Position numbers and translations under genes: made by a program
NCBI GenBank assembly: GCA_963745035.1
Contig: CAVUVW010000008.1
Location: 25,227 to 89,226 of the forward strand
Length of the DNA: 64,000 nucleotides
Direction: 5' to 3'
DNA from: an uncultured delta proteobacterium
GTDB taxonomy: Bacteria; Desulfobacterota; Binatia; UBA9968
Shown here: piece by piece, positions 1-64,000 of the stretch
Position numbering within the stretch: the stretch's first letter is position 1
How the letters are laid out: every line of letters starts with the position of its first letter
Notes under the pieces: generated by a model
What the model was told of the DNA's origin: nothing
What the model saw: the letters and a program-made list of their open reading frames with translations, nothing else
Database searches by the model: none

Positions 1-2
1 CG

Positions 3-726
3 GAAACCATTACCTACCAGGGGCACAAAGGCGACACGATCAACGCATATATTGCCCGCCCCCTGGGCGCCGGCCCCTTTCCCGCGATGGTGACGATTCA
101 CCATGCGCCCGGTTGGGACGAATGGTATCGCGAATGCACCCGCAAGTTCGCCCACCACGGCTATGTGACGATATCGCCCAATCTCTATTTCCGCGACGGC
201 CACGGCACGGCGGAAGACGTCGGCGCCAAAGTGCGCGCGGGCGGCGGCATTCCGGATGAGCAAGTCCTTGGCGACCTCGACGGCGCCAACAAACTGCTGC
301 GCTCCCTGCCCTACGTCAGCGGCAAGGTCGGCGTGTTCGGGACCTGCTCGGGAGGGCGGCACGGCTTTCTTGCCGCATGCCGGTCGAAGAACTTCGACGC
401 GCTGGTGGAATGCTGGGGCGGCCGCGTGGTGATGTCGAAAGAGGAGCTCACGCCCAAGCAGCCGGTAGCGCCGATCGATTACACCAAGGACCTTTCTTGT
501 CCCATGATCGGTATCTTCGGCAACGACGACAAATCGCCGTCGCCGGAGCAGGTCAATCAGCACGAGGCTGAGCTGAAGAAACACGGCAAGAATTATGAAT
601 TTCACCGCTACGACGGCGCCGGTCACGGATTTTTCTATTACGACCGGGCGGCCTACCGCCAGGAACAGGCGGTCGACGGCTGGAAGAAAGTGCTCGCCTT
701 CTGCGAGAAAAATCTTAAAATCGTAA
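3..726 (+). CDS. Dienelactone hydrolase family protein (5' end outside window)
   Basis: Open frame from position 3 (ETITYQGHKGDTINAYIARP...), G-T-C-S-G-G nucleophile motif, YDGAGHGF His motif. Likely true end NLKS* at ~726 if one A of the A-run at ~717-720 is spurious; ORF track reads through to 851. Confidence 0.85.
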
Positions 727-744
727 GAGGAGGCGACAAGGACT

Positions 745-1035
745 ATGTGCACAATGATTGCTCATCAAGCCAAGATCGAAGGTCGCGGAAAAAGCGGCCA
801 GGACTGGTTCGAAGTGCGCGAAGCCAACGTGTCTTACGATCATCCTTATGATCTGCCGCTCGAGCACGCGCTCAATATCGACTTCGTCAACGAAGCGGCA
901 GGTCCAGGCGCGCGAGTGGCGGTCGAGCTAAGCATCGACGCGGCCCGCAAGTTGGTCCAGACGATTGAAGCCGTTCTGGCGCAGGCCGAGCAGCGGGGCG
1001 TGGCGGAAGATCTGCCGCAGGCGGCGTCCCGTTAG
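745..1035 (+). CDS. DUF6295-like small protein
   Basis: MCTMI...GRGK...WF...VSYDHP...EHALNIDFVN...GPGARVAVELS pattern; RBS GAGGAGG upstream. Confidence 0.7.
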   Translation: MCTMIAHQAKIEGRGKSGQDWFEVREANVSYDHPYDLPLEHALNIDFVNEAAGPGARVAVELSIDAARKLVQTIEAVLAQAEQRGVAEDLPQAASR

Positions 1036-1045
1036 GACAACCATC

Positions 1046-1080
1046 GCGAGGCGGATGATGCGAACTCGTCCGCCTCGCTT
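1046..1080 (+). terminator. Stem-loop after DUF6295-like gene
   Basis: GCGAGGCGGATGA-loop-TCGTCCGCCTCGC followed by a pyrimidine run. Confidence 0.5.
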
Positions 1081-1149
1081 CCCTTCGCATTTCTCCCTCA
1101 CTCACGCTATAACTGAAACCTCAAATCTCGATCGCCGTGCTTCACCTCG

Positions 1150-2403
1150 TTGGCTAACTCCGAAGGAATAGATCCAAGTCCGGATCCGCAACCCCCCATC
1201 CGTCCCTGGTCGTCGCTGCTGATTCGCGATTACCGGCTGCTCTGGATCGCCAGCGTTTTAAGCTCGCTCGCCGGCCAGATTCGCAACATCGCCACGCTTT
1301 ACCAAGTTTACGATATCTCCGGTTCCGCCTTTAAGCTCGGGCTCACCGGATTTCTGGAAACTTTGCCGTTTATTCTTTTCGGCTTGTTTGCCGGCGCGGT
1401 GGCCGATGCCTTCGATCGCAAGAAATTGCTCATCGCGACGATCTCGCTGCAGATCGTACCCAATATGCTGCTCGGCATACTGACCTTCACCGGCGCCATC
1501 CAAGTCTGGCATATCTACACACTCGGACTTCTCGGCGCGTTCGTGGAAGTTTTCAATTGGCCCGCTCGCTCCGCGCTCATACCGCGCCTCGTGCCGGCGC
1601 CGTTGCTCATGAATGCCATGGTGGTGAACACCATGATTCTACAAACCAGCTTTCTCGTCGGTCCGGCGATCGGCGGATTCTTGATCGATCGAGGCGGGCT
1701 GGCGATCGCGTATCTTTTCAGCACCTTGCTGTTCGTGCCGGCGGTGTTTGCAATCCTGTCGCTGCGCACATCGGGCAAAATCGAAGGACCGCGGCGGAAG
1801 GTAAACCTTCGAAGCATCGTCGAAGGCATCGAGTTCATCTGGATACAGCGCATCATCCTTTCCCTCTTTCTTCTCGACTTCGCGGTAGTCCTGGTGGGCT
1901 TTTACCGTCCGATATTGCCGATCTTCGCCGCGGATGTCTTTCAAACCGGCGCCTCCGGGCTCGGGTTGCTCTACGCCGCGCCGTCCGCCGGCTCGTTGCT
2001 GGGCTCGACGGTGTTATTGATGGCCGGCGACGTACCTCGGAAAGGCGTGCTCGTCATCGTTGCCGCCTTGTGCTTTGCAGGCTCGCTCGCTTTACTCGGT
2101 ATCTCGCAATGGTTTTGGATGGCGGTCGTGGCGGTGCTGATTCTCGGCTTTACCGATTCGATCAGTGTCGCGATTCGCCGCACGGTGGTGCAGCTTCTCG
2201 CTCCCGACGGTATGCTCGGACGAGCGGCGAGTTTGATTACAGTGTTCGCTCAGACGACCAATGGCTTGGGCGCGCTTCTCGCCGGCATCGCCGCCGAGTA
2301 TTTGGGCGCGCCCAATGCGCTGTTGATCGGCAGCGGTCTTTGTTTCTTGATGATCTTCGGCATCTGCATCGCCATCCCGCAGCTCTGGCGTTATCGGTCT
2401 TAA
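1150..2403 (+). CDS. MFS transporter (EntS/DHA3-like)
   Basis: 417 aa, ~12 hydrophobic segments, GAVADAFDRKKL motif A. Confidence 0.85.
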   Translation: MANSEGIDPSPDPQPPIRPWSSLLIRDYRLLWIASVLSSLAGQIRNIATLYQVYDISGSAFKLGLTGFLETLPFILFGLFAGAVADAFDRKKLLIATISLQIVPNMLLGILTFTGAIQVWHIYTLGLLGAFVEVFNWPARSALIPRLVPAPLLMNAMVVNTMILQTSFLVGPAIGGFLIDRGGLAIAYLFSTLLFVPAVFAILSLRTSGKIEGPRRKVNLRSIVEGIEFIWIQRIILSLFLLDFAVVLVGFYRPILPIFAADVFQTGASGLGLLYAAPSAGSLLGSTVLLMAGDVPRKGVLVIVAALCFAGSLALLGISQWFWMAVVAVLILGFTDSISVAIRRTVVQLLAPDGMLGRAASLITVFAQTTNGLGALLAGIAAEYLGAPNALLIGSGLCFLMIFGICIAIPQLWRYRS

Positions 2404-2412
2404 TGGAAGGAC

Positions 2413-2505
2413 GTTCAAAAAGTTCAAGCCGTTCAAATCGTTCAAAACGTCCGAACCGCCTTATCAGACGGCTTGAACGATTTGAACTGCTTGAACGGCT
2501 TGAAC
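2413..2505. repeat. Inverted periodic repeat: 4x GTTCAA (9-nt period), spacer, 4x TTGAAC (9-nt period)
   Basis: GTTCAA at 2413/2422/2431/2440 and TTGAAC at 2473/2482/2491/2500, between convergent genes. Confidence 0.9.
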
Positions 2506-2523
2506 GAGTGACCCGAAAAGAGG

Positions 2524-4134
2524 TTATCTGACTTTGACTCTGCCTGCCTTTAGCTTCTCGCCGACTTCGAAGTGGCGGCCTTGCACGGCCAGCTCGGCTT
2601 CGTGGTCGAGCTCTTCGCTCCATTGGCCGAGCGAATAGCCGAACCAGGGCATCTGCGGCCGGAGCTTGGGTAGCTCGAGCTCTTCCCAAATCTTGCGCGC
2701 ATTTTCCATGAATTCCCGCTTGGGCAGCGATACCGGCGGGAACGGCTCCTTGAGAATAGCGTTGCAGAGCATCGCCGACTCGTCCGCCGGCAAGTGATAC
2801 GAAACGACGTCGGTGCCTTTGGTCTCGTGCTCGTAGAGAAACGGCGGAGCGTGGCCCTTTTCCATGCCGCCGACGATGTGCACGTCCTTGTGCGGCTTCA
2901 TGCGGTAGCACATCGCCCAGAAAACCGCCGCCTCGTTGGACGGATCGATGTCTTCGTCGACCGCGACGACGATCTTGCCGACACCAGGATGAAACGAGCA
3001 CGCGGCGTGCAGCGCGCGCCACACTTCCGCTTCGTTGGGCCGGCGCATCTGAATGATCACAAGCTTATACGTGTTCGTCAGCGGCTCGTGCATTTCAACC
3101 CGCAGCACGCTGGTGATGCGGCACTCGTCGCGCAGATGCACGAGCATCAAGCGGTCGTAGCCGATTTTGCGGATGACCGACGACTCGCTCGGCGTAAGCT
3201 GGCTCAGCCATGAGGTGTAGATCGCGTCTTTGCGGTGCGTGATCGCGGTCACGTCCATGAACGGATTCAACTGCCGCGGGTGCATGTAGCCGTGCGACTC
3301 GCCGAACGGCCCTTCCGGCTCGATGTATTCCGTGTTGAGATAGCCTTCGACGACAATCTCGGCGTCCGCCGGCACCATCACGTCGATGGTCTTGCATTTG
3401 ACCATCGGGATCGGCTCGCCGGCCAGGCCGCCGGCGACTCCCATCTCGTCCACGCCGTAGGGAATTTTTTGCACCGAAACATAGGAAACGATCGGCGGCG
3501 CGCCGATGACCAGTGCCGCGGGCAGATGCTTGCCCTTTTCCTGCGCTTTCTTCCAGTGCAGAAAAATGTCCTGGCCCAAGCCGGACGGAAACACGCCGAC
3601 CCGACGACGCGCTTTGATCTCGCCGCGGTAGTTGCCGATGTTCTGAATGCCGGTGTCCATGTCCGCCGTGATCCAGTGCGAACAGGTCGTATACGGACCG
3701 TTGTCGAATCCCGGCGTGGAGATCGGCACGGGAAAGCGGTCGAGGCCGTTGCCTTCCTTGTCCAGCTCGTCACCGAGAATGACGACGTCCTGGCATTTCG
3801 CCTTCGTAACAGTGATGGGATTGACCGGCTCCGCCAACGCCTTCTTCCAGCGCGCGTCCATCTCTTCGGCGCTATTGCAGCCCATGCCGAGATAATAAAT
3901 CTCCGGCTTTCCGGCCAACGCGCCGACGACCACGGGCATGTTGTACCGGCGTCCTTTGGCGTCAGTCACATTTTCGAAGAGCCATGCCTTACGATCCTCT
4001 TCGGACAAGCCGCGGTACTGCCAGCGCACTAAAGGGTGAAGTTCCGTGTCTTTGTTGATCAGGCGCGTGACCCTGCGCAAAAGGCCGTGCTCTTCCAAAT
4101 TTTTTAAATGCTGATGCAGATCGAAATAAGGCAT
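2524..4134 (-). CDS. UbiD family (prFMN-dependent) decarboxylase
   Basis: 536 aa; N-terminal DL..HL..LEE.GLL, NIGNYR, EGPFGESHGY, VVAVDEDIDP motifs. Confidence 0.9.
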   Translation of the reverse strand: MPYFDLHQHLKNLEEHGLLRRVTRLINKDTELHPLVRWQYRGLSEEDRKAWLFENVTDAKGRRYNMPVVVGALAGKPEIYYLGMGCNSAEEMDARWKKALAEPVNPITVTKAKCQDVVILGDELDKEGNGLDRFPVPISTPGFDNGPYTTCSHWITADMDTGIQNIGNYRGEIKARRRVGVFPSGLGQDIFLHWKKAQEKGKHLPAALVIGAPPIVSYVSVQKIPYGVDEMGVAGGLAGEPIPMVKCKTIDVMVPADAEIVVEGYLNTEYIEPEGPFGESHGYMHPRQLNPFMDVTAITHRKDAIYTSWLSQLTPSESSVIRKIGYDRLMLVHLRDECRITSVLRVEMHEPLTNTYKLVIIQMRRPNEAEVWRALHAACSFHPGVGKIVVAVDEDIDPSNEAAVFWAMCYRMKPHKDVHIVGGMEKGHAPPFLYEHETKGTDVVSYHLPADESAMLCNAILKEPFPPVSLPKREFMENARKIWEELELPKLRPQMPWFGYSLGQWSEELDHEAELAVQGRHFEVGEKLKAGRVKVR

Positions 4135-4233
4135 ATGTAAAATTCTCCTCTATTCCTTCAAACAATCAGGGGAAAATATCCGATCTGCCTGGTACCGTCA
4201 ACACAACGGAGAACTGGAACGATGCCAAAATAC

Positions 4234-4262
4234 GTAGGGGCGACCGGCCGGTGGCCCCCTAC
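4234..4262. repeat. GTAG-type REP-like palindrome
   Basis: GTAGGGGCGACCGGCCGGTGGCCCCCTAC; related copy at 37853-37881. Confidence 0.7.
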
Positions 4263-4297
4263 AAAGAAAACACGAGATTGGGTTCGCGGCAGAATGC

Positions 4298-5311
4298 CTA
4301 ATACAGGCTGCGGAAAAAACCACTGTCTTCGAATCGTTTACAGTAGGACATGTCGGCAACTTCTTCCGGTTTGATCTGCGCGGCTTTCGCATTGAGCCCG
4401 TGCTGCGCCATCAACTTGAGCATGGCCACGATACCTTCTAACGACGGGCACGGCTGCTTCGGCATTGCCGCAACCAACTGCTGATAGGCCTTTTCGACCC
4501 GTTCGCCTTTATCCAAGCGCAGGTTCCGCGCCAGGCTCCTAACGACGATTTCCTTGTTTGCCGGCTTGTGAATGAAAGCCGTACCTTCGACCGTCGCCTT
4601 CGCGACGTTTTCGACGAGCTGCGGATTGGTTTTGATCAAACTACGCGGCACCACGAGGCCCGATGACTGAAACTGAACGTTTTCCTTTCCCAGATCGACC
4701 ATCACCCGGTAATTTTCACTCACCACCACTTGGCCGAACTCGGGCGACAAACTCGTCGCTTCGACGCTGCCGGAGCGCAACGCACCCATCCGCTCCGGTA
4801 CGCCGCCGACGAATAACAAGACGATATTGTCGCGCCGCGGCACCAGACCAAGATGGTCGAGAGCCACGTAGGTTGCCAGCGACGCGGAACCGGCGGGCGT
4901 GCCTATCGCGACTTTTTTGCCTTTCAAATCTTCCGCGCTTTTGATCGTCGGCTTGGCGACGAAAATATAATCGAGCCGGTTCTCCAGCCCGAGAATCATC
5001 GTAAAGTCGCCGCCCGCGGTATTGGCATTGGTCACGTGCGTGCCACCGACCAAGCCCACCGGCACCTGCCCCGCCAACATCGCCTGCATCGCCCGCCCGG
5101 CGATGATGAAAACCAAATCGACGTCCAGGCCGTACTTCTTGAAAATTCCCTGCTCCTTCGCGATCCACAGCGGCGCCACGTTATTGCTAATCGCGCCGTG
5201 CGCGATCAGCAGCTTCGATGGCTCCGCTGCGAAGGCGGTCATCGCGGTGAAAAGACATGCAGCCACAGCGGTGGCTCGTATGGCGTTGTTTACTGATCGG
5301 CGATTTAGCAT
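4298..5311 (-). CDS. ABC substrate-binding protein, SsuA/NMT1-like
   Basis: Signal peptide (..TAFAAE), PLWIAKEQGIFKKYGLDVDL, DLKGKKVAI motifs. Confidence 0.85.
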   Translation of the reverse strand: MLNRRSVNNAIRATAVAACLFTAMTAFAAEPSKLLIAHGAISNNVAPLWIAKEQGIFKKYGLDVDLVFIIAGRAMQAMLAGQVPVGLVGGTHVTNANTAGGDFTMILGLENRLDYIFVAKPTIKSAEDLKGKKVAIGTPAGSASLATYVALDHLGLVPRRDNIVLLFVGGVPERMGALRSGSVEATSLSPEFGQVVVSENYRVMVDLGKENVQFQSSGLVVPRSLIKTNPQLVENVAKATVEGTAFIHKPANKEIVVRSLARNLRLDKGERVEKAYQQLVAAMPKQPCPSLEGIVAMLKLMAQHGLNAKAAQIKPEEVADMSYCKRFEDSGFFRSLY

Positions 5312-5369
5312 TTAATTGTGTCTTTATTTTTTGGGAATGAAATATCTCAGCTCTAGGGCAACAAAAATT

Positions 5370-5446
5370 CGTCATGCCGACGAACGCCGGCATCCAGGTT
5401 CGCTTTCGCTTAAAAACCCTAAATTCCGGCTTACGCCGGAATAACG
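5370..5446. repeat. Palindromic REP/RPE-like element (GTCATGCCG...CCGGAATAAC)
   Basis: Two-hairpin element; related copies at 39081-39166 and 29123-29204. Confidence 0.7.
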
Positions 5447-5507
5447 GAACTGTGCGTCCACTTCCCGTCGGAACCGCGCTTGCAACGGACCATCACTGGC
5501 TTCTGCC

Positions 5508-5873
5508 TTACGACTTCCACCCATGCACCGTCACATCGACGAGTTGCCCGACGGGATCGTGCACGCCCATCTCGGCGAATCGGCCGTCGCGCGGCTTCTT
5601 GTCCGCTTCGCTTTTAGCGCCGGAAGCTTGCGCGTTGTTCAGAGTCTCTTCCATGTTCTCGACCTGAAAGCCAAAGTGATCGATCCCTTCGCGCCCGCCG
5701 CGCGCGGGCAAGACCGCCATGTTGATGTAGCCGTCGGTGAGATAGATCGCGCGATTGCCGTCATCGCGCACCGGGCCGCGCCATGCTTCGGTCATGCCGA
5801 AAGTTTTCTTGTAAAACTCGGCGGTCTTTTCCTGATCTTCCACCTTGATCGCAATATGCCTGATCTTTGCCAT
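5508..5873 (-). CDS. VOC/glyoxalase family protein
   Basis: IRHIAI..., YLTDGYIN, GIDHFGFQVE, DPVGQLVDV. Confidence 0.85.
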   Translation of the reverse strand: MAKIRHIAIKVEDQEKTAEFYKKTFGMTEAWRGPVRDDGNRAIYLTDGYINMAVLPARGGREGIDHFGFQVENMEETLNNAQASGAKSEADKKPRDGRFAEMGVHDPVGQLVDVTVHGWKS

Positions 5874-5888
5874 ACGCCATTCCTCCTT

Positions 5889-6864
5889 TTATTGTTTATA
5901 CAGTTTGTCGATGAAACCGCTCTTTTTGATCTCGTCGAGGATGCTGTTGTTGATATAACCGGGCGGGATCTGCCCGCCGGGAATGTTCATCATCTCCAAC
6001 TCAGTGCGCAATGCGTCTTCGTCGGCGTAGGGAACTTGCCGGATCAAAGAACGCAGGTCATCGCACCACAAGGTGATATGCTCTTCGCTGACCCCGCGCA
6101 TGTATTTTCCCAAGATGCGAGCCGTGCCGGCTTTGTTGGTCTGGAAAAAATGGACCGTCTCGAGATAGGCCTGCATGAAGCGCACGACCGCGCCGCGGTC
6201 TGCTTTGATCTTGCGGTCGGTGGTCGTGAGCGGCGCGTCGGTGCCGCGAAAACCCATCTCGCGCGCGCTGCCGCCCTTCAACGGCTTGGCTCTGCCGCGG
6301 AAAACCAGCAACAAACCCGAATCGCCCAGCACTCCAACCTCGATGCGGCCCGACTCCAGTCCCTGCGCCACGCCGGGCGTGCCGCCCATTTGCAAAATGG
6401 TCACTTCGGATTCTTTGATGCCGTGCTTGCGCGAGCGCGCCGCGCAAAAATGTATCGCCGCCCGAGCCGTACTGGGTGACGCCGATGATTTTGCCTTTGA
6501 GTTCCATGAAACTGTTCAACTTAGAATCCGGCCGAATGAAGACGCGCTGCGCCGATGAATTGGCCAGAGTCGAGAGTACCGTGACGTCGGCGCCTTGGGC
6601 GCGCGCGCGAAGCGAAGCCGGCGCCCCGGCCGCGACGTAATCGAGATCGCCGGCGATCAGCGCCTGGATCGTGCGCGGCGTTCCTGGAATCAAGAGGACT
6701 TCCGCCGTAAAGCCGTATTTGGCGAGAATTCCTGAATCCTTTGCCAGATGCAGCATGCCTTGGCTGGGATTCACCGCCACGTGGGCGAGCATCAGTTTCT
6801 GGGCCAAAACCGGTGCCGCCAAAACGATCAAAAGGAAAACGAGAATCGCGCGCAGTGTAATCAT
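5889..6864 (-). CDS. ABC substrate-binding protein, SsuA/NMT1-like (one frameshift ~6432)
   Basis: N-half in ORF 6058..6918 (signal peptide, ELKGKIIGVT); C-half in ORF 5889..6404; joined by removing one base (LRGAL-RKHGIKESEVTILQ). Confidence 0.8.
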
Positions 6865-7011
6865 ATTTCGCCTTGTCATTCCTTTACTTGCACGGCCGTT
6901 TCCTGTCAACGGGACCACCGATGGGCATGATCGCGATGGTGGAATTCAACTTGCCAACGGAACTCATATGGCGTAGCAATTAGCTACACTACGACCCAAA
7001 TTCGAAGGAGG

Positions 7012-7488
7012 ATGATTATGTCGCTACACTGCAAGAGCAACGAAGTTCCGGAATACAACCGAGTTCAAAGCGGTGAAGCCGGCACCGGAGCGATGACTGT
7101 GCGCAAGGGCTACGGCAACGAGTGCAGCCTGATGATTGCAACTCGAAGGCCCGGTTATCACACCAAACCGCACCAGCACGAATCCGAGCAGATCAACTAC
7201 GTGCTCGACGGCGAAATCTGGTTCTTCGTCAAAGACAAAGGCTATCTCTGCAAGAAGGGCGATTTCCATCGCATCCCTGCCAACACCGTGCATTGGGCGT
7301 TCAACCGTTCCGACAAAGACGCCACGGTCGCCGAAGCTCATTCACCGGGACTGATCGGCGGCCGCGCCGGAGACAGCGCCGCGGCGCTCTTCGATGACGG
7401 CGAGAAACCGGAGATACGCGGCCCGGGCACCAATCAATTTGTCCCCTACGATCAGGAAAAGGCCGAAGCCGCGTACTTTAACAAGTAA
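7012..7488 (+). CDS. Cupin domain protein
   Basis: PHQHESEQINYVLDGEIWF and IPANTVH cupin motifs; RBS AAGGAGG. Confidence 0.85.
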   Translation: MIMSLHCKSNEVPEYNRVQSGEAGTGAMTVRKGYGNECSLMIATRRPGYHTKPHQHESEQINYVLDGEIWFFVKDKGYLCKKGDFHRIPANTVHWAFNRSDKDATVAEAHSPGLIGGRAGDSAAALFDDGEKPEIRGPGTNQFVPYDQEKAEAAYFNK

Positions 7489-7493
7489 CGGGT

Positions 7494-8468
7494 ATGACCC
7501 AAAGACATTTGCGGGGCGTGTGTCTCCTATTTGCCCTGTTAGCCCCATATTCCGTTGCGCCGGCACAGGACCTCCGGCGCATCCACTACGGCACCACGTC
7601 TTCGACCGCTCACCTACCGATTTGGGTAGCGAAGGATGCCGGATATTTTGCGAAGAGCGGTCTCAACGTCGAGCCGGTAAATATTCGCGGCGGCGCGTTG
7701 ATTACCATGGGGATCATGAGCGGCCAATTGCAATTTTCCGGCGCCGGCGCCGAATCGGCCGTCGCAGCGCGCGTCGAAGGCGGCGACGTGGTCTTGCTGG
7801 CATGTCCGGTCGATTCCGATCCGGTTTATTTCATCACGCGGCCGGAGATAAAGTCAGCGGCCGAGCTCAAAGGCAAAGCGACGGCGGTCACCCGCCTCGG
7901 CTCGACGACGCATTTTTACCTGCGCGCCGCCGCGCGCCACGTCGGCCTCGACCCGGAAAAAGACCTTACGATCCTTCAACTGGGCACGGGTACTGAAACG
8001 GTGGCGGCGCTGGAGAATGGCCGCATCGCGGCGGCGGCGATTACGCACCGCTACGCTCTGCCCTTCTTGCAGCGCGGCTGGCCTTTGCTTGTCGACCTGA
8101 GCACGACAGACCTGGTTTATCCGTCCTCGTGCGTTGCCAGCAGCCGCGCGTTCGTCAAGGCGGAATCGAAACTTGTCGAAGACTTCCTGCGTGCTTATGT
8201 CGCCGGCCTGCAACTGATAAAAAAGGATGCGAACTTTGCGGAGAAATCTTTTGCCAAATGGCTGCGCGAGCGAGACCCTTACCTGATCAAGAAAACCGTA
8301 GAAGCCTACAGCAAAATATTTAAACCGCTGCCGAACGTGCCGGACAAGGGCATCGAGAACGTTTTGAAAGATTTGGCCAACCGCCGAACGGTGTCAAAGG
8401 AATTTCTCAATCGGCCCGACTTATTTCGTGACAATGGCCCGCTGGAGCGCGCTCTGTCGAAATCATGA
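7494..8468 (+). CDS. ABC substrate-binding protein, SsuA/NMT1-like
   Basis: Signal peptide, LPIWVAKDAGYFAKSGLNVE, ELKGK motifs. Confidence 0.85.
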   Translation: MTQRHLRGVCLLFALLAPYSVAPAQDLRRIHYGTTSSTAHLPIWVAKDAGYFAKSGLNVEPVNIRGGALITMGIMSGQLQFSGAGAESAVAARVEGGDVVLLACPVDSDPVYFITRPEIKSAAELKGKATAVTRLGSTTHFYLRAAARHVGLDPEKDLTILQLGTGTETVAALENGRIAAAAITHRYALPFLQRGWPLLVDLSTTDLVYPSSCVASSRAFVKAESKLVEDFLRAYVAGLQLIKKDANFAEKSFAKWLRERDPYLIKKTVEAYSKIFKPLPNVPDKGIENVLKDLANRRTVSKEFLNRPDLFRDNGPLERALSKS

Positions 8469-9442
8469 GCCGATTTTTTGCTCGCCAATTTGTGCTTCTC
8501 GTCATCAGCTTTATTTTGGTCACGGAAGCGTTAAGCGCGGCCGAACTGAAGCAGATTCTTTACGGCACCACGGCATCGCCTTCGCATCTGCCGGTATGGG
8601 TGGCTAAAGATGCCGGCCTGTTTGAAAAAAACGGATTGAACGTCGAGCCGGTGCAAATTCGCGGCGGCTCGTTGATCACCTTGGCGATCATCACCGGCGA
8701 TTTGCCATTCTCCGGCGCCGGCGCCGAGTCGGTCGTCGCGGCTCGGGCGGCCGGCGGCGATGTCATTCTGCTTGCGTGTCCCGTGAATGCCGATCCGGTC
8801 TACCTGATTACCCGTCCTGAAATAAAATCCGCGCAAGACTTGAAAGGTCAGGCCAGCGCCGTCACACGCTACGGGTCAACGACCCATTTTTATTTGCGGG
8901 CTGCGCTAAAGCATGTCGGGCTGAATCCGGACAAGGACATGACGATTCTCCAGCTCGGCGCCGGGCCGGAAATGGTCGTCGCACTTGACCGCGGCGCCAT
9001 CGCCGCCGCCGCGCTCACGACACGCTACGCCATACCTTTCTTGCAGCGCGGTTGGCCGGTATTGGTCGACCTCAGCAGTACCGACCTGGTGTATCCGTCC
9101 TCGTGCGTCACCAGCAGCCGCGCCTTCATACGCGCAGAACCTAAAACAACGCACGAGTTCCTGCGCGCCTACGTGGCCGGAATCCACTTGATCAAGAAAG
9201 ATCAGAGATTTGCGGAGAAATCATTCGCTAAATGGATGAGAGAAAAAGACTCGGCCACCGTCAAAAAGACGGTCGAAGCTTACGCCAGATTATTCAAATC
9301 AGCCCCGGTCGTTCCGGACAAGGGCATTGAGAATGTCATTCTAGACCTGGTCAAAGCCCGCCCGGACTTCAAGGAATACATCGGCTGGCCCGAGCCGTTC
9401 AGAGAGAACGGCCCGCTCGAAAAAGTGTTGAAGGAAAGATGA
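8465..9442 (+). CDS. ABC substrate-binding protein, tandem paralog of 7494..8468
   Basis: ATGA overlap; long shared peptides (PFLQRGWP.LVDLS.TDLVYPSSCV.SSRAF). Confidence 0.85.
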   Translation: MSRFFARQFVLLVISFILVTEALSAAELKQILYGTTASPSHLPVWVAKDAGLFEKNGLNVEPVQIRGGSLITLAIITGDLPFSGAGAESVVAARAAGGDVILLACPVNADPVYLITRPEIKSAQDLKGQASAVTRYGSTTHFYLRAALKHVGLNPDKDMTILQLGAGPEMVVALDRGAIAAAALTTRYAIPFLQRGWPVLVDLSSTDLVYPSSCVTSSRAFIRAEPKTTHEFLRAYVAGIHLIKKDQRFAEKSFAKWMREKDSATVKKTVEAYARLFKSAPVVPDKGIENVILDLVKARPDFKEYIGWPEPFRENGPLEKVLKER

Positions 9443-9449
9443 AGAAAGG

Positions 9450-9540
9450 TTGGAGTACTGGAGTGGTGGAGTATTGGAGCAATGGGATCGAATCAGGCCA
9501 ACACTCCAGTACTCCATAACATCCATCACTCCAATCTCCA
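9450..9540. repeat. Inverted periodic repeat, TGGAG units (8-nt period) / CTCCA units
   Basis: TGGAG at 9451/9459/9467/9475, then ACTCCA-type units; related copies at 10805-10882 and ~21595-21629. Confidence 0.85.
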
Positions 9541-9544
9541 GGCT

Positions 9545-9916
9545 TTATTGTTTCCACTCCAAAAACTCAAGCCGCACCCCTTGCGGGCCCTCGAAGAAAC
9601 AAACCCGGCGACCGTCCGGAAGAACGCGCTCCTCGAGGATCTTGATCCCTGCCGATTTGATCTTGTTGACTTCGCCGTCGAAGTTGTTCGTGTCGATGGC
9701 CACGTGCTCGAGGCCGTAGAACTGCTCGAGCTTCTGCTCTTCCAGAAAATCGGTAACGTTGAGCTCCACCCCATGAAGACTCAGGCGAAATGTCTTCTTG
9801 CCGCTCGGCGACGTGCGCTCCGAAACAATCTTTGCGCCGGCGTACTCCAGATAAAAGTCCACCGTCTTTTTTGGATCCGGCGTCTTTAGATGAAGATGGT
9901 TCATTCTAAAAGCCAT
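9545..9916 (-). CDS. VOC/glyoxalase family protein
   Basis: MNHLHLKTPD, GLEHVAI, FFEGPQGVRLEFLE. Confidence 0.85.
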   Translation of the reverse strand: MAFRMNHLHLKTPDPKKTVDFYLEYAGAKIVSERTSPSGKKTFRLSLHGVELNVTDFLEEQKLEQFYGLEHVAIDTNNFDGEVNKIKSAGIKILEERVLPDGRRVCFFEGPQGVRLEFLEWKQ

Positions 9917-9983
9917 AAATGCCTCCTTGTTGAAAAGACCGATTTCGCCCTTTTAACCCTCAGTGACAGGTGATTGCAATTGA

Positions 9984-10792
9984 CTATTCCGTCCTATCCG
10001 TCTTATTTAGCTTCCCCCACTCCCGCAGGATCACGTTGGCGATATTCCGGCCGCGCGCCGCGACAAGCTGCTCGCCTGTCTCTGCCGTCGCCAGCTTGCG
10101 GCCAGCCGAAGTAACCGCGGCCGCCGCTGATCGTGCCGTAGTCCTTGGTTTCATTGCGGAAGGCTTCCACGTCATAGTCGAAGTTAGCGTCCAGAGTCTT
10201 CAGAACTTCACGATTGACCAACTCCGGAAAGCTGTAGCAGCGCCACCGACGTCTCCGACTCGCCGCCATGGCCTTCGAGATCCGGTTTCGGGCTTCGGTA
10301 ATATTGTTTGACCCCTTCCCTGTAGCAAGCAGCGGTTATCTGCGGATCGCTGGTAAATCCCACGCACAGTACTTGCGCCGATTTTTCGCCGACCAAAATC
10401 GACTTTGCATCATCCAAAGCTTTCATATGATGCATGTCCCGATGGCCGTTCAGGATCACCAGACGATCGAGCCCATGCCGCGCCAGCGAACGGCCGATCT
10501 CGACAACCATCGAGCGCAGAGTCTCCGGCTCCAGGGACAACGTGCCGGGAAAATCGATCGCGGCGCGTGCCACACCGTAATTGATCGTCGGCGCGACAAC
10601 GACTTCGTATCCAGCTTCTTCAAGATGCGGCGCGGCAGCCGCGGCGTAGGTCTCTGCGGCAAAGGAATCCAAGCCCAGCGGCAGATGAGCGCCGTGCTCT
10701 TCGACCACGCCAACAGGCAAGATCGTCAGAGCCGTCCCCGACTTTGCCAGCCGAGCGACCTTAGTGAAAGGAATCTTTCCGAGCTCCAACAT
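9984..10792 (-). CDS. Creatininase family amidohydrolase (two frameshifts, ~10235 and ~10100)
   Basis: LPVGVVEEHGAHLPLGLD, FPGTLSL, LNGH, HGGESETS motifs; C-terminus continues in ORFs 10003..10269 and 9984..10175. Confidence 0.8.
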
Positions 10793-10804
10793 AACGGCAC
10801 TCCC

Positions 10805-10882
10805 TGGAGTGATGGAGTATTGGAGTGGTGGAGTACTGGTCAGAAACCCAACACTCCATTATTCCATCACTCCACTACTCCA
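10805..10882. repeat. Inverted periodic TGGAGT/ACTCCA repeat
   Basis: TGGAGTGATGGAGTATTGGAGTGGTGGAGTA...CACTCCATTATTCCATCACTCCACTACTCCA. Confidence 0.85.
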
Positions 10883-10889
10883 TTCTCGC

Positions 10890-11897
10890 TTACCTGAACA
10901 TCTCCCTGAACTTCTTGCTCCAGCTCTCCAACTCTTCTTTGGCCGGCAACCTCATCACCATGATCTGATCGTCTTTGACGTCTTTTTTGAATTTGTGATC
11001 GGCCTCGGGATGAAACACATACTCGCCGACGTTACCGAAGATGCGCTGCGCCTCCGGCCCGACAAAGAAGTCCGTGAACAAACGCGCGGCATTGGGATGC
11101 GGCGCCTGGCGATTGATCGCGACGAAGCTCAGCGACGCCAGATACTTGTTCATGCGGACGTATTCGATCGGGCCCGGATATTGAAATTTGTCTTTGATAT
11201 AACCAAGAGCAACCTTCACTTCCCCGCCGGTCAACGGTTGGATCGTATCGGCTAGACTTCTGCCGACTCGCGGGTCGTTTTTCGCCCAGCCTTCGACGAC
11301 GCTCAGCCACTTCGGCCCCAGGAGCTTGTCGAGGTTCAAAACGAATTGCAGCGTGGTGACGTGAATGCCCGGATTGGCCATGCCGAACTGTCCTTTCCAC
11401 TTGGGCAGCAACAGCTCTTCCCATGCCTGGGGCGCTTCGTCGGCTTTTACCAGTTGATGATTGTAGTTGATGCCGTAGGGCAGCACCCGCCAGGGCGTCA
11501 TTTTCTTGTCCGCATCCAGGAACTGTTTGGGATAACCCTTGGCCGCCGGCGGCTCGAATACGGCGAAGAGATTTTTCTCGTCCAACGTCGCCATCACAAC
11601 CTCATTGCCGAGCGTCACGTCGAATCCCGGTTTGCCCGCGCGCGCTTCAGCGAGGGAGCGATTGATCAACTCGGTAGCATCGCCGCGCCAGTGACGCAGC
11701 TTGATACCGTACTTCTTTTCGAATGCATCGCCGATCGCCTTCGAGGAATTGACGGTGATAGCGCCGTAGAACATCACCTCGCCCTCTTTTTTTGCCGCCT
11801 CGATCACCTCCGGCGTGATCTGCGCCGGCAAAAAAGCCGGCGCCGCGAATATCAAAACCGATACTATTGTCACTGTTGCAAAAACTCTTTCGAACAT
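10890..11897 (-). CDS. Extracellular solute-binding protein (Fe3+/thiamine/SBP_bac_6-like)
   Basis: Signal peptide, EAAKKEGEVMFY, LLLPKWKG, APHPNAARLFTDF. Confidence 0.85.
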   Translation of the reverse strand: MFERVFATVTIVSVLIFAAPAFLPAQITPEVIEAAKKEGEVMFYGAITVNSSKAIGDAFEKKYGIKLRHWRGDATELINRSLAEARAGKPGFDVTLGNEVVMATLDEKNLFAVFEPPAAKGYPKQFLDADKKMTPWRVLPYGINYNHQLVKADEAPQAWEELLLPKWKGQFGMANPGIHVTTLQFVLNLDKLLGPKWLSVVEGWAKNDPRVGRSLADTIQPLTGGEVKVALGYIKDKFQYPGPIEYVRMNKYLASLSFVAINRQAPHPNAARLFTDFFVGPEAQRIFGNVGEYVFHPEADHKFKKDVKDDQIMVMRLPAKEELESWSKKFREMFR

Positions 11898-12002
11898 TTC
11901 TCCTCCTCCAGATTGTTCACGTTTTGTATCGCCGATGGAACCCGGCGTCAACGCGAGGTCGTCTTAACGCTCCTTGACTCCTATGGCGAACTAAGACAAC
12001 TC

Positions 12003-13584
12003 ATGAATGACAACGCGCACAATGAAGTGAGCACCGTGACCACGCTTCGTGAAACATCCACACCGGAGAGAACGAAACGCAATCTTGCCGTCACCGGCGT
12101 TATGCTGGTGATTTTTCTCTTCGCCATCGATGCCACCATCGTCAGCACCGCGATGCCCACGATCGTCGCCAAGCTCGGCGGCCTCGAGCTCTACAGCTGG
12201 GTGTTTTCCATCTACATGCTCACTTCCGCGCTGACGACACCGCTGTTCGGCAAATTATCGGACCTCTACAGCCGCAGGCGGCTCATGCTTATCGGGATTG
12301 GCATATTCGTCGTGGGCTCGACGTTGTGCGGGGCGGCTCACAGCATGGAGGCGCTGATCGTATTCCGCGCTCTCCAGGGTCTCGGCGGCGGCGCCATCTA
12401 CGCGCTCTCGTTTATCGTCGTCGGCGTTTTGTTTTCGGCCGAGGAGCGCGCGCGGATACAGGGAATTATCAGCGGCATCTGGGGCGTCGCCTCGGTGCTC
12501 GGACCGCTCGCGGGCGGCATTATTGTCGAGCATTGGAATTGGCGTTGGGCGTTTTTCGTCAATCTGCCGATCACCGCCGTGGCGATTGCGCTGATCGTCG
12601 CCGGTCTCAAAGAGACTCGCCAAGAACGGCGCGCGCACAAGCTGGATATCGCCGGCATGCTGACGCTTTTTGCCGCGCTGCTGCTGTTGTTTTATGCCCT
12701 TTCCCATAGCGCTGATTCCAATCGGACCGATTGACGGAACTCTGGTGGTCTTGCTTGTGGCGGCGTTGGTGTTCTTGCTCATTTTCTTTTTCATCGAGCG
12801 CCGCGCAGCGGAGCCGGTCATTCCGATGGATCTTTTTCACACCGGCGCCTTCAAGGCTTCGGCCGGCGTCGCCACTCTCGCCGCCATGGGCGTGTTCGGC
12901 GCGATCAGCTACCTGCCGCTTTATCTTCAAGGAGTGACCGGGCTCACCGCGTCGCGCGCAGGCATGGTGCTCTTGTTCCTGAGCATGGCATGGACCGCCG
13001 GCAGCCTGATTGCCGGACAGGCGATGAACCGCACCGGCTATCGCGCCGTGGCCTCAACGGGCATGTTCTTCATGGCGCTCGGCTACGCTTTTTTCGTTTT
13101 CTTCGAGTCCGATTTGACGGTGTTCTGGGTCATCGTAAGCTCAACATTGATCGGCACAGGCATGGGAATGGCCAATCTGACCACCCTGGTGGCGGTGCAA
13201 AATACCGTATCCCGCCAACGCATCGGCGTAGCCACTTCCACGGTCATGCTATTTAGAACCTTCGGCGGCGCATTCGCCGTTAGCTTGCTCGGCACCGTGC
13301 TGTTGCATCGAATGCAGCGCGGCTTGCACGAACTATCGGCCGGCGCTCTTTCGCGCGACTTACTCGACAAATTGGCTCATCCGCAAAATCTCCTGGAGCC
13401 GGCCACGCGCGAGCAAATTCCGGCGGAGCTGCTGCCGAAACTTATCGCAATCCTCGGCGATGCCATCTGGTATGCGTTTCTGGTCGGGTTCCTCCTGATG
13501 GCGTTCGGTGTCGTCGTCGGCTATTTCATGCCGACCTCGACTCCCGCCAAGTCAACGAAGCCACACGGGAGTCCTGAGTCATGA
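12003..13584 (+). CDS. MFS drug:H+ antiporter (DHA2/EmrB-like; frameshift ~12725)
   Basis: AIDATIVSTAMPTI, GKLSDLYSRR, FRALQGLGGG, WAFFVNLPI; continues in ORF 12670..13584. Confidence 0.85.
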
Positions 13585-13640
13585 GTGCTGAGTCCTGAGT
13601 CTGATACGCAGCGCTCAGGATTCTCACTCAGCAATACTCG
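13569..13640. repeat. 7-nt periodic (C)TGAGT repeat with inverted CTCA arm
   Basis: GAGT at 13569/13576/13583/13590/13597, then CTCAG..CTCACTCAG; overlaps the MFS stop codon. Confidence 0.75.
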
Positions 13641-13719
13641 TGCGTTTGACAGCAGAGGCTCTCAGCCGATACACCCTATCCACAGCCATCACATCAACAC
13701 TTGAGGCCATAAGAGCGCC

Positions 13720-14988
13720 ATGAATGATCAAAGCACCTCTGTCGCGCCGGCATCCATTGCAACCTCCGAGACACCCACTCTCGAAGCCAGCTTGCACCAA
13801 AAACGCATGGCGCTCGGTCTCATCAGCAGTTGTCACGTCTTGAATCATCTGCAATACAGCATTACCGCGGTGATCTTCCCGGTGATGATGACCGACCTCG
13901 GCTTCGGACTCGTCGGGTTGGGCTTTATTTCGGCGCTTTCCAGTTTTGTCGGCCAAGGACTCCAAGTCATCTACGGATTCCTCTCCAACTTTTTCAGGCG
14001 CACGACCATGCTTGCGGCGGGCAACGTCGTGGTCGGCGTGACGGCGATGGCGCAGTATTTTGTCGGCAGTTTCTCGCAATTGGTCGCCGCGCGCGTCGCG
14101 ATCGATGCCGGCTCCAGTCCCCAGCACCCGCTCGGCTCCAGCATTCTGTCGCGCTACTATCCGCACGCGCGCGGCTGGGCGCTGACGTTTCATCACTCGG
14201 CCGGCAATCTCGGATCGTTCATCGGGCCGGCGGCGGCGTCCCTGGCGCTGCTCTACATGGATTGGCGCCTGGCGTTCGTTCTCTTTGGCGCGTTCAGCTT
14301 GATCATGGGACTGGCGCTTTTTTGGGTGCGCGATCACGGCGAGGCGGCGGAATCAGGCGGCACCAAGAAAAAAGCCCAGGCGGGATTCGATGCCTACGTT
14401 CAGTGCCTGAAGAATCGCAACATTGTTTTCACGTCGTTGGTGCTCATGGTGGGCGCGGCGGGCCGCGGCACGGGCATCAACATCGTCTACCTCGTGCCGT
14501 TTTTCATGGCTCAGTATGGCGTGAGCGCAGCCGGCGGCGGCATGCTCTTGACGCTCTTGCAGGGAGCCGGATTGATCGGTCCGCTCGCCATCGCCTGGTT
14601 TTCCGATCGCATCGGCAAACGCCGCGGCGTCACACAAATAACGCTGGCTCTGTCCGCCATCACGACCATCATGTTCGCGCACCATTCGTCGATGACGGTT
14701 CTCTTTTACGCGAACCTGCTGCTGTACGGCGCGGTCGTGCAAGCGCGCGGCGCGCTCACGCAGACCATGATCGGCGACTTCGCCACCCCGGAGCTGACAG
14801 ACGCGGCCTTCTCTATCTATTATTTCATCGGGTTTATCTCGGGTCCAATCTGGACGATGATCGTCGGCTACGTCATGCAGCATTACGGCTTCACCCCCGC
14901 CTTCTACGTCGCCGCCGCGACCTATATCGCCGGCATGGTGCTCCTGACCTTCGTCAAGGAAGAGGCGAAACCCGACAAGGCCGCGTGA
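13720..14988 (+). CDS. MFS transporter
   Basis: 422 aa, ~12 TM segments, QHPLGSSILS, AWFSDRIGKR. Confidence 0.85.
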   Translation: MNDQSTSVAPASIATSETPTLEASLHQKRMALGLISSCHVLNHLQYSITAVIFPVMMTDLGFGLVGLGFISALSSFVGQGLQVIYGFLSNFFRRTTMLAAGNVVVGVTAMAQYFVGSFSQLVAARVAIDAGSSPQHPLGSSILSRYYPHARGWALTFHHSAGNLGSFIGPAAASLALLYMDWRLAFVLFGAFSLIMGLALFWVRDHGEAAESGGTKKKAQAGFDAYVQCLKNRNIVFTSLVLMVGAAGRGTGINIVYLVPFFMAQYGVSAAGGGMLLTLLQGAGLIGPLAIAWFSDRIGKRRGVTQITLALSAITTIMFAHHSSMTVLFYANLLLYGAVVQARGALTQTMIGDFATPELTDAAFSIYYFIGFISGPIWTMIVGYVMQHYGFTPAFYVAAATYIAGMVLLTFVKEEAKPDKAA

Positions 14989-15123
14989 TCCTCGGGCGTG
15001 GTTCACCAGCAATCGTACAAGCCTATATCTTGATATCCCTCCCGGTTCGGGAGTATCCTCTGAACATGCTCTAGCCACGAAGCTCGGATGGATTTCAGTC
15101 GTCATGAGGGAAAGGAGGCAGCT

Positions 15124-15588
15124 ATGACGCGAATTCCTCTCAAGGTGAACGGCAAGACGCAAGTCGTCGACGTGGAGCCCGATATGCCGCTGCTCTACGC
15201 CCTGCGCAACGATCTCCAGCTCAATGGACCCAAGTACGGCTGCGGCATGGCACAGTGCGGGGCCTGCACCGTGATCATGGATGGCGCCGCCATCCGTTCC
15301 TGCGTCACACCCGTGACCGCCGCGCAGAATAAAGCGGTAACCACCCTCGAAGGTCTCGGCTCGACCAAGAAGATGCACACGATCCAGCAGGCCTTCGTCG
15401 ACGAGCAAGCCGTGCAGTGCGGCTACTGCATCAACGGCATGATCATGGCGAGCAAAGCCCTGCTCGACAAGAATCCCAAACCCACCGACGCTCAGATCAA
15501 AGAAGCGTTGGCCGGCAATCTCTGCCGCTGCGGCACGCACGTGCGCATCCTGCGCGCGGTCAAGCGCGCCTCGGGACAAGTGGCTTAG
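15124..15588 (+). CDS. (2Fe-2S) small subunit of Mo-hydroxylase (IorA/CoxS-like)
   Basis: GCGMAQCGACTV, QCGYC, NLCRCGT; RBS GGAGG. Confidence 0.92.
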   Translation: MTRIPLKVNGKTQVVDVEPDMPLLYALRNDLQLNGPKYGCGMAQCGACTVIMDGAAIRSCVTPVTAAQNKAVTTLEGLGSTKKMHTIQQAFVDEQAVQCGYCINGMIMASKALLDKNPKPTDAQIKEALAGNLCRCGTHVRILRAVKRASGQVA

Positions 15589-15598
15589 GAAAGGAGGC

Positions 15599-17885
15599 AT
15601 GGCGATGAAATCGACGGCTATCACTCGCAGGCAATTCATTAAGGGCACCGGCGCGCTGATCGTCAGCTTCAACATCCTGCCTCCCGCCGGCAAAGTCTTT
15701 GCGCAGTTCGCCAAGCTCCCTTCCGGCGACATCGATCCGACCTCACTTGACTCGTGGCTGGCCATCACGCCTGATGGTTTGGTGACTTTCTACACGAGCA
15801 AAGTCGAGCTGGGCACGGGCACAATTACCGCACTGGCGCAGATCGTCGCCGAAGAACTCGACGTGCCGGTCGCGAAAATCAAGATGGTTCAGGGCGACAC
15901 CTCGACATCGATCGAGCAAGGCTCCACGGTCGGCAGCCGAACCATCGAGCGCGCCGGCCCGCAGGTCAGACAAGCGGCCGCCGCGGCGCGCCAGGAGCTG
16001 CTGAAGCTTGCCGCCTCGCGCCTGAACGCGCCGGCAGAGAAATTGACGGTTGTCGATGGCGTGGTGAGCGTCGCCGGCGATGCGGCGAAGAAAGTTTCTT
16101 ACGGCGAGCTGATCGGCGGCAAGAAATTCAATACCAAAATCACCGCCACCGGCACCGGCTGGGACATGAAAGTCGCGCCGGAAGTCAAGGCGAAGGATCC
16201 CAAGCACTACAAAGTCGTCGGCCAATCGGTGCAGCGCATCGAGCTGCCCGCCAAAGTGACCGGCGAGCATGATTACATTCATGACGTGCGGATTCCGGGT
16301 ATGCTGCACGGCCGAGTCGTGAGACCGCCGGTGATCAATACCGAGCCCCTGAGCATCGATCACGATTCGATCAAGGGCATTCCCGGCGTCGTGATGATCG
16401 TGCGCGAAGGAAAGTTCGTCGGCGTTGTCGCCAAGACCGAATGGGCGGCGATCAAAGCGGCGCAGGCTCTCAAGGTGACTTGGTCGCAAGCCGACGAGCA
16501 AAGTGCCCGCAAATCCCGATGAGGTTTTTGCCTATCTGAAAAACACCAAGCCTGCGCGCACCCAGACTCCCGTAAACAAGGGCAACGCCGCCGAGGCCTT
16601 GAGTCAAGCGAAAAAGACTTATCAGGCGAGCTTATCGCTGGCCGTTTCAAATGCACGGCATGATCGGGCCGTCCTGCGCCATCGCGGACGTCGAAAGGTG
16701 ATCAGGCGACAATCTGGTCAGGGCCGCAAGGTCCTTTCGGAACGCGGAGCACCGTCGCCGGCGCTGCTGCAAATTCCGGAGCAAAACGTGCGCATCATCT
16801 ATCACGAAGCCTCCGGCTCATACGGTCGCATGAGCACGGATGACGGCGCCGAAGATGCTGCGCTGCTTTCCCGCGCGGTCGGCGCTCCGGTCCGCGTGCA
16901 ATGGTCGCGGCGACGATGAGCATGGCTGGGAACCGAAAGGCCCGGCGCAGCTCGACGAGGCGAAAGCTGCGGTGGACGGCGACGGCAAAATCACCGCCTG
17001 GGACTTTGTCGATTACGGACAACCGTGGACCGCTTCCAGCTCGACACTACTGCTCGCATCACGACAAATCGGGCTCACGCCAACCAATCCCGGCGGCAAC
17101 AACGGCACCCAGAGCAGCGGAGAAATCTACAGCGTTGCAAATCACCGGATCGTCTGCAATTTGATCAACTGGCATTTTCCGGAGCCAATCCCGCTGCGCA
17201 CCGGCAACCTGCGCGCGCCGGGGGATACTCGCACGCTGCTTCGCCAGCGAATCGTTGATCGACGAGATCGCCGCCGACCTAAAAGTCGATCCTGTGGAAT
17301 TCCGGCTTAAGAATCTGGCCGGCAACAAACGCGGCGATCGAATGCTTGCAGGCCGCTGCCGAAAAAGCCGGTTGGCAAAAACGACCTTCGCCCGCGCCTG
17401 TCGCCAGCGGCAACATAGCCAAAGGACGCGGCGTCGCGCTCACTCAACGCGCGAATACCTATGTGGCAGCGGTTGCGGAAGTTGAAGTCAACAAAACCAC
17501 CGGCCAAGTCGCTGTGAAGCGCATCGTCTGCTCGCACGACTGCGGTCTCATGATCAATCCTGACGGCGTCAAGAACCAGGTCGAAGGCAATGTCATTCAA
17601 GGCGTCAGCCGCGCGCTTTTCGAGGAAGTCACTTTCGATTCCAACGGCGCGTCACAAGCCTCGACTGGGCAAGTTATCCGATCCTGCGCTTTCCAGAATT
17701 ACCGGAACTCGAAATCGTGCTCATCAACCGTCCGGAAATTGCCGCCGCTCGGCGCGGGCGAGGGTGCGACCATTCCGCCTGCCGCAGCTATCGCCAACGC
17801 GATCTACGACGCTGTCGGCGTTCGCTTAAGGGAAGGACCGTTTACACCAAAACGAGTCCTGGCGGCGATGCAGAAAAAAGCGTGA
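15599..17885 (+). CDS. Xanthine dehydrogenase-family molybdopterin-binding subunit (IorB-like, Tat signal), several frameshifts
   Basis: TRRQFIK Tat motif, KVELGTG, MLHGRVVRPP, VRVQWSR, LRAPG, HDCGLMINPDG, GAGE, ANAIYDAVGVRLR spread over successive frames. Confidence 0.85.
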
Positions 17886-17891
17886 CCTCGC

Positions 17892-17927
17892 GGGACCGGC
17901 AACTTTGCAGGCGAAGTTGCCGGTCCC
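17892..17927 (+). terminator. Stem-loop after Mo-hydroxylase operon
   Basis: GGGACCGGCAACTT-loop-AAGTTGCCGGTCCC. Confidence 0.6.
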
Positions 17928-18075
17928 CTTCATTCGCATTTCTTTGCGCTCTGAATGACACGTTTCAGTTCGGCGACTACCCGCCGCATTTTACCATCTT
18001 CCATTCTTACCCTTGCACCTTGATCCCCTTCGGTAATCTCGCCAGTATATTTACAGGCTTCAAAGGAGGCGATGA

Positions 18076-18468
18076 ATGCTTCAGGGCGGATGCTATTGCG
18101 GCGGGATTCGTTATGAGACTGACGGCACGCCGTTTCATGAGACCAACTGCCACTGCTCGATATGCCGCCGCACCACCGGCGCTCCATTCGTGGCGTGGTT
18201 CAGCGTCGCCCGCTCTCAATTCCGCCTCGTCGCTGGTGAACCTGCTCGATTCAGGTCGACTGGCAAAGCAACGCGAACGTTTTGTCCCCGATGCGGCACA
18301 CAGTTGATCTTCGAGCACGATGATATTCCGGAAGAGATCGGCATCACGATCTCCAGCTTGGATGAGCCAGAACGAGTGGTCCCGAAAGACCATACTTACA
18401 CGAGCAGCAAGCTGAACTGGATCGAGTTGGCGGATTCGCTGCCTCAAAATTCCGAAAGTCGATCATAA
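18076..18468 (+). CDS. GFA family (Mss4-like Zn-binding) protein
   Basis: GGCYCG, CHCSICRR, FCPRCGT. Confidence 0.9.
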   Translation: MLQGGCYCGGIRYETDGTPFHETNCHCSICRRTTGAPFVAWFSVARSQFRLVAGEPARFRSTGKATRTFCPRCGTQLIFEHDDIPEEIGITISSLDEPERVVPKDHTYTSSKLNWIELADSLPQNSESRS

Positions 18469-18521
18469 CTATCCGACGCCGAGTATGAATGTCACGTTAG
18501 GGAAGGCCAGGAGACCGCCTT

Positions 18522-18911
18522 ATGAATGAAGACGAGAAAAAGATTCGTGAAGTCATAGCGACGTGGATGCGCGCCACGGCAGAGGGCGATATGGATCGGG
18601 TTCTCAGCCTGATGGCGGAAGATGTCGTTTTTCTTATTGCTGGCCAGCCACCCATGCGCGGCCGCGAAGCCTTTGCCGCGGCGTCACGCGCGGCAGAAGG
18701 AAAATTCCACTTCGAGGGTAAACCCGACATCCAGGAAATAAACGTCGAAGGCAAGTACGCCTACTGCTGGAATCATTTCACTGTGACGATCACGCCGTTG
18801 GAGGGTGGAGCGCCCAGTCAACGCGCGGGACACATCCTATCGATCTTTCGCAAAGAGCCGGACGGCCGCTGGGTTTTGTTTCGCGACGCCAATATGCTCA
18901 CGGCAGTGTGA
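18522..18911 (+). CDS. SgcJ/EcaC / NTF2-like (DUF4440) protein
   Basis: W..AT.EGD..VLSLMAEDVVF, GRWVLFRDAN. Confidence 0.8.
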   Translation: MNEDEKKIREVIATWMRATAEGDMDRVLSLMAEDVVFLIAGQPPMRGREAFAAASRAAEGKFHFEGKPDIQEINVEGKYAYCWNHFTVTITPLEGGAPSQRAGHILSIFRKEPDGRWVLFRDANMLTAV

Positions 18912-18930
18912 ACCCATCGCACGCGATCCA

Positions 18931-19923
18931 TCACTCCATATAACCCTTTTCGCGATAGTACTTCTCCGCTCCCGGATGCAGCGGAAAATCTAGCGGTCCG
19001 GCCTCGGTATTCGTGCAGAGCTGTTTCATCAACGGTGTCTCTGCCGCGTCGTAGGGAATTTCTTCGCGAATTTTATCGAGCACGCCGGCGATGTGATAAG
19101 CTAGCTCGTCGGGAAAATTCTTATGCACCACGATGGGCCAGCCGCTGAAGTCGACTACCGTGGTTGGTTCGTTGATGCCGTCGATCCTGCCGTGATCCAG
19201 GCGCGCGCGATGGAAACCGTACTTCTCCAGCTGTTGCAGCACCGGCTCCGAGTACGACAGAAACTTCATGCCATGCTCCACCGCGACATCGCCCCAGGAG
19301 TCCATTCCCTCATCGATGACCATATCGAGCTTGCCGGAGATGATTCCCTCGCGCCGCTGCGGATTGCTCGGCCGCACGACTTCGTCGACCTTACCGCCCC
19401 ACTTGACGAAATGCTTTTGCGAGATGCCGTGCGCTTTCAGCAGAAACTTGATGGCGAAATCGACGCAGTCGTTGACCGCGATCGACACCCTCATCTTTGG
19501 CTTCTTGGCGATCAACTCCTCCATGCTATTCACGCCCAGCCGCGGCGACACTGCGATCACCAAACGGTCCCACGACGGAAACACCGCGAGCGCCCGCAGC
19601 GGACTCTTTTTCTGAAACGGACCTACCCCGCGCACGGCCATTGACGGGATAATCGACGGATTGAGCCAGACCAGATCGAGCTTGCCGCTCGCCACGAGCT
19701 TGGCGCCGTTCAGTCCGCTGCACCACGCCGGGCTGACGCCGATGGTGAACGGATACGGCGGCCCTTTTCGTCCTTTACCTCCCGGCAGCTCCACCATCAG
19801 CCGAATCGCGCTGGTGAGCATCGTCGGCACGTCTTCGTAAAGTCCGGCGAGAATCTTCGTCGCGATCCGCGCGCGCATCAAGCTCGCGCTCATCGGTTTC
19901 ACACTGCTGTCGTCGTAAGCCAC
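18931..19923 (-). CDS. TAXI family solute-binding-fold protein
   Basis: LRALAVFP, DFSGWP, DELAY, PLHPGAEKYYREKG C-terminal TAXI motif; no obvious signal peptide. Confidence 0.8.
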   Translation of the reverse strand: MAYDDSSVKPMSASLMRARIATKILAGLYEDVPTMLTSAIRLMVELPGGKGRKGPPYPFTIGVSPAWCSGLNGAKLVASGKLDLVWLNPSIIPSMAVRGVGPFQKKSPLRALAVFPSWDRLVIAVSPRLGVNSMEELIAKKPKMRVSIAVNDCVDFAIKFLLKAHGISQKHFVKWGGKVDEVVRPSNPQRREGIISGKLDMVIDEGMDSWGDVAVEHGMKFLSYSEPVLQQLEKYGFHRARLDHGRIDGINEPTTVVDFSGWPIVVHKNFPDELAYHIAGVLDKIREEIPYDAAETPLMKQLCTNTEAGPLDFPLHPGAEKYYREKGYME

Positions 19924-20124
19924 AACACCTCTCCTTCACTGAAATTAATGATCACGAACTATTCTGAATCTTCTGAGCTGTCAACCAACAACACATTTTG
20001 GATTTTCTTTGATTTTGGATGGCGGGCAACGATTTCCTTTCCTATGTACTGTGGAAAGGCTATAACCAGGAAACTGTTTTGCGGCTATCGCCGCAGAGCC
20101 GTAACCAACGTCACAAAAGCGCGC

Positions 20125-20207
20125 TTCACCACGAAGCACACGAAGAGCACGAAGTTCGGTTATTTCTTATCCAAACCCTTCGTGCCCTTCGTGCCCTTCG
20201 TAGTGAA
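20125..20207. repeat. Inverted periodic CACGAAG/CTTCGTG repeat (9-nt period)
   Basis: TTCACCACGAAGCACACGAAGAGCACGAAG...CTTCGTGCCCTTCGTGCCCTTCGTAGTGAA. Confidence 0.85.
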
Positions 20208-21444
20208 TTCATCTGGCCTTAAGGAGATATACATCATTCGTATTTTCCACTCCCTGCGTTACCGCGATTATGCGCTCTTCTGGGGCACGGATCTGCTCGG
20301 TTCCATCGGCCACTTCGTCCAGGAGGTGGCGCTTTTCTGGATCACCTATGAAATCACCGGCTCGGCAATGGCGTTGGGACTTTTGGGCCTCAGCAGTGCG
20401 GCGCCCCGTCTGCTCCTCGGCGCCCTCAGCGGCGTATTGGTGGACCGCTATGATCGCAAGCTGCTGTTGATCCTGGTGCAATTCGTCTCCGCCATTCCCA
20501 TAGCCATTTTCCTCGCGATCTATGTTTTCGGCGCTCTCGCGTTCTGGCACCTTCTGGTGCTGGAGATTCTCTTCGGCTCCATCCGCGCGATCAATCCTTC
20601 GGCGGCGCAGTCGATCCTCGCGGAACTGGTGCCGCGGGAAGATCTGATGAACGCCGTCTCGCTCTACACCGTCGGCTTCAACATCGCCCGCATTGCTGGG
20701 CCGTCCCTCGGCGGCGTCCTGATCCTGTGGATCGGCATCGGCGGCTGCTACGCGCTATTCGCGGTCACCCTGTTGGTCTCAGGCGTGGGAATGCTGTTCA
20801 TTCGCACGAATAAGGAACAATCGATAAGGCCCGAAGAAAACTTCTTCCGCGAGTTCAAGGAAGGCTTTCATTATGTTTGGCATGCGCCCGTGATTTTAAG
20901 CAGTATCGTCGCCGCTTACACCTTCGCCGTGTTCATCGTCACCTATCAAAGCTTTCTTCCGGTTTTCGCCAAGGAGGTGCTGCAGGTGGGTCCGGAGGGA
21001 CTGGGCATATTGATGGCCGCGCCGGGATTGGGAGGCATCGCTTCATTGAGTTTTCTTGCTTCCATGGGTGAACGCTGGAACCGCGCCATGCTGTTGTGGT
21101 TCATGACCACGACGACGCCGATTTTTCTCATGCTCTTTTGCGTCTCGCCGATCTTCTGGCTCTCTGTCGTGCTCCTGGCGCTTGTGGGCGCCGGTCAGGT
21201 AAGTTTCCGCACCATCAGCCGCGTGATCATCCAGATCGAAGCACCGCGCAATCTTATGGGCCGGGTGATGAGCGTGTTCAATCTCGATCAAGGCATGCGC
21301 GCCATCGGTTCCATCGTGCTGGGCGCTTCCGCAACGTTCTTCGGCGCCTCTTTAGGCCTCGCTCTCACCGCCGCGATTTCCTTGACGGTAACGACGACTC
21401 TTTTCTATCGCTTGCTGGGAAAACGTGAATCACAAGCGCAATGA
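20203..21444 (+). CDS. MFS transporter (DHA3-like); start uncertain
   Basis: SLRYRDYALFW, GVLVDRYDRKLL, GRVMSVF; start either GTG at 20203 or a non-ATG codon after AAGGAG at 20221. Confidence 0.8.
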   Translation: MNSSGLKEIYIIRIFHSLRYRDYALFWGTDLLGSIGHFVQEVALFWITYEITGSAMALGLLGLSSAAPRLLLGALSGVLVDRYDRKLLLILVQFVSAIPIAIFLAIYVFGALAFWHLLVLEILFGSIRAINPSAAQSILAELVPREDLMNAVSLYTVGFNIARIAGPSLGGVLILWIGIGGCYALFAVTLLVSGVGMLFIRTNKEQSIRPEENFFREFKEGFHYVWHAPVILSSIVAAYTFAVFIVTYQSFLPVFAKEVLQVGPEGLGILMAAPGLGGIASLSFLASMGERWNRAMLLWFMTTTTPIFLMLFCVSPIFWLSVVLLALVGAGQVSFRTISRVIIQIEAPRNLMGRVMSVFNLDQGMRAIGSIVLGASATFFGASLGLALTAAISLTVTTTLFYRLLGKRESQAQ

Positions 21445-21446
21445 AG

Positions 21447-21629
21447 AACCGCAGAGGCACAGAGATCGCAGAGTTCGCAAATTATCGATGAACCAACCTA
21501 TACCGGCGTGCTCTAGGTCTCGGCAGTGAATTTCTGGACAACCATCCTCTATCCTCAATCGTCCATCCTCGACCCAATTCCCTTCTTGCGCCCCATCACT
21601 CCAATACTCCAAAACTCCATCACTCCATC
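21447..21629. repeat. Cluster of short periodic repeats (CAGAG x3, ATCCTC x3, ACTCCA x4)
   Basis: 21447-21473 CGCAGAG/CACAGAG with 9-nt period; 21542-21570 ATCCTC; ~21595-21629 ACTCCA with 8-nt period. Confidence 0.7.
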
Positions 21630-21699
21630 AGGCTCAACCTTGTCTTTCCCGCGCCTCCGCATGTATAGCCAAGACAAATCTTTCCGCAGAGGTGATTTC

Positions 21700-22711
21700 A
21701 TGCAGCTTCCGCCCATCGCCGCCACCACCATCGGCAGTTTTCCTCGTCCCAGTTGGCTCGCGCAGAACGAACGAAGCCGCGCGGTATTTCGCCTTGAAGG
21801 CGCCGCGCTCAAAGAGGCGCAGGATGACGCTACGGCGCTGAGTATCCACACGCAGGAGCGGATCGGCTTGGATCTCTTGTCCGACGGCGAACAGCGCCGC
21901 ACAGGTTTTATCAATCATATTCTCGCCGCCTTCGACGGCATCGATCTCGAACATGAAGCGGTGAAGCAAATCTATCGCCGCCGCGAGCAGCCGCGCCCGG
22001 TGCCGCGCGTGGTCGGCAAAATAAAAAGGCGCGCGCCTGCCATCGTCGAAGATCTGCGGTTCGCCAAAGCGCAGACCGGAAAACCGATCAAAATGGACGT
22101 GCCGGGCCCGATGACAGTCGTCGACAGCACGCTCGACGAGCATTACAAGGACGAGGCTACCTTAGCGATGGACGTCGCGGCGGCACTGAACGAAGAGCTG
22201 CGCGATCTACAGGCCGCAGGGTGCGACGTGCTGGAGATCGATGAACCCGCCATGACCCGCTACCACGAGAAAGTTTTCGCCTACGGCGCCAAAGCCCTCG
22301 ATCGCTGCCTCGAAGGCATCCATGTTCCGACCGTGGTGCATCTCTGCTACGGCTATCCGGGCGGCGCCGGAACCCAGCACGAATACGAATATCCCGAACT
22401 TCTCGCTGAATTGATGAAGACAAAGATCGGCGGTTTCGGCGTCGAATTCGCGCGCAGCAACTACGATCCTGCCGTGCTTGGCGCATGCAAAGGCCGCATC
22501 GTCATGTTCGGCTGCGTAGATCCTAGCGACACGCCGGTGCCGCCCGTCGCCAAAGTCGTCGAGCGCGTGCGCACGGCACTAAAATACATCGAACCCAACA
22601 ATCTGTGGCTCGCGCCCGACTGCGGCTTGATGACCGATCAGCCGAGAGTTGGCGAACGCGAAAGCGAAGTTGCTCGTCGAAGTCGCAAAGGAAGTCCGAA
22701 AGACCCTCTAG
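21700..22711 (+). CDS. Cobalamin-independent methionine synthase II (MetE C-terminal domain-only) family; frameshift ~22635
   Basis: IGSFPRP, DGEQRR, IDEP, HLCYG and PDCGL Zn ligands; corrected C-terminus ..MTISRELANAKAKLLVEVAKEVRKTL*. Confidence 0.85.
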
Positions 22712-22741
22712 AGTTACACACTATGAGCGTTGCTCCATCGA

Positions 22742-22847
22742 TGTCATCCTGAGCGCGAGGCGAAGGATCTGCTTTTTCCTAACGACGACATGTCACATCG
22801 CTGCGGCAAAAGCAGATTCTTCGTCGCAAGCGCTCCTCAGAATGACA
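22742..22847. repeat. REP-like inverted element TGTCATCCTGAG...CTCAGAATGACA
   Basis: Terminal inverted arms plus inner ATCTGCTTTT/AAAAGCAGAT; related element at 41661-41752. Confidence 0.7.
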
Positions 22848-22897
22848 CCGGTAAGAACAACTTCGGTAGACGACCACGCAAAGTGAGCAACACATCC

Positions 22898-23917
22898 ATG
22901 ACCAAACAACGCTACAACGCCAAGATCCAACGCGCCAAAGGCTTGCTCGAAATCGCCGCGGCCATGTACGAGACTTCACTTTCGTTTCAGACGACGCGAG
23001 CCGCAGAAAAAGTGCTGCAAACCGAGTCGCGCATCGGCCACGAACTGGAATTCAAACTACTTGCCGAAAATCGCGACGGCTCCAACAGCGTGCCTCTCTC
23101 CTTTGCCGCCGACAGCTTCGCCGAGCTGAAGGGAGTCGCAGACGGCAAGTACACGCTGGCCTGGGTCAATCCCACCGCTGCCGCAACGCTCGCCTACCGC
23201 GGCACCGGGCCGTTTAAGAGAAAACTTCCTTTGCGCGTGATCGCGACCTTTCCTTCCTATGACGTCATGGGCTTCGCCGTGCACAAGTCTACCGGCATTA
23301 CGTCCTTTTCACAGATTGCTAAAGAACGCTTTCCGCTGCGCCTCTCAACCAATGTCACCTCGAAAGAGATGATCACCGCCAGCCCCACTATGTTTACGGT
23401 CACCGCGGTGATGAAGGCTGCCGGTTTTACTCTTCCGGATCTAAAGAAATGGGGCGGCAAAGTGATCTCCGTTCCCCGGCCAAGCCATCCCGACCGGCGC
23501 GACGCAATTCAAAACGGCGCGGTCAATGCGGTCTTCGACGAAGGCATCAAAAGTTGGGGACAAACGGCGATCGACAGTGGTTTCATCTATTTGCCGATCG
23601 AAGGTCAGGTTTTGCGCCGTCTCGCGGCAATGGGCTATCAGACTTCGGTGGTGCCAAGATCGCGCTTCAAAGGCATGACCAGCGATGTTCCGACCGTCGA
23701 CTTCAGCGGCTGGCCGATGGTCGTGCGCGCCGATTTGCCCAATGATGTCGCCTATGCGCTCTGCGAAGCGATCGAAAAGCGCCGCAAGCTGATCCCGAGC
23801 GACAATTTCAAACCGATCAGCATGCGCCAGCTCTGCGCCAATGACGAAGAGGCTCCGTTCAACGTGCCGCTGCATCCGGGCGCCAAGCGCTTCTACCGTG
23901 AGCGCGGATATTTGTAG
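22898..23917 (+). CDS. TAXI family solute-binding-fold protein
   Basis: LRVIATFP, DFSGWP, PLHPGAKRFYRERG; paralog of 18931..19923; no obvious signal peptide. Confidence 0.8.
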   Translation: MTKQRYNAKIQRAKGLLEIAAAMYETSLSFQTTRAAEKVLQTESRIGHELEFKLLAENRDGSNSVPLSFAADSFAELKGVADGKYTLAWVNPTAAATLAYRGTGPFKRKLPLRVIATFPSYDVMGFAVHKSTGITSFSQIAKERFPLRLSTNVTSKEMITASPTMFTVTAVMKAAGFTLPDLKKWGGKVISVPRPSHPDRRDAIQNGAVNAVFDEGIKSWGQTAIDSGFIYLPIEGQVLRRLAAMGYQTSVVPRSRFKGMTSDVPTVDFSGWPMVVRADLPNDVAYALCEAIEKRRKLIPSDNFKPISMRQLCANDEEAPFNVPLHPGAKRFYRERGYL

Positions 23918-23941
23918 TGAGCTAAGCTTTCAGGCGCACCC

Positions 23942-24205
23942 ATGCCGACCCGGAAAGTGAAAAAGACGCGCGCCAAACGCCCACCCTCGTGCCCCGAATG
24001 TGGCGGCACAATGATCATTCCCGTGCTGCACGGTATCATCACTCCGGATATTCAGAAATCCATAGATGCCGGCGAAGCGATCCACGCCGACCGAGAAGAG
24101 TGGGAAGGCATTACCGAGTGGTATTGCAAATCCTGCGGCTGCGACTGGGGCCGCCACTCGCGGCGTTTCAAAAAAACCGGCGGCGTCAATGCCACCAAGG
24201 CGTAA
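23942..24205 (+). CDS. Small hypothetical Zn-ribbon-like protein
   Basis: CPECGG ... WYCKSCG pair of CxxC motifs. Confidence 0.6.
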   Translation: MPTRKVKKTRAKRPPSCPECGGTMIIPVLHGIITPDIQKSIDAGEAIHADREEWEGITEWYCKSCGCDWGRHSRRFKKTGGVNATKA

Positions 24206-24263
24206 CGCCACTGTAACCATTCTGTGGAAATAGTCTAAAGACGGCGGCTAATGGGAGATCTCC

Positions 24264-25022
24264 GTGGCCACTACCGAATCGAATCCGTTGCCTGCGCTTC
24301 CCGAGCAAGTTTCTCGGGTGCTCAACGAATTCATTGATGAGGCGCAAGCGGCCTTCGCCGCCGATCTGAAATCGATCGTGCTTTTCGGCAGCGCGGCCGA
24401 GGGGCGGCTCCGCGCCACATCCGACGTAAATCTCCTGCTCGTTCTCGGCAGATTTGATCCGGCCCGCGCCGAAGCGCTGCGTAGTCCGCTACGCGTCGCC
24501 CAGGCGGCGATACGTTTGAGCCCGATGTTCGTCCTGGAAGCTGAATTGTCGTCTGCGATCACAGCCTTTGCCGAAAAGTTTTCCGACATTTTACGCCGGC
24601 GCAAAGTCTTATATGGAGAAGACCCCTTCGTCGGCATAGAGATTCCCCGCGCGATATTGGCGGCGCGACTCGAGCAAGTGCTGCTGAACCTTATTCTTCG
24701 TCTGCGCGAAGCGTATGTCATGCGCGGACTACGAGAAGAACAACTTGCGATCGCCATCGCCGAGGCTGCGGGTCCGCTCCGCTCCTGCGCCGCCATGCTC
24801 CTAGAGCTGGAAGGACAAGGCGAAAATTCACCGCGAGCAGCTCTGGAAAAGTACGTGAAATCAACCGGCGAAGCGGCCTGGCTTGAATCCCTGCCCCGCA
24901 TGTCTGAAGCACGCGAGCAACGTGTGCTGCCCGCCGGCGTCAGTGGTCCGGTGCTATTGAGATTGATCGATGTCGCGAGATCGATCGAAAACCGTCTTCA
25001 GAAACTCAGAGGGGCGGAATGA
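24264..25022 (+). CDS. Nucleotidyltransferase-fold (Pol beta superfamily) protein with helical C-terminal domain
   Basis: SIVLFGSAAEG...SDVNLLLV motif; GTG start after GGGAG; ATGA overlap with next gene. Confidence 0.8.
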   Translation: MATTESNPLPALPEQVSRVLNEFIDEAQAAFAADLKSIVLFGSAAEGRLRATSDVNLLLVLGRFDPARAEALRSPLRVAQAAIRLSPMFVLEAELSSAITAFAEKFSDILRRRKVLYGEDPFVGIEIPRAILAARLEQVLLNLILRLREAYVMRGLREEQLAIAIAEAAGPLRSCAAMLLELEGQGENSPRAALEKYVKSTGEAAWLESLPRMSEAREQRVLPAGVSGPVLLRLIDVARSIENRLQKLRGAE

Positions 25023-25894
25023 TCAATCCTTTCGATCTTTCGGGTCCGGATTTTTTGATTTTCTATGGCTTATTGGGAATGCTGGTTCTTGGCGGACTGT
25101 TCGTCGTTGGGCGTTTGAGCGAATCGGGCACCGTGCCGAGACTCGACTACTCGGACCCGTATCTCCTGGCTTACCTTCGAGGCGGAGAAGCGGAGGTGAT
25201 CCGTGTCGCCGCCGCATCGCTCGCGGACCGCGGCCTTTTGCGAGTCGATAACAATCGCCTTTCCGCCGCCAATGCCACCGCACCGAGTCTCGTTCGAAGG
25301 CCGATCGAAAGCGCTATCCTTCAGCGCTTGACTATCCCGACAGACTTCACATCACTTTTTGACAGCACGACGCTGCGGGAGGCGTGCAAGGAATACAAAG
25401 ATAAGCTCGAACAACTGCGTTTGCTGCCGGACCAAAAGCTTGCGGGCGTACGGTTGAACCGACTGCTGATCACGCTGGCTATCCTGGGCGGTGTTGCATT
25501 GATTAAGATCGCCGTTGCTGTCACGCGCGGACGGCACAACATCTGGTTTTTGGTTGCCATGACTGTCGCCTTCTCTTTTATCGCCGTTCGAATTTACAAT
25601 CCTTTCAGGACAACCCGGGGAGATGCGCTACTCGCTGATCTAAGAACGCTCTTCGCGCCGTTGAAGAAGCGCGCTGCGATGATCAATCCGGGAGGCGCCA
25701 CCGGCGAGGCGGCTTTGCTGATGGCGGTATTTGGTCTCGGCACTCTGTCAATAAACGAGTTCCCGTTCATCAGCCTTTTCCGTGAGAAAATATCCAGCAG
25801 CACCGGTGGTGGATGCGGCTCATCCTACTCCTCGTGTAGCGGCGGTAGCTGCGGCGGAGGAGGTGGGTGCGGCGGCTGCGGGGGTGGGAGCTAA
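25019..25894 (+). CDS. TIGR04222-type membrane protein with Gly/Ser/Cys-rich C-terminal tail
   Basis: NPFDLSGPDFLIFY, DPYLLAYLRGG, SLADRGLL, three TM segments, RTTRG, tail SSSTGGGCGSSYSSCSGGSCGGGGGCGGCGGGS. Confidence 0.85.
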   Translation: MINPFDLSGPDFLIFYGLLGMLVLGGLFVVGRLSESGTVPRLDYSDPYLLAYLRGGEAEVIRVAAASLADRGLLRVDNNRLSAANATAPSLVRRPIESAILQRLTIPTDFTSLFDSTTLREACKEYKDKLEQLRLLPDQKLAGVRLNRLLITLAILGGVALIKIAVAVTRGRHNIWFLVAMTVAFSFIAVRIYNPFRTTRGDALLADLRTLFAPLKKRAAMINPGGATGEAALLMAVFGLGTLSINEFPFISLFREKISSSTGGGCGSSYSSCSGGSCGGGGGCGGCGGGS

Positions 25895-25896
25895 AG

Positions 25897-26766
25897 ATGC
25901 AAGATCGTTTCGGCATCGGCTGGCGGCCCGAGCTGGCTGCGGGGATTCTATCGAATCTCGCTCGCATCGACATCGTCGAGGTGATTGCCGACGACTATTT
26001 CGACGCATCGCGATCTCAACGCCGGGCTTTGAAGACTCTGGCGCGCCAGGTGCCGGTGGCGCTGCATGGAGTGACCCTCGGGCTGGCGTCGGCCGCTCCG
26101 GCTGATGTCCGGCGCTTAGAGCAAACCGCACGGCTGGTTGACGAAATCCAGCCGGAGTTTTGGTCGGAGCACCTCGCATTCGTCAGAGGCGGTGGAATCG
26201 AGATTGGCCATCTCGCAGCGCCGCCGCGGACAATGGCAACCATTGAAGGCACGGCAAGAAACCTGGCCGTAGCCGCAAAGACTGTGGGCACTCTTCCGCT
26301 TGTCGAAAACATCGCCACACTCATCGACCCACCGGCGAGTACCATCGGTGAAAGCGATTGGACCGCTCAGATCCTCCTTACAACCAGATGCCAACTTTTA
26401 CTGGATCTTCACAACCTCTACGCCAACTCCGTAAATTTCGCCTTCGATCCACGCGTCTATATCGACCATCTGCCACTAGAGCAAATCAGCGCTATTCATC
26501 TGGCCGGCGGGCGCTGGATCAAGGCAAAAACCTCCGATGAACGCCGCCTCCTCGACGATCATCTCCACGATGTTCCTCCACGTGTCTATAAACTTTTGGA
26601 ATACGTCGGAGAAATAGCCTCACGCCCGCTGATCGTTATCCTGGAACGCGATGGCCGGTATCCGCCAATAGAGCGGCTCCTAGGCCAGCTCGATTTCGCC
26701 CGGGACGCGCTCCGGCGTGGACGAATGAGACGGCGAGCAAATAAAGTGTCGGAGGCAGCAGCGTGA
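25897..26766 (+). CDS. DUF692 family multinuclear non-heme iron oxidative enzyme (MNIO)
   Basis: GIGWRPE, HGVTLGL, WSEHLAF, LVENIA, LLLDLHNLY, IHLAGG, DDH, LERD; ATG 2 nt after the upstream stop, with GGGAG RBS. Confidence 0.92.
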   Translation: MQDRFGIGWRPELAAGILSNLARIDIVEVIADDYFDASRSQRRALKTLARQVPVALHGVTLGLASAAPADVRRLEQTARLVDEIQPEFWSEHLAFVRGGGIEIGHLAAPPRTMATIEGTARNLAVAAKTVGTLPLVENIATLIDPPASTIGESDWTAQILLTTRCQLLLDLHNLYANSVNFAFDPRVYIDHLPLEQISAIHLAGGRWIKAKTSDERRLLDDHLHDVPPRVYKLLEYVGEIASRPLIVILERDGRYPPIERLLGQLDFARDALRRGRMRRRANKVSEAAA

Positions 26767-27017
26767 GCGCGCAAAAACTGGAAGCGTTCTTGGCGCGACT
26801 TTACGTTGACGATCAAGCTCGCGCTCGCTTCCTTGCCGACCCTGCCCGTGAAGCGTTGAACGCAGGACTTACTCCGGAAGAGTGCGCGATGCTCGAAACG
26901 ATCGATGTTATCGGACTCGAGCTCGCCGCCGAGAGTTTTGCCCGAAAGAGGGCTTACGCTTCGCCCAGCAATCCCCCTTCCAATCTGATTCGTCGGCTCT
27001 GGCGACGAGTAAAGTAA
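26763..27017 (+). CDS. 84-aa helical protein, probable MNIO partner
   Basis: GTGA overlap with DUF692 gene; LARLYVD...RARFLADP...GLT.EE...ID..GLELAA.SF.RKR. Confidence 0.7.
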   Translation: MSAQKLEAFLARLYVDDQARARFLADPAREALNAGLTPEECAMLETIDVIGLELAAESFARKRAYASPSNPPSNLIRRLWRRVK

Positions 27018-27084
27018 AAAGTACGTTGCGCCTGTTTCGCACCGCCCAGCTTGCCGGTTGTTGAGTCCTGTATTCCGCCATGAT

Positions 27085-27101
27085 ACCTAACATTAGGTTA
27101 G
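27085..27101. promoter_or_regulatory. Palindromic candidate operator upstream of the molybdate regulator
   Basis: ACCTAA-CA-TTAGGT (27085-27098) overlapping CTAAC-N5-GTTAG in an AT-rich patch. Confidence 0.4.
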
Positions 27102-27106
27102 ATATT

Positions 27107-28258
27107 ATGGCTATCACTACTTATTCACGAAGCGCGCCCCGGTTCGAAAGCCGCCTGCGCGAGAGGCGCCAGTCGCTCGGGCTTTCACAAAAGCAGGTCG
27201 CCGACCTGGCCGGGATCACCCGCCAAGCGGTAGCCGCTGTCGAGACAAACCAGTATTCCCCCGCGACCTCGGTCGCGCTCCAACTTGCTCGGGCGCTTCA
27301 CTGCCGCGTCGAAGATCTTTTCAGTCTCACGAGCAGCGAAGAAGTGGTCGAAGCCGAACTTGTCGGGTCTCGCCCTTCCGGTGGCGGCAAAATGCGCGCG
27401 CAACTGACTCAAGTCGGCGACCGGCTGCTGGCGCGCGCGCTGGAAGGCTCGGGTGAATTGGCGAGCCTCTCGACGAGCGCCGACGGTCTGATCGTCGCCG
27501 AAACAACGCGCAACCGAGTCAAAATCCAGCTCCTCAAAGAGCGCGATGCCGTGCGGCGGAAACTCGTCATCGCGGGCTGCGATCCGGCGATGTTCCTCGC
27601 CGCCAGGCACGTGCGAAAACACGACACTGAAGAGCTCGTTCCTTGCATGATGGGTAGCGGCATGGCGCTGGGCGCGTTGAAGCGCGGCGAGGTGCACGCG
27701 GCCGGCGCGCACTTCGCCGATGAAAACTCCAGCGGCAATCTCACCGACCTCAAACGTCATCTGGGCGGCCTGGATTGCCTCGTCGTCACCTTCGCCCATT
27801 GGGAGGAAGGCTTTCTTGTTCGGCGGGGCAATCCTAAAAAAATTCGCTCCGCGACCGATCTCGCGAAACCCGCCGTCAAGATCGTCAACCGCGAGAGAGG
27901 CTCCGGCGCGCGCCGATTGCTCGACCGGCAACTGCAAGCCGCGGGGATTCCGGCGGCGCGGGTCAGAGGCTATCGCGAGGAGGTTTTATCGCACCTCGAC
28001 GTCGCGTGGCGAGTGGAAGCGGGTCTCGCCGACGCCGGCGTCGGCGTGCGCGCCGCCGCGGCGATCCGCGGCCTCGATTTCGTGCCGCTCCAGCGCGAGC
28101 GTTACGATCTGATTATTTCCAAGGCGCATTATGAGAACTTGCCCGGCTTCAGAGTCTTGCTCGATACGGTAGTCGGCGGCCGCTTCAGAAGCGAGTTGGA
28201 AGCGCTCGGCGGCTACGACACCCGCGACACCGGACGAGTCGTGCTGCCCGCAGCGTGA
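27107..28258 (+). CDS. XRE-HTH + PBP-like (molybdate-binding) transcriptional regulator
   Basis: N-terminal LRERRQSLGLSQ..VADLAGITRQAV..VET HTH; C-terminal IAGCDPA, VNRERGSGAR, DFVPLQRERYDL, LGGYD. Confidence 0.85.
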   Translation: MAITTYSRSAPRFESRLRERRQSLGLSQKQVADLAGITRQAVAAVETNQYSPATSVALQLARALHCRVEDLFSLTSSEEVVEAELVGSRPSGGGKMRAQLTQVGDRLLARALEGSGELASLSTSADGLIVAETTRNRVKIQLLKERDAVRRKLVIAGCDPAMFLAARHVRKHDTEELVPCMMGSGMALGALKRGEVHAAGAHFADENSSGNLTDLKRHLGGLDCLVVTFAHWEEGFLVRRGNPKKIRSATDLAKPAVKIVNRERGSGARRLLDRQLQAAGIPAARVRGYREEVLSHLDVAWRVEAGLADAGVGVRAAAAIRGLDFVPLQRERYDLIISKAHYENLPGFRVLLDTVVGGRFRSELEALGGYDTRDTGRVVLPAA

Positions 28259-28291
28259 TACGCGCCTGCGCGATATCGCGGAGAACCTGAC

Positions 28292-29068
28292 ATGTTCGAG
28301 AAAAATCGACTCAAGCTTTTTGTATCGCCGGTCATTATTGTCGCGCTATTCTTTGCTTCGGGAAAAAGCGTGCGCGCCGATGATATCCTGGTCTCGGCGG
28401 CCGCGAGTCTCAGCGACGTTCTGCAAGAGATCAGCACGGCTTACCAGGCCAAGTCCAAGCACACGGTCAAATTCAATTTCGGCCCGTCCAGCGGCCTTGC
28501 CCGGCAGATCGACGAAGGCGCGCCGGCGGACATTTTCTTCTCGGCCGACCTGCCGCAGATGGATAATCTCGACAAGAAGAGCCGGCTCGAACCCGGGACG
28601 CGAAAAAACCTGTTATCGAACCAGTTGGTGATCATCGTGCCGGCGGACTCCAAGCTCACGATGTCCTCTCCCAAAGATTTACTGAAGGGCGACGTCAAGC
28701 GCATCGCCCTTGCCGAACCCTCCTCCGTGCCGGTCGGCGTTTACACGAGCAAATATCTGACGGACGAGGGAATGTGGGAGCAGGTCAAGCCGAAGATCGT
28801 GCCCGTCCAGGACGTGCGCGCCACCCTCGCATCGGTTGAGTCCGGCAATGTCGAAGCCGGTTTCGTCTACAAAACCGACGCCGCCGTTTCCAAGAAGGTG
28901 AAGATCGTCTACGAAGTCCCCATCGACAAAGGCCCCAAGATTACTTATCCCGTCGCGATCGTGAAAGACTCGAAGCGCAAAGAAGCAGCCCGGGACTTCC
29001 TGAATTATGTCCACGCTTCGGCGAGTAAGGAATTATTCAAGAAATACGGCTTCATCGTGATCGAGTGA
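28292..29068 (+). CDS. modA: Molybdate ABC substrate-binding protein
   Basis: SAAASL, FGPSSGLARQIDEGAPADIFFSA, VPVGVY, GFVYKTDA. Confidence 0.93.
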   Translation: MFEKNRLKLFVSPVIIVALFFASGKSVRADDILVSAAASLSDVLQEISTAYQAKSKHTVKFNFGPSSGLARQIDEGAPADIFFSADLPQMDNLDKKSRLEPGTRKNLLSNQLVIIVPADSKLTMSSPKDLLKGDVKRIALAEPSSVPVGVYTSKYLTDEGMWEQVKPKIVPVQDVRATLASVESGNVEAGFVYKTDAAVSKKVKIVYEVPIDKGPKITYPVAIVKDSKRKEAARDFLNYVHASASKELFKKYGFIVIE

Positions 29069-29122
29069 ACGCAAGGCACACTTCAAACGTGAAGCCTTAC
29101 TCCGCGGCCTACCGACCTCGAT

Positions 29123-29204
29123 TTCGTCACCCCCGAATGTTTTCGTCGGGAGTCCAGTTTCGGTCTCGCCTGGATTCCCGCTAAAAACATGCGGGAATGA
29201 CGAA
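29123..29204. repeat. REP/RPE-like palindrome (ATTCCCGC-N-GCGGGAAT type) between modA and modB
   Basis: TTCGTCACCCCCGA...TCGGGAGTCCAG...CTGGATTCCCGC...GCGGGAATGACGAA. Confidence 0.75.
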
Positions 29205-29255
29205 CGGAAAACCAATCATCATGCAGCAGGCAAGCGCCGCGTCAGAATCGAACCC

Positions 29256-29930
29256 ATGATGTTCTCCTTCGAGACCTGGCAAATCACGCTCTTTTCACTA
29301 TCAGTCGGCCTTGCCAGTACGCTGCTGATTCTACCGTTTGGCATCGCGCTGGCGTGGCTGTTTGCACGCAAGGAATGGCCGCTCAAGAGCGTCATCGAGA
29401 CCATCGTGCTTCTGCCGCTGGTCATGCCGCCGGTTTCGACCGGGCTGATTCTGCTCAAGATCTTCGGACGGCGGAGCCCGCTCGGCCAGTGGCTTTACGA
29501 GCGTGGCATCGAGATCGTCTTCAACTGGAAGGGCGTGCTCATCGCCATGTCGGTGATGTCCTTTCCATTGCTCGTCCGCTCGGTTAGGACGTCATTTGGG
29601 GACGTCAATCCGCGGCTGGAGCAGATCGCCGCCACTCTCGGCGCGTCGCCGCTGAGAATTTTCTTCGTCATCACAATTCCCCTCGCCTACAAAGGCATCG
29701 TCGCCGGCGCACTGCTGGCGTTTTCGCGCGCTCTCGGCGAATTCGGCGCGACCATTTTGTTGGCCGGCAATATCCCGGGCGAAACCCAGACTTTGTCGCT
29801 GGCGATTTATAACTTCGTGCAACTGGGCAAGGATCCCGAAGCCTACGTCCTGCTCGGCATAACAGTCGCGCTGGCGTTTCTGTTCGTGTGGTCGTCGGAA
29901 TGGCTGCTGCGCTCGGAAAAGAAGACGTGA
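29256..29930 (+). CDS. modB: Molybdate ABC permease
   Basis: LPLVMPPV, FPLLVR, FSRALGEFGATI, GNIPG. Confidence 0.93.
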   Translation: MMFSFETWQITLFSLSVGLASTLLILPFGIALAWLFARKEWPLKSVIETIVLLPLVMPPVSTGLILLKIFGRRSPLGQWLYERGIEIVFNWKGVLIAMSVMSFPLLVRSVRTSFGDVNPRLEQIAATLGASPLRIFFVITIPLAYKGIVAGALLAFSRALGEFGATILLAGNIPGETQTLSLAIYNFVQLGKDPEAYVLLGITVALAFLFVWSSEWLLRSEKKT

Positions 29931-29931
29931 A

Positions 29932-31003
29932 ATGAAGCTCCGCTGCCGCATACCGCTGGCGAATTTCGAGCTCGATGTCGACGCCGCTTTCGAATCGCGC
30001 GTCACCGCGATATTTGGGCCGTCGGGTTCCGGCAAAACGACATTGCTGGATGCCATCGCCGGGTTGCGCACGGTCGCCGATGGCGAGATCGAGATCAGCG
30101 GCAAAACACTCTTCTCTTCGGAGCGTAAAATCAATCTGCCGCCGCGACAGCGGGGCGTCGGCTACGTGCCGCAGGAAGGCGCGCTCTTCCCGCATCTTTC
30201 CGTGCAACGAAATATTTTATTCGGCGCCGAGCGCGCGGGCCATGCCGGTTCGAGCAACATCAACATGGAGCATGTCCTCCACGTGTTGGAAATCGGCCAT
30301 CTCCTTCCCCGGTACCGTCACCAAAATCTCCGGTGGCGAGGCCCAGCGCGTCGCCTTGGCGCGCGCAATCCTGTCGCGCCCACAGCTCCTCCTGCTGGAT
30401 GAACCTTTGGCGGCCCTCGATGTCGGGCTCAAGGAAAGAATTTTGCCGTACCTCGCCAGGGTGCGCGATGAATTCGCGATCCCGATGATGTACGTGACCC
30501 ACAATCTGACGGAAGTTTTAACCCTGGCCGACTGGGTGTTGATGATTCAACAAGGCAGATTGGCTGCGCAAGGACCGCCGAAAGAACTGCTTGGCTCGCG
30601 CCAAGCGGCGATCCGGCTCGCCGCCGAACCGCTGGATAACATCTTCACCGCGATGTTTATCGAATCCGATAAAGAAGCGGGCCGAAGCCGGGTTCGGCTT
30701 TCGTCGGGGACGGAAATCTTTATCCCCTACTTGGTCGCGCCCGCCGGTGCGCCGCTGCAGATCCGCATCAGCGCCGAGGATATCCTCGTCGGAACGAAGC
30801 AGCCCGAGGGGATTTCGGCGGGCAACATTTTTCCGGGGACCATCCGGGCTCTCGAGTTTTTGGACGGCCAAGCTCTGCTTACCGTGCATACCGGTGAAGA
30901 GTTTTATGTGCGCCTCACCTCGGGAGCGGCCGCGCGTCTCGGTCTCGCGGTCGGAGCCGACGTCTTTCTCATCATAAAAACCCGCTCGTTCGCGGTTCTG
31001 TAA
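29932..31003 (+). CDS. modC: Molybdate ABC ATPase with TOBE domains (frameshift ~30305-30315)
   Basis: GPSGSGKT, VPQE, ISGGEAQR, LLLLDEP, YVTH, ISAGN; split over ORFs 29932..30402 and 29975..31003. Confidence 0.88.
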
Positions 31004-31246
31004 ATCAGCTCTCACCGATCGTTGAGAGTTCCCCAAGACCACGCGAATGTCATATCGAAAGAACCCGGATTTCCGCTGGGCTCCCAATGCATTTTTCAGC
31101 ATCTGTGGCGAGCGTAAGCTCACTTCGTGGTCCATACTTCTTCTTGCCGCCTCTGTCCGCGGGAAGGTCACGGTAACGCGGCTTCGTGATTTTTAGGCGC
31201 AGCTTATGAGACACGAGACTTGCCGACGGCAACTGAGAGCCGGCAG

Positions 31247-31885
31247 CTATCTGCCAACACGCTCGCATCTCATTCCTGCTCCGTCTTCAGAATCGCCAAA
31301 AAGAACGCAGCGAAAGACTTCGCCGTCGGCCGCCCTCACCGTGGAAAACCCGCCCATGTCGGTAACCGTGAATGGGCCCACTTTGGTCGACGGCGACTCC
31401 ACTGCGCGCGCGCCGCCGTTGGATGAAAAGCCGTCGAGCGCCATACTGATGAGACCGCGGGTGGCGGCCTCTTCCACGCGAGGCTCGGGCTCGCTCTGAA
31501 ACGGCAGGGCCGCGAGTTGCGCTCGAATCACCGGCTTCAACGCGGCGATTTCGTCGTTCATTTGCCCCAGCTCTTCGGTCATCTCTTTCATACGCTCCGG
31601 TCGCACCGAGGTTTGGCGCATGGTGGCGATAAACTCTCTCTTTCGGATATCGAGATCGATCAGCCGGTAAAATTCCGCCGAACCGCCCACCGTCGCCGTG
31701 ACGATGGCCTTTAGACTTCCACCCGCGCGCTGGCGTTCCGGCCAGCGCGCCATTGATGAACCGAATTGCTGCATATCGCCCTGATACTGGGTCAGCCCGG
31801 CCAAAAGCGTCGCGCCGGGAGTGAAGGTCGCAATGGAGCAGCCCGAGAACGCGATGACGACGCAAAGCCATAAAAGACGAATCAT
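31247..31885 (-). CDS. Hypothetical lipoprotein
   Basis: MIRLLWLCVVIAFSGC lipobox-like N-terminus, coiled-coil middle, open frame to 31247. Confidence 0.6.
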   Translation of the reverse strand: MIRLLWLCVVIAFSGCSIATFTPGATLLAGLTQYQGDMQQFGSSMARWPERQRAGGSLKAIVTATVGGSAEFYRLIDLDIRKREFIATMRQTSVRPERMKEMTEELGQMNDEIAALKPVIRAQLAALPFQSEPEPRVEEAATRGLISMALDGFSSNGGARAVESPSTKVGPFTVTDMGGFSTVRAADGEVFRCVLFGDSEDGAGMRCERVGR

Positions 31886-32036
31886 AATTGGGGTAAAAAT
31901 AGCACATCTCGGAATCGCCCAGAAGAAAATTTCCGCTTCGACCAGGATGCGGCGGTTGAGAACATGCGCATGTTGCGCCATAAAGAGGCTGCCCATGAGT
32001 CCGAGCTCATGCAAAAATGAGGAAGGAAACATTTCC

Positions 32037-33002
32037 ATGCTGAAAACTCTCACCGCGGCGGCTCTGCTGGTTTTTGCCGCCCTGTCCGGCCGGCCCGCTG
32101 CGGCGCTCGATACGCTTTCTGTCGCGCTCACATCCAAGGCCTTTCAATACGTCCCGCTCGTCATTGCTCAAGATCGCGGCTATATGAAGGAGGAAGGGCT
32201 GGATCTCAAATTTGTCTTCATGCAAAACGCCCCCGGCCTCCAGGCGCTGATCGCCAATCAAGTGCAGTTTTCCGGCTCCGGCAGCAGCGCGCTGGTAGCG
32301 ATCTCGAAAGGCAAAGCGCCGCTCAAAACCGTGCTCGCCTTCAACGATCAGGTGCTGCAATGGATCGTCTCTCGCCCCAACATCACGCGCTTGCGGGATA
32401 TCTCCGGAAAAAAAGTCGCCACCACTGGCGTCGCCTCGATCGCGGCTTACATGTTCCGAAATATTTTGGCCAAGCATAACATTCCCAAGGACATCGTGTT
32501 GATCGATCCGGGACCGGTGAATCGCTTGCCGGCTTTGTTGTCCGGCGCCGTGGACGCCGCCATCGTCAGCCCCGAAGAACGCTACACGGCGCTCGATCAA
32601 GGCATGAAAGATCTCGTTTTCATCGGCAACGAGGTAAAGAATTCCTGGGGCACGTTCGCAACATCGGATCGCTTCATCAAAGAGCAGCCCAAGGCGATGG
32701 CCGGCTTTGCCCGCGCCGTGCTCAAGGGCCTGCGCGTGGCGCGCCAGGAACGGGAAGGCACGATCGCCGCGATCGCCAGGTTCAGCGAAATCGACCGCAC
32801 GCTGGCGACCCGCATGTACGACGATCTGGTCGGCACCTTCACGAAATCGGGATACGTCGATGAGGAGACCCAGAGAAACGACCTGGCCATCGTCCGCCTG
32901 GTCGCGGAAGTGAACGAAGTGGTGCCGCCGCAGCGTGCCTACGACTTCAGTTTCGCCCGTCAGGCCGAGCAGCAGTTAATCAAGCAGAATTGGAAACCGT
33001 AA
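32037..33002 (+). CDS. ABC substrate-binding protein, SsuA/NMT1-like
   Basis: Signal peptide, IAQDRGYMKEEGLD, ALLSGAVDAA, YDFS. Confidence 0.85.
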   Translation: MLKTLTAAALLVFAALSGRPAAALDTLSVALTSKAFQYVPLVIAQDRGYMKEEGLDLKFVFMQNAPGLQALIANQVQFSGSGSSALVAISKGKAPLKTVLAFNDQVLQWIVSRPNITRLRDISGKKVATTGVASIAAYMFRNILAKHNIPKDIVLIDPGPVNRLPALLSGAVDAAIVSPEERYTALDQGMKDLVFIGNEVKNSWGTFATSDRFIKEQPKAMAGFARAVLKGLRVARQEREGTIAAIARFSEIDRTLATRMYDDLVGTFTKSGYVDEETQRNDLAIVRLVAEVNEVVPPQRAYDFSFARQAEQQLIKQNWKP

Positions 33003-33048
33003 CGTCACGGAATGCGCCAAGCGGACGCCTCGTAGCCGCGAAATTTTC

Positions 33049-33078
33049 TTGACAGCCGAAATCGCGAGCCTCTACACT
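33049..33078 (+). promoter_or_regulatory. Sigma70-like promoter of the caspase gene
   Basis: TTGACA (33049-54), 18-nt spacer, TACACT (33073-78). Confidence 0.5.
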
Positions 33079-33110
33079 CCTGCCCAAGGCTGCTTAAACG
33101 GGAGGCTTGT

Positions 33111-33923
33111 ATGGCCAAGGGAATTTCGCTCCACATCGGATTGAATTTCGTCGACCCCAAACATTATCAAGGCTGGGACGGGCAATTGAACGCCTGCATC
33201 GCCGACGCCAAGGACATGCGCGCCTTGGCAAAGAAAAAGGGCTTCACCGGCAATACCATGCTTCTCGACGGACAAGCGACGGCCGCCGCCGTCACCGCCG
33301 CGATTCTGGACGCGTCGAAAAAATTATCCAAAGGCGACATCTTCTTTCTCACCTACTCCGGCCACGGCGGCCAAGTCCACGACACCAACGGCGACGAGAA
33401 GGATAAAGGCCGCATGGATGAAACCTGGGTGTTGTTTGACCGCCAGCTGGTGGACGATGAACTTTATAATCTGTGGAGAAAGTTCAAGTCCGGCGTGCGC
33501 ATCTTGGCGCTCTCCGATAGCTGCCACAGCGGCACAGTGACGCGCGACATTCCAGTGTTCCTCGGCGGCGGCCCACGCCCGCGGGCGATGCCGCGCCCGG
33601 TCGGCATCGCGGTGGAGAATGCCAACAAGGCGCTCTACCGCAGCATTCAGAAAAACAATCCCGGCGCGGAGAAGGCCAAGGTGAACGCCAGCATTCTCTT
33701 GATCTCGGGATGCATGGATAATCAAACTTCCATGGACGGCGACGATAACGGCGCGTTTACCGGCATGCTCAAAAAAGTCTGGAACGGCGGCAAGTTTACC
33801 GGCAACTACCGTAAGCTGCGCGATAAGATCGTCGCCGCCATGCCCTCGACACAGACGCCGAACTACTACTGCGTGGGCGCTGCAAATGCGAAGTTCGAAG
33901 GGCAGAAGCCGTTTAGTATTTGA
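33111..33923 (+). CDS. Caspase family (peptidase C14, metacaspase-like) protein
   Basis: YSGHGGQ and SDSCHSGT catalytic His/Cys; SGC.DNQTS.DG..NGAFT. Confidence 0.92.
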   Translation: MAKGISLHIGLNFVDPKHYQGWDGQLNACIADAKDMRALAKKKGFTGNTMLLDGQATAAAVTAAILDASKKLSKGDIFFLTYSGHGGQVHDTNGDEKDKGRMDETWVLFDRQLVDDELYNLWRKFKSGVRILALSDSCHSGTVTRDIPVFLGGGPRPRAMPRPVGIAVENANKALYRSIQKNNPGAEKAKVNASILLISGCMDNQTSMDGDDNGAFTGMLKKVWNGGKFTGNYRKLRDKIVAAMPSTQTPNYYCVGAANAKFEGQKPFSI

Positions 33924-34286
33924 AAGACCGCTACCCAAGGCACCGAACTAGCTCCCCACCGTGAGTGTTAGTACTCACTCCTGCAACTTTCGGATACACG
34001 ACCTGTAAACGAGGGTTGCGCGGCTCGATCAGTATCCGAGGAAGTTTTGGCTGGCGTCCAGCGATGATCCGAGTTCAGCTTTATCGTCCTGCACACGACA
34101 TGCGGTCGACAAATATAGGAAAACTTTAGTCCAGTGTCGGAGAAATTATGTGTTGGACCGCCCGTTACCGAGTTTTTAGGGTCCGCGGACGACTCCTATC
34201 GAGGTCCACACGGGCGTCCTAGAAATCGGGAATGATAAATGCACAGCAAAGATTTGACGAGATCTTAGTCCAAGGAGGAATGGCTT

Positions 34287-35435
34287 ATGGTTCGCATCGC
34301 GTCGTTCAATGTGGAAAACCTCTTCGCGCGGCCAAACGCATTCAATACCGCCGATTGGTCTTTGGGCGAACCGATATTGGACGCCTACCAAAAAGTGAAT
34401 GCTCTGTTTGCACACGACCCCTACAGCGCTGCTGACAAAGAGGAAATCATCGACCTCCTTGTTCGGCTGGATATCTACACCGTAAATAGCCACGGAGCCA
34501 TCCGGCGCAAGGAAACCTTATCGCCACGCTGGGCGTGGCTGAGAAAAAATCGCGGTAAATTTGACCGCGAACCCAATGATCCGACGCAAAGCGTCGAGAT
34601 TATTGCCACCGGCCGTTCAGACTGGATTGGCTGGGTCGAGCTGGCTACGGAGCCCGTCAATGAGACCAGCACAAGGATGACTGCACGGGTCATCGGCGAC
34701 GTTGGCGCCGATATTATCGGGATTGTAGAAGCCGAGGACCGGCCATCGCTCGTCCGGTTCAACACCGAACTGCTTGGGGGACAGTATCGCCATGCCATGT
34801 TGGTGGATGGCAATGATGATCGTGGCATCGATGTCGGCATCATGACCCGTAATAATTTCGCCATTGAGTCAATTCGTTCCAATGTCGACACCGAAGATGC
34901 AATTGGCACTATTTTCAGCCGGGATTGCCCACAGTATGAGATCCGCACACCGAATGGCACGGTGCTCCATTTGCTGGTCAATCACTTCAAGTCCCAGTCT
35001 GGAGGTGGTGGTGCTAAACGTAAACGTCAAGCGGCTGAAGTGCGGAAAATCGTCAACGGTCTGGTTGCCCAGGGCCAACATGTCGTCGTGCTTGGCGACC
35101 TCAATGAGGGACCGGATACCGTCGGCAGCCAAGCCGAAAATTTGCAGGATCTATTCAACAATAACAGTCCGCTGGTTGACTGCTACTCGCTCTCATCTTT
35201 CCAAGTCGGCAACCGGCCTGGCAGCTTCGACTCGTGTGGGTTACACAACCGTCTCGACTACATACTGATCTCTAATAGCTTGCTCTCTAGTTTCAGCGGC
35301 GGAGGTGTGTTTCGCGAAGGCCTGTGGGGTAGTCGTGTGACCCGCCCGACCGCCTGGAGCACATACCCGGAGATAACGCAATCATCCGAGGGGGCTTCCG
35401 ATCACGCGGCTTTGTTTGTCGATCTGAACATTTAA
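34287..35435 (+). CDS. Endonuclease/exonuclease/phosphatase (EEP) family protein
   Basis: IASFNVENLF, GNDDRGIDV, NHFKS, LGDLN, RLDYIL, SDHA. Confidence 0.9.
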   Translation: MVRIASFNVENLFARPNAFNTADWSLGEPILDAYQKVNALFAHDPYSAADKEEIIDLLVRLDIYTVNSHGAIRRKETLSPRWAWLRKNRGKFDREPNDPTQSVEIIATGRSDWIGWVELATEPVNETSTRMTARVIGDVGADIIGIVEAEDRPSLVRFNTELLGGQYRHAMLVDGNDDRGIDVGIMTRNNFAIESIRSNVDTEDAIGTIFSRDCPQYEIRTPNGTVLHLLVNHFKSQSGGGGAKRKRQAAEVRKIVNGLVAQGQHVVVLGDLNEGPDTVGSQAENLQDLFNNNSPLVDCYSLSSFQVGNRPGSFDSCGLHNRLDYILISNSLLSSFSGGGVFREGLWGSRVTRPTAWSTYPEITQSSEGASDHAALFVDLNI

Positions 35436-35600
35436 CGGCGGATAATGCTAAAGAAGACAGGTAAAGTAGAGAACAGGCAAAAATTGCTCGGTGGACCTGT
35501 CTGCATCCACACGCAACCCGGCTCCGCACGGCATCAGTTGTCCTTGACTCCCACCTCCACCTGTCGGAGAATCCAACACAATCGACGAACGGAGAACTAA

Positions 35601-36576
35601 ATGATCACATCCAACGATTTGACAGGCATCATGGCGATGATGCCGGCGTTTACGACTAAGGACGGCGATCGGATCGATGCGACGGATACGGTGGATACCG
35701 AGGAGCTGGCGCGCGCGGTCGACAAGTTGATTCGCGACGGCGGCGTCGATGTTTTGACGACCACCGGGAGTTTCGGCGAGTTTCATACCCTGCTCTGGGA
35801 CGAGCACAAGAAATTGATCGAGGCGACGGTGGCGGCGGTGAAGAAGCGGGTTCCAGTGCTCATCGGCTGCACGAACTTGAATCCGCGCGAGGCGATCCGC
35901 CAGGCGAAGTTTGCCCAGGAAGCCGGCGCCGACGGTTTGTTGCTCGGCGTGCCCTTCTACTATGCGGCGACCGTCGATAACGCAGTGCAGTTCTACCACG
36001 ACGTCGCCGAAGCGCTGCCGAAGATGGGCGTGATGATCTATCACAACCCGACCCATCATCGAGTGACGATTCCGGTGAGCGCGTTCAAGAAAATCACCGA
36101 AAAGCCGAACATCGTCGGCATGAAAGATTCGCACCGCACGCCGCTGCAGTTCGTCGAGCTGTGTGCGATCACCAAAGGCAAGATGAGCGTCTTCGTCAAT
36201 CAGAACCAGATGTTTCCTTACTATCAGCTCGGCGCCGCGGGCTGCTGGTCGTTCAACGTCTGGATGGGACCGTCGCCGGTTGCGACCTTGCGCGATGCCT
36301 GCGTGGCGCAGGATTGGGAGACGGCGAAGCGAATTTGCTTGGACTTGGAAGCGACCAACAGAGTCGGGCCCGAATATCGGCAACCTCTCCTGGCGCGAGA
36401 ATGTATTCAAATTGTCGACCAACGAGGCCGGCTATTGCACCGCCGGTCCGCTGCGCGCGCCCTGGCGCATCGTGCCTCAGGAAGTCACGGACAACAGCAA
36501 AAAAATCGCGGCGTATTGGAAGACCCTGTGCGAGAAATATCCGCTGGGCAAAGAGCAGATTAGAAAAACTGCGTAG
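35601..36576 (+). CDS. DHDPS/NAL-family aldolase, NahE/PhdJ hydratase-aldolase-like (frameshift ~36370)
   Basis: TTGSFGEFHTL, MIYHNP, VGMKDS (Schiff-base Lys), GPLRAPW in the downstream frame. Confidence 0.8.
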
Positions 36577-36613
36577 CGTATTCGTTCAAGGGTTCAAAGG
36601 TTCAAGGTCAGAC

Positions 36614-36651
36614 ACGAAGCCCCTCGGCAAATCCGAGGGGCTTCGTTTTTT
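36614..36651 (+). terminator. Rho-independent terminator
   Basis: ACGAAGCCCCTCGG-CAAAT-CCGAGGGGCTTCGT then T-run; preceded by 3x GTTCAA (36584-36605). Confidence 0.8.
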
Positions 36652-36754
36652 GGCGCCGCAGGTAACGCAAATCGACCTGGCGTGTGCTGGACCTTCGCCT
36701 CGATTTGAGTGTAAAAGAAAGCATTGCAGGCAAACCCAAGCTAGGGGAGAAATC

Positions 36755-37849
36755 ATGAGCACAGCGACGCAGCAAAAAATCATCGACGGCGACGGCCATG
36801 TGGTCGAAGACATCGCGAGCATCGTCAAGTACATGCCGGAAGAGTACATCGGCAGGAGCTTTTCCGAAGCGCGCGGCAAAAACCCGTTTCCGCCCATCGA
36901 CCACTTGCACTCGGCAAACCGCCACTTCACGCCCAAGGGCGCCTTCGCCAACGTCGGGCGCGAAGGCTGGGAATTGTTTCTCGAAGATGTCGGCATCGGC
37001 ACCACCGTGCTCTACACCAGCGCCGGCCTCGCCTTTGGCAAAATCGTCAGCCGCGATTGGGCCATCGAGCTAGCGCGCGCCTACAATAATTGGATGCACG
37101 ACACCTATACGTCGAAAAGTCCGCGCTTCAAAGCCATGGGCCTGATCCCGCTCCAGGAGCCGGCGGAAGCGGTCATCGAGCTGCGCCGCATCGTACGCGA
37201 CCTCGGCTTTTCCGGCGCCATGCTGCCGTCGATGGGCGTCAACATGCCGCACCTGGGCTCGCAGAAATATTGGCCGATCTATGGCGAAGCCGAGCGCTTG
37301 GGCTGCGCCATCGCGATTCACGGCGGCGCCCACGAAAATCTTTTGATGGACGACACCAGCCCCTACGCCATCGCCAATGCTCTCGGCCATCCGATGAGCC
37401 AGATGATCGGCTTCGCCGGCATCATCTTCAACGGCATCTTCGATAAATTCCCCGGCTTGCGCATCGGCTTCATGGAAGCGGGCTGCGCCTGGCTGCTCAC
37501 CTGCATGGAGCGCTTCACCGGCTCCTGGGCGAGCCACGTGCAATACGATCCGCGCAATCGATTCCTGCAGCTCAAGAAAGGCGAAAAGATCATCGACTAT
37601 ATTCTACGCCACATCGACGACGGCCGGATCTTCGTCGGCTGCGAAGGCGAGGAGCTCAGCATCTCCGAAGCGGTCAGCATTACCGGGAATAAGCCCTACG
37701 TGTTTTCGACCGACTATCCGCACGAGGTCGACGCACAAACCTGCAAGCACGAGTTGGAAGAGCTGCGCGAAAATACCCAACTCAGCACCGCGGACAAGGA
37801 CGCGATCCTGTTCGGCAACTCGCAGCGGTTTTATCAGTTGGTCCAGTGA
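36755..37849 (+). CDS. Amidohydrolase_2 family protein
   Basis: IDGDGHVVE, RAYNNW, IH, FMEAG, FSTDYPH. Confidence 0.9.
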   Translation: MSTATQQKIIDGDGHVVEDIASIVKYMPEEYIGRSFSEARGKNPFPPIDHLHSANRHFTPKGAFANVGREGWELFLEDVGIGTTVLYTSAGLAFGKIVSRDWAIELARAYNNWMHDTYTSKSPRFKAMGLIPLQEPAEAVIELRRIVRDLGFSGAMLPSMGVNMPHLGSQKYWPIYGEAERLGCAIAIHGGAHENLLMDDTSPYAIANALGHPMSQMIGFAGIIFNGIFDKFPGLRIGFMEAGCAWLLTCMERFTGSWASHVQYDPRNRFLQLKKGEKIIDYILRHIDDGRIFVGCEGEELSISEAVSITGNKPYVFSTDYPHEVDAQTCKHELEELRENTQLSTADKDAILFGNSQRFYQLVQ

Positions 37850-37852
37850 ATC

Positions 37853-37881
37853 GTAGGGGCGGGTTTGAAACCCGCCCCTAC
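37853..37881. repeat. GTAG-type REP-like palindrome
   Basis: GTAGGGGCGGGTTTGAAACCCGCCCCTAC. Confidence 0.75.
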
Positions 37882-37915
37882 ATCGTGACAGTACAATTAG
37901 CATGAGGATCTGAAC

Positions 37916-39004
37916 ATGAGCGACAAGAAGCACAAAATCATCGACGGTGACGGCCATGTGGTGGAAAGTCACACCGAGATCGCGGCGCGCATGCCGAAAG
38001 AATACCGCGACCGCTTCGGAGCCGCGCGCGGGCCCTACCCGCCCAACGATCATCTCCACGCCGCCAACGCGCATTTTCTGCCGCCCGGAGCGTTTGCCAA
38101 AGTCGGGCGCGACGGCTGGATCGATTTCATGGAAGACGTGGGACTTGCGAGCGCGGTGCTTTATCCAACGAACGGTTTATCGTTCGGTCGGGTCGTCAGT
38201 TTGGACTGGGCGATCGAGCTTGCCCATGCCTACAACGACTGGATGCACGACGAATACTTGACCAAGAGCAACCGCTTTCAGGCGCTCGGTTTGATTCCAT
38301 TGCAGGAGCCCGGGGAAGCGGTCAAGGAGCTTCGCCGCATCGTCAAGGATCTCGGCTTCTGCGGCGCCATGCTGCCGAGCACCGGCGTAATGGGCGCGCA
38401 AAACCATCTCGGCGACGATAAATACTGGCCGATCTACGAGGAGGCCAATCGCCTCGAATGCTGCATCGGCATCCACGGCGGGGTGCACGATCATATGGGC
38501 TTGGACGACATGACGCCCTACGCTCCGGTCAACGCGCTCGGCCATCCCTTCGGCCAGATGGTCAACTTCGCGGGCATTCTTTTCAACGGCGTGTTCGACA
38601 GGTACCCCAAGGTTCGCTTCGGCTTCATGGAGGCGGGCTCCGGCTGGTTCGTCAACTGCATCGAGCGCTTCGAACGCGCCTGGAACAGCCACGTGCAGTA
38701 CGATCCGCGCGGCCGCTTTCTCAAGCTGCGGGAAAAGGAATCGATCACCGAGTACATCAAGCGCCATATCGACGAGGGTCGCGTCTACGTCGGCGTCGAG
38801 GGCGACGAGCTCACCCTACCCTTCGCCATCAGCGTCGTCGGCAACAAGCCGTTCATCTTTTCCTCGGACTTTCCCCATGAGGTGAACAACGACACCTGCA
38901 AAGAAGAGCTGCAAGAGTTGGACGAGAACAAGCGGCTCACCGACGACGATAAAGACGCCGTGCGCTACCGCAACGCCGAGCGCTTCTACGGCTTGCCGAG
39001 TTGA
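37916..39004 (+). CDS. Amidohydrolase_2 family protein (tandem paralog)
   Basis: IDGDGHVVE, HAYNDW, FMEAG, FSSDFPH; colinear with the upstream paralog. Confidence 0.9.
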   Translation: MSDKKHKIIDGDGHVVESHTEIAARMPKEYRDRFGAARGPYPPNDHLHAANAHFLPPGAFAKVGRDGWIDFMEDVGLASAVLYPTNGLSFGRVVSLDWAIELAHAYNDWMHDEYLTKSNRFQALGLIPLQEPGEAVKELRRIVKDLGFCGAMLPSTGVMGAQNHLGDDKYWPIYEEANRLECCIGIHGGVHDHMGLDDMTPYAPVNALGHPFGQMVNFAGILFNGVFDRYPKVRFGFMEAGSGWFVNCIERFERAWNSHVQYDPRGRFLKLREKESITEYIKRHIDEGRVYVGVEGDELTLPFAISVVGNKPFIFSSDFPHEVNNDTCKEELQELDENKRLTDDDKDAVRYRNAERFYGLPS

Positions 39005-39080
39005 TATCTCTCTCGGCACGGTTGAAATTCCTCAGCCACTTCGAGAGATTTCAGCGCATGCTTCGGGCGAAGTGACAGTT

Positions 39081-39166
39081 CATCATGCCGGCGAACGCCG
39101 CGTCCAGGTTAGGTTTCGATTCAAATTCAAAAACTACATGGATTCCGGCCTCCGCCGGAAATGACG
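39081..39166. repeat. REP/RPE-like palindrome (relative of 5370-5446)
   Basis: CATCATGCCGGCGAACGCCGCGTCCAGGTT...TGGATTCCGGCCTCCGCCGGAAATGACG. Confidence 0.7.
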
Positions 39167-39169
39167 AGC

Positions 39170-39330
39170 ACCGTCGAAGGACTCTTGAAGAGTTTGTCAG
39201 CGACCGACTCAGCGAAGGAGAACGGCGAAAACCAATCCCAAAGCCAAAGGCCAGACGCCGGAGTCGCTCCGCGCGCTCGACGGCAGCGTCATCGACGAGA
39301 TCAAGAAAAGCGGATTTGTCGAGCTAGTTG
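39170..39330 (+). pseudogene. Remnant of the 3' end of an SsuA/NMT1-like SBP gene
   Basis: Encodes ..PKAKGQTPESLRALDGSVIDEIKKSGFVE, resembling the C-terminus NNSILDEIKKSGFID of the SBP ending at 5889. Confidence 0.55.
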
Positions 39331-39402
39331 TGGTCTTTTGAAGGGTGCGGGGATGGAGATGAAGAAGCGGCGGGCACTCAAACGTCAATAACGTCAATTT
39401 AC

Positions 39403-39594
39403 TTACTGGGTATCTCTTCGCTTTACGTTGGAGTTTTTCATCAGCCAATTTTCAATCATCTTTCTCTTAAACCGCCATTGGTTGCCGACCTTGAACGCCG
39501 GCAGCTCTTTGTCGGCCAACAAACGGTAGACGGTAAATTTATCGACGTTCAAGTATTCCGCCACCTGCTCCAAGGTCAGTAGTTGTTCCGGCAT
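39403..39594 (-). CDS. HTH_17 / excisionase-like DNA-binding protein
   Basis: LLTLEQVAEYLNV...TVYRL...LPAFKVGNQWRF. Confidence 0.9.
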   Translation of the reverse strand: MPEQLLTLEQVAEYLNVDKFTVYRLLADKELPAFKVGNQWRFKRKMIENWLMKNSNVKRRDTQ

Positions 39595-39816
39595 ACTCTA
39601 ACTATCCTCGTCATCCCGTAGTGTAAAGTTCGCTTACAATGCCTTTCTGTCCCGGAATTGGGCAAGGATTCATAGTTCAATTGCCGCAGAATAGCAAGCG
39701 CGAGAGCTTACCGAGTCAAGAGCGATCGGCACACGTCGACTGCCGCGCCGGACACGAGCTGAACCGTCAGGTGAATCGGGACGAAGGCGAAAAATAAGCG
39801 CTTGACAGAGATTGGA

Positions 39817-40161
39817 TTACTTCGCCGCGCAGACGGTAATCTCGACCATGGTTCCAGGCGTGAGCACGGCGCCCACGGCGGTGCGCGTCGGCAGATTCGA
39901 CCGATCGACCCACGCCATCCACGCTTCGTTCATCTCGTCTTTGAGACTCGCGTCCGCCATGTACACCGTCGCGCTCACGATGCGCGACTTGTTCGTGCCT
40001 GCCTTGGCGAGAACGGCGTCGATCTTTTGCAGCACCTGAGCCGTCTGGCCTTTCATATCGAGCGATTTGTCATCGGCGACCGTGCCGGAAAGAAAAACCA
40101 GATCGCCGAACACGGCAGCGCTGCAGTTCCATTCCCGCGGATTGATTCTCTGTACGTCCAT
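39817..40161 (-). CDS. RidA/YjgF family (YoaB/Rid2-like) protein
   Basis: GQT.QVL.KID..L..AGT.KS, MNEAW..W, PTR, VEI. Confidence 0.9.
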   Translation of the reverse strand: MDVQRINPREWNCSAAVFGDLVFLSGTVADDKSLDMKGQTAQVLQKIDAVLAKAGTNKSRIVSATVYMADASLKDEMNEAWMAWVDRSNLPTRTAVGAVLTPGTMVEITVCAAK

Positions 40162-40238
40162 GATTCTCTTTCTCCGTAAACGTCTTGAACGATTTGAACA
40201 CGCTATCCGATTATTTGCTTGCTGCCTGTTGCCTTTTC

Positions 40239-41624
40239 TCAGATCGCCGGTCGTCTTTCATACCACTTCATGTGCTGCTGATACGTGTACCCCGCGCGCA
40301 GGACCGAAATCTCATCGAAAGGTTTGCCGACGAGTTGCAGCGCGATCGGTAAATTGTCCGGCGAGAAGCCGCAGGGCACCGACAGGGTCGGCAGGCCGGT
40401 CAAATTGAACGGTCCGTGATATTCCGGCACGACGTGTTTGAACAGAGTGTCGATCGGGCCGACGTCTTTGACCAGCGGCGCCGGACCCGCTTGATTCGGC
40501 AGAGCAAGACAATTCACTTTACCGAAGACCTCAGCCAACTCCGCCCGACAGCGGCTGCGAATACGCTGCGCTTGAATGTAGTCCGCCGAGCCGGTGAGCA
40601 ATCCCAAGTAGATCCGCGCCCGCCGCTGCGGCGCGCCGGTCCGCAGCACCTCGGCTGCATCGCTCTTATGCGCCGCCCAAAATTCGTTGTAATAGATAAC
40701 CGCGTTGGCGATCGTCGCCAAGTGCAAGGCCGGAACTTTAACGTTCTCGATCCGCGCTCCCAGCGCTTTCAATTCCTGGGTCGCCTCGGCAACCAGTTTG
40801 AGCACGATGGGATCCGTGCGCGGGGCGCACTCATCGATGTAGTCTTGCGGCACCCCGATGACCATCCCCTTTATGTCCTCGCGCAACGCGCTTGTGTAAT
40901 CGGCTACCGGAACGTTGCTCGAGGTGGGATCTTTGGTGTCATGCCCTGCGATCGCGTTCAGCATATGCGCCAAATCTTCGACCACGCGCGCCATCGGCCC
41001 GCAGTGATCCAACGACCAACTGAGCGGCGCCAATCCATGGCGGCTCACCCGGCCGTAGGTTCCCTTGAGTCCCGCCAGTCCGCAGAAAGCCGAGGGGTTG
41101 CGAATCGAGCCGGCCGTATCCTCACCCAACGAACCCAGACACAGCCCACCCGCCACCGCCGCGCCGGAACCGGTGCTCGAGCCGCCGGTGATATGATCGG
41201 TGTTCCACGGATTGCGCGGCACCGGCAAGCTACCGTCCGGCAGGCTGCTCATGTGCAGCTTACCCAGCATCACGGCGCCCGCCTCGCGCAGCTTGCGCAC
41301 GGCTGTCGCGTCGCCCACACCCTTGGTGAACTGCCGAATGCGCGCCGGCGCACCGTCGACATCCAATTGGTCTTTCACGGCAACTGGGATGCCGTGCATC
41401 GGACCGCGCCAATTGCCCTTTTGAATTTCCGCTTCCGCCGCGCGCGCTTCAGCCATGGCGCTGTCGGCCATTAGATTGATGTAAGCATGGAGCTTGTCGT
41501 CCACAGCGGCGATGCGATCGAGGACGGATCGCGTCAATTCGACCGGCGAGAGCTTGCGGTCCTTGATCAACTGCTGCGCCTCGTGAATCGATAGGTAATA
41601 GAGCGGTTTTTCAGCAATGGCCAT
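40239..41624 (-). CDS. Amidase signature family enzyme (GatA/AtzE-like)
   Basis: GIPVAVKD, GGSSTGS, GEDTAGSIRNPS; RBS AAGGAG before ATG 41624. Confidence 0.92.
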   Translation of the reverse strand: MAIAEKPLYYLSIHEAQQLIKDRKLSPVELTRSVLDRIAAVDDKLHAYINLMADSAMAEARAAEAEIQKGNWRGPMHGIPVAVKDQLDVDGAPARIRQFTKGVGDATAVRKLREAGAVMLGKLHMSSLPDGSLPVPRNPWNTDHITGGSSTGSGAAVAGGLCLGSLGEDTAGSIRNPSAFCGLAGLKGTYGRVSRHGLAPLSWSLDHCGPMARVVEDLAHMLNAIAGHDTKDPTSSNVPVADYTSALREDIKGMVIGVPQDYIDECAPRTDPIVLKLVAEATQELKALGARIENVKVPALHLATIANAVIYYNEFWAAHKSDAAEVLRTGAPQRRARIYLGLLTGSADYIQAQRIRSRCRAELAEVFGKVNCLALPNQAGPAPLVKDVGPIDTLFKHVVPEYHGPFNLTGLPTLSVPCGFSPDNLPIALQLVGKPFDEISVLRAGYTYQQHMKWYERRPAI

Positions 41625-41660
41625 GGCAGACTCCTTTCCCGTGTCAATCGATACTGAAAA

Positions 41661-41752
41661 AGAAAGATCTCTCACTTCGTTCGAGATGACATTCGTTCGA
41701 TTCGCGCGCGAAAGCCGATTTGTCATTTCGACCGGAGCGAGAAATCTTTCTT
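41661..41752. repeat. REP-like inverted element (AGATCTCTC...GATGACA / TGTCATTTCG...GAAATCT)
   Basis: Arms are mutual reverse complements; same family as 22742-22847 with arms in swapped order. Confidence 0.7.
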
Positions 41753-41757
41753 CTGTT

Positions 41758-41949
41758 TCACTTCGCCGTCCACTCCGGCCGGAACACGGGACCGAGCTCG
41801 TCGGCACCAAGGTTGACGGAGTGAAGCTGTTTCAAATTTTCCATGTAAAGCTCGATGATCTCCGCGAACTGTTCCAAATCTCCCGGCTTGGGTTCCAGCC
41901 CTTCGCGCTTGAGCACCGCCTTTAAGTTTTCTTCGATGAGCTTGTCCAT
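41758..41949 (-). CDS. 63-aa GatC/AtzG-like small protein
   Basis: Helical acidic 63-aa ORF with AGGAGG RBS directly upstream of the amidase; ends LHSVNL.ADELGPVFRP. Confidence 0.6.
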   Translation of the reverse strand: MDKLIEENLKAVLKREGLEPKPGDLEQFAEIIELYMENLKQLHSVNLGADELGPVFRPEWTAK

Positions 41950-41959
41950 GACGTTCCTC

Positions 41960-43759
41960 CTAGCGCGGCTGCGTGATCACGTCCACGACCGCCGGCTTGC
42001 CGCTCTCGACGATCGTAATAGCCTTGTCCAAGGTCGGGCCGAGCTGATCGGGCTCGGTGATCGGACCGAAGCCGTCTACGTGCAGAGCCCGCGCGATCGT
42101 CGCCAGATCCGGCTCCGGTTCTTCGATGCGAATGCCGATGCCCTTGTTGGCGACCGGCCGGTCGCGCCAACGCGCCATGCGTTCCTGATGCTCTTCGTCG
42201 TTATAGTAGGACCGGTTATTCAGCACGACGACCAGCAGCGGAATCTGATACTTCGCGGCGGTCCACAGAGCATTCGAGGTCATCAGGAAATCGCCGTCGC
42301 CAATAATACTCACGCACAGCCGACCGCTTTCCTTGAAACCTAGCGCCGACCCGATCGACGACGGCAAACCGTAGCCGACTCCGCCGCCTCGCCCGCCGCC
42401 CATGCCGTGCGCCGGCTCGGTGACTTCGATCGCTTCGCGCCAGCGCCGGCCATGCGAGGAGACCAGCGCCCAGGATTTGCCCTGCACGCGCTTGTTGATC
42501 TCGGAGAAAAAGCGCGCCTGGGAGATCGGTTTTTCGTTCCAGGTCTTCTCGATCCATTCCTGACTTTTCTTACGCGTCTCGCGATAGATCGATTCGATTT
42601 TAGCGCGGCGCTCCTGCACCTGCCGGGCGGAATCCTTGTTGGCGCCCAAACGCTCGCGTACCTGCTCGAGCAGTTGCGGCAATGCTATCGCCGTATCGGC
42701 CGCGATCGGAACATGCACCGGCAAAAGCCACATGTTGTCGCTGACCCAGCTCTGCTTTTCGAGATCCAGCAAAGTGATATGAATGACTTTACAGGACGGC
42801 GAGATAATCGGCGCGAAGTTGCCGCGCTCGCGCACCGACGGCCCCAACGGCACTCCGAGGCTGGGCACGTCCAAGGCGAGCACCACGTCGGCATTTTTCA
42901 GCGCCTCTTCACGCGCCACGGTCAAGTTCAAAACGTGAGTACTCGGGAAACCGTAGCGGCCGTCAGCGTCGACCACCGGCGCGCCTAGAGCTTCGGCGAG
43001 ATCGAGCAGTGCCGGCAGCGCTTTGGGATTTTTGCCGAGCTCGCCGGCGACGATCGCCGGCCACTGCGCTTCGGCGAGCAACCGTGCGGCGCTGCGGAGT
43101 TGGTCGGGATTGGCGCCCGGTCCCGCGGGCGGCCGGAACAACTGGGCGTGCGGCACCACCATCGACTTTTCGATCTGCGCTTCCTGGACATCGGTATCGA
43201 GGCAAATATAGACCGGCCCGCGCGGCTCGGTCATGGCGAACCGGTACGCCTTCAAGAACGACTCCGCGATGCCGTCCACCGTCGACGGCTGATCATCGAA
43301 CTTGACGTAGTCGCGCACGGCCAAGCCCTGGACCAACGCCGTGTGCACCCAATCGGTCGAACGGCGCTGCGTGGTATCCTGCGGGCCGCCGCCGCCGAGA
43401 TTCAAGATCGGCGTGCGGTCGCACCAGGCGTTGAAGATCGCCATGCTGGCGTGCTGCAAGCCGACGACATTGTGCAGGCCCGTCGCCATGATCTCGCCGG
43501 TGGCACGAGCGTAGCCATTGGCGATCGCCACGGCGATCTCTTCATGGGTGCACATGATCATCTGAATCTCTTTGCCGGCCTCGAAGTTGACCAGCGAATC
43601 ATGCAAACCGCGATAGCTCGCGCCCGGATTGAGTGCGATGTATTTGATGCCCAGCTCGCGCAGCATCTCGACCATCAGATCCGAGCCGTACTGAGCGTTG
43701 CTCTTCCGCCCTATTCCCGCCGCCCAGATTTCGGAAGTTCCCTTAGGTTGTTCCGCCAC
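41960..43759 (-). CDS. Thiamine diphosphate-dependent enzyme
   Basis: NPGASYRGLHDS, HEEIAV, GDGDF...NN ThDP motif. Confidence 0.92.
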   Translation of the reverse strand: MAEQPKGTSEIWAAGIGRKSNAQYGSDLMVEMLRELGIKYIALNPGASYRGLHDSLVNFEAGKEIQMIMCTHEEIAVAIANGYARATGEIMATGLHNVVGLQHASMAIFNAWCDRTPILNLGGGGPQDTTQRRSTDWVHTALVQGLAVRDYVKFDDQPSTVDGIAESFLKAYRFAMTEPRGPVYICLDTDVQEAQIEKSMVVPHAQLFRPPAGPGANPDQLRSAARLLAEAQWPAIVAGELGKNPKALPALLDLAEALGAPVVDADGRYGFPSTHVLNLTVAREEALKNADVVLALDVPSLGVPLGPSVRERGNFAPIISPSCKVIHITLLDLEKQSWVSDNMWLLPVHVPIAADTAIALPQLLEQVRERLGANKDSARQVQERRAKIESIYRETRKKSQEWIEKTWNEKPISQARFFSEINKRVQGKSWALVSSHGRRWREAIEVTEPAHGMGGGRGGGVGYGLPSSIGSALGFKESGRLCVSIIGDGDFLMTSNALWTAAKYQIPLLVVVLNNRSYYNDEEHQERMARWRDRPVANKGIGIRIEEPEPDLATIARALHVDGFGPITEPDQLGPTLDKAITIVESGKPAVVDVITQPR

Positions 43760-43856
43760 TGTTTAATCCTCCGTTCGTTTATCCGGAACTCTTCTCATCA
43801 GAAATTAAGGTGCCGCCCGATCGATGGGATGAGGACCTGACCGAATCCGAATCCAA

Positions 43857-43981
43857 CCTCCTTCCCCTTGACGGGGAGGATTGAGGTGGGGGTGCAAGTT
43901 CATCCAACGTGGCGCATGTCACAACATTATGCTGCCGCAGAAGGCACCCTATCCTAACCTTCCCCCGTCGAGGGGGAAGGA
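43857..43981. repeat. CCTTCCCC...GGGGAGG-type inverted repeat element
   Basis: CCTTCCCCTTGACGGGGAGGATTGAGGTGGGGGTG ... CACCCTATCCTAACCTTCCCCCGTCGAGGGGGAAGG. Confidence 0.7.
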
Positions 43982-44015
43982 ACAATTCATTGGGAGCGCA
44001 ATCGAGTTCAAGCAT

Positions 44016-44050
44016 CCGAACTTCGTGCTCTTCGTGTCCTTCGTGGTGAA
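44016..44050. repeat. Single arm of the CACGAAG repeat family
   Basis: Reverse complement matches 20125-20159 at 34 of 35 positions. Confidence 0.85.
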
Positions 44051-44062
44051 TTGCATGTGTCT

Positions 44063-45025
44063 TTACCGTCCCAATCTCTCCAAGGTCGCCACGTAATCGC
44101 GCACGCCGCGATCGACGTCGTACGCCGGCTCATAGCCTAAATTCCTTTCCGCGGCGGAAATGTCGAAGACGCAGTAACTCTGCTTGCTTCGTCCCAGTTT
44201 GCTCGGGCCCGACCCGAGGTTGATTTTGTGATCGGGAAATAGCTTCGCCGCCGCGTTCAGGAATTCCCTCGGCGTAGACGCCTTACCGGTGCCGATGTTG
44301 AAAGTCCAGTCCTTCGGCGTGGGCGCTTTTGCGGCCAAATAAACCGCGCGCGCCACATCGCCGACGTAGACCGCGTCATTGAGCTGATCGCCGCCCTGCG
44401 GGATGTCCCATTTCTCGCCGTTGCGTGCCTTCTCGATCAATTGACCGTAAAACGACAGCGGCCCGTGGCGCGCCTCCTTGCCGGGGCCGTAGATCGACAC
44501 AAAGCGCAGCGCGATGAACTCGATGCCATAGGTCTCGCGATAGTAACGCCCGAGCTCTTCGCAGCAAACCTTGATCGAACCGTAGAGATCGGCCGGCTCC
44601 TTGGCATGATCCTCGCGCACGGGCTTGCACTCCGGCGGCGCATATTCGCCGCTGATCTCGCCATATGCCGCTTTCGAGCTAGTAAAAACCACGCGCTTGA
44701 TATTTTTCGCCCGCGCGACTTCCAGAACGTTGATTGTGCCCTCGGCGCCGACTCTGATCGCGAGCCGGGGATCGGCCTCCGCCGGTTCGGGCATCAGCGC
44801 GGCCAGATGGGCGATGTGGGTCACGCCGTGCTGACCGACCGCTTTTTCCAAGGCGTCTTTGTCGCAGATGTCGCCGATCACGATATCGACCTGGTCCTTG
44901 ATGTCGCCCATCAAAGTCAGATCCATGCGATTGTCCATCAAGACCGGACGCAAACCATCCTTGACCATCAGGCGCGCGGTCACCGCCCCGTTCACGCCCA
45001 GACCTCCGGTAATCAGCGGTTTCAT
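44063..45025 (-). CDS. NAD-dependent epimerase/dehydratase
   Basis: ITGGLGVNG, HLAA, FTSS, YGSIK, IYGPG. Confidence 0.9.
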   Translation of the reverse strand: MKPLITGGLGVNGAVTARLMVKDGLRPVLMDNRMDLTLMGDIKDQVDIVIGDICDKDALEKAVGQHGVTHIAHLAALMPEPAEADPRLAIRVGAEGTINVLEVARAKNIKRVVFTSSKAAYGEISGEYAPPECKPVREDHAKEPADLYGSIKVCCEELGRYYRETYGIEFIALRFVSIYGPGKEARHGPLSFYGQLIEKARNGEKWDIPQGGDQLNDAVYVGDVARAVYLAAKAPTPKDWTFNIGTGKASTPREFLNAAAKLFPDHKINLGSGPSKLGRSKQSYCVFDISAAERNLGYEPAYDVDRGVRDYVATLERLGR

Positions 45026-45215
45026 TATTAGGCTCCCTTTTTTCGTGGAAGCTTTCTTCTAACCGGTTTCGAGCGCTTTTGTCTAGCGGCGCAACGCAGT
45101 TTGGCGTCCCGGGTCAACACGAGACGTCAGACGCGAGACCGAGACCCTGCTCGCGATTCTATTGACACCCCTTCACGTCGCTTAGTAAAACCAAAGCGGA
45201 TAAGGAGAATAAAAA

Positions 45216-46589
45216 ATGGCTAACTTGAATTCGAACTGGCAACCGCCTGAATTTGTTTCTCGCGAGCAGTGTATCAAGGATACCGAACAGGTATTGGGCA
45301 TGTCCGACATCCCGATCAAAAGCACGGAAGACATCTTTCGCCTCAACGTGCTCGGCATGGACTGGGATCTCGGCATGGTCGTCCACGAGCCGGTGGACTC
45401 GAGTAAAATACCCACGGGCGCCGACGGCAAGAAAGCCGGTTTCTTTCTGCTGCACGGCGGCTCGAGCGACTTCAAAGGCATCGAGCGCCACGCCAAAATG
45501 CTGGCGAGCAAATTCGGTTTCCGCGTCATCGCGGGCACTTTCCCTGGAAGATTTTACTTTCCCGATCCAAGCCGCGATTGGCCAGACGACACGATTCACG
45601 CCGACGGCACCGTGCGCACGCCGATTTGGAAGCAAGGCGAACTGATCACGCCCGACCAGTATGATGTCGTCAAGGATCCGTCAAAGCGCGACCGCTACGG
45701 CACGCGCACTCTTGCGCGCGCCAAGCCGGAAACGAACTTTTGGTATCGCATGGCCGCATGGCCTGCGGCCTTCGAGGAAGGCATGATCGAAGCGTGCCGC
45801 CGCCATTTTCCCGCCAACGAATTCTCGGTTTACGGCCAGGGCCACTCCACCGGCGGGCCTTTTGTCTGCATGCTCTCTCAGCGCATTCCCAATATGGCCG
45901 GCGTCTGCGCCACCGAGCACTCGCCGTTCGGCTACATCTGCAATGGTCGCGACGTCTGGGGCGGCGACATGGGCAAGATCACCGGCTATGACAAGGTCGA
46001 GAAGAAGGGCAAAGGCCGCACCGATCCGTTCAACGAGCTGTATATCCGCACGTGGCGCGATCTCGCCCGCTACCAGGGGCCCGAAGCGCTCGGACAGGAA
46101 GGGCCGTCTGCGTTGATGCGGTTGCCGGCGATCATGGAAGATATTTTCGACGCCTGGGACAAAGCCAAAAACCGCCCGCAGTTCAAAGCCGAGTACATCG
46201 TCACTCACGCCGTCGTCGATTCGCTGGCCGAAGGCGCCCGGGTAAGCGCCGCGCGCTTAAAGATGAACAAAGACGAAACCGACGCGCTGGTGAAGCGTTT
46301 CGTTGGCTATACGCGCGAACTGAGCGGGCCGAACGTCAAGCCGGTGCCGCCCTTTCTCTTCGAGATTTCCAAGGACAGCCGGGATCACAGCTCGGAGGTT
46401 TATGCCGAAGTGATTATGCCCGGCTTCCGCGCCATGAACCCGGCGCCGAAAATCGGTATCACCCGCTTCGGCGCCGGCGTGCACAGCTTCTGGAAGGCGG
46501 AAAAAGATTTACCCGTAGGCATCGTGCCGTCAGTGGTGAAGTCGTGGAAGGAAGCGGTGACCGGCGGGTATTTTGTTAATCAGAACTAA
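45216..46589 (+). CDS. Hypothetical protein, probable alpha/beta-hydrolase fold
   Basis: 457 aa with host-like codon usage; LLHGG, GHSTGG nucleophile elbow, C-terminal GVH. Confidence 0.7.
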   Translation: MANLNSNWQPPEFVSREQCIKDTEQVLGMSDIPIKSTEDIFRLNVLGMDWDLGMVVHEPVDSSKIPTGADGKKAGFFLLHGGSSDFKGIERHAKMLASKFGFRVIAGTFPGRFYFPDPSRDWPDDTIHADGTVRTPIWKQGELITPDQYDVVKDPSKRDRYGTRTLARAKPETNFWYRMAAWPAAFEEGMIEACRRHFPANEFSVYGQGHSTGGPFVCMLSQRIPNMAGVCATEHSPFGYICNGRDVWGGDMGKITGYDKVEKKGKGRTDPFNELYIRTWRDLARYQGPEALGQEGPSALMRLPAIMEDIFDAWDKAKNRPQFKAEYIVTHAVVDSLAEGARVSAARLKMNKDETDALVKRFVGYTRELSGPNVKPVPPFLFEISKDSRDHSSEVYAEVIMPGFRAMNPAPKIGITRFGAGVHSFWKAEKDLPVGIVPSVVKSWKEAVTGGYFVNQN

Positions 46590-46612
46590 ATCCGACGAAT
46601 GAGGAGACGGAA

Positions 46613-47257
46613 ATGAAAATCGAACTTTACTACGCTCCCAACACCTGTGCGCTCGCTCCCTACGTCACGTTGACCGAAGCAGGCGCCGATTTCGAGGTGC
46701 GGCCGCTCAATTACCGCAAGCGGCAGAATATGTCGCCCGAGTACCTGAAGATCAATCCGAAGCACAAGGTGCCCGTGCTCGTGGTCGACGGGAAGATACT
46801 CACCGAGAACGTCGCCATCCATAAATGGGTCCATGAGACCTTTCCCGCCGCGAAGATCCTGCCCAGCGATCCTTGGGAACAATTGCAGGCGATTTCGCTG
46901 CACGCCTGGTGCGCCAGCGGCATTCATCCGTATCTCAGCCGGATCAACAATCCGGCCAAGGTCTGCGACACACCCGGCGCATCCGACAGCGTCGTCAAGT
47001 TCGCGACGGAAGCTCTCGACGAGAACTTCCGGATCGCCGACGATTTGCTGGTCGGGCGCGAGTACTTCTTCGACGATTTCACCGCTCCCGACGCGCATTT
47101 CTTTTGGTGCTGCCGCCGCGCCACCCAGTTGGAGGTGGACATCTCAGGCTTCCCGAGCGTCATGGCGCATTTCAAGCGCATGCAGGAGCGCCCGAGCGTC
47201 AAGAAGCTGCTCGCTTACGAGAAAGAAGTGAACGAGGGGTTTGCCAAGACGGCCTAG
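46613..47257 (+). CDS. Glutathione S-transferase (beta-like)
   Basis: LYYAPNTCAL, INPKHKVPVL, LTENVAI. Confidence 0.9.
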   Translation: MKIELYYAPNTCALAPYVTLTEAGADFEVRPLNYRKRQNMSPEYLKINPKHKVPVLVVDGKILTENVAIHKWVHETFPAAKILPSDPWEQLQAISLHAWCASGIHPYLSRINNPAKVCDTPGASDSVVKFATEALDENFRIADDLLVGREYFFDDFTAPDAHFFWCCRRATQLEVDISGFPSVMAHFKRMQERPSVKKLLAYEKEVNEGFAKTA

Positions 47258-47303
47258 TATCGAACAGCCAATGTTGGGTAACGCTTTTGCCGACGGAGAT
47301 CCC

Positions 47304-48395
47304 ATGCTGACGCCGAATGTCAAAACGGACGTGATCGATGCGGACGCGCACGTCGTAGAGAACGAGCGCGTATGGGATTACCTCGAGGCCGGCGACAAAA
47401 AATATCGCCCTACGCTAGTGGCCGAGCCGGATCATCCCGAGCGCCAGCATTGGATTCTCGACGGCGAGGATCTCGGTCCCAAGTTTCCCTCGCCTGACGA
47501 GAAGCAATCCGAAGAGCATGTCAAACGATTCGGCCGTGAAGTGGGCACTCCGGTGCAGGCCCGGGAGCTTAGCGATGTAACCCGCCGGCTGAGACACATG
47601 GACGCGTTGGGCATCGACGTGCAAGTGCTCTACAACTCGCTCTGGCTCCGGCCCCTCACGCGCCGCCCGGAAGCAGAGATCGCGCTGTGCTGGAGCTGGA
47701 ACCGCTGGTTGGCCGATGTCTGGAAACTCGGTGAGAACCGCTTACGCTGGACCTGTGTCGTTCCGGCGTTGACCCCGAGCGAAGCCGCGCCGCAAATTCG
47801 CTTCGCCAAAGAACACGGCGCGGTCGGCGTCTGCGTGCGCCCCTTCGAAAGGGGCAGGCTGATGACGGAGCCGTTTTATTATCCCATTTACGACGAGGCC
47901 GAGCGCCTCGACATACCAGTGACCGTGCACATCGCCAACGGCAATCCCGAGCTGTTCAAATTGCTGAACAACGATGCCGGCGGCGGCTTCTCGACATTTC
48001 GCGTCCCGACCGTCACAGCGTGCTATGCGCTGATCATGAGCGAGATTCCGCGGGCCTTCCCCAAGCTGCGCTGGGGTTTCATCGAGACCTCGAGCCAGTG
48101 GGTGCCCTGGGTCGTTCACGAAGCCGTGCGGCGCTCCTTGGGAGGCGAACACCCGGTCTCGAAGAGCTGCTTCCGCGACTACGGGATCTATGTTTCTACG
48201 CAGACCGATGACGACTTTGCTTATGTGATCTCTTACGCGGGCGAGGAAAATCTCGTGATCGGCACCGACTACGGGCACGGCGATACTTCGAGCGAGCTCA
48301 ACGCCATTTCCCGGTTCAAAGCGATGGAGGGCCTCGACCCACAGGTCAAACGGAAAATTCTTTCCGACAATCCCAGACGATTTTACGGGATTTGA
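47304..48395 (+). CDS. Amidohydrolase_2 family protein
   Basis: IDADAHVVE, MDALGIDVQV, IGTDYGH, ILSDNPRRFY. Confidence 0.9.
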   Translation: MLTPNVKTDVIDADAHVVENERVWDYLEAGDKKYRPTLVAEPDHPERQHWILDGEDLGPKFPSPDEKQSEEHVKRFGREVGTPVQARELSDVTRRLRHMDALGIDVQVLYNSLWLRPLTRRPEAEIALCWSWNRWLADVWKLGENRLRWTCVVPALTPSEAAPQIRFAKEHGAVGVCVRPFERGRLMTEPFYYPIYDEAERLDIPVTVHIANGNPELFKLLNNDAGGGFSTFRVPTVTACYALIMSEIPRAFPKLRWGFIETSSQWVPWVVHEAVRRSLGGEHPVSKSCFRDYGIYVSTQTDDDFAYVISYAGEENLVIGTDYGHGDTSSELNAISRFKAMEGLDPQVKRKILSDNPRRFYGI

Positions 48396-48416
48396 GATAA
48401 ATTCGAATCTGACGTC

Positions 48417-48458
48417 TTGAACGATTTGAACGGAGCGCAGCGATTGAACGTCTTGAAC
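48417..48458. repeat. TTGAAC repeat family copy
   Basis: TTGAAC at 48417/48426/48444/48453 with a GGAGCGCAGCGA core. Confidence 0.8.
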
Positions 48459-48468
48459 ACCCTAACCA

Positions 48469-49674
48469 ATGAAACGAAGCACTGAACGCATTCTCACCAC
48501 CCACGTCGGCAGCCTGCCGCGGCCGGCGGACTTGCGCGCCATGTGGGCGAAAAAAGATGCCACGGCGGAGGACGAAGCGGCGCTGCAAACGCGGCTGCGC
48601 TCAGCCATCGGCGAGGTCGTGCAAGCGCAGAAAGACATCGGCATCGACATTCCCAACGATGGCGAGTTCGGCAAGCCGATGCGCGCGTCCACCGACCGGG
48701 GCGCCTGGGGCAATTACATTTTCGACCGCGTCTCCGGCTTTACGGCGACGTCGGAAAAGACCATCGCGCCCGATACCGCCAAACCCGGCGCGCCGATGCG
48801 CATCGTCGGCGTGCGCTGGGAGCAGCGCGAGTTCGCCGAATTTTACGCCGACACCGGCTTAGGCGCGCCCAGCACCGCCGCCTTGCGCCCGACTTGCACC
48901 GGCCCGCTCGCTTACACCGCAGAGCAATTTCTCCGCGACCAGCTCGTCAACTTGAAGCTCGCCGCCAACGCCGCCGGCGTCGAAGAGACCTTCGTCAGCG
49001 CGATTGCGCCCGGCAGCCTGGAGATGTTCTGCCGCGATCAGAACAGCTACTACCCGACCACGGAGAAATTCTTGGAAGCGATTGCCGATGCGATGCGCGA
49101 AGAGTATCGCGCCATCGTCGACGCCGGCTTCATCCTCCAGCTCGACGACCCCGGTCTCCCCGGCGCCTGGGACATGCTCGATCCCCAGCCGAGCGTCGAA
49201 GACTACCGGCGCTACGCGTCACAACGGGTGGAAATTTTGAATCACGCGCTGGAAGGCATCCCGGTCGATCGCGTGCGCTATCACATCTGCTGGGGCAGCT
49301 GGCATGGTCCGCACACTACAGATTTTCCGCTGCGCGACATAGTCGACGTCATGCTCCGCGTCAATGCTCAGGCGTACTTGATCGAAGCCGGCAACGTCCG
49401 CCACGAACATGAATACAAAGTCTGGCGCGACGTGAAACTCCCCGCCGGGAAGATCCTGATTCCGGGCGTCGTCAGTCACTCCACCGATCTCGTCGAGCAC
49501 CCAGAGCTGGTAGCCGATCGCCTCATCCAGTTCGCTGAAATCGTCGGCCGAGAAAGCGTCATTGCCGGCACCGACTGCGGCCTCGGCGGCCGCGTCCATC
49601 CGCAAATCGCTTGGGCCAAGCTGCGCGCCCTGCGCGACGGCGCGGCGCTCGCGAGCAAGAAGTTGTGGAGTTAA
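48469..49674 (+). CDS. Cobalamin-independent methionine synthase II / epoxyalkane:CoM transferase-like protein
   Basis: TTHVGSLPRP, DGEFGK, QLDDP, HICWGSW, TDCGLGGR. Confidence 0.88.
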   Translation: MKRSTERILTTHVGSLPRPADLRAMWAKKDATAEDEAALQTRLRSAIGEVVQAQKDIGIDIPNDGEFGKPMRASTDRGAWGNYIFDRVSGFTATSEKTIAPDTAKPGAPMRIVGVRWEQREFAEFYADTGLGAPSTAALRPTCTGPLAYTAEQFLRDQLVNLKLAANAAGVEETFVSAIAPGSLEMFCRDQNSYYPTTEKFLEAIADAMREEYRAIVDAGFILQLDDPGLPGAWDMLDPQPSVEDYRRYASQRVEILNHALEGIPVDRVRYHICWGSWHGPHTTDFPLRDIVDVMLRVNAQAYLIEAGNVRHEHEYKVWRDVKLPAGKILIPGVVSHSTDLVEHPELVADRLIQFAEIVGRESVIAGTDCGLGGRVHPQIAWAKLRALRDGAALASKKLWS

Positions 49675-49754
49675 ATCCGGGCGGGCTCAGGCGATCCTGA
49701 TCACACTTGCCAGATTGCCTCCGTTGTCGTTTCACACTGGTGCAAGGTGACCAC

Positions 49755-51128
49755 ATGAGAGAAGATTCAACGGACACGGCCAGCAAGCCCGCGCTCAAGC
49801 GCGTCATCGGGCGCGGCATGCTGCTTTGCTTCGTGGTCGGCGATATCCTCGGCGCAGGCATTTACGCGCTCGTCGGCAAAGTGGCCGGGCATGTCGGGGG
49901 CATGCTCTGGCTGCCGTTTTTTCTGGCTTTCGTACTCGCATCACTGACCGCCGCCGCGTACGCCGAGTTGGCGGGCAAGTATTCTCGGGCCTCCGGCGCG
50001 GCGCTCTATGTGCATCAGTCGTTCGGCCTTCCCTTCGTGACGTTCATCGTCGCCTTCGCCGTGATGATGAGCGGCGTCACCTCCGCCAGCGCGGCAGCCA
50101 GGGCTTTCGGCGGCAGTTACCTCGCCGAGTTCGTCACCCTGCCGGTCCTCGTCAGCGCCTTGATCTTCCTCGGCCTCGTCACCTTGGTGAACTTCGTCGG
50201 CATCTCCGAGTCCGTCAAAGTCAATGTCGTTCTGACGGTCATCGAGGCGTTCGGCTTGCTCGTCATCATCGCCATCGGCATCTACGCGCTGTCGATGGGC
50301 CAGGGGAATCCGGCTCGAGCCATGGAATTCAACCCGGCAAGCGGCGCGCTCCTGAGCGTGCTCGGGGGAACGGCGCTGGCCTTCTATGCGCTGCTCGGTT
50401 TTGAGGATTCCGTCAACCTCGCGGAGGAGGCCACGGATCCGCCCAAAGATTTTCCCTTCGCGCTCTTCGGCGGCTTGATCGCCGCCGCGTTGATCTACCT
50501 CGCGGTCGCCTTCACCGCCACCATGCTCGTGGATACACAGACCCTGACAAAGTCCTCCGGGCCGCTGCTCGAGGTGGTCAAGGTTGCGGGCCTGGCATTT
50601 CCGCCCAAGCTGTTCGCCCTGATCGCGCTGCTGGCGGTCAGCAACACCGCATTGATGAATATGATCATGGCGTCGCGCCTGGTGTACGGCATGGCCCGCG
50701 AGCGTGTCGTACCCCCGCTATTTGCCGTCGTGCACCCCACGCGGAGCACGCCGTGGCTGGCAATCCTATTTACCGTCGCCATTGCCGTCGTGCTGGTCGC
50801 GACCGGCGACGTAGGCAACCTCGCCGAGACCACCGTGCTCCTGCTGCTCTGTGTGTTCGCGCTGGTGAACGTGTCCGTGCTGGTGCTGCGCCGTGATCCA
50901 GTCGATCATGAGCATTACCGCGCGCCGACCTGGATGCCAGTGCTCGGCGCAGTGGTCTGTCTGGTACTCATTCTTCCGATCACCGGCCGCGACCCCGCAG
51001 TCTACGCGCGCGCCGGCGTGCTTATTGCGATCGGCATCGCACTGTGGTTCGTCAACCGGATGTTCGTTCAGAGGGCGGAAGCGAGCGGAGTTCCAACTAC
51101 GACGCCGGAGGAAAAGTCCGACCCTTGA
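49755..51128 (+). CDS. APC family amino acid permease
   Basis: GDILGAGIY, YAEL, GFED, SRLVYGMAR; ~12 TM segments. Confidence 0.9.
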   Translation: MREDSTDTASKPALKRVIGRGMLLCFVVGDILGAGIYALVGKVAGHVGGMLWLPFFLAFVLASLTAAAYAELAGKYSRASGAALYVHQSFGLPFVTFIVAFAVMMSGVTSASAAARAFGGSYLAEFVTLPVLVSALIFLGLVTLVNFVGISESVKVNVVLTVIEAFGLLVIIAIGIYALSMGQGNPARAMEFNPASGALLSVLGGTALAFYALLGFEDSVNLAEEATDPPKDFPFALFGGLIAAALIYLAVAFTATMLVDTQTLTKSSGPLLEVVKVAGLAFPPKLFALIALLAVSNTALMNMIMASRLVYGMARERVVPPLFAVVHPTRSTPWLAILFTVAIAVVLVATGDVGNLAETTVLLLLCVFALVNVSVLVLRRDPVDHEHYRAPTWMPVLGAVVCLVLILPITGRDPAVYARAGVLIAIGIALWFVNRMFVQRAEASGVPTTTPEEKSDP

Positions 51129-51229
51129 TTTCCTTTTTGATTTCCTTGTGAACCGCGCCACAATAAAATTGAAGTTCTCAGAACGCGCGGCGTTTAAATG
51201 AATACAAACGCGTCAAAGCGAAAGCATTT

Positions 51230-51985
51230 ATGCCAGACCTGAGCGATGAACTACGACGAAAGGTGGCGGTGTCATGCCGCATCCTCGCGATGGAAGGGTT
51301 GGTTGACGATATTCTCGGTCACGTCAGCGCTCGTATCCCTGATGCTGATGAAATGTGGATCCGGTGCCGAAGTTCAGAAGAGGACGGTGTGCGCTACACA
51401 ACCATCGCCGCCATACAGCGGGTGGACTTTGACGGGAAGGGGTCGCACAAGCAGCAGCAATATCAAGTGCCGAACGAACTGCCCATCCACGGAGAGATTT
51501 ACAAAAACCGGCCATCGGTCGGCTGCGTCATTCATGCCCATCCTAAAGAGGCGCTTATCTGCGGCATTGCCGAACTTGAGTTGCGCCCCATCTTTGGCGC
51601 CTTCACACATCTACCTGCCCTGCGTATGGCGATGGAAGGCATACCGATCTTTCCGCACTCGTATCTGGTAAATAGCCCGGCTCTGGCTGCTCCGCTGATA
51701 AAAATCATGGGAGAGAGATCGGTCTGCCTGATGAAAGGGCACGGCATCACAGTGGCCGGTAAGACCATCGAGGAAGCGACAGTTCGAGCCCTTCTTTTTA
51801 ACACGTTGGCGAGAGTCACATTGCAAGTAGCTCAGCTAGGCCGAAAAGCGTCGGACATCTCGGCTGACGACATCGCAAAACTTCCGGACTTGGGCTCCAC
51901 GTTCACGGATATTTGGGTGTGGCGCTACTACGCGAGAAAGCTGAAAGAAGAAGATATCCGTCTAAGCACCCGACTCGATGACTAA
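51230..51985 (+). CDS. Class II aldolase/adducin family protein
   Basis: GHVSAR, ELPIHGEIY, VIHAHP, LMKGHG. Confidence 0.9.
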   Translation: MPDLSDELRRKVAVSCRILAMEGLVDDILGHVSARIPDADEMWIRCRSSEEDGVRYTTIAAIQRVDFDGKGSHKQQQYQVPNELPIHGEIYKNRPSVGCVIHAHPKEALICGIAELELRPIFGAFTHLPALRMAMEGIPIFPHSYLVNSPALAAPLIKIMGERSVCLMKGHGITVAGKTIEEATVRALLFNTLARVTLQVAQLGRKASDISADDIAKLPDLGSTFTDIWVWRYYARKLKEEDIRLSTRLDD

Positions 51986-52313
51986 CGTGTTCATGTATCA
52001 GGTAGGCGAGTACTTCCGCACGTCGGGTGGAAGAAAACTTGAACACTGTGGACCGTTGCTACTCGGCTTCGACCACGCTCTGCTGCGCGTACTCGCTATC
52101 GGAAGATGGCGCCGCCGCCTCAGTGCTCAGGCCGGTGGGGGCGCTTAGCCGACGTCTTCACCAAAGCCGGCTGCGATCAGTAAAGAAGGGCCAAGGCGAC
52201 GCCGTTTAACGAAGGTTAGAGTCAAGTTGCCGAAGCTTCGGCAGCGACTGCGGCAGACGCATCGCGCCCATCCGCGAACGGCTGGGCCACACTCCGCGCC
52301 AAGTTTCATCACC

Positions 52314-53207
52314 CTACGGCTCCAATTGGAATCGCCTGCCCGGAGGAGTCCCCGCCATATACTCCACAAGGTTCGTGCGCGGGACCGAGGCGCCGCTGCA
52401 AACCTTGTGAATCTTTATCAACTGCGTGGGCTCGTCCCAGTCGCTCTTCGACTCGCACGTGACTTTTGTGCACGCGCTCTTCTTTAACCAAGAGCACACT
52501 GTGACCGGGCGGCTGGCTGCATCCACCAGCTCGGTCTTATACCAGGTGCCGAGTTTGTCCGTGCCATCCTCCAAGTGCACGGCCGGCAACACTGTGTAGA
52601 CGGCGCCGCCGATCTCCACCAAGCTCAGCACCTTCTCGAGGAATCGCGACAAATTTTCCGTGTAAGTGAAGCCGCCGTACACATCGGTGATGAGCTGGAA
52701 TTTGCCAAGCTCCTCGGGCGAATACTCCCGCAGGCGCTTGCCGGAGAGATACCGGAGGCGGTCATCGTCGAGACTGGCGGCCTGCTGTTTCCATTTGTCC
52801 GTCCGCCGATCCTCGATGGAAATCGCGACCGCGCGCGCCTTGGCACCGGATCCGCCGCATTTTTCAGGAGCCGCATGGTCTTGCGGTGCGTAGTAGTCCA
52901 GTATGGCCTGCCCCTCCCCCGCGCCGATATCCAGCCATCGGTCCGAGCTGCCGAGCCTACCGAGCGCATCGCAGAAGCCGGTGGGAAGAACCTCCGCGTA
53001 GTTCGACAGCCGTCGGTTCGCGGTGTAGCTCCCCGCACCCTGTCTGCGGTAAATTTTCTCCTGCTTGGCGAATTCCTGGTCGATCCGCGGTTGCACGGGT
53101 TCCTGTACCCAGTCAGCTCCAAGCGACTGCACGGCGATGACGATCACCACGACTAGGCCTACTGCCGGGATTTTCCACCATTTCGTCGATAGTTTGACTG
53201 AAATCAT
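52314..53207 (-). CDS. Class I SAM-binding-fold protein with N-terminal hydrophobic/signal segment
   Basis: WLDIGAGEG motif I; N-terminal GLVVVIVIAV segment; several Cys. Confidence 0.65.
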   Translation of the reverse strand: MISVKLSTKWWKIPAVGLVVVIVIAVQSLGADWVQEPVQPRIDQEFAKQEKIYRRQGAGSYTANRRLSNYAEVLPTGFCDALGRLGSSDRWLDIGAGEGQAILDYYAPQDHAAPEKCGGSGAKARAVAISIEDRRTDKWKQQAASLDDDRLRYLSGKRLREYSPEELGKFQLITDVYGGFTYTENLSRFLEKVLSLVEIGGAVYTVLPAVHLEDGTDKLGTWYKTELVDAASRPVTVCSWLKKSACTKVTCESKSDWDEPTQLIKIHKVCSGASVPRTNLVEYMAGTPPGRRFQLEP

Positions 53208-53508
53208 GCTTTGCTCCAGTTCTCGGCGTCGTCCTGGAATGCGCGCAACACGTGTTCGCGTTCAAGGACCAGAGTCATTCGCTTCCTACTGATGTCCTGT
53301 ACACTTTCCGGATCTTTGGTCAATACACATACTTGGCCCTATGCCTTGGCCCATGTATGACAACCAGGAGGCTTTGGAGTTGAATTCAGAACTGTTTGTG
53401 CGGGATGAAGCAACCAACCGCAAGGCGACTCGCTACAGATTCCTTGAACTTCGACGAAAATTTCGGTTCCCCCCTAACATGGCGGGTTTAAAAAGCTAGA
53501 CTGGTCTT

Positions 53509-53694
53509 ATGAAATACGAAGTGCAGGAATCAGAGGAAACGCGCGCTGCGTTCGTCGTGACAGCGATAGAGCGCGAAGGCGAAGTTTATTCAGCGCTTTT
53601 TTCCGGACCTCGGGCGAAAGAACGGGCGGAAGAATACGCCAAGTGGAAAAACAGCGAAGTGGACACGCCCAAGGTCGCGCCTCAGAGCCGATAA
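53509..53694 (+). CDS. Small hypothetical protein
   Basis: 61 aa; VTAIEREGEVYSALFSGP.AKERAEEYA.W looks protein-like. Confidence 0.55.
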   Translation: MKYEVQESEETRAAFVVTAIEREGEVYSALFSGPRAKERAEEYAKWKNSEVDTPKVAPQSR

Positions 53695-53894
53695 GCTCTG
53701 CCAAGCCCGTGCGTGACTCCGGTCGAACTAAGCCGTTCATCTTGGTGCAATCGCCTTCTGATGCGTTCCGAGAGCAGCCGGTTCTGCCCTTCTACAACGC
53801 GGCGCAAGTAAAAGCGTCGATCGCGCGGAAATGTCAGTAACACATTCGTGCGATAGCAGCGAAGAACCAGCTCAGGTCATCCCTTCCGGCTTTT

Positions 53895-54224
53895 TCACTT
53901 TCGCAGCGCAGCTATCAGCAGGTCGGCAACCGCACCGCCGGAGGCTGGATTTTGACCGGTGATGAGCCTTGTGTCTTCGATGGCGAAAGGAGCCCATGGC
54001 TGATCCGCTTTCCTATAGGTCGCTCCTCGCGAGACTAATTCGCTTTCCGTCAAGAAAGGAACGAACTTGTCCAGCTCGGCAAGTTTTTCCTCCTCGTTCG
54101 AAAAGCCTGTGACCTTTTTATTTTTGATCAGCAGCGCTCCGTCCGACAATTTGATATTGAGCAAGCCCACGGCGCCGTGGCACACCGAGGAAACATACCC
54201 ACCGTTTTCGTAAATCTTTCGAAG
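53895..54224 (-). pseudogene. 5'-truncated DJ-1/PfpI (Hsp31-like) gene
   Basis: IYENGGYVSSVCHG, VTGFSNEEE, LITGQNPAS; N-terminal half absent. Confidence 0.8.
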
Positions 54225-54302
54225 GAAGGGTTCGGTGCTCTCTTCCCTTCCTCATTTGATGTTTTCGGAATTGCGAAAATATGAAAGTTCGTTCGCCACA
54301 GG

Positions 54303-54590
54303 CTATCCGTAGATAAGAGCTCCCACGATCACGGCAAGATCCAGGACGATCCAGCCAATACATGGCAAATAGATATTCTTGTCTTGTTTCTGTGCTCCGA
54401 ACCAGAACCAGAGGACGGCGGAAAGCAAATAAGCTCTCCAGGTGAATATAGAGACCCCGGCTGCTTGATGACGAACCCATATGGTGAGGACCTGTGGAAT
54501 GGTCATCAGGAGGTGAAAATCGACATGCCTCCTAGCACGCGACGCAATTTCGCCTCGTAAATGGAAGCGTGAACGTCTGTACCCGTAGGA
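54303..54590 (-). CDS. Small PQ-loop/SemiSWEET-like membrane protein (frameshift ~54512; start approximate)
   Basis: ..GGMSIFT-LLMTIPQVLTIW...GVS..TW.AY; three TM segments. Confidence 0.55.
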   Translation of the reverse strand, partial: SYGYRRSRFHLRGEIASRARRHVDFHLLMTIPQVLTIWVRHQAAGVSIFTWRAYLLSAVLWFWFGAQKQDKNIYLPCIGWIVLDLAVIVGALIYG

Positions 54591-54789
54591 TTTGCCTGCA
54601 TCGTCGCCTCCCATTAGGGATCGATCACTCTGAAGTATCGAAGAGGTGAACTGACTGGCAGAGATTATCTTGTTCCATGGTTCTCATCTATGCAAACCGC
54701 CGCCGTGTCAGACTGCCTAAGTCTACTGATCTTTGAATGTTGATTGTTGGACGGGTCAGTAGTAAGCGCAAGCTACGGAGGGCACCTTG

Positions 54790-55338
54790 ATGATCGCGAA
54801 CGATATCTTGCTTGACGCGTTTACACGCGTCCACGAGTCGCTGCACCGCACGTTGGGCGACATTACGCCGGAGGAACTGGCTAAAGAGCCGCATCCGTCG
54901 ATCGGATGGCTTGCCTGGCGCATCAGTCGAGTCATGGACGCCAATGTCGCCCGGCTTTCCGGCCGCGAGCAGCTGTGGATCGGCGAAGGATGGGCTGGCC
55001 GCTTCGGTATGCCGCCCGAACCGGCGGATTATGGGCGATCGGCCAGACACACGCGCGAACAAGTCAAATCTTTCCGCGCTTCTGCGCAGCAACTCCTCGA
55101 CTACCAGGATGCGACGTACGAGCGGATGAAAACATTTCTTAACTCAGTATCCGCCGACGAGCTCGCGCGAGAGCTCGATGAACCGCAATATGACCCGCGG
55201 CCAACTGTAGCTGTGCGCCTGGTCAGCGTCTTGGAGAATGCCATGACCAACGAGGGACAGATCAGTTATCTGAAAGCCTACCACCGCCTCGGCGGCTGGT
55301 TCCCGCGCGAGTCCAAGGATCCGGCGAGCGTCCGCTAG
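54790..55338 (+). CDS. DinB family protein
   Basis: SIGWLAW, EQLWI..GW..RF, RLVSV, GQI.YL pattern; RBS GGAGGG. Confidence 0.75.
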   Translation: MIANDILLDAFTRVHESLHRTLGDITPEELAKEPHPSIGWLAWRISRVMDANVARLSGREQLWIGEGWAGRFGMPPEPADYGRSARHTREQVKSFRASAQQLLDYQDATYERMKTFLNSVSADELARELDEPQYDPRPTVAVRLVSVLENAMTNEGQISYLKAYHRLGGWFPRESKDPASVR

Positions 55339-55395
55339 CAGGCCGCTGCAGACTCGTAACCTGAACCTCTTGCGTCCTTCGTCTCACCCGGAAAT

Positions 55396-56484
55396 ATGAA
55401 AGCCGTTCGCATTCACGACTTTGGTTCCGCGGAGGTGCTTCAGTACGAAGAAGTTCCGATTCCGGAGCCCGGGCCCGACGAACTTTTAATCAAGGTCGAA
55501 ACGGCTTCGCTCAACAGGGCGGATTTGGCTCTGCGCAAGGGCGCCTATCGCATGGCTCCAGAGAAGCTGCCGATCATCCCTGGCCGAGAGTTTGCGGGAG
55601 CCATTGCCAAGCTCGGCGCTGCAATTCAGGAATTCGAGGTTGGCCAGCGAGTCGTGGCGTGCCCCGGCAAGGGAGGCTATGCAGAGTATGCGCTCGCCAA
55701 GATCTCGGAGACTCTTCCAATTCCCGACGGCGTCGATACGGCAGCCGCGGCAGCGATGCCCACCGTATTTCTCACCGCGTGGTTCGCTTTGGTGACGGAT
55801 GGCAAACTAAAAGCCGGCGAGTGGGTGCTCGTGCAGGCCGGCAGCAGCGGTGTCGGCATGGCCGCGATCCAAATCGCCAAGCATCTCGGCGCGAAGGTTA
55901 TCGCGACGTCAAGCAGTGATGAAAAATGCAAAAGGTTGCGCCAACTCGGAGCCGACGAGGCGATCGACTACACCAAGCAAGGTCTGTTCACGGAAGTGAT
56001 GCGCATCACCACCCCGTCCGAGGGTCGGGATCGGTATCAGGAGCGTCTGAACCCCGACGTCATGGAGGGCGTCAATGTGCTTCGCGGCTTGGGCATTGAC
56101 CCCGCGGCTCGTCGACGGCAATTTCCTCCGTATCGCGGCGTCGATGTCGTACTCGAGATGATCGGCGGCGACATCTACCAGAAGAGCTTACAAGTCCTGG
56201 CGCCGGGCGGCCGCTTGGTTTCACTCGGCGGGGCCTTCGGCCCAGTACCGGACCCACCGCCTTCTCTGGCCGACGGGCGCAAGGCGAGCCGCTTCTCCCT
56301 CACGAACCATCTCAGGGCAAAACCGGAGGACTTCCGCGAGCTGGCTAATCTCCTAAAGCTCGTCCAAGAAAAAAAGTTTCAGGTGATCATCGATCGGAGT
56401 TTTCCCCTCGCCGAGGCCCGGGACGCGCAGCGCCATCTCGAAGGACGCGGCCACTTCGGCAAGGTCGTACTCAAGATGAGCTGA
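55396..56484 (+). CDS. Zinc-binding alcohol dehydrogenase / quinone oxidoreductase family, with internal insertion
   Basis: LNRAD, PGREFAG, GGYAEY, AGSSGVG, GVDVVLE, GKVVL. Confidence 0.9.
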   Translation: MKAVRIHDFGSAEVLQYEEVPIPEPGPDELLIKVETASLNRADLALRKGAYRMAPEKLPIIPGREFAGAIAKLGAAIQEFEVGQRVVACPGKGGYAEYALAKISETLPIPDGVDTAAAAAMPTVFLTAWFALVTDGKLKAGEWVLVQAGSSGVGMAAIQIAKHLGAKVIATSSSDEKCKRLRQLGADEAIDYTKQGLFTEVMRITTPSEGRDRYQERLNPDVMEGVNVLRGLGIDPAARRRQFPPYRGVDVVLEMIGGDIYQKSLQVLAPGGRLVSLGGAFGPVPDPPPSLADGRKASRFSLTNHLRAKPEDFRELANLLKLVQEKKFQVIIDRSFPLAEARDAQRHLEGRGHFGKVVLKMS

Positions 56485-56498
56485 AAGAGAAATGAACT

Positions 56499-56533
56499 GT
56501 TCCAAACGTTCCCAGCGGTTCCAACTGTTCCAA
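56499..56533. repeat. GTTCCA variant of the GTTCAA repeat family
   Basis: GTTCC(A/C) at 56499/56508/56518/56527. Confidence 0.65.
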
Positions 56534-56586
56534 TCGTGTAATCGATACGCCGAGTCAAAAAAGTCGTTGTTGCGTGCGCTGCACTT

Positions 56587-57381
56587 TTATAGCTCGTCAA
56601 TCATCCCTTTGATTCTCGGCCACACTTCACCGCCCTTGGTGCGCATAAGATCGACATAAGCGCGGTTTTCCCATTGTCTGATGGCGCTCTCATAGCTCGA
56701 CCGAGCGCGTATTCGCTCGTACCAGTCCGAGAGTTGCGGGCGTTTTGCGATCCAGTCGAGGAGATTCAGATGATCGAGGCGAATGAGGTAAGGCGTATAA
56801 GCCGCGTCAGCGAGGGAATAGCCGTCATCCGCCAGCCACCGGCTACCGCCGAGTGCTTTTTCCATGTCCGTAAGCAGCGCTTCCCACATGCGCACGGCGG
56901 TTTTGAATTCTCGGGCCTCTACGCCGTTATGAATCACGTCGCGTCGCCGCTCGCGTCTGATCGGATCTGGAATTCTGTTTATCAGAGCGTTGCACGCCTC
57001 CTCTCCCTTCTCGAGATACTGGAAACGAAAGGCGATCCCCATGCTGAGCGTGGCAGTTGCGATATCATGATGGCCCTCGTCGAGCCGTTTGGTCCATAAA
57101 CGCATCTGCGCTCGTGCATGTGAATCCGATGGACGGAGAGACGGGTTTGGGTACTCATCGTCGAGGTATTCCATGATCACGGTGGATTCCCGCACGACTT
57201 TGCCCTTGTCGACGATGGTCGGGACGACGCCTCTGGGATTGAGCTTCAAATATTCGGGTTTTTGCTGATCGCCTGCCCTGAGATCGAGATGGCGGCTCTC
57301 CCAGGCCAGCGCCTTTTCCGCGAGCGTCAGGCGGACTTTCTGGGCACATGTCGACATATCATTGTGATAAAGCTCCAACAT
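56587..57381 (-). CDS. Glutathione S-transferase family protein
   Basis: STCAQKVR, LNPRGVVPT, ESTVIMEYLD, YSLAD. Confidence 0.9.
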   Translation of the reverse strand: MLELYHNDMSTCAQKVRLTLAEKALAWESRHLDLRAGDQQKPEYLKLNPRGVVPTIVDKGKVVRESTVIMEYLDDEYPNPSLRPSDSHARAQMRLWTKRLDEGHHDIATATLSMGIAFRFQYLEKGEEACNALINRIPDPIRRERRRDVIHNGVEAREFKTAVRMWEALLTDMEKALGGSRWLADDGYSLADAAYTPYLIRLDHLNLLDWIAKRPQLSDWYERIRARSSYESAIRQWENRAYVDLMRTKGGEVWPRIKGMIDEL

Positions 57382-57476
57382 GATTGTTATCCTTTACTGA
57401 TCGCCTGGTGAGTTTTGAGGTAGCCCTCCTCCGTTTGATTTGGCTTATTTCACCTTTCAACCGGAAAGAAAAGACG

Positions 57477-58670
57477 ATGACCAAGCGCGCCGCATCGTTG
57501 CACTCTTCACCGCGGGACGATAACACTGGGCAGAATATTGGTTTCGGGAGAATTCCGGTGGAAACGTTCGATGTAGATTCCCACGTAGAAGAGTCGGCGC
57601 AAACGTGGAAATATCTCGATGCAAAATTTGCCCGGCGCCGACCGATTCCAGTCACCCTCGAAGATCAACCCGCGCTTTTGGGACAGAATTCTTTCTGGCT
57701 TATCGACGGTGGCGTGGTTCCGCGCACAAGCGGCAAAGGATTGTCGCTGTTCGGGACACCCGCGACCTCTCGCCACGCCAGGGAAAAACCCTTTTCGATC
57801 GGCAGTCAGGAGTTGACCGATATGGAGGCGAGAATTCGCGATCTCGATAGATTCGGCATCGACACGCAGATCATCAATTCCACGCTCCTGAACGCCACCC
57901 TCTCGCCCGACGTCGAATTCGAGTATGCGCTCTGCCGCGCCTACAATACCTGGGTTCATGAAATCTGCGAGCAAAGCTTCGGCCGGCTCAGGTGGAACGC
58001 CATGCTCCGGCTGACGCATATCGAAAGGGCGTTGAAGGAGCTGAGGCGCGTCGAAGCGCTTGGCGCGGCAGCGGCCGAGATTCATGGTATGGCCGGCGAT
58101 AAACTTCTCGATAGCCACGAGTTCGACCCGTTTTGGTCGGAAGCGGAGCAATTGAACATGCCCGTTTACGTCCACATAGGTTTTGAAAGCCCCACCTTCA
58201 CTGGACTCTTTCAGAATCTTTTCATGTCGATTGCGTTTTCGAACCGAGCATCGCTGCTGATGGGGTTTCTCGCCATCGTGGGCACGGGAGTCGCCGAGCG
58301 CTTTCCCCGTCTGCGTTTCGCTTTTGCCGAAGCGGGGGTCGAATGGCTGCCGTGGCTCACGCATGTCATGGACTCTTACTGGCGCATGGGGCAGGGCATC
58401 TTTAACAACGACCCCGGCTTCGGCCATTCGCAAACCAAGCCCAGCGAGATCCTTCGCGAAGGCAACTTGTACGTTATCTGCGAAGAAGACGAGGACCTAC
58501 GCGAGCCACTCAAGTTGATCGGTGAAGACCGAATCATGCTCGGTTCCGATATGCCGCACTCGGAAAGCCACCCCAATTCTTTTCAAAAATTCCAGGAACG
58601 AAGCGACTTGAGCGCTACAACAAAAGCCAAGATTCTAAACGACAATGCCAGGCGGTTTTTCTCACGTTGA
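57477..58670 (+). CDS. Amidohydrolase_2 family protein
   Basis: DVDSHVEE, RAYNTW, YVH, EAGVEW, GSDMPH, DNARRF. Confidence 0.88.
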   Translation: MTKRAASLHSSPRDDNTGQNIGFGRIPVETFDVDSHVEESAQTWKYLDAKFARRRPIPVTLEDQPALLGQNSFWLIDGGVVPRTSGKGLSLFGTPATSRHAREKPFSIGSQELTDMEARIRDLDRFGIDTQIINSTLLNATLSPDVEFEYALCRAYNTWVHEICEQSFGRLRWNAMLRLTHIERALKELRRVEALGAAAAEIHGMAGDKLLDSHEFDPFWSEAEQLNMPVYVHIGFESPTFTGLFQNLFMSIAFSNRASLLMGFLAIVGTGVAERFPRLRFAFAEAGVEWLPWLTHVMDSYWRMGQGIFNNDPGFGHSQTKPSEILREGNLYVICEEDEDLREPLKLIGEDRIMLGSDMPHSESHPNSFQKFQERSDLSATTKAKILNDNARRFFSR

Positions 58671-58675
58671 TTCCG

Positions 58676-59467
58676 ATGCAGCTTGACGGAAAAGTGGCGG
58701 TCATCACCGGCGCCGGCCGCGGCATCGGCAAAGCCATGGCGATCGGCTTCGCTCGCGAGGGCGCCGACATCGTCGCCGTATCCCGAACCCTGGCTCAGGT
58801 CGAAGAAACTGTGCGCCAGGTGAAGGCGTCGGGGAGGCAAGCGCTCGCGATTGAAGCCGACGTCTCTCGCTTGAATGACGTCCGTTCCATGGCCGAACAG
58901 CTGCAACATCGCTTCGGTGGTTTGGATGTGCTGGTGAATAATGCCGCGTTGCGCATGAACCAATTGGGGAGGAAAGACAGTTACACCATTCCGTTTACCG
59001 AGCTCACCATCGAGGATTGGGACAACGCGATCAATGTCAATTTGCGCGGGCCGTTTCTCTGCATTCGCGAGCTTCTGCCGCTCATGCTTAAACGCGGCGG
59101 CGGCAGCATCATCAATATCTCCGCCGGCGGCGGCAAAAGAGGAATGGCGGGAAGATCGCCCTACTGCGCTTCAAAATTCGCGCTGGAAGGGCTCACGCAG
59201 TCGCTGGCGTTGGAGTTTCGATCTTTAAATGTAGCGGTCAATTCATTGTCGCCGGGAAAGCATTCGATTTTCACCGATGAGGAGAAGAGGGAACAACTAA
59301 AAGGCAACCCCGAGCGCGTGTTCATGAGGCCTGAGATGATGGTGCCGCCGGCCGTTTTTCTGGCACTTCAGAACGGTTCCGGTGTTACCGGCCAGCATGT
59401 CGAAGCCTTGGAGTGGATCGCGCAAAACGGTTTAGGAAGAATAGAAGATTGGAAAGTCGAAGTCTGA
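58676..59467 (+). CDS. Short-chain dehydrogenase/reductase
   Basis: TGAGRGIG, NNA, YCASK. Confidence 0.92.
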   Translation: MQLDGKVAVITGAGRGIGKAMAIGFAREGADIVAVSRTLAQVEETVRQVKASGRQALAIEADVSRLNDVRSMAEQLQHRFGGLDVLVNNAALRMNQLGRKDSYTIPFTELTIEDWDNAINVNLRGPFLCIRELLPLMLKRGGGSIINISAGGGKRGMAGRSPYCASKFALEGLTQSLALEFRSLNVAVNSLSPGKHSIFTDEEKREQLKGNPERVFMRPEMMVPPAVFLALQNGSGVTGQHVEALEWIAQNGLGRIEDWKVEV

Positions 59468-59487
59468 ATCTTTCCGAGGGAGGAAAA

Positions 59488-60060
59488 ATGCCGATCAAAA
59501 TTTACAAAGAAAAAATGGAATATCTGGATAGGGCATTGGCGGAGCTGCCGCAAAAATCGGACCCCAAGGATTATCGCTCGACGCCGAATGTGACGATTAC
59601 GTGGGTGGAGAACTGCTCGGGAAAAACCAAGATCAGGGATCAGGAACTGATTTCCGACGAGAACGCGCACAGCACAGGATTCGGCAAAGGAGTGAGCCCC
59701 GGACATACGTTTTTGGCCGGATTCGGCTTCAGCCACTTTACTCAGTGGGGGCGCGCGGCCGGCGTGCTCGATCTAGAAATCGATTCTTTGGAAGAGCAGG
59801 TGCGGGGCTGGTTCGACCGCCGCGGCGAGTATCTTTACGACTTGGGGTACGAGCACAAGGGGTTCGAGGAAATTACTTTCGAGGTGAAGATCCAGAGTAA
59901 AGAAAGCGAAGAGAAGATTCGCGAATTTATCAAGTGGGCCGATCGCTCGCCGCCGCACGCGACCTTGCGCCGGGCGGTGCGCTTGATCGGCATCTTTCAT
60001 CTAAATGGAAAACGTCTTACGACGGCCGTGTATCACCCGGATCGGACGAAGTGGCGATAG
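59488..60060 (+). CDS. OsmC-like family protein
   Basis: ISDE...G.G.SP...LAG.G, L.IDSL, F..I.FEV.I.S.ES.EKI, SP..ATL pattern; RBS GGAGG. Confidence 0.65.
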   Translation: MPIKIYKEKMEYLDRALAELPQKSDPKDYRSTPNVTITWVENCSGKTKIRDQELISDENAHSTGFGKGVSPGHTFLAGFGFSHFTQWGRAAGVLDLEIDSLEEQVRGWFDRRGEYLYDLGYEHKGFEEITFEVKIQSKESEEKIREFIKWADRSPPHATLRRAVRLIGIFHLNGKRLTTAVYHPDRTKWR

Positions 60061-60068
60061 CGGAAACC

Positions 60069-60145
60069 GTTCAACAGTTCAAACGTTCAACGGTTCAACG
60101 ATTTGAACGGAGCGCCAGCGATTGAACGGCTTGAACGTTTTGAAC
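60069..60145. repeat. GTTCAA/TTGAAC inverted periodic repeat
   Basis: GTTCAA at 60069/60077/60085/60093; TTGAAC at 60103/60122/60131/60140. Confidence 0.9.
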
Positions 60146-60147
60146 TT

Positions 60148-61023
60148 CTAAGAGTTTCGCCCGATGAAGCTCCGCAGCATTTCATTGAACTCCGCGGGAT
60201 GCTCTCTGTACGAGAAGTGGCCCGCGCGATTGAAAATATACATTCGCGAGTCGTGCGTGTTCCGGGCAATCAGATCGAACAACGCATGACCTTGATCGAT
60301 CGTCGCCGTGGGGTCGTTGTACGACCAGGCGAGCAGTGTCGGTTTGCCTAGGCCGCGGTCGCGAATCATGCCCAGGGTTTCGTCTTTTTGCCTGGCGAGG
60401 TGCGGCAGGAAACGATTGATCCTGAGACCCGCTTCCTCCATCTTTCTCACGGCCTCTTGATATTTGGGCAGCGCGGCCACGCGCATCATCGCATCCACCC
60501 ATTCTTCGGTAATGTGTTCATAGCCGAAGGAGTACCTCTGCAGCACCCAGCGTTGACTCTCACGGCTGAGGCGCGGCAGCGGCGGATTGGCCATGACCGT
60601 CTCGTTCTTGCTGATGCCGGGCGCCAAAGTATTGGTATCGACAAGGATGCAGGTTTTGAACAGCTCCGGATGTTCCAATATCAGGCGGGCCACCAAGTAG
60701 GCGCCGCGCGAATGCCCTACGGGATGAACATTGCGCAGTCCCAGCGTTTTTAAAAAGCCATAGGCGTGCTGCACCACCGCAGCCATCGTATAGTCCTCGT
60801 CGCGCTTGGGATTATCGGTGAATCCCTGGCCGATTTTATCGACCGCAAAGACATGAAACCGCTCCGCCAGTCCGTCGAAATTCAAGCTCCAGTCCTCGCT
60901 GCAATCCGCGGCATCGTGAGAGCCAAAATTACCGCCATGAAATAAGACTACGATAGGCCCGCTGCCTTTCTCGAAATAACGGGTCTTGATGCCGTCGACG
61001 TCAATGTATTTTTCTCCGGTCAT
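60148..61023 (-). CDS. Alpha/beta hydrolase (meta-cleavage product hydrolase-like)
   Basis: FHGG, DKIGQGFTD, GHSRGA, AGHFSYREHP. Confidence 0.88.
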   Translation of the reverse strand: MTGEKYIDVDGIKTRYFEKGSGPIVVLFHGGNFGSHDAADCSEDWSLNFDGLAERFHVFAVDKIGQGFTDNPKRDEDYTMAAVVQHAYGFLKTLGLRNVHPVGHSRGAYLVARLILEHPELFKTCILVDTNTLAPGISKNETVMANPPLPRLSRESQRWVLQRYSFGYEHITEEWVDAMMRVAALPKYQEAVRKMEEAGLRINRFLPHLARQKDETLGMIRDRGLGKPTLLAWSYNDPTATIDQGHALFDLIARNTHDSRMYIFNRAGHFSYREHPAEFNEMLRSFIGRNS

Positions 61024-61126
61024 GTGTTTTCCCTCCCTTTGCGTGACAATGGGACGATCGCTCCCATGCCGACGCCTAGCACCGCGCCACCGACGCCGTC
61101 AAGGAATGATCAGATTGCTCCAGTGA

Positions 61127-61248
61127 TGGAACATCTGGAACGATTGGAACCATGTTTTCAACGGCTTGAACGGAGCGGAGCGGTTGAACGGCTTGAACGT
61201 TTTGAACGACGGGCCGGTGTTTGGCTTGAACATTTGAACATTTTGAAC
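61127..61248. repeat. Extended TTGAAC/TGGAAC repeat array
   Basis: About ten TTGAAC/TGGAAC units, mostly 9-nt period, with a GGAGCGGAGCGG core. Confidence 0.88.
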
Positions 61249-61274
61249 AAAATGTTTTAAGACCGAGTCAGATC

Positions 61275-62363
61275 ATGAACGGTGCCCTGCAACAGGTTGA
61301 ATGGGAGTCGCCGCTGGTCGAGCCCTTTCCAGACCCGGCGTTACAGTCCTACGTCCGGCGCAGGTGGGGGCTTCCGAACCCGACGATCGCTTACTTCGCG
61401 TCCGTTCCCTGGATGGCGCGGGCAGTAGTCGATCTCCATCCCGAGTACGGGCTGCTCATGCACCTCGATCAAGCGGCCGCGGACCTCGTCGTGCTGGTGG
61501 TCAGTCAGGAGAACTCGTGCCGTTTCTGCTACGCTGCCGTGCGCGCGTTATTGTGGGCTCAGGGAATGTCCTGGGCGCGTATCCAGCGTATGGAACAGGA
61601 CCTGACGCGGGCCGATCTGCCGCCGCGGACCATGGCGGCGGTCGCCTTCGCGCGCAGCCAGTCGCGCTCGGGTCCTGCAGCAGCGCGGGCTGCCCGGGAG
61701 GCTCTACTTCGTGCGGGCTTGGGGATCGACGAGATGAAAGAGATCGCGTTCACAGCGGCATTGACAGACTTCAACAACCGCGCCCATACGATTCCCGCGA
61801 TCCCTGCGTATCCCATCGAGAGCATGCCCGATCGCTTTCCCGTGCGGCTGCTCCGGCCCTTGCTCGGTCTGATCGTTAAAAGACATCGTTATCGCGGGCA
61901 GCCCACCGTATTGGACGCTGTGCCGTCCTATGCTTACGGCCGGCTCGTGGAAAGCTACACGGGTTCTCCGATCGGCGCGCTATTGGCGCGAACGCTCGCC
62001 GAGATGTGGGCCTCTCCCCATCTCACGCGACGCTGCAAACTTCTAATGATCGCCGTCATCGCGCGCGGGCTCGGGTGCGAGCTCTGCGCGCCGGAAGTGA
62101 GTGAAGCTCTCCGGAGAGAAGGATTGAAAGAATCGACGATCGCCCATGTCCTGACTCATCTCGACGCGCCCGAGCTCGACCCGATCGAGCGGCTGCTCGT
62201 GCCGTTCGCTCGCGAAACGATCTGGTATGAGCCGGCGCCGCTCCAGCGCCGCGCCCGTATGCTCCGCGACCGCCTCTCGGGCACGCAGCTCCTCGAGGCC
62301 ATCGGCGTGGCGTCGCTCGCCAATGGGCTCTGCCGCATGGGCGCGACGGTGCTAAACCAATGA
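61275..62363 (+). CDS. Duplicated AhpD/CMD-like protein with two CxxC motifs
   Basis: LVVSQENSCRFC and VIARGLGCELC, each followed by AhpD-like helices. Confidence 0.75.
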   Translation: MNGALQQVEWESPLVEPFPDPALQSYVRRRWGLPNPTIAYFASVPWMARAVVDLHPEYGLLMHLDQAAADLVVLVVSQENSCRFCYAAVRALLWAQGMSWARIQRMEQDLTRADLPPRTMAAVAFARSQSRSGPAAARAAREALLRAGLGIDEMKEIAFTAALTDFNNRAHTIPAIPAYPIESMPDRFPVRLLRPLLGLIVKRHRYRGQPTVLDAVPSYAYGRLVESYTGSPIGALLARTLAEMWASPHLTRRCKLLMIAVIARGLGCELCAPEVSEALRREGLKESTIAHVLTHLDAPELDPIERLLVPFARETIWYEPAPLQRRARMLRDRLSGTQLLEAIGVASLANGLCRMGATVLNQ

Positions 62364-63182
62364 CCGAACCCTTCGTCGTCGTTGCACTGCTGGTGGGCTT
62401 AGTGGGACTCGCCGTCGCGAGCTATCGCCAATGGCGGCAGAACCGGACGCTCAAGGCCCAGCTCGAAGCGCTCGCCACCGACCTTCAGCATCTCCAGCAA
62501 TCCTGCGCGCGGCTGGTTCCTGCCGGCGTGCTGCAGCACCTCATCGCCGACGGCGTGAAGTCGGGCATCGAGGCGGCGGCCCCCGAGCGCAAAGTGGTGA
62601 CCGTTCTGTTCGCCGATCTCGTCGGTTCCACCGCGATGAGCGACCGGCTCGAGCCGGCCGTCCTGGCGCGTGTGCTCAACGGCTACTTTCAGCGCATGAG
62701 CGATGCCATCCACGAGCACCGCGGCCATGTCGCCCATTTCCTAGGCGACGGCATCGTCGCCTATTTCGGCGCGCTGCAACCCAATCCGTGGCAGTGCAAC
62801 GATGCCGTGCGCGCGGCCCTTGCCATGCGCACAGCCCTCCGCGAATACAATGTCGAGCTAGAGCGCGAGGGGCTGCCGTCACTTGCTCTCGGCATCGGCA
62901 TCGACCGCGGGTCTGGGACTTGTCGGCCTGGTCGGCTCGCGCGAGCGGATGGAATACGACTTCGTCGGACGCACCGTGAACGTGGCCGCGCGCGTGCAGA
63001 CGCTCACGCGCATCCATCAGGCGGACATCCTCGTCACCGAGGCGCTACGCGCCGAGCTCGACGCGCGCTTCGTGCTCATGCCCATGCCCGCCGAATTCGT
63101 AAAAGGGATCGCCGACCCCGTGGTCACCTACGCCGTGCGTGAAGGTCCATCGGCCGCCGCTCCATCGCCTGAAGACAGATGA
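62360..63182 (+). CDS. Class III adenylate/guanylate cyclase with N-terminal TM helix (frameshift ~62910)
   Basis: VLFADLVGST, FLGDG, GIGI, then YDFVGRTVNVAARVQ and VKGI in ORF 62883..63182. Confidence 0.88.
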
Positions 63183-63192
63183 CCGCCGAGAA

Positions 63193-63292
63193 ATGGAAAT
63201 GCTTGAAATCATCTCCGTGCTTTCAACGTTTTGAACGGACCCCGGACTCGATCCGGGGGATTGAACGGCTTGAACGTTTTGAACAATTGGAA
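63193..63292. repeat. TTGAAC repeat family copy with internal hairpin
   Basis: TTGAAC units flanking CCCCGGA-CTCGA-TCCGGGG. Confidence 0.8.
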
Positions 63293-63327
63293 GTAGTTTC
63301 GATGCAAGGCCCATAGAGGATTGCGTT

Positions 63328-63891
63328 TTATCGTGCGGGTGCCTTCGCGTTAACCTCCCATAAATAGAGCGTGTGAAGCCTTTCGATGTCGGGGTCCTTC
63401 CCCGGCTCGAGAGTTACAACCCGCGTAGGCTTCCAGTCGTCGATATCATAATCATGAGCCACGATCCGGGATCCCGGTTTGAGTTTCTGTAGCTTGGATC
63501 GAATCGCATTGTTGAACCATTTAAACATGTAGAGCGTGACTACCGTTGCCTTGGAAATATCCGTTTGGGTCCCGTCTTCCGCGCGAAATTCGAGCAGATG
63601 GCTGACCCCTTCCTCTGTGGCCTTTTGTTTAGCCTCCGCTATGCGTTGCGGGTCCAAATCAATTCCGATGCCTCGCGTGCCATATTTTTTCGCGGCATGA
63701 ATGAGGATCCGTCCATCGCCGCAGCCCAGGTCGTATATTACGTCGCCTTTCCTGACTCCAGCCAGTTCGAGCATACGCTCAACAACCGGCATCGTCGTGG
63801 GCACAAACGGGATGGGCTCTTGTGACCAAACCGTGGAGTTATTCAAAACGAATAGTAAAGCTAAGAATGATGCGATTTGCTTGAGCTTCAA
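63328..63891 (-). CDS. Class I SAM-dependent methyltransferase with signal-peptide-like N-terminus
   Basis: PFVPT, YDLGCGDGRI, ATVVTLY, LKPGSRIVAHDY. Confidence 0.88.
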   Translation of the reverse strand: MKLKQIASFLALLFVLNNSTVWSQEPIPFVPTTMPVVERMLELAGVRKGDVIYDLGCGDGRILIHAAKKYGTRGIGIDLDPQRIAEAKQKATEEGVSHLLEFRAEDGTQTDISKATVVTLYMFKWFNNAIRSKLQKLKPGSRIVAHDYDIDDWKPTRVVTLEPGKDPDIERLHTLYLWEVNAKAPAR

Positions 63892-64000
63892 GTGGCCACC
63901 TTTCAGTCGTAAAATTTCGTTCTCATCTGTTCAGAATCGCATGAAATGTCAAGCCACCCGTGAGTTTGATTCAGCGTGAGTTTGTTTCGTTGGAGAATTC

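Follow-up and report, generated by a model that had tools for sequence, protein, structure and literature searches.

Within the 64,000-nucleotide stretch of DNA analyzed here (the window), positions 24264-27017 carry four coupled genes, all on the + strand, that encode a nucleotidyltransferase (NTase)-like protein, a TIGR04222 membrane protein, a multinuclear non-haem iron oxidase (MNIO, DUF692), and a small protein. Because dozens of genomes spread over many phyla contain this cassette as a unit, the gene arrangement is far beyond chance. We consider it slightly better than an even bet that the Cys-rich tail of the TIGR04222 protein is oxidized in cis by the MNIO together with a subunit of the NHLP/LigA clan, with the NTase-like protein forming a separate module that serves the tailed protein.

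Gene order and distribution of the cassette

According to the ORF listing, the genes encode the NTase-like protein (252 aa; 24264..25022, + strand), the TIGR04222 membrane protein (291 aa; 25019..25894, +), the MNIO (289 aa from its ATG; 25897..26766, +), and the small helical protein (84 aa; 26763..27017, +). A preliminary description of this DNA had proposed four coupled genes on one strand, and both the ORFs and a direct reading of the three junctions confirm this. An ATGA stop/start overlap (25019..25022, +) joins the NTase and TIGR04222 genes, the TAA stop codon of the latter (25892-25894) is separated by a 2-nt gap from the MNIO ATG at 25897, and a GTGA stop/start overlap (26763..26766, +) joins the MNIO and small-protein genes. 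An alternative in-frame GTG start at 25867 would give an MNIO of 299 aa. The 4-nt overlap between the last two genes recurs in 43 of 58 related loci, a count that depends on the start-picking rule used. There is also a weak hint of expression: metatranscriptome contigs of three libraries, drawn from two studies, align to the NTase, TIGR04222, and MNIO genes with at least 95% identity, and one of them crosses the TIGR04222/MNIO junction, DNA carry-over in the libraries being possible.

The host genome (7.4 Mb, 92.6% complete) encodes a single MNIO and a single TIGR04222 protein, which are the adjacent pair described here. As had been noted at first reading, the genes that often accompany such an oxidase are missing from the neighborhood. 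The cassette has no conserved free-standing precursor rich in Cys, no DUF2063 (PF09836) gene was found anywhere in the 7.4 Mb of the 92.6%-complete host genome, and no DoxX gene is encoded within positions 20000-31000 of the window, as judged from the ORF listing and a profile scan of the neighbors.

When loci from other genomes were collected using the NTase as the seed, the TIGR04222 gene followed in 80 of 80 cases, across many phyla and often with overlapping codons. Seeding with the MNIO (the best 80 of 188 MNIO relatives) revealed a TIGR04222 gene upstream in 77 of 77 evaluable loci, a small-protein gene downstream in 80 of 80, and an NTase gene in 58 of 70 evaluable loci, the other 12 of 70 being TIGR04222-MNIO-small-protein loci without an NTase. 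Homologous MNIOs without a TIGR04222 neighbor had been named in advance as evidence against the proposal, and with every evaluable locus linked that objection fails. This comparative evidence supports the existence of an MNIO clade that is dedicated to the TIGR04222 protein.

The NTase-TIGR04222 pair is retained in 11 loci from which the MNIO is absent, and in these an SbtM-type radical SAM enzyme often stands in the MNIO's place. All five such proteins scanned score 494-538 bits as SbtM-type radical SAM/SPASM maturases (cut-off 350), and none of the five genomes carries any MNIO match. The same Cys/Gly tail is retained where the SbtM-type enzyme replaces the MNIO and small protein. At five loci (L064, L114, L117, L121, and L122), no maturase is found beside the NTase-TIGR04222 pair within the flanks examined.

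The oxidase, the tailed membrane protein, and the small protein

The MNIO matches PF05114 over profile positions 2-261 of 263 (219.9 bits, cut-off 25; E = 4.6e-65). Its DUF692 His/Glu/Asp motifs, already remarked upon in the preliminary description, are indeed conserved across 62 relatives: H57, E91, H92, H105, E137, N138, D170, N173, H201, D220, D221, H222, and H224 are invariant, and H172, E250, and D252 are kept in at least 90% of the sequences. We take the invariant His/Asp/Glu/Asn set to contain the predicted iron ligands. The solved chains nearest in sequence are 3bww (E = 4e-29), TglH 8hci (4e-13), and MbnB 7dz9 (4e-4). The best NCBIfam models are those of BufB and HvfB, and the MNIO stays below both equivalog cut-offs, scoring 185.7 bits against a cut-off of 310 for BufB (NF050167) and 140.9 bits against 360 for HvfB (NF003818). 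The product chemistry of these enzymes is therefore not confidently transferable to it.

The membrane protein matches the TIGR04222 model over positions 1-228 of 229 (104.4 bits, cut-off 43). Family-averaged hydropathy places hydrophobic segments at approximately residues 12-30, 148-166, and 175-190 and a fourth, less pronounced segment at 231-247, and an alignment of 75 sequences reveals a conserved soluble domain at residues 31-147 with the motif DPYL.AYLRGG. Counts of Lys and Arg favor a cytoplasmic location for residues 31-147 and 191-230. The C-terminal Gly/Ser/Cys tail, which is the proposed in-cis substrate, is read from the sequence as residues 259-291 (25793..25891, +) and contains five Cys residues (C266, C273, C278, C284, and C287), each followed by Gly or Ser. 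C284, G285, and G286 are invariant in the alignment of 75. The tails of relatives carry repeated C-G-S-S units and then C-G-G-G-C-G-G-G-C-G-G-C-G at the end, and 77 of the 78 complete tails (of 80) have 4-9 Cys in their last 60 residues, the one at L055 having 2. Judged by these alignments, conservation in the substrate candidate is highest in its Cys/Gly tail. The original idea that the MNIO acts on the tail of a membrane protein is thus strengthened by the dedication of the enzyme and the conservation of the tail, both of which are comparative observations. If the weak segment at 231-247 spans the membrane, the tail would end outside the cell, and modification would then have to precede translocation.

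The small protein consists of a conserved NHLP/LigA-clan domain (residues 1-63) and a variable basic tail (residues 64-84). The NF038399 model (Os1348 NHLP clan) is matched by 51 of 57 family members at E <= 0.01 (best 1.6e-11), the protein from the window itself scoring 30.1 bits, under the cut-off of 40. A profile search of the PDB returns LigA-domain and SonA leader-domain chains at E ~1e-4. For the AlphaFold2 model (pLDDT 85.9), Foldseek ranks 1-3 are all 6lk7 (Os1348), with TM scores of 0.59-0.61 by query and 0.65-0.73 by target and E values of 0.04-0.13, which are weak because the domain is small. These nearest structural relatives, Os1348 and SonA, are RiPP precursors, which counts against reading the small protein as an enzyme subunit. 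Identity with DUF2063 or with PME-type 1/2 proteins was considered and rejected, there being no PF09836 match on the 84-aa protein; 3dee (NGO1945) and 8hi7 (TglI) are not among the listed Foldseek matches, a weak exclusion for so small a domain.

Precursors of the NHLP clan consist of a leader followed by a cleavable core peptide. This layout is not seen in the small-protein family, whose alignment contains no conserved residue beyond K62-R63 and no Gly-Gly type cleavage motif. The C-terminal tails (n=57) range from 4 to 59 aa, have a K+R content of 32%, and contain Cys in only 2 of 57 cases. In seven loci (four NTase-seeded and three further MNIO-seeded), the small protein is fused in frame to the C-terminus of the MNIO. 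These fusions, the 4-nt overlap, and a tail that is unconserved and as short as 4 aa suggest that the small protein is most likely an MNIO subunit and not a substrate. Its earlier designation as a small partner of the MNIO agrees with the fusions and the overlap, but the partner is of the NHLP/LigA clan and not of the DUF2063/MbnC type.

The NTase-like protein and its paralogues

The NTase-like protein scores 19.3 bits against NTP_transf_2 (PF01909), under the cut-off of 21. Its AlphaFold2 model (pLDDT 95.5) has a two-domain AadA/ANT(9)/KNTase-like fold, and Foldseek places AadA, ANT(9), and KNTase on top (E ~2e-6, TM 0.45-0.54), with a probability of 1.00 for these three and for HalB and MntA. 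Two family assignments were rejected. The MntA antitoxin model (NF047752) gives 23.9 bits against a cut-off of 60, and the neighboring gene in 80 of 80 loci encodes a TIGR04222 protein, not a HEPN protein. The NCBIfam models for ANT(3'')/ANT(9) aminoglycoside NTases give 14-22 bits against cut-offs of 193-545, and there is no reason for a resistance-gene label.

NTases of the Pol-beta type carry the motif G-[SG] ... D-x-[DE]. The NTase-like protein has G42-S43 ... S53-D54-V55-N56, a D-x-N motif in which the second metal-binding carboxylate is replaced by Asn (N56), and so departs from the Pol-beta pattern. Nucleotidyl transfer is therefore not assured. D-x-N is invariant in 77 cassette sequences, in 29 sequences of the host's phylum, and in the 80 clade-2 sequences that were named, which speaks for a preserved, selected site. 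Also invariant in 77 NTase sequences are E94, D108, R112, Q138, N142, R146, R148, and R173.

The suggestion that this protein is an add-on to the MNIO is contradicted by its distribution. The NTase stays with TIGR04222 in the 11 MNIO-less loci, and its paralogues adjoin another glycine-tailed membrane protein where there is no MNIO; it is not essential for the MNIO step, since it is missing from 12 of the 70 trios. The paralogous clade aligns with the cassette NTase over its full length (hhalign probability 99.84%, E = 2.6e-30). The paralogue lies directly after a Gly-rich-tailed TPM-domain membrane protein and beside LemA in 69 of 80 named loci, and 10 of the 11 remaining loci have short flanks. 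Within the host's phylum, 28 of 29 loci show this arrangement. These LemA/TPM (YgcG-type) envelope operons mirror the NTase-TIGR04222 pairing in that a D-x-N NTase follows a Gly-tailed membrane protein. They differ in that the TPM tails are composed of Phe/Ser/Gly and lack Cys, whereas the cassette tail is Cys-rich, and in that the 80 named loci gave no match to an MNIO or radical SAM gene. Judging from these neighborhoods, the role of the NTase is most likely tied to the tailed membrane protein and not to the MNIO.

Proposed function, alternatives, and known systems

We propose that the four-gene cassette has spread horizontally and is built around a TIGR04222 protein whose own tail would be the substrate. 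A core-less docking subunit of the NHLP/LigA clan would hold the MNIO and stand in for the usual DUF2063/MbnC-type partner. The MNIO would oxidize the tail cysteines, and by analogy with MbnB, HvfB, and BufB, the Cys-Gly/Cys-Ser cysteines could be converted to oxazolone/thioamide or thiooxazole-type groups. This would yield a membrane-anchored tail that is either metal-binding, probably for copper, or redox-active. Modification would take place in the cytoplasm, since all three accessory proteins lack export signals, and the enzyme may be kept at the membrane by the end of the small protein, which is polybasic and often amphipathic. The NTase-like protein most likely binds nucleotide and would engage its neighbor's glycine-rich tail or cytoplasmic face, either as a target or as a partner; with D-x-N invariant, priming, AMPylation, or nucleotide-gated handling are each conceivable. 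A more specific and distinctly doubtful version is that the D-x-N NTases are dedicated nucleotide-using processing factors for the glycine-rich C-terminal tails of membrane proteins, with one clade for TPM/YgcG-type proteins in LemA operons and the other for TIGR04222 proteins. For the TIGR04222 clade, the nucleotide-dependent step could be O-AMPylation of Ser residues in the tail or of the C-terminal segment, which would prime or gate a protein-templated, RiPP-like conversion by either the O2-dependent MNIO, bound to its core-less leader-type domain, or the O2-independent SbtM-type enzyme.

Other substrates for the MNIO have to be weighed against the tail. Given that the solved relatives of the 84-aa NHLP-clan protein are RiPP precursors or leader domains (Os1348, 6lk7; SonA) and that its conserved N-terminal domain precedes a variable C-terminal part, as is usual for precursors, this protein could itself be the real substrate, with TIGR04222 serving as an exporter, anchor, or immunity component with an unmodified tail. 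We regard this as very unlikely, because the variable part is unconserved, of erratic length, basic, and nearly devoid of Cys, a Gly-Gly type cleavage motif is absent, and there are seven natural in-frame fusions to the MNIO. Moreover, the TIGR04222 Cys tail is far more conserved and persists with another maturase where the small protein is absent. It is equally improbable that the tail is a plain, unmodified, metallothionein-like Cys/Gly metal binder and that the MNIO acts on a small molecule or some other protein: the MNIO clade is never without TIGR04222 in the 77 evaluable loci (from the best 80 of 188 relatives), the same tail has one or the other of two unrelated peptide-maturase families beside it, and the characterized MNIOs in the literature cited here all act on peptides or proteins. 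What speaks for an unmodified tail is that, of the complete genomes with TIGR04222, one third have no MNIO at all (PMC12452194, Table 3 and text), that four other Cys/Gly-tailed TIGR04222 genes in the host's phylum have no MNIO match within the ~1.5 kb of flank searched, and that unmodified HvfA likewise binds Cu(I) (PMC11252979).

For the NTase-like protein, the alternative is a non-catalytic nucleotide- or tail-binding scaffold that chaperones or gates the glycine-tailed membrane protein. The presence of D-x-N in every member examined (77 + 29 + 80), family scores under every curated cut-off, and the dispensability of the NTase for 12 of 70 trios are consistent with such a pseudo-enzyme, which we consider possible but on the unlikely side. 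Against it, G-S, D54, E94, and D108 do not vary, nor do several Arg residues in the helical domain, as expected of a working nucleotide site, Asn is able to ligate Mg2+, and the fold matches active ANT enzymes over both domains. E94 also lies 40 residues after D54, the same spacing as between D47 and E87 of AadA.

If the tail is modified, MNIO chemistry would not be confined to small secreted peptides but would take in the C-terminus of a full-size membrane protein, giving soil bacteria of many phyla a metal- or redox-active group tethered to the membrane. With its core-less domain of the NHLP/LigA clan, which is fused to the enzyme at some loci, the cassette would introduce a new type of MNIO partner, and two unrelated maturases, the O2-dependent MNIO and the O2-independent radical SAM enzyme, appear to alternate on one candidate substrate. 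The shared NTase family ties the cassette to the very common LemA-TPM operons, so that work on the NTase could inform both. If the processing-factor reading of the NTase were true, it would provide the first functional handle on the very widespread LemA-TPM module, as well as a natural case of a leader-type domain that acts in trans or as a fusion with its enzyme.

The pairing of oxidase and tail is a known prediction. The TIGR04222-MNIO link and the tail as an MNIO substrate were predicted in silico in 2025 (PMC12452194, Microb Genom), as the preliminary description had suspected for the co-occurrence of TIGR04222 and DUF692; roles for the small protein and the NTase are not part of that prediction. 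The words nucleotidyltransferase, NHLP, and LigA do not occur in the main text of that paper, nor are SbtM and SPASM mentioned there, and in the portions covered here radical SAM appears in the reference list alone. Our cassette resembles the published case in having a signal-peptide-less TIGR04222 protein with a C-proximal Cys-rich Ser/Gly tail encoded directly before the MNIO, in lacking a DUF2063 (PME-type 1) gene, and in having an MNIO close to the bufferin/oxazolin enzymes. PMC12452194 describes PME-type 2 (DUF2063-like) partners in at least 10% of clusters and many clusters without one, whereas here the partner is of the NHLP clan; the small-protein family may correspond to the group that the paper calls 'adjamnio-V', very small proteins whose genes come after those of MNIOs. 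It also predicts a tail outside the cell and large periplasmic domains for TIGR04222 proteins, whereas the Lys and Arg count favors a cytoplasmic 31-147 domain in this subfamily.

The individual proteins have counterparts elsewhere. AadA, ANT(9), and KNTase share with the NTase-like protein their length, an N-terminal Pol-beta NTase domain followed by a C-terminal helical domain, and an aligned G-S motif and first Asp, but the sequence match is limited to residues 13-71, D-x-N replaces D-x-D/E, and, unlike in the aminoglycoside NTases, the cassette gene invariably occurs coupled to one for a membrane protein. In the small protein, the helical domain of 63 residues matches the LigA/NHLP-type domain with which SonA docks on its modifying enzyme in the SonA/SonM split borosin system, and it also matches the NHLP-clan protein Os1348 (7ltc, 8t1s, 6lk7). 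In SonA and Os1348, the latter termed a small precursor protein (PMC7726476), the domain is a precursor leader followed by a core, whereas the small protein has no conserved core and is sometimes fused to the enzyme. Cysteines in a Lys-Cys-Gly context are turned by HvfB into oxazolone/thioamide pairs that bind Cu(I) (PMC11252979), and the HvfB/HvfA and BufB systems resemble the cassette in having a multi-iron MNIO and several Cys-then-Gly targets that become copper-binding heterocycle/thioamide groups (PMC11252979, PMC12452194). In those systems, however, the substrate is a Sec-exported peptide and the partner is a DUF2063-RRE protein, whereas in the cassette a polytopic membrane protein of 291 aa would provide the substrate with its tail, and the partner is of a different kind.

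The cassette in the window and its host genome

The four coupled same-strand genes of the preliminary description, with their overlaps and gap, were recovered both in an ORF listing and by direct reading of the junctions. An NTase-like ORF of 252 aa with sub-threshold NTase hits (24264-25022, +) is joined through ATGA at 25019-25022 to the gene for a TIGR04222 membrane protein of 291 aa (25019-25894, +). The next junction reads TAA, 2 nt and ATG at 25892-25899 and leads into the MNIO gene (25897-26766, +; 289 aa from this ATG, with an in-frame GTG at 25867), which overlaps the gene for a small protein of 84 aa (26763-27017, +) through GTGA at 26763-26766. Profile scans bore out two of the proposed family assignments, giving 104.4 bits for TIGR04222 (cut-off 43) and 219.9 bits for PF05114 (cut-off 25); in the NCBIfam scan the MNIO stayed under the equivalog cut-offs of BufB (185.7 versus 310) and HvfB (140.9 versus 360). 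The host genome (7.4 Mb, 28 contigs, 92.6% complete) contains a single TIGR04222 hit and a single MNIO hit, which are the adjacent cassette pair, and the cassette NTase is its only copy. A profile search of this 92.6% complete genome found neither DUF2063 nor SbtM, and there is no local GC anomaly at the cassette.

A promoter and terminator scan of 23800-27300 returned 3 promoter-like sites (1.2 expected) and 10 terminator-like sites (4.2 expected), with no informative placement at the operon ends. Metagenome DNA runs from soil, rhizosphere and winery samples in several studies contain the cassette stretch nearly entire. In three metatranscriptome libraries from two studies, short contigs of at least 95% identity map to the NTase, TIGR04222 and MNIO genes, and one of them (25831-25980) bridges the TIGR04222/MNIO junction. 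Since DNA carry-over is possible in such libraries, these contigs are only a weak hint of cassette expression; their word shares are small (0.08-0.15), and uncovered parts of the operon are uninformative. The cassette is real and a functional unit.

We also considered the genes on either side. An 87-aa ORF with a CxxC ... CxxC arrangement (23942-24205, +) ends 58 nt before the NTase gene and lies under an RNA-library contig. It was rejected as a candidate precursor: it is zinc-ribbon-like (weak hits only), and in the related loci L001 and L002 a different gene precedes the NTase, with this ORF not found there. Directly downstream, 27080-31003 (+) holds a regulator with HTH_3 and PBP_like domains (a molybdate-type binding domain), followed by three ORFs that by eye resemble a modABC-type ABC transporter. 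We place these genes outside the cassette because the flanking genes differ in L001 and L002.

Gene linkage and the TIGR04222 tail

To follow the cassette across genomes, we ran an NTase-seeded scan (a degenerate pattern and a 3-row NTase alignment, one genome per species) and called genes around the best 80 of 210 relatives (46-61% identity) by local phmmer on six-frame ORFs. The MAG records that contain these loci bear the labels Acidobacteriota, Myxococcota, Chloroflexota, Nitrospirae, Verrucomicrobiota, Burkholderiales, Bdellovibrio-like groups, Elusimicrobiota, Armatimonadia and Heliomicrobium. Among these best 80 of 210, a TIGR04222 homologue lies immediately 3' of the NTase in 80/80. 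Leaving aside loci truncated at the TIGR04222 gene, an MNIO is present in 64 of 75; among the MNIO loci uncut at a contig end, 58 of 59 have the small protein as well, the exception being L089. The 11 loci of this set in which we found no MNIO all have 1.4 kb or more of flanking sequence downstream. In a Rubrivivax-labelled MAG (L115:6609-9922), about 3.3 kb of very GC-rich sequence with long overlapping ORFs separates TIGR04222 and MNIO.

The MNIO-seeded scan covered the best 80 of 188 relatives (56-74% identity). The small protein was present in 80/80 of these, and TIGR04222 in all 77 evaluable loci, the other three being cut; thus, the unlinked MNIO homologues that would have spoken against the original proposal were not found among these best 80 of 188. 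The NTase was found in 58 loci of the same set and was missing from 12 in which 1.7 kb or more lies upstream, 10 being not evaluable; an HMM built from a 77-row NTase alignment likewise found none in those 12. Co-occurrence of all four genes, the check proposed in the preliminary description, therefore holds for TIGR04222 and the small protein with the MNIO and fails for the NTase in 12 of 70 evaluable loci. These MNIO-seeded counts indicate that the MNIO clade is strictly tied to TIGR04222 and the small protein, and that the NTase is frequent in the cassette but dispensable.

Where the MNIO is missing, TIGR04222 is often followed by a gene for a radical SAM/SPASM protein. All five such proteins scanned (L072, L108, L073, L107 and L098) score 494-538 bits on TIGR04082 (cut-off 350), the 'thio(seleno)oxazole modification radical SAM maturase SbtM', from which NCBIfam entry alone we take the name SbtM, and they align to positions 195-516 of 516 only, with the first ~195 missing. 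The protein of L106 shows the same N-terminal motif by eye. A K+-channel/TrkA-N protein follows TIGR04222 in L073, L107 and L122 (scanned) and in L106 (by eye), and in L073, L106 and L107 this dual TrkA-N K+-channel protein is followed by the radical SAM gene. No radical SAM gene was seen in the flanks of L064, L114, L117, L121 and L122; a more distant TIGR04222 locus, L004, has one after the tail too. PF05114 gave no hit in any of the five genomes, of unstated completeness, that encode the scanned radical SAM proteins; the SbtM-type enzyme therefore substitutes for the MNIO and does not act after it. Of the indirect evidence for the tail as substrate, this occurrence of two unrelated peptide-maturase families beside one tail is the strongest.

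The tail itself is well conserved. In the NTase-seeded loci, 77 of 78 complete tails have 4-9 Cys among their final 60 residues (L055 has 2), and they are built from C-G-S-S repeats followed by C-G-G-G-C-G-G-G-C-G-G-C-G. Tails are alike in MNIO and non-MNIO loci. For a homology between the tail modules of TIGR04222 and TPM/DUF2207 proteins, the single pointer is a weak DUF2207_C match (E = 0.0033, 17.6 bits versus a cut-off of 33), and composition bias would confound such a comparison. At L003:4399-5936 (Bryobacterales), a TIGR04222 gene with a Cys/Gly tail has no MNIO nearby, and the 198-aa protein encoded upstream gave no Pfam or NCBIfam match. Four further TIGR04222 genes in the host phylum (L037-L040) have Cys/Gly tails ending ...C-G-G-C-G-G-G-D, and a phmmer search of their ~1.5 kb flanks gave no hit to a cassette-type NTase, MNIO or small protein.

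Family-averaged hydropathy places hydrophobic segments at ~12-30, 148-166 and 175-190, with a weaker one at 231-247. The mean number of K+R per sequence is 0.39 in the N-terminus before segment 1, 2.35 after segment 1, 2.43 before segment 2, about 2.6 in the short loop joining segments 2 and 3, and 6.7 in residues 191-220. Under the positive-inside rule, these counts favour an N-terminus outside the cell and a cytoplasmic location for the conserved 31-147 domain and for residues 191-230. The tail would be cytoplasmic if 231-247 does not span the membrane and external if it does; an external tail is predicted in the main text of PMC12452194. Since all three accessory proteins look cytoplasmic, modification of the tail would be expected on the cytoplasmic side.

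The NTase and its kin in TPM-LemA operons

The 252-aa protein scores below the cut-offs of NTP_transf_2 (19.3 versus 21) and MntA (23.9 versus 60). Its AlphaFold2 model (pLDDT 95.5) comprises an NTase domain and a helical domain, and the best Foldseek matches are AadA, ANT(9) and KNTase (E about 2e-6, TM 0.45-0.54). Thus, the NTase assignment stands at the level of fold and not by the NTP_transf_2 profile. Across 77 NTases, G42, S43, A45, E46, G47, S53, D54, N56, E94, D108, R112, G118, Q138, N142, R146, R148, P171, R173 and A176 are invariant, and Asn takes the place of the canonical second carboxylate throughout. The reading of the NTase as an unrelated resistance or antitoxin gene was rejected in view of the TIGR04222 linkage in 80/80 of the best 80 of 210 relatives. 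Complex prediction for the NTase with full-length TIGR04222, both as alignments, scored 0.10 and 0.09 (mark, 0.32), which speaks neither for nor against a complex.

Distant relatives of the NTase (at most 34% identity) occur in 87 of 401 sampled host-phylum genomes; TIGR04222 exceeds its cut-off in 5 of the 401, and the host alone among these is on the NTase list. All 29 distant host-phylum loci retrieved have D-x-N, and in 28 of them the NTase has a TPM-domain membrane protein (Gly-rich tail) on one side and LemA on the other; Pfam confirmed 3/3 TPM and 3/3 LemA proteins tested. The two NTase clades are homologous over their full length (hhalign probability 99.84%, E = 2.6e-30, 243 columns). 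A scan of named genomes for this second clade (8-row sub-alignment; best 80 of 129 relatives) returned mostly Thermodesulfobacteriota, with some KSB1, Deferribacteres, Cytophagia and Calditrichaceae. Within these best 80 of 129, D-x-N is present in 80/80, TPM and LemA are both present in 69 loci, 10 miss one of them with a short flank, and one locus, L231, has no TPM. The NTase gene comes immediately after the end of the TPM gene. Five genomes with an NTase-less cassette each encode one clade-2 NTase elsewhere, adjoined by LemA in 5/5 and by TPM in 4/5, the fifth being cut. Given the contexts of the two clades, TIGR04222 and TPM, the common denominator of the NTase family is a preceding membrane protein whose C-terminal tail is glycine-rich, and not Cys chemistry.

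The trio of TPM protein (Gly-rich tail), D-x-N NTase and LemA recurs in L008-L036, L201-L280 and L281-L285, from Thermodesulfobacteriota, Acidobacteriota-labelled records and others. Our literature search found no paper on a link between LemA, the TPM domain and a nucleotidyltransferase.

The small protein and comparison with known systems

The 84-aa protein has weak NHLP/LigA-clan hits (NF038399, 30.1 versus a cut-off of 40; LigA, E = 2.4e-4). In a 57-sequence alignment, a conserved domain of ~63 residues with an invariant K62 is followed by an end of 4-59 aa composed of 32% K+R and 3% D+E, with Cys in only 2/57. The Os1348 NHLP-clan model is matched by 51/57 members at E <= 0.01; in a PDB-sequence profile search, proteins with LigA domains and SonA, a borosin precursor, came up at E ~1e-4, with nitrile hydratase alpha chains behind them. 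The AlphaFold2 model (pLDDT 85.9) has five helices, and its top three Foldseek matches are all 6lk7 (Os1348), followed by SonA chains; no DUF2063/TglI entry is among the matches listed. MNIO and small protein form one open frame in four NTase-seeded loci (L048, L070, L071 and L094), and three further fusions occur among the MNIO-seeded loci. The two genes overlap by 4 nt in 43/58 loci under the start-picking rule used here. The 709-aa frame of L048 (2953-5079) joins the MNIO and NHLP-clan domain to an alpha/beta-hydrolase domain, which may be an extra processing activity.

The preliminary description had supposed that TIGR04222-DUF692 co-occurrence might already be on record, and it is. According to the main text of PMC12452194 (Microb Genom 2025), TIGR04222 proteins account for 40% of the Cys proteins that lack a signal peptide and are encoded ahead of an MNIO gene, and their C-terminal regions are Ser/Gly-rich with interspersed Cys. 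The same text describes TIGR04222-MNIO clusters without DUF2063 genes, reports DUF2063-like 'PME-type 2' partners in at least 10% of the clusters with many partnerless, and proposes a subset of TIGR04222 proteins as MNIO substrates. The idea of the MNIO as enzyme and the tail as substrate is therefore already published; strict linkage and maturase swapping lend it support. The terms nucleotidyltransferase, NTP_transf, NHLP and LigA have 0 occurrences in that main text, and SbtM and SPASM have none. What that main text does not contain is the NHLP-clan partner with its MNIO fusions, the D-x-N NTase with its kinship to TPM-LemA operons, and the MNIO-independent SbtM-type alternative. Our literature search of main texts found no paper linking an MNIO to a nucleotidyltransferase, returning that survey, its preprint and two MNIO papers in which the word nucleotidyltransferase does not occur, and queries for SbtM, TIGR04082, selenobufferin and selenooxazole gave nothing relevant.

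The small protein is possibly the 'adjamnio-V' of PMC12452194. Its resemblance to Os1348, a small precursor protein (PMC7726476), and to SonA raises the alternative that it is itself the substrate, a role disfavoured by the fusions, the 4-nt overlaps and the unconserved basic end. We instead read it as a probable leader-type docking domain, its core peptide lost or never present, that would serve the MNIO as a partner; its end, which is basic and often amphipathic, may attach to the membrane. In Os1348 and SonA the matching domain belongs to a precursor; the cassette protein ends without a conserved core.
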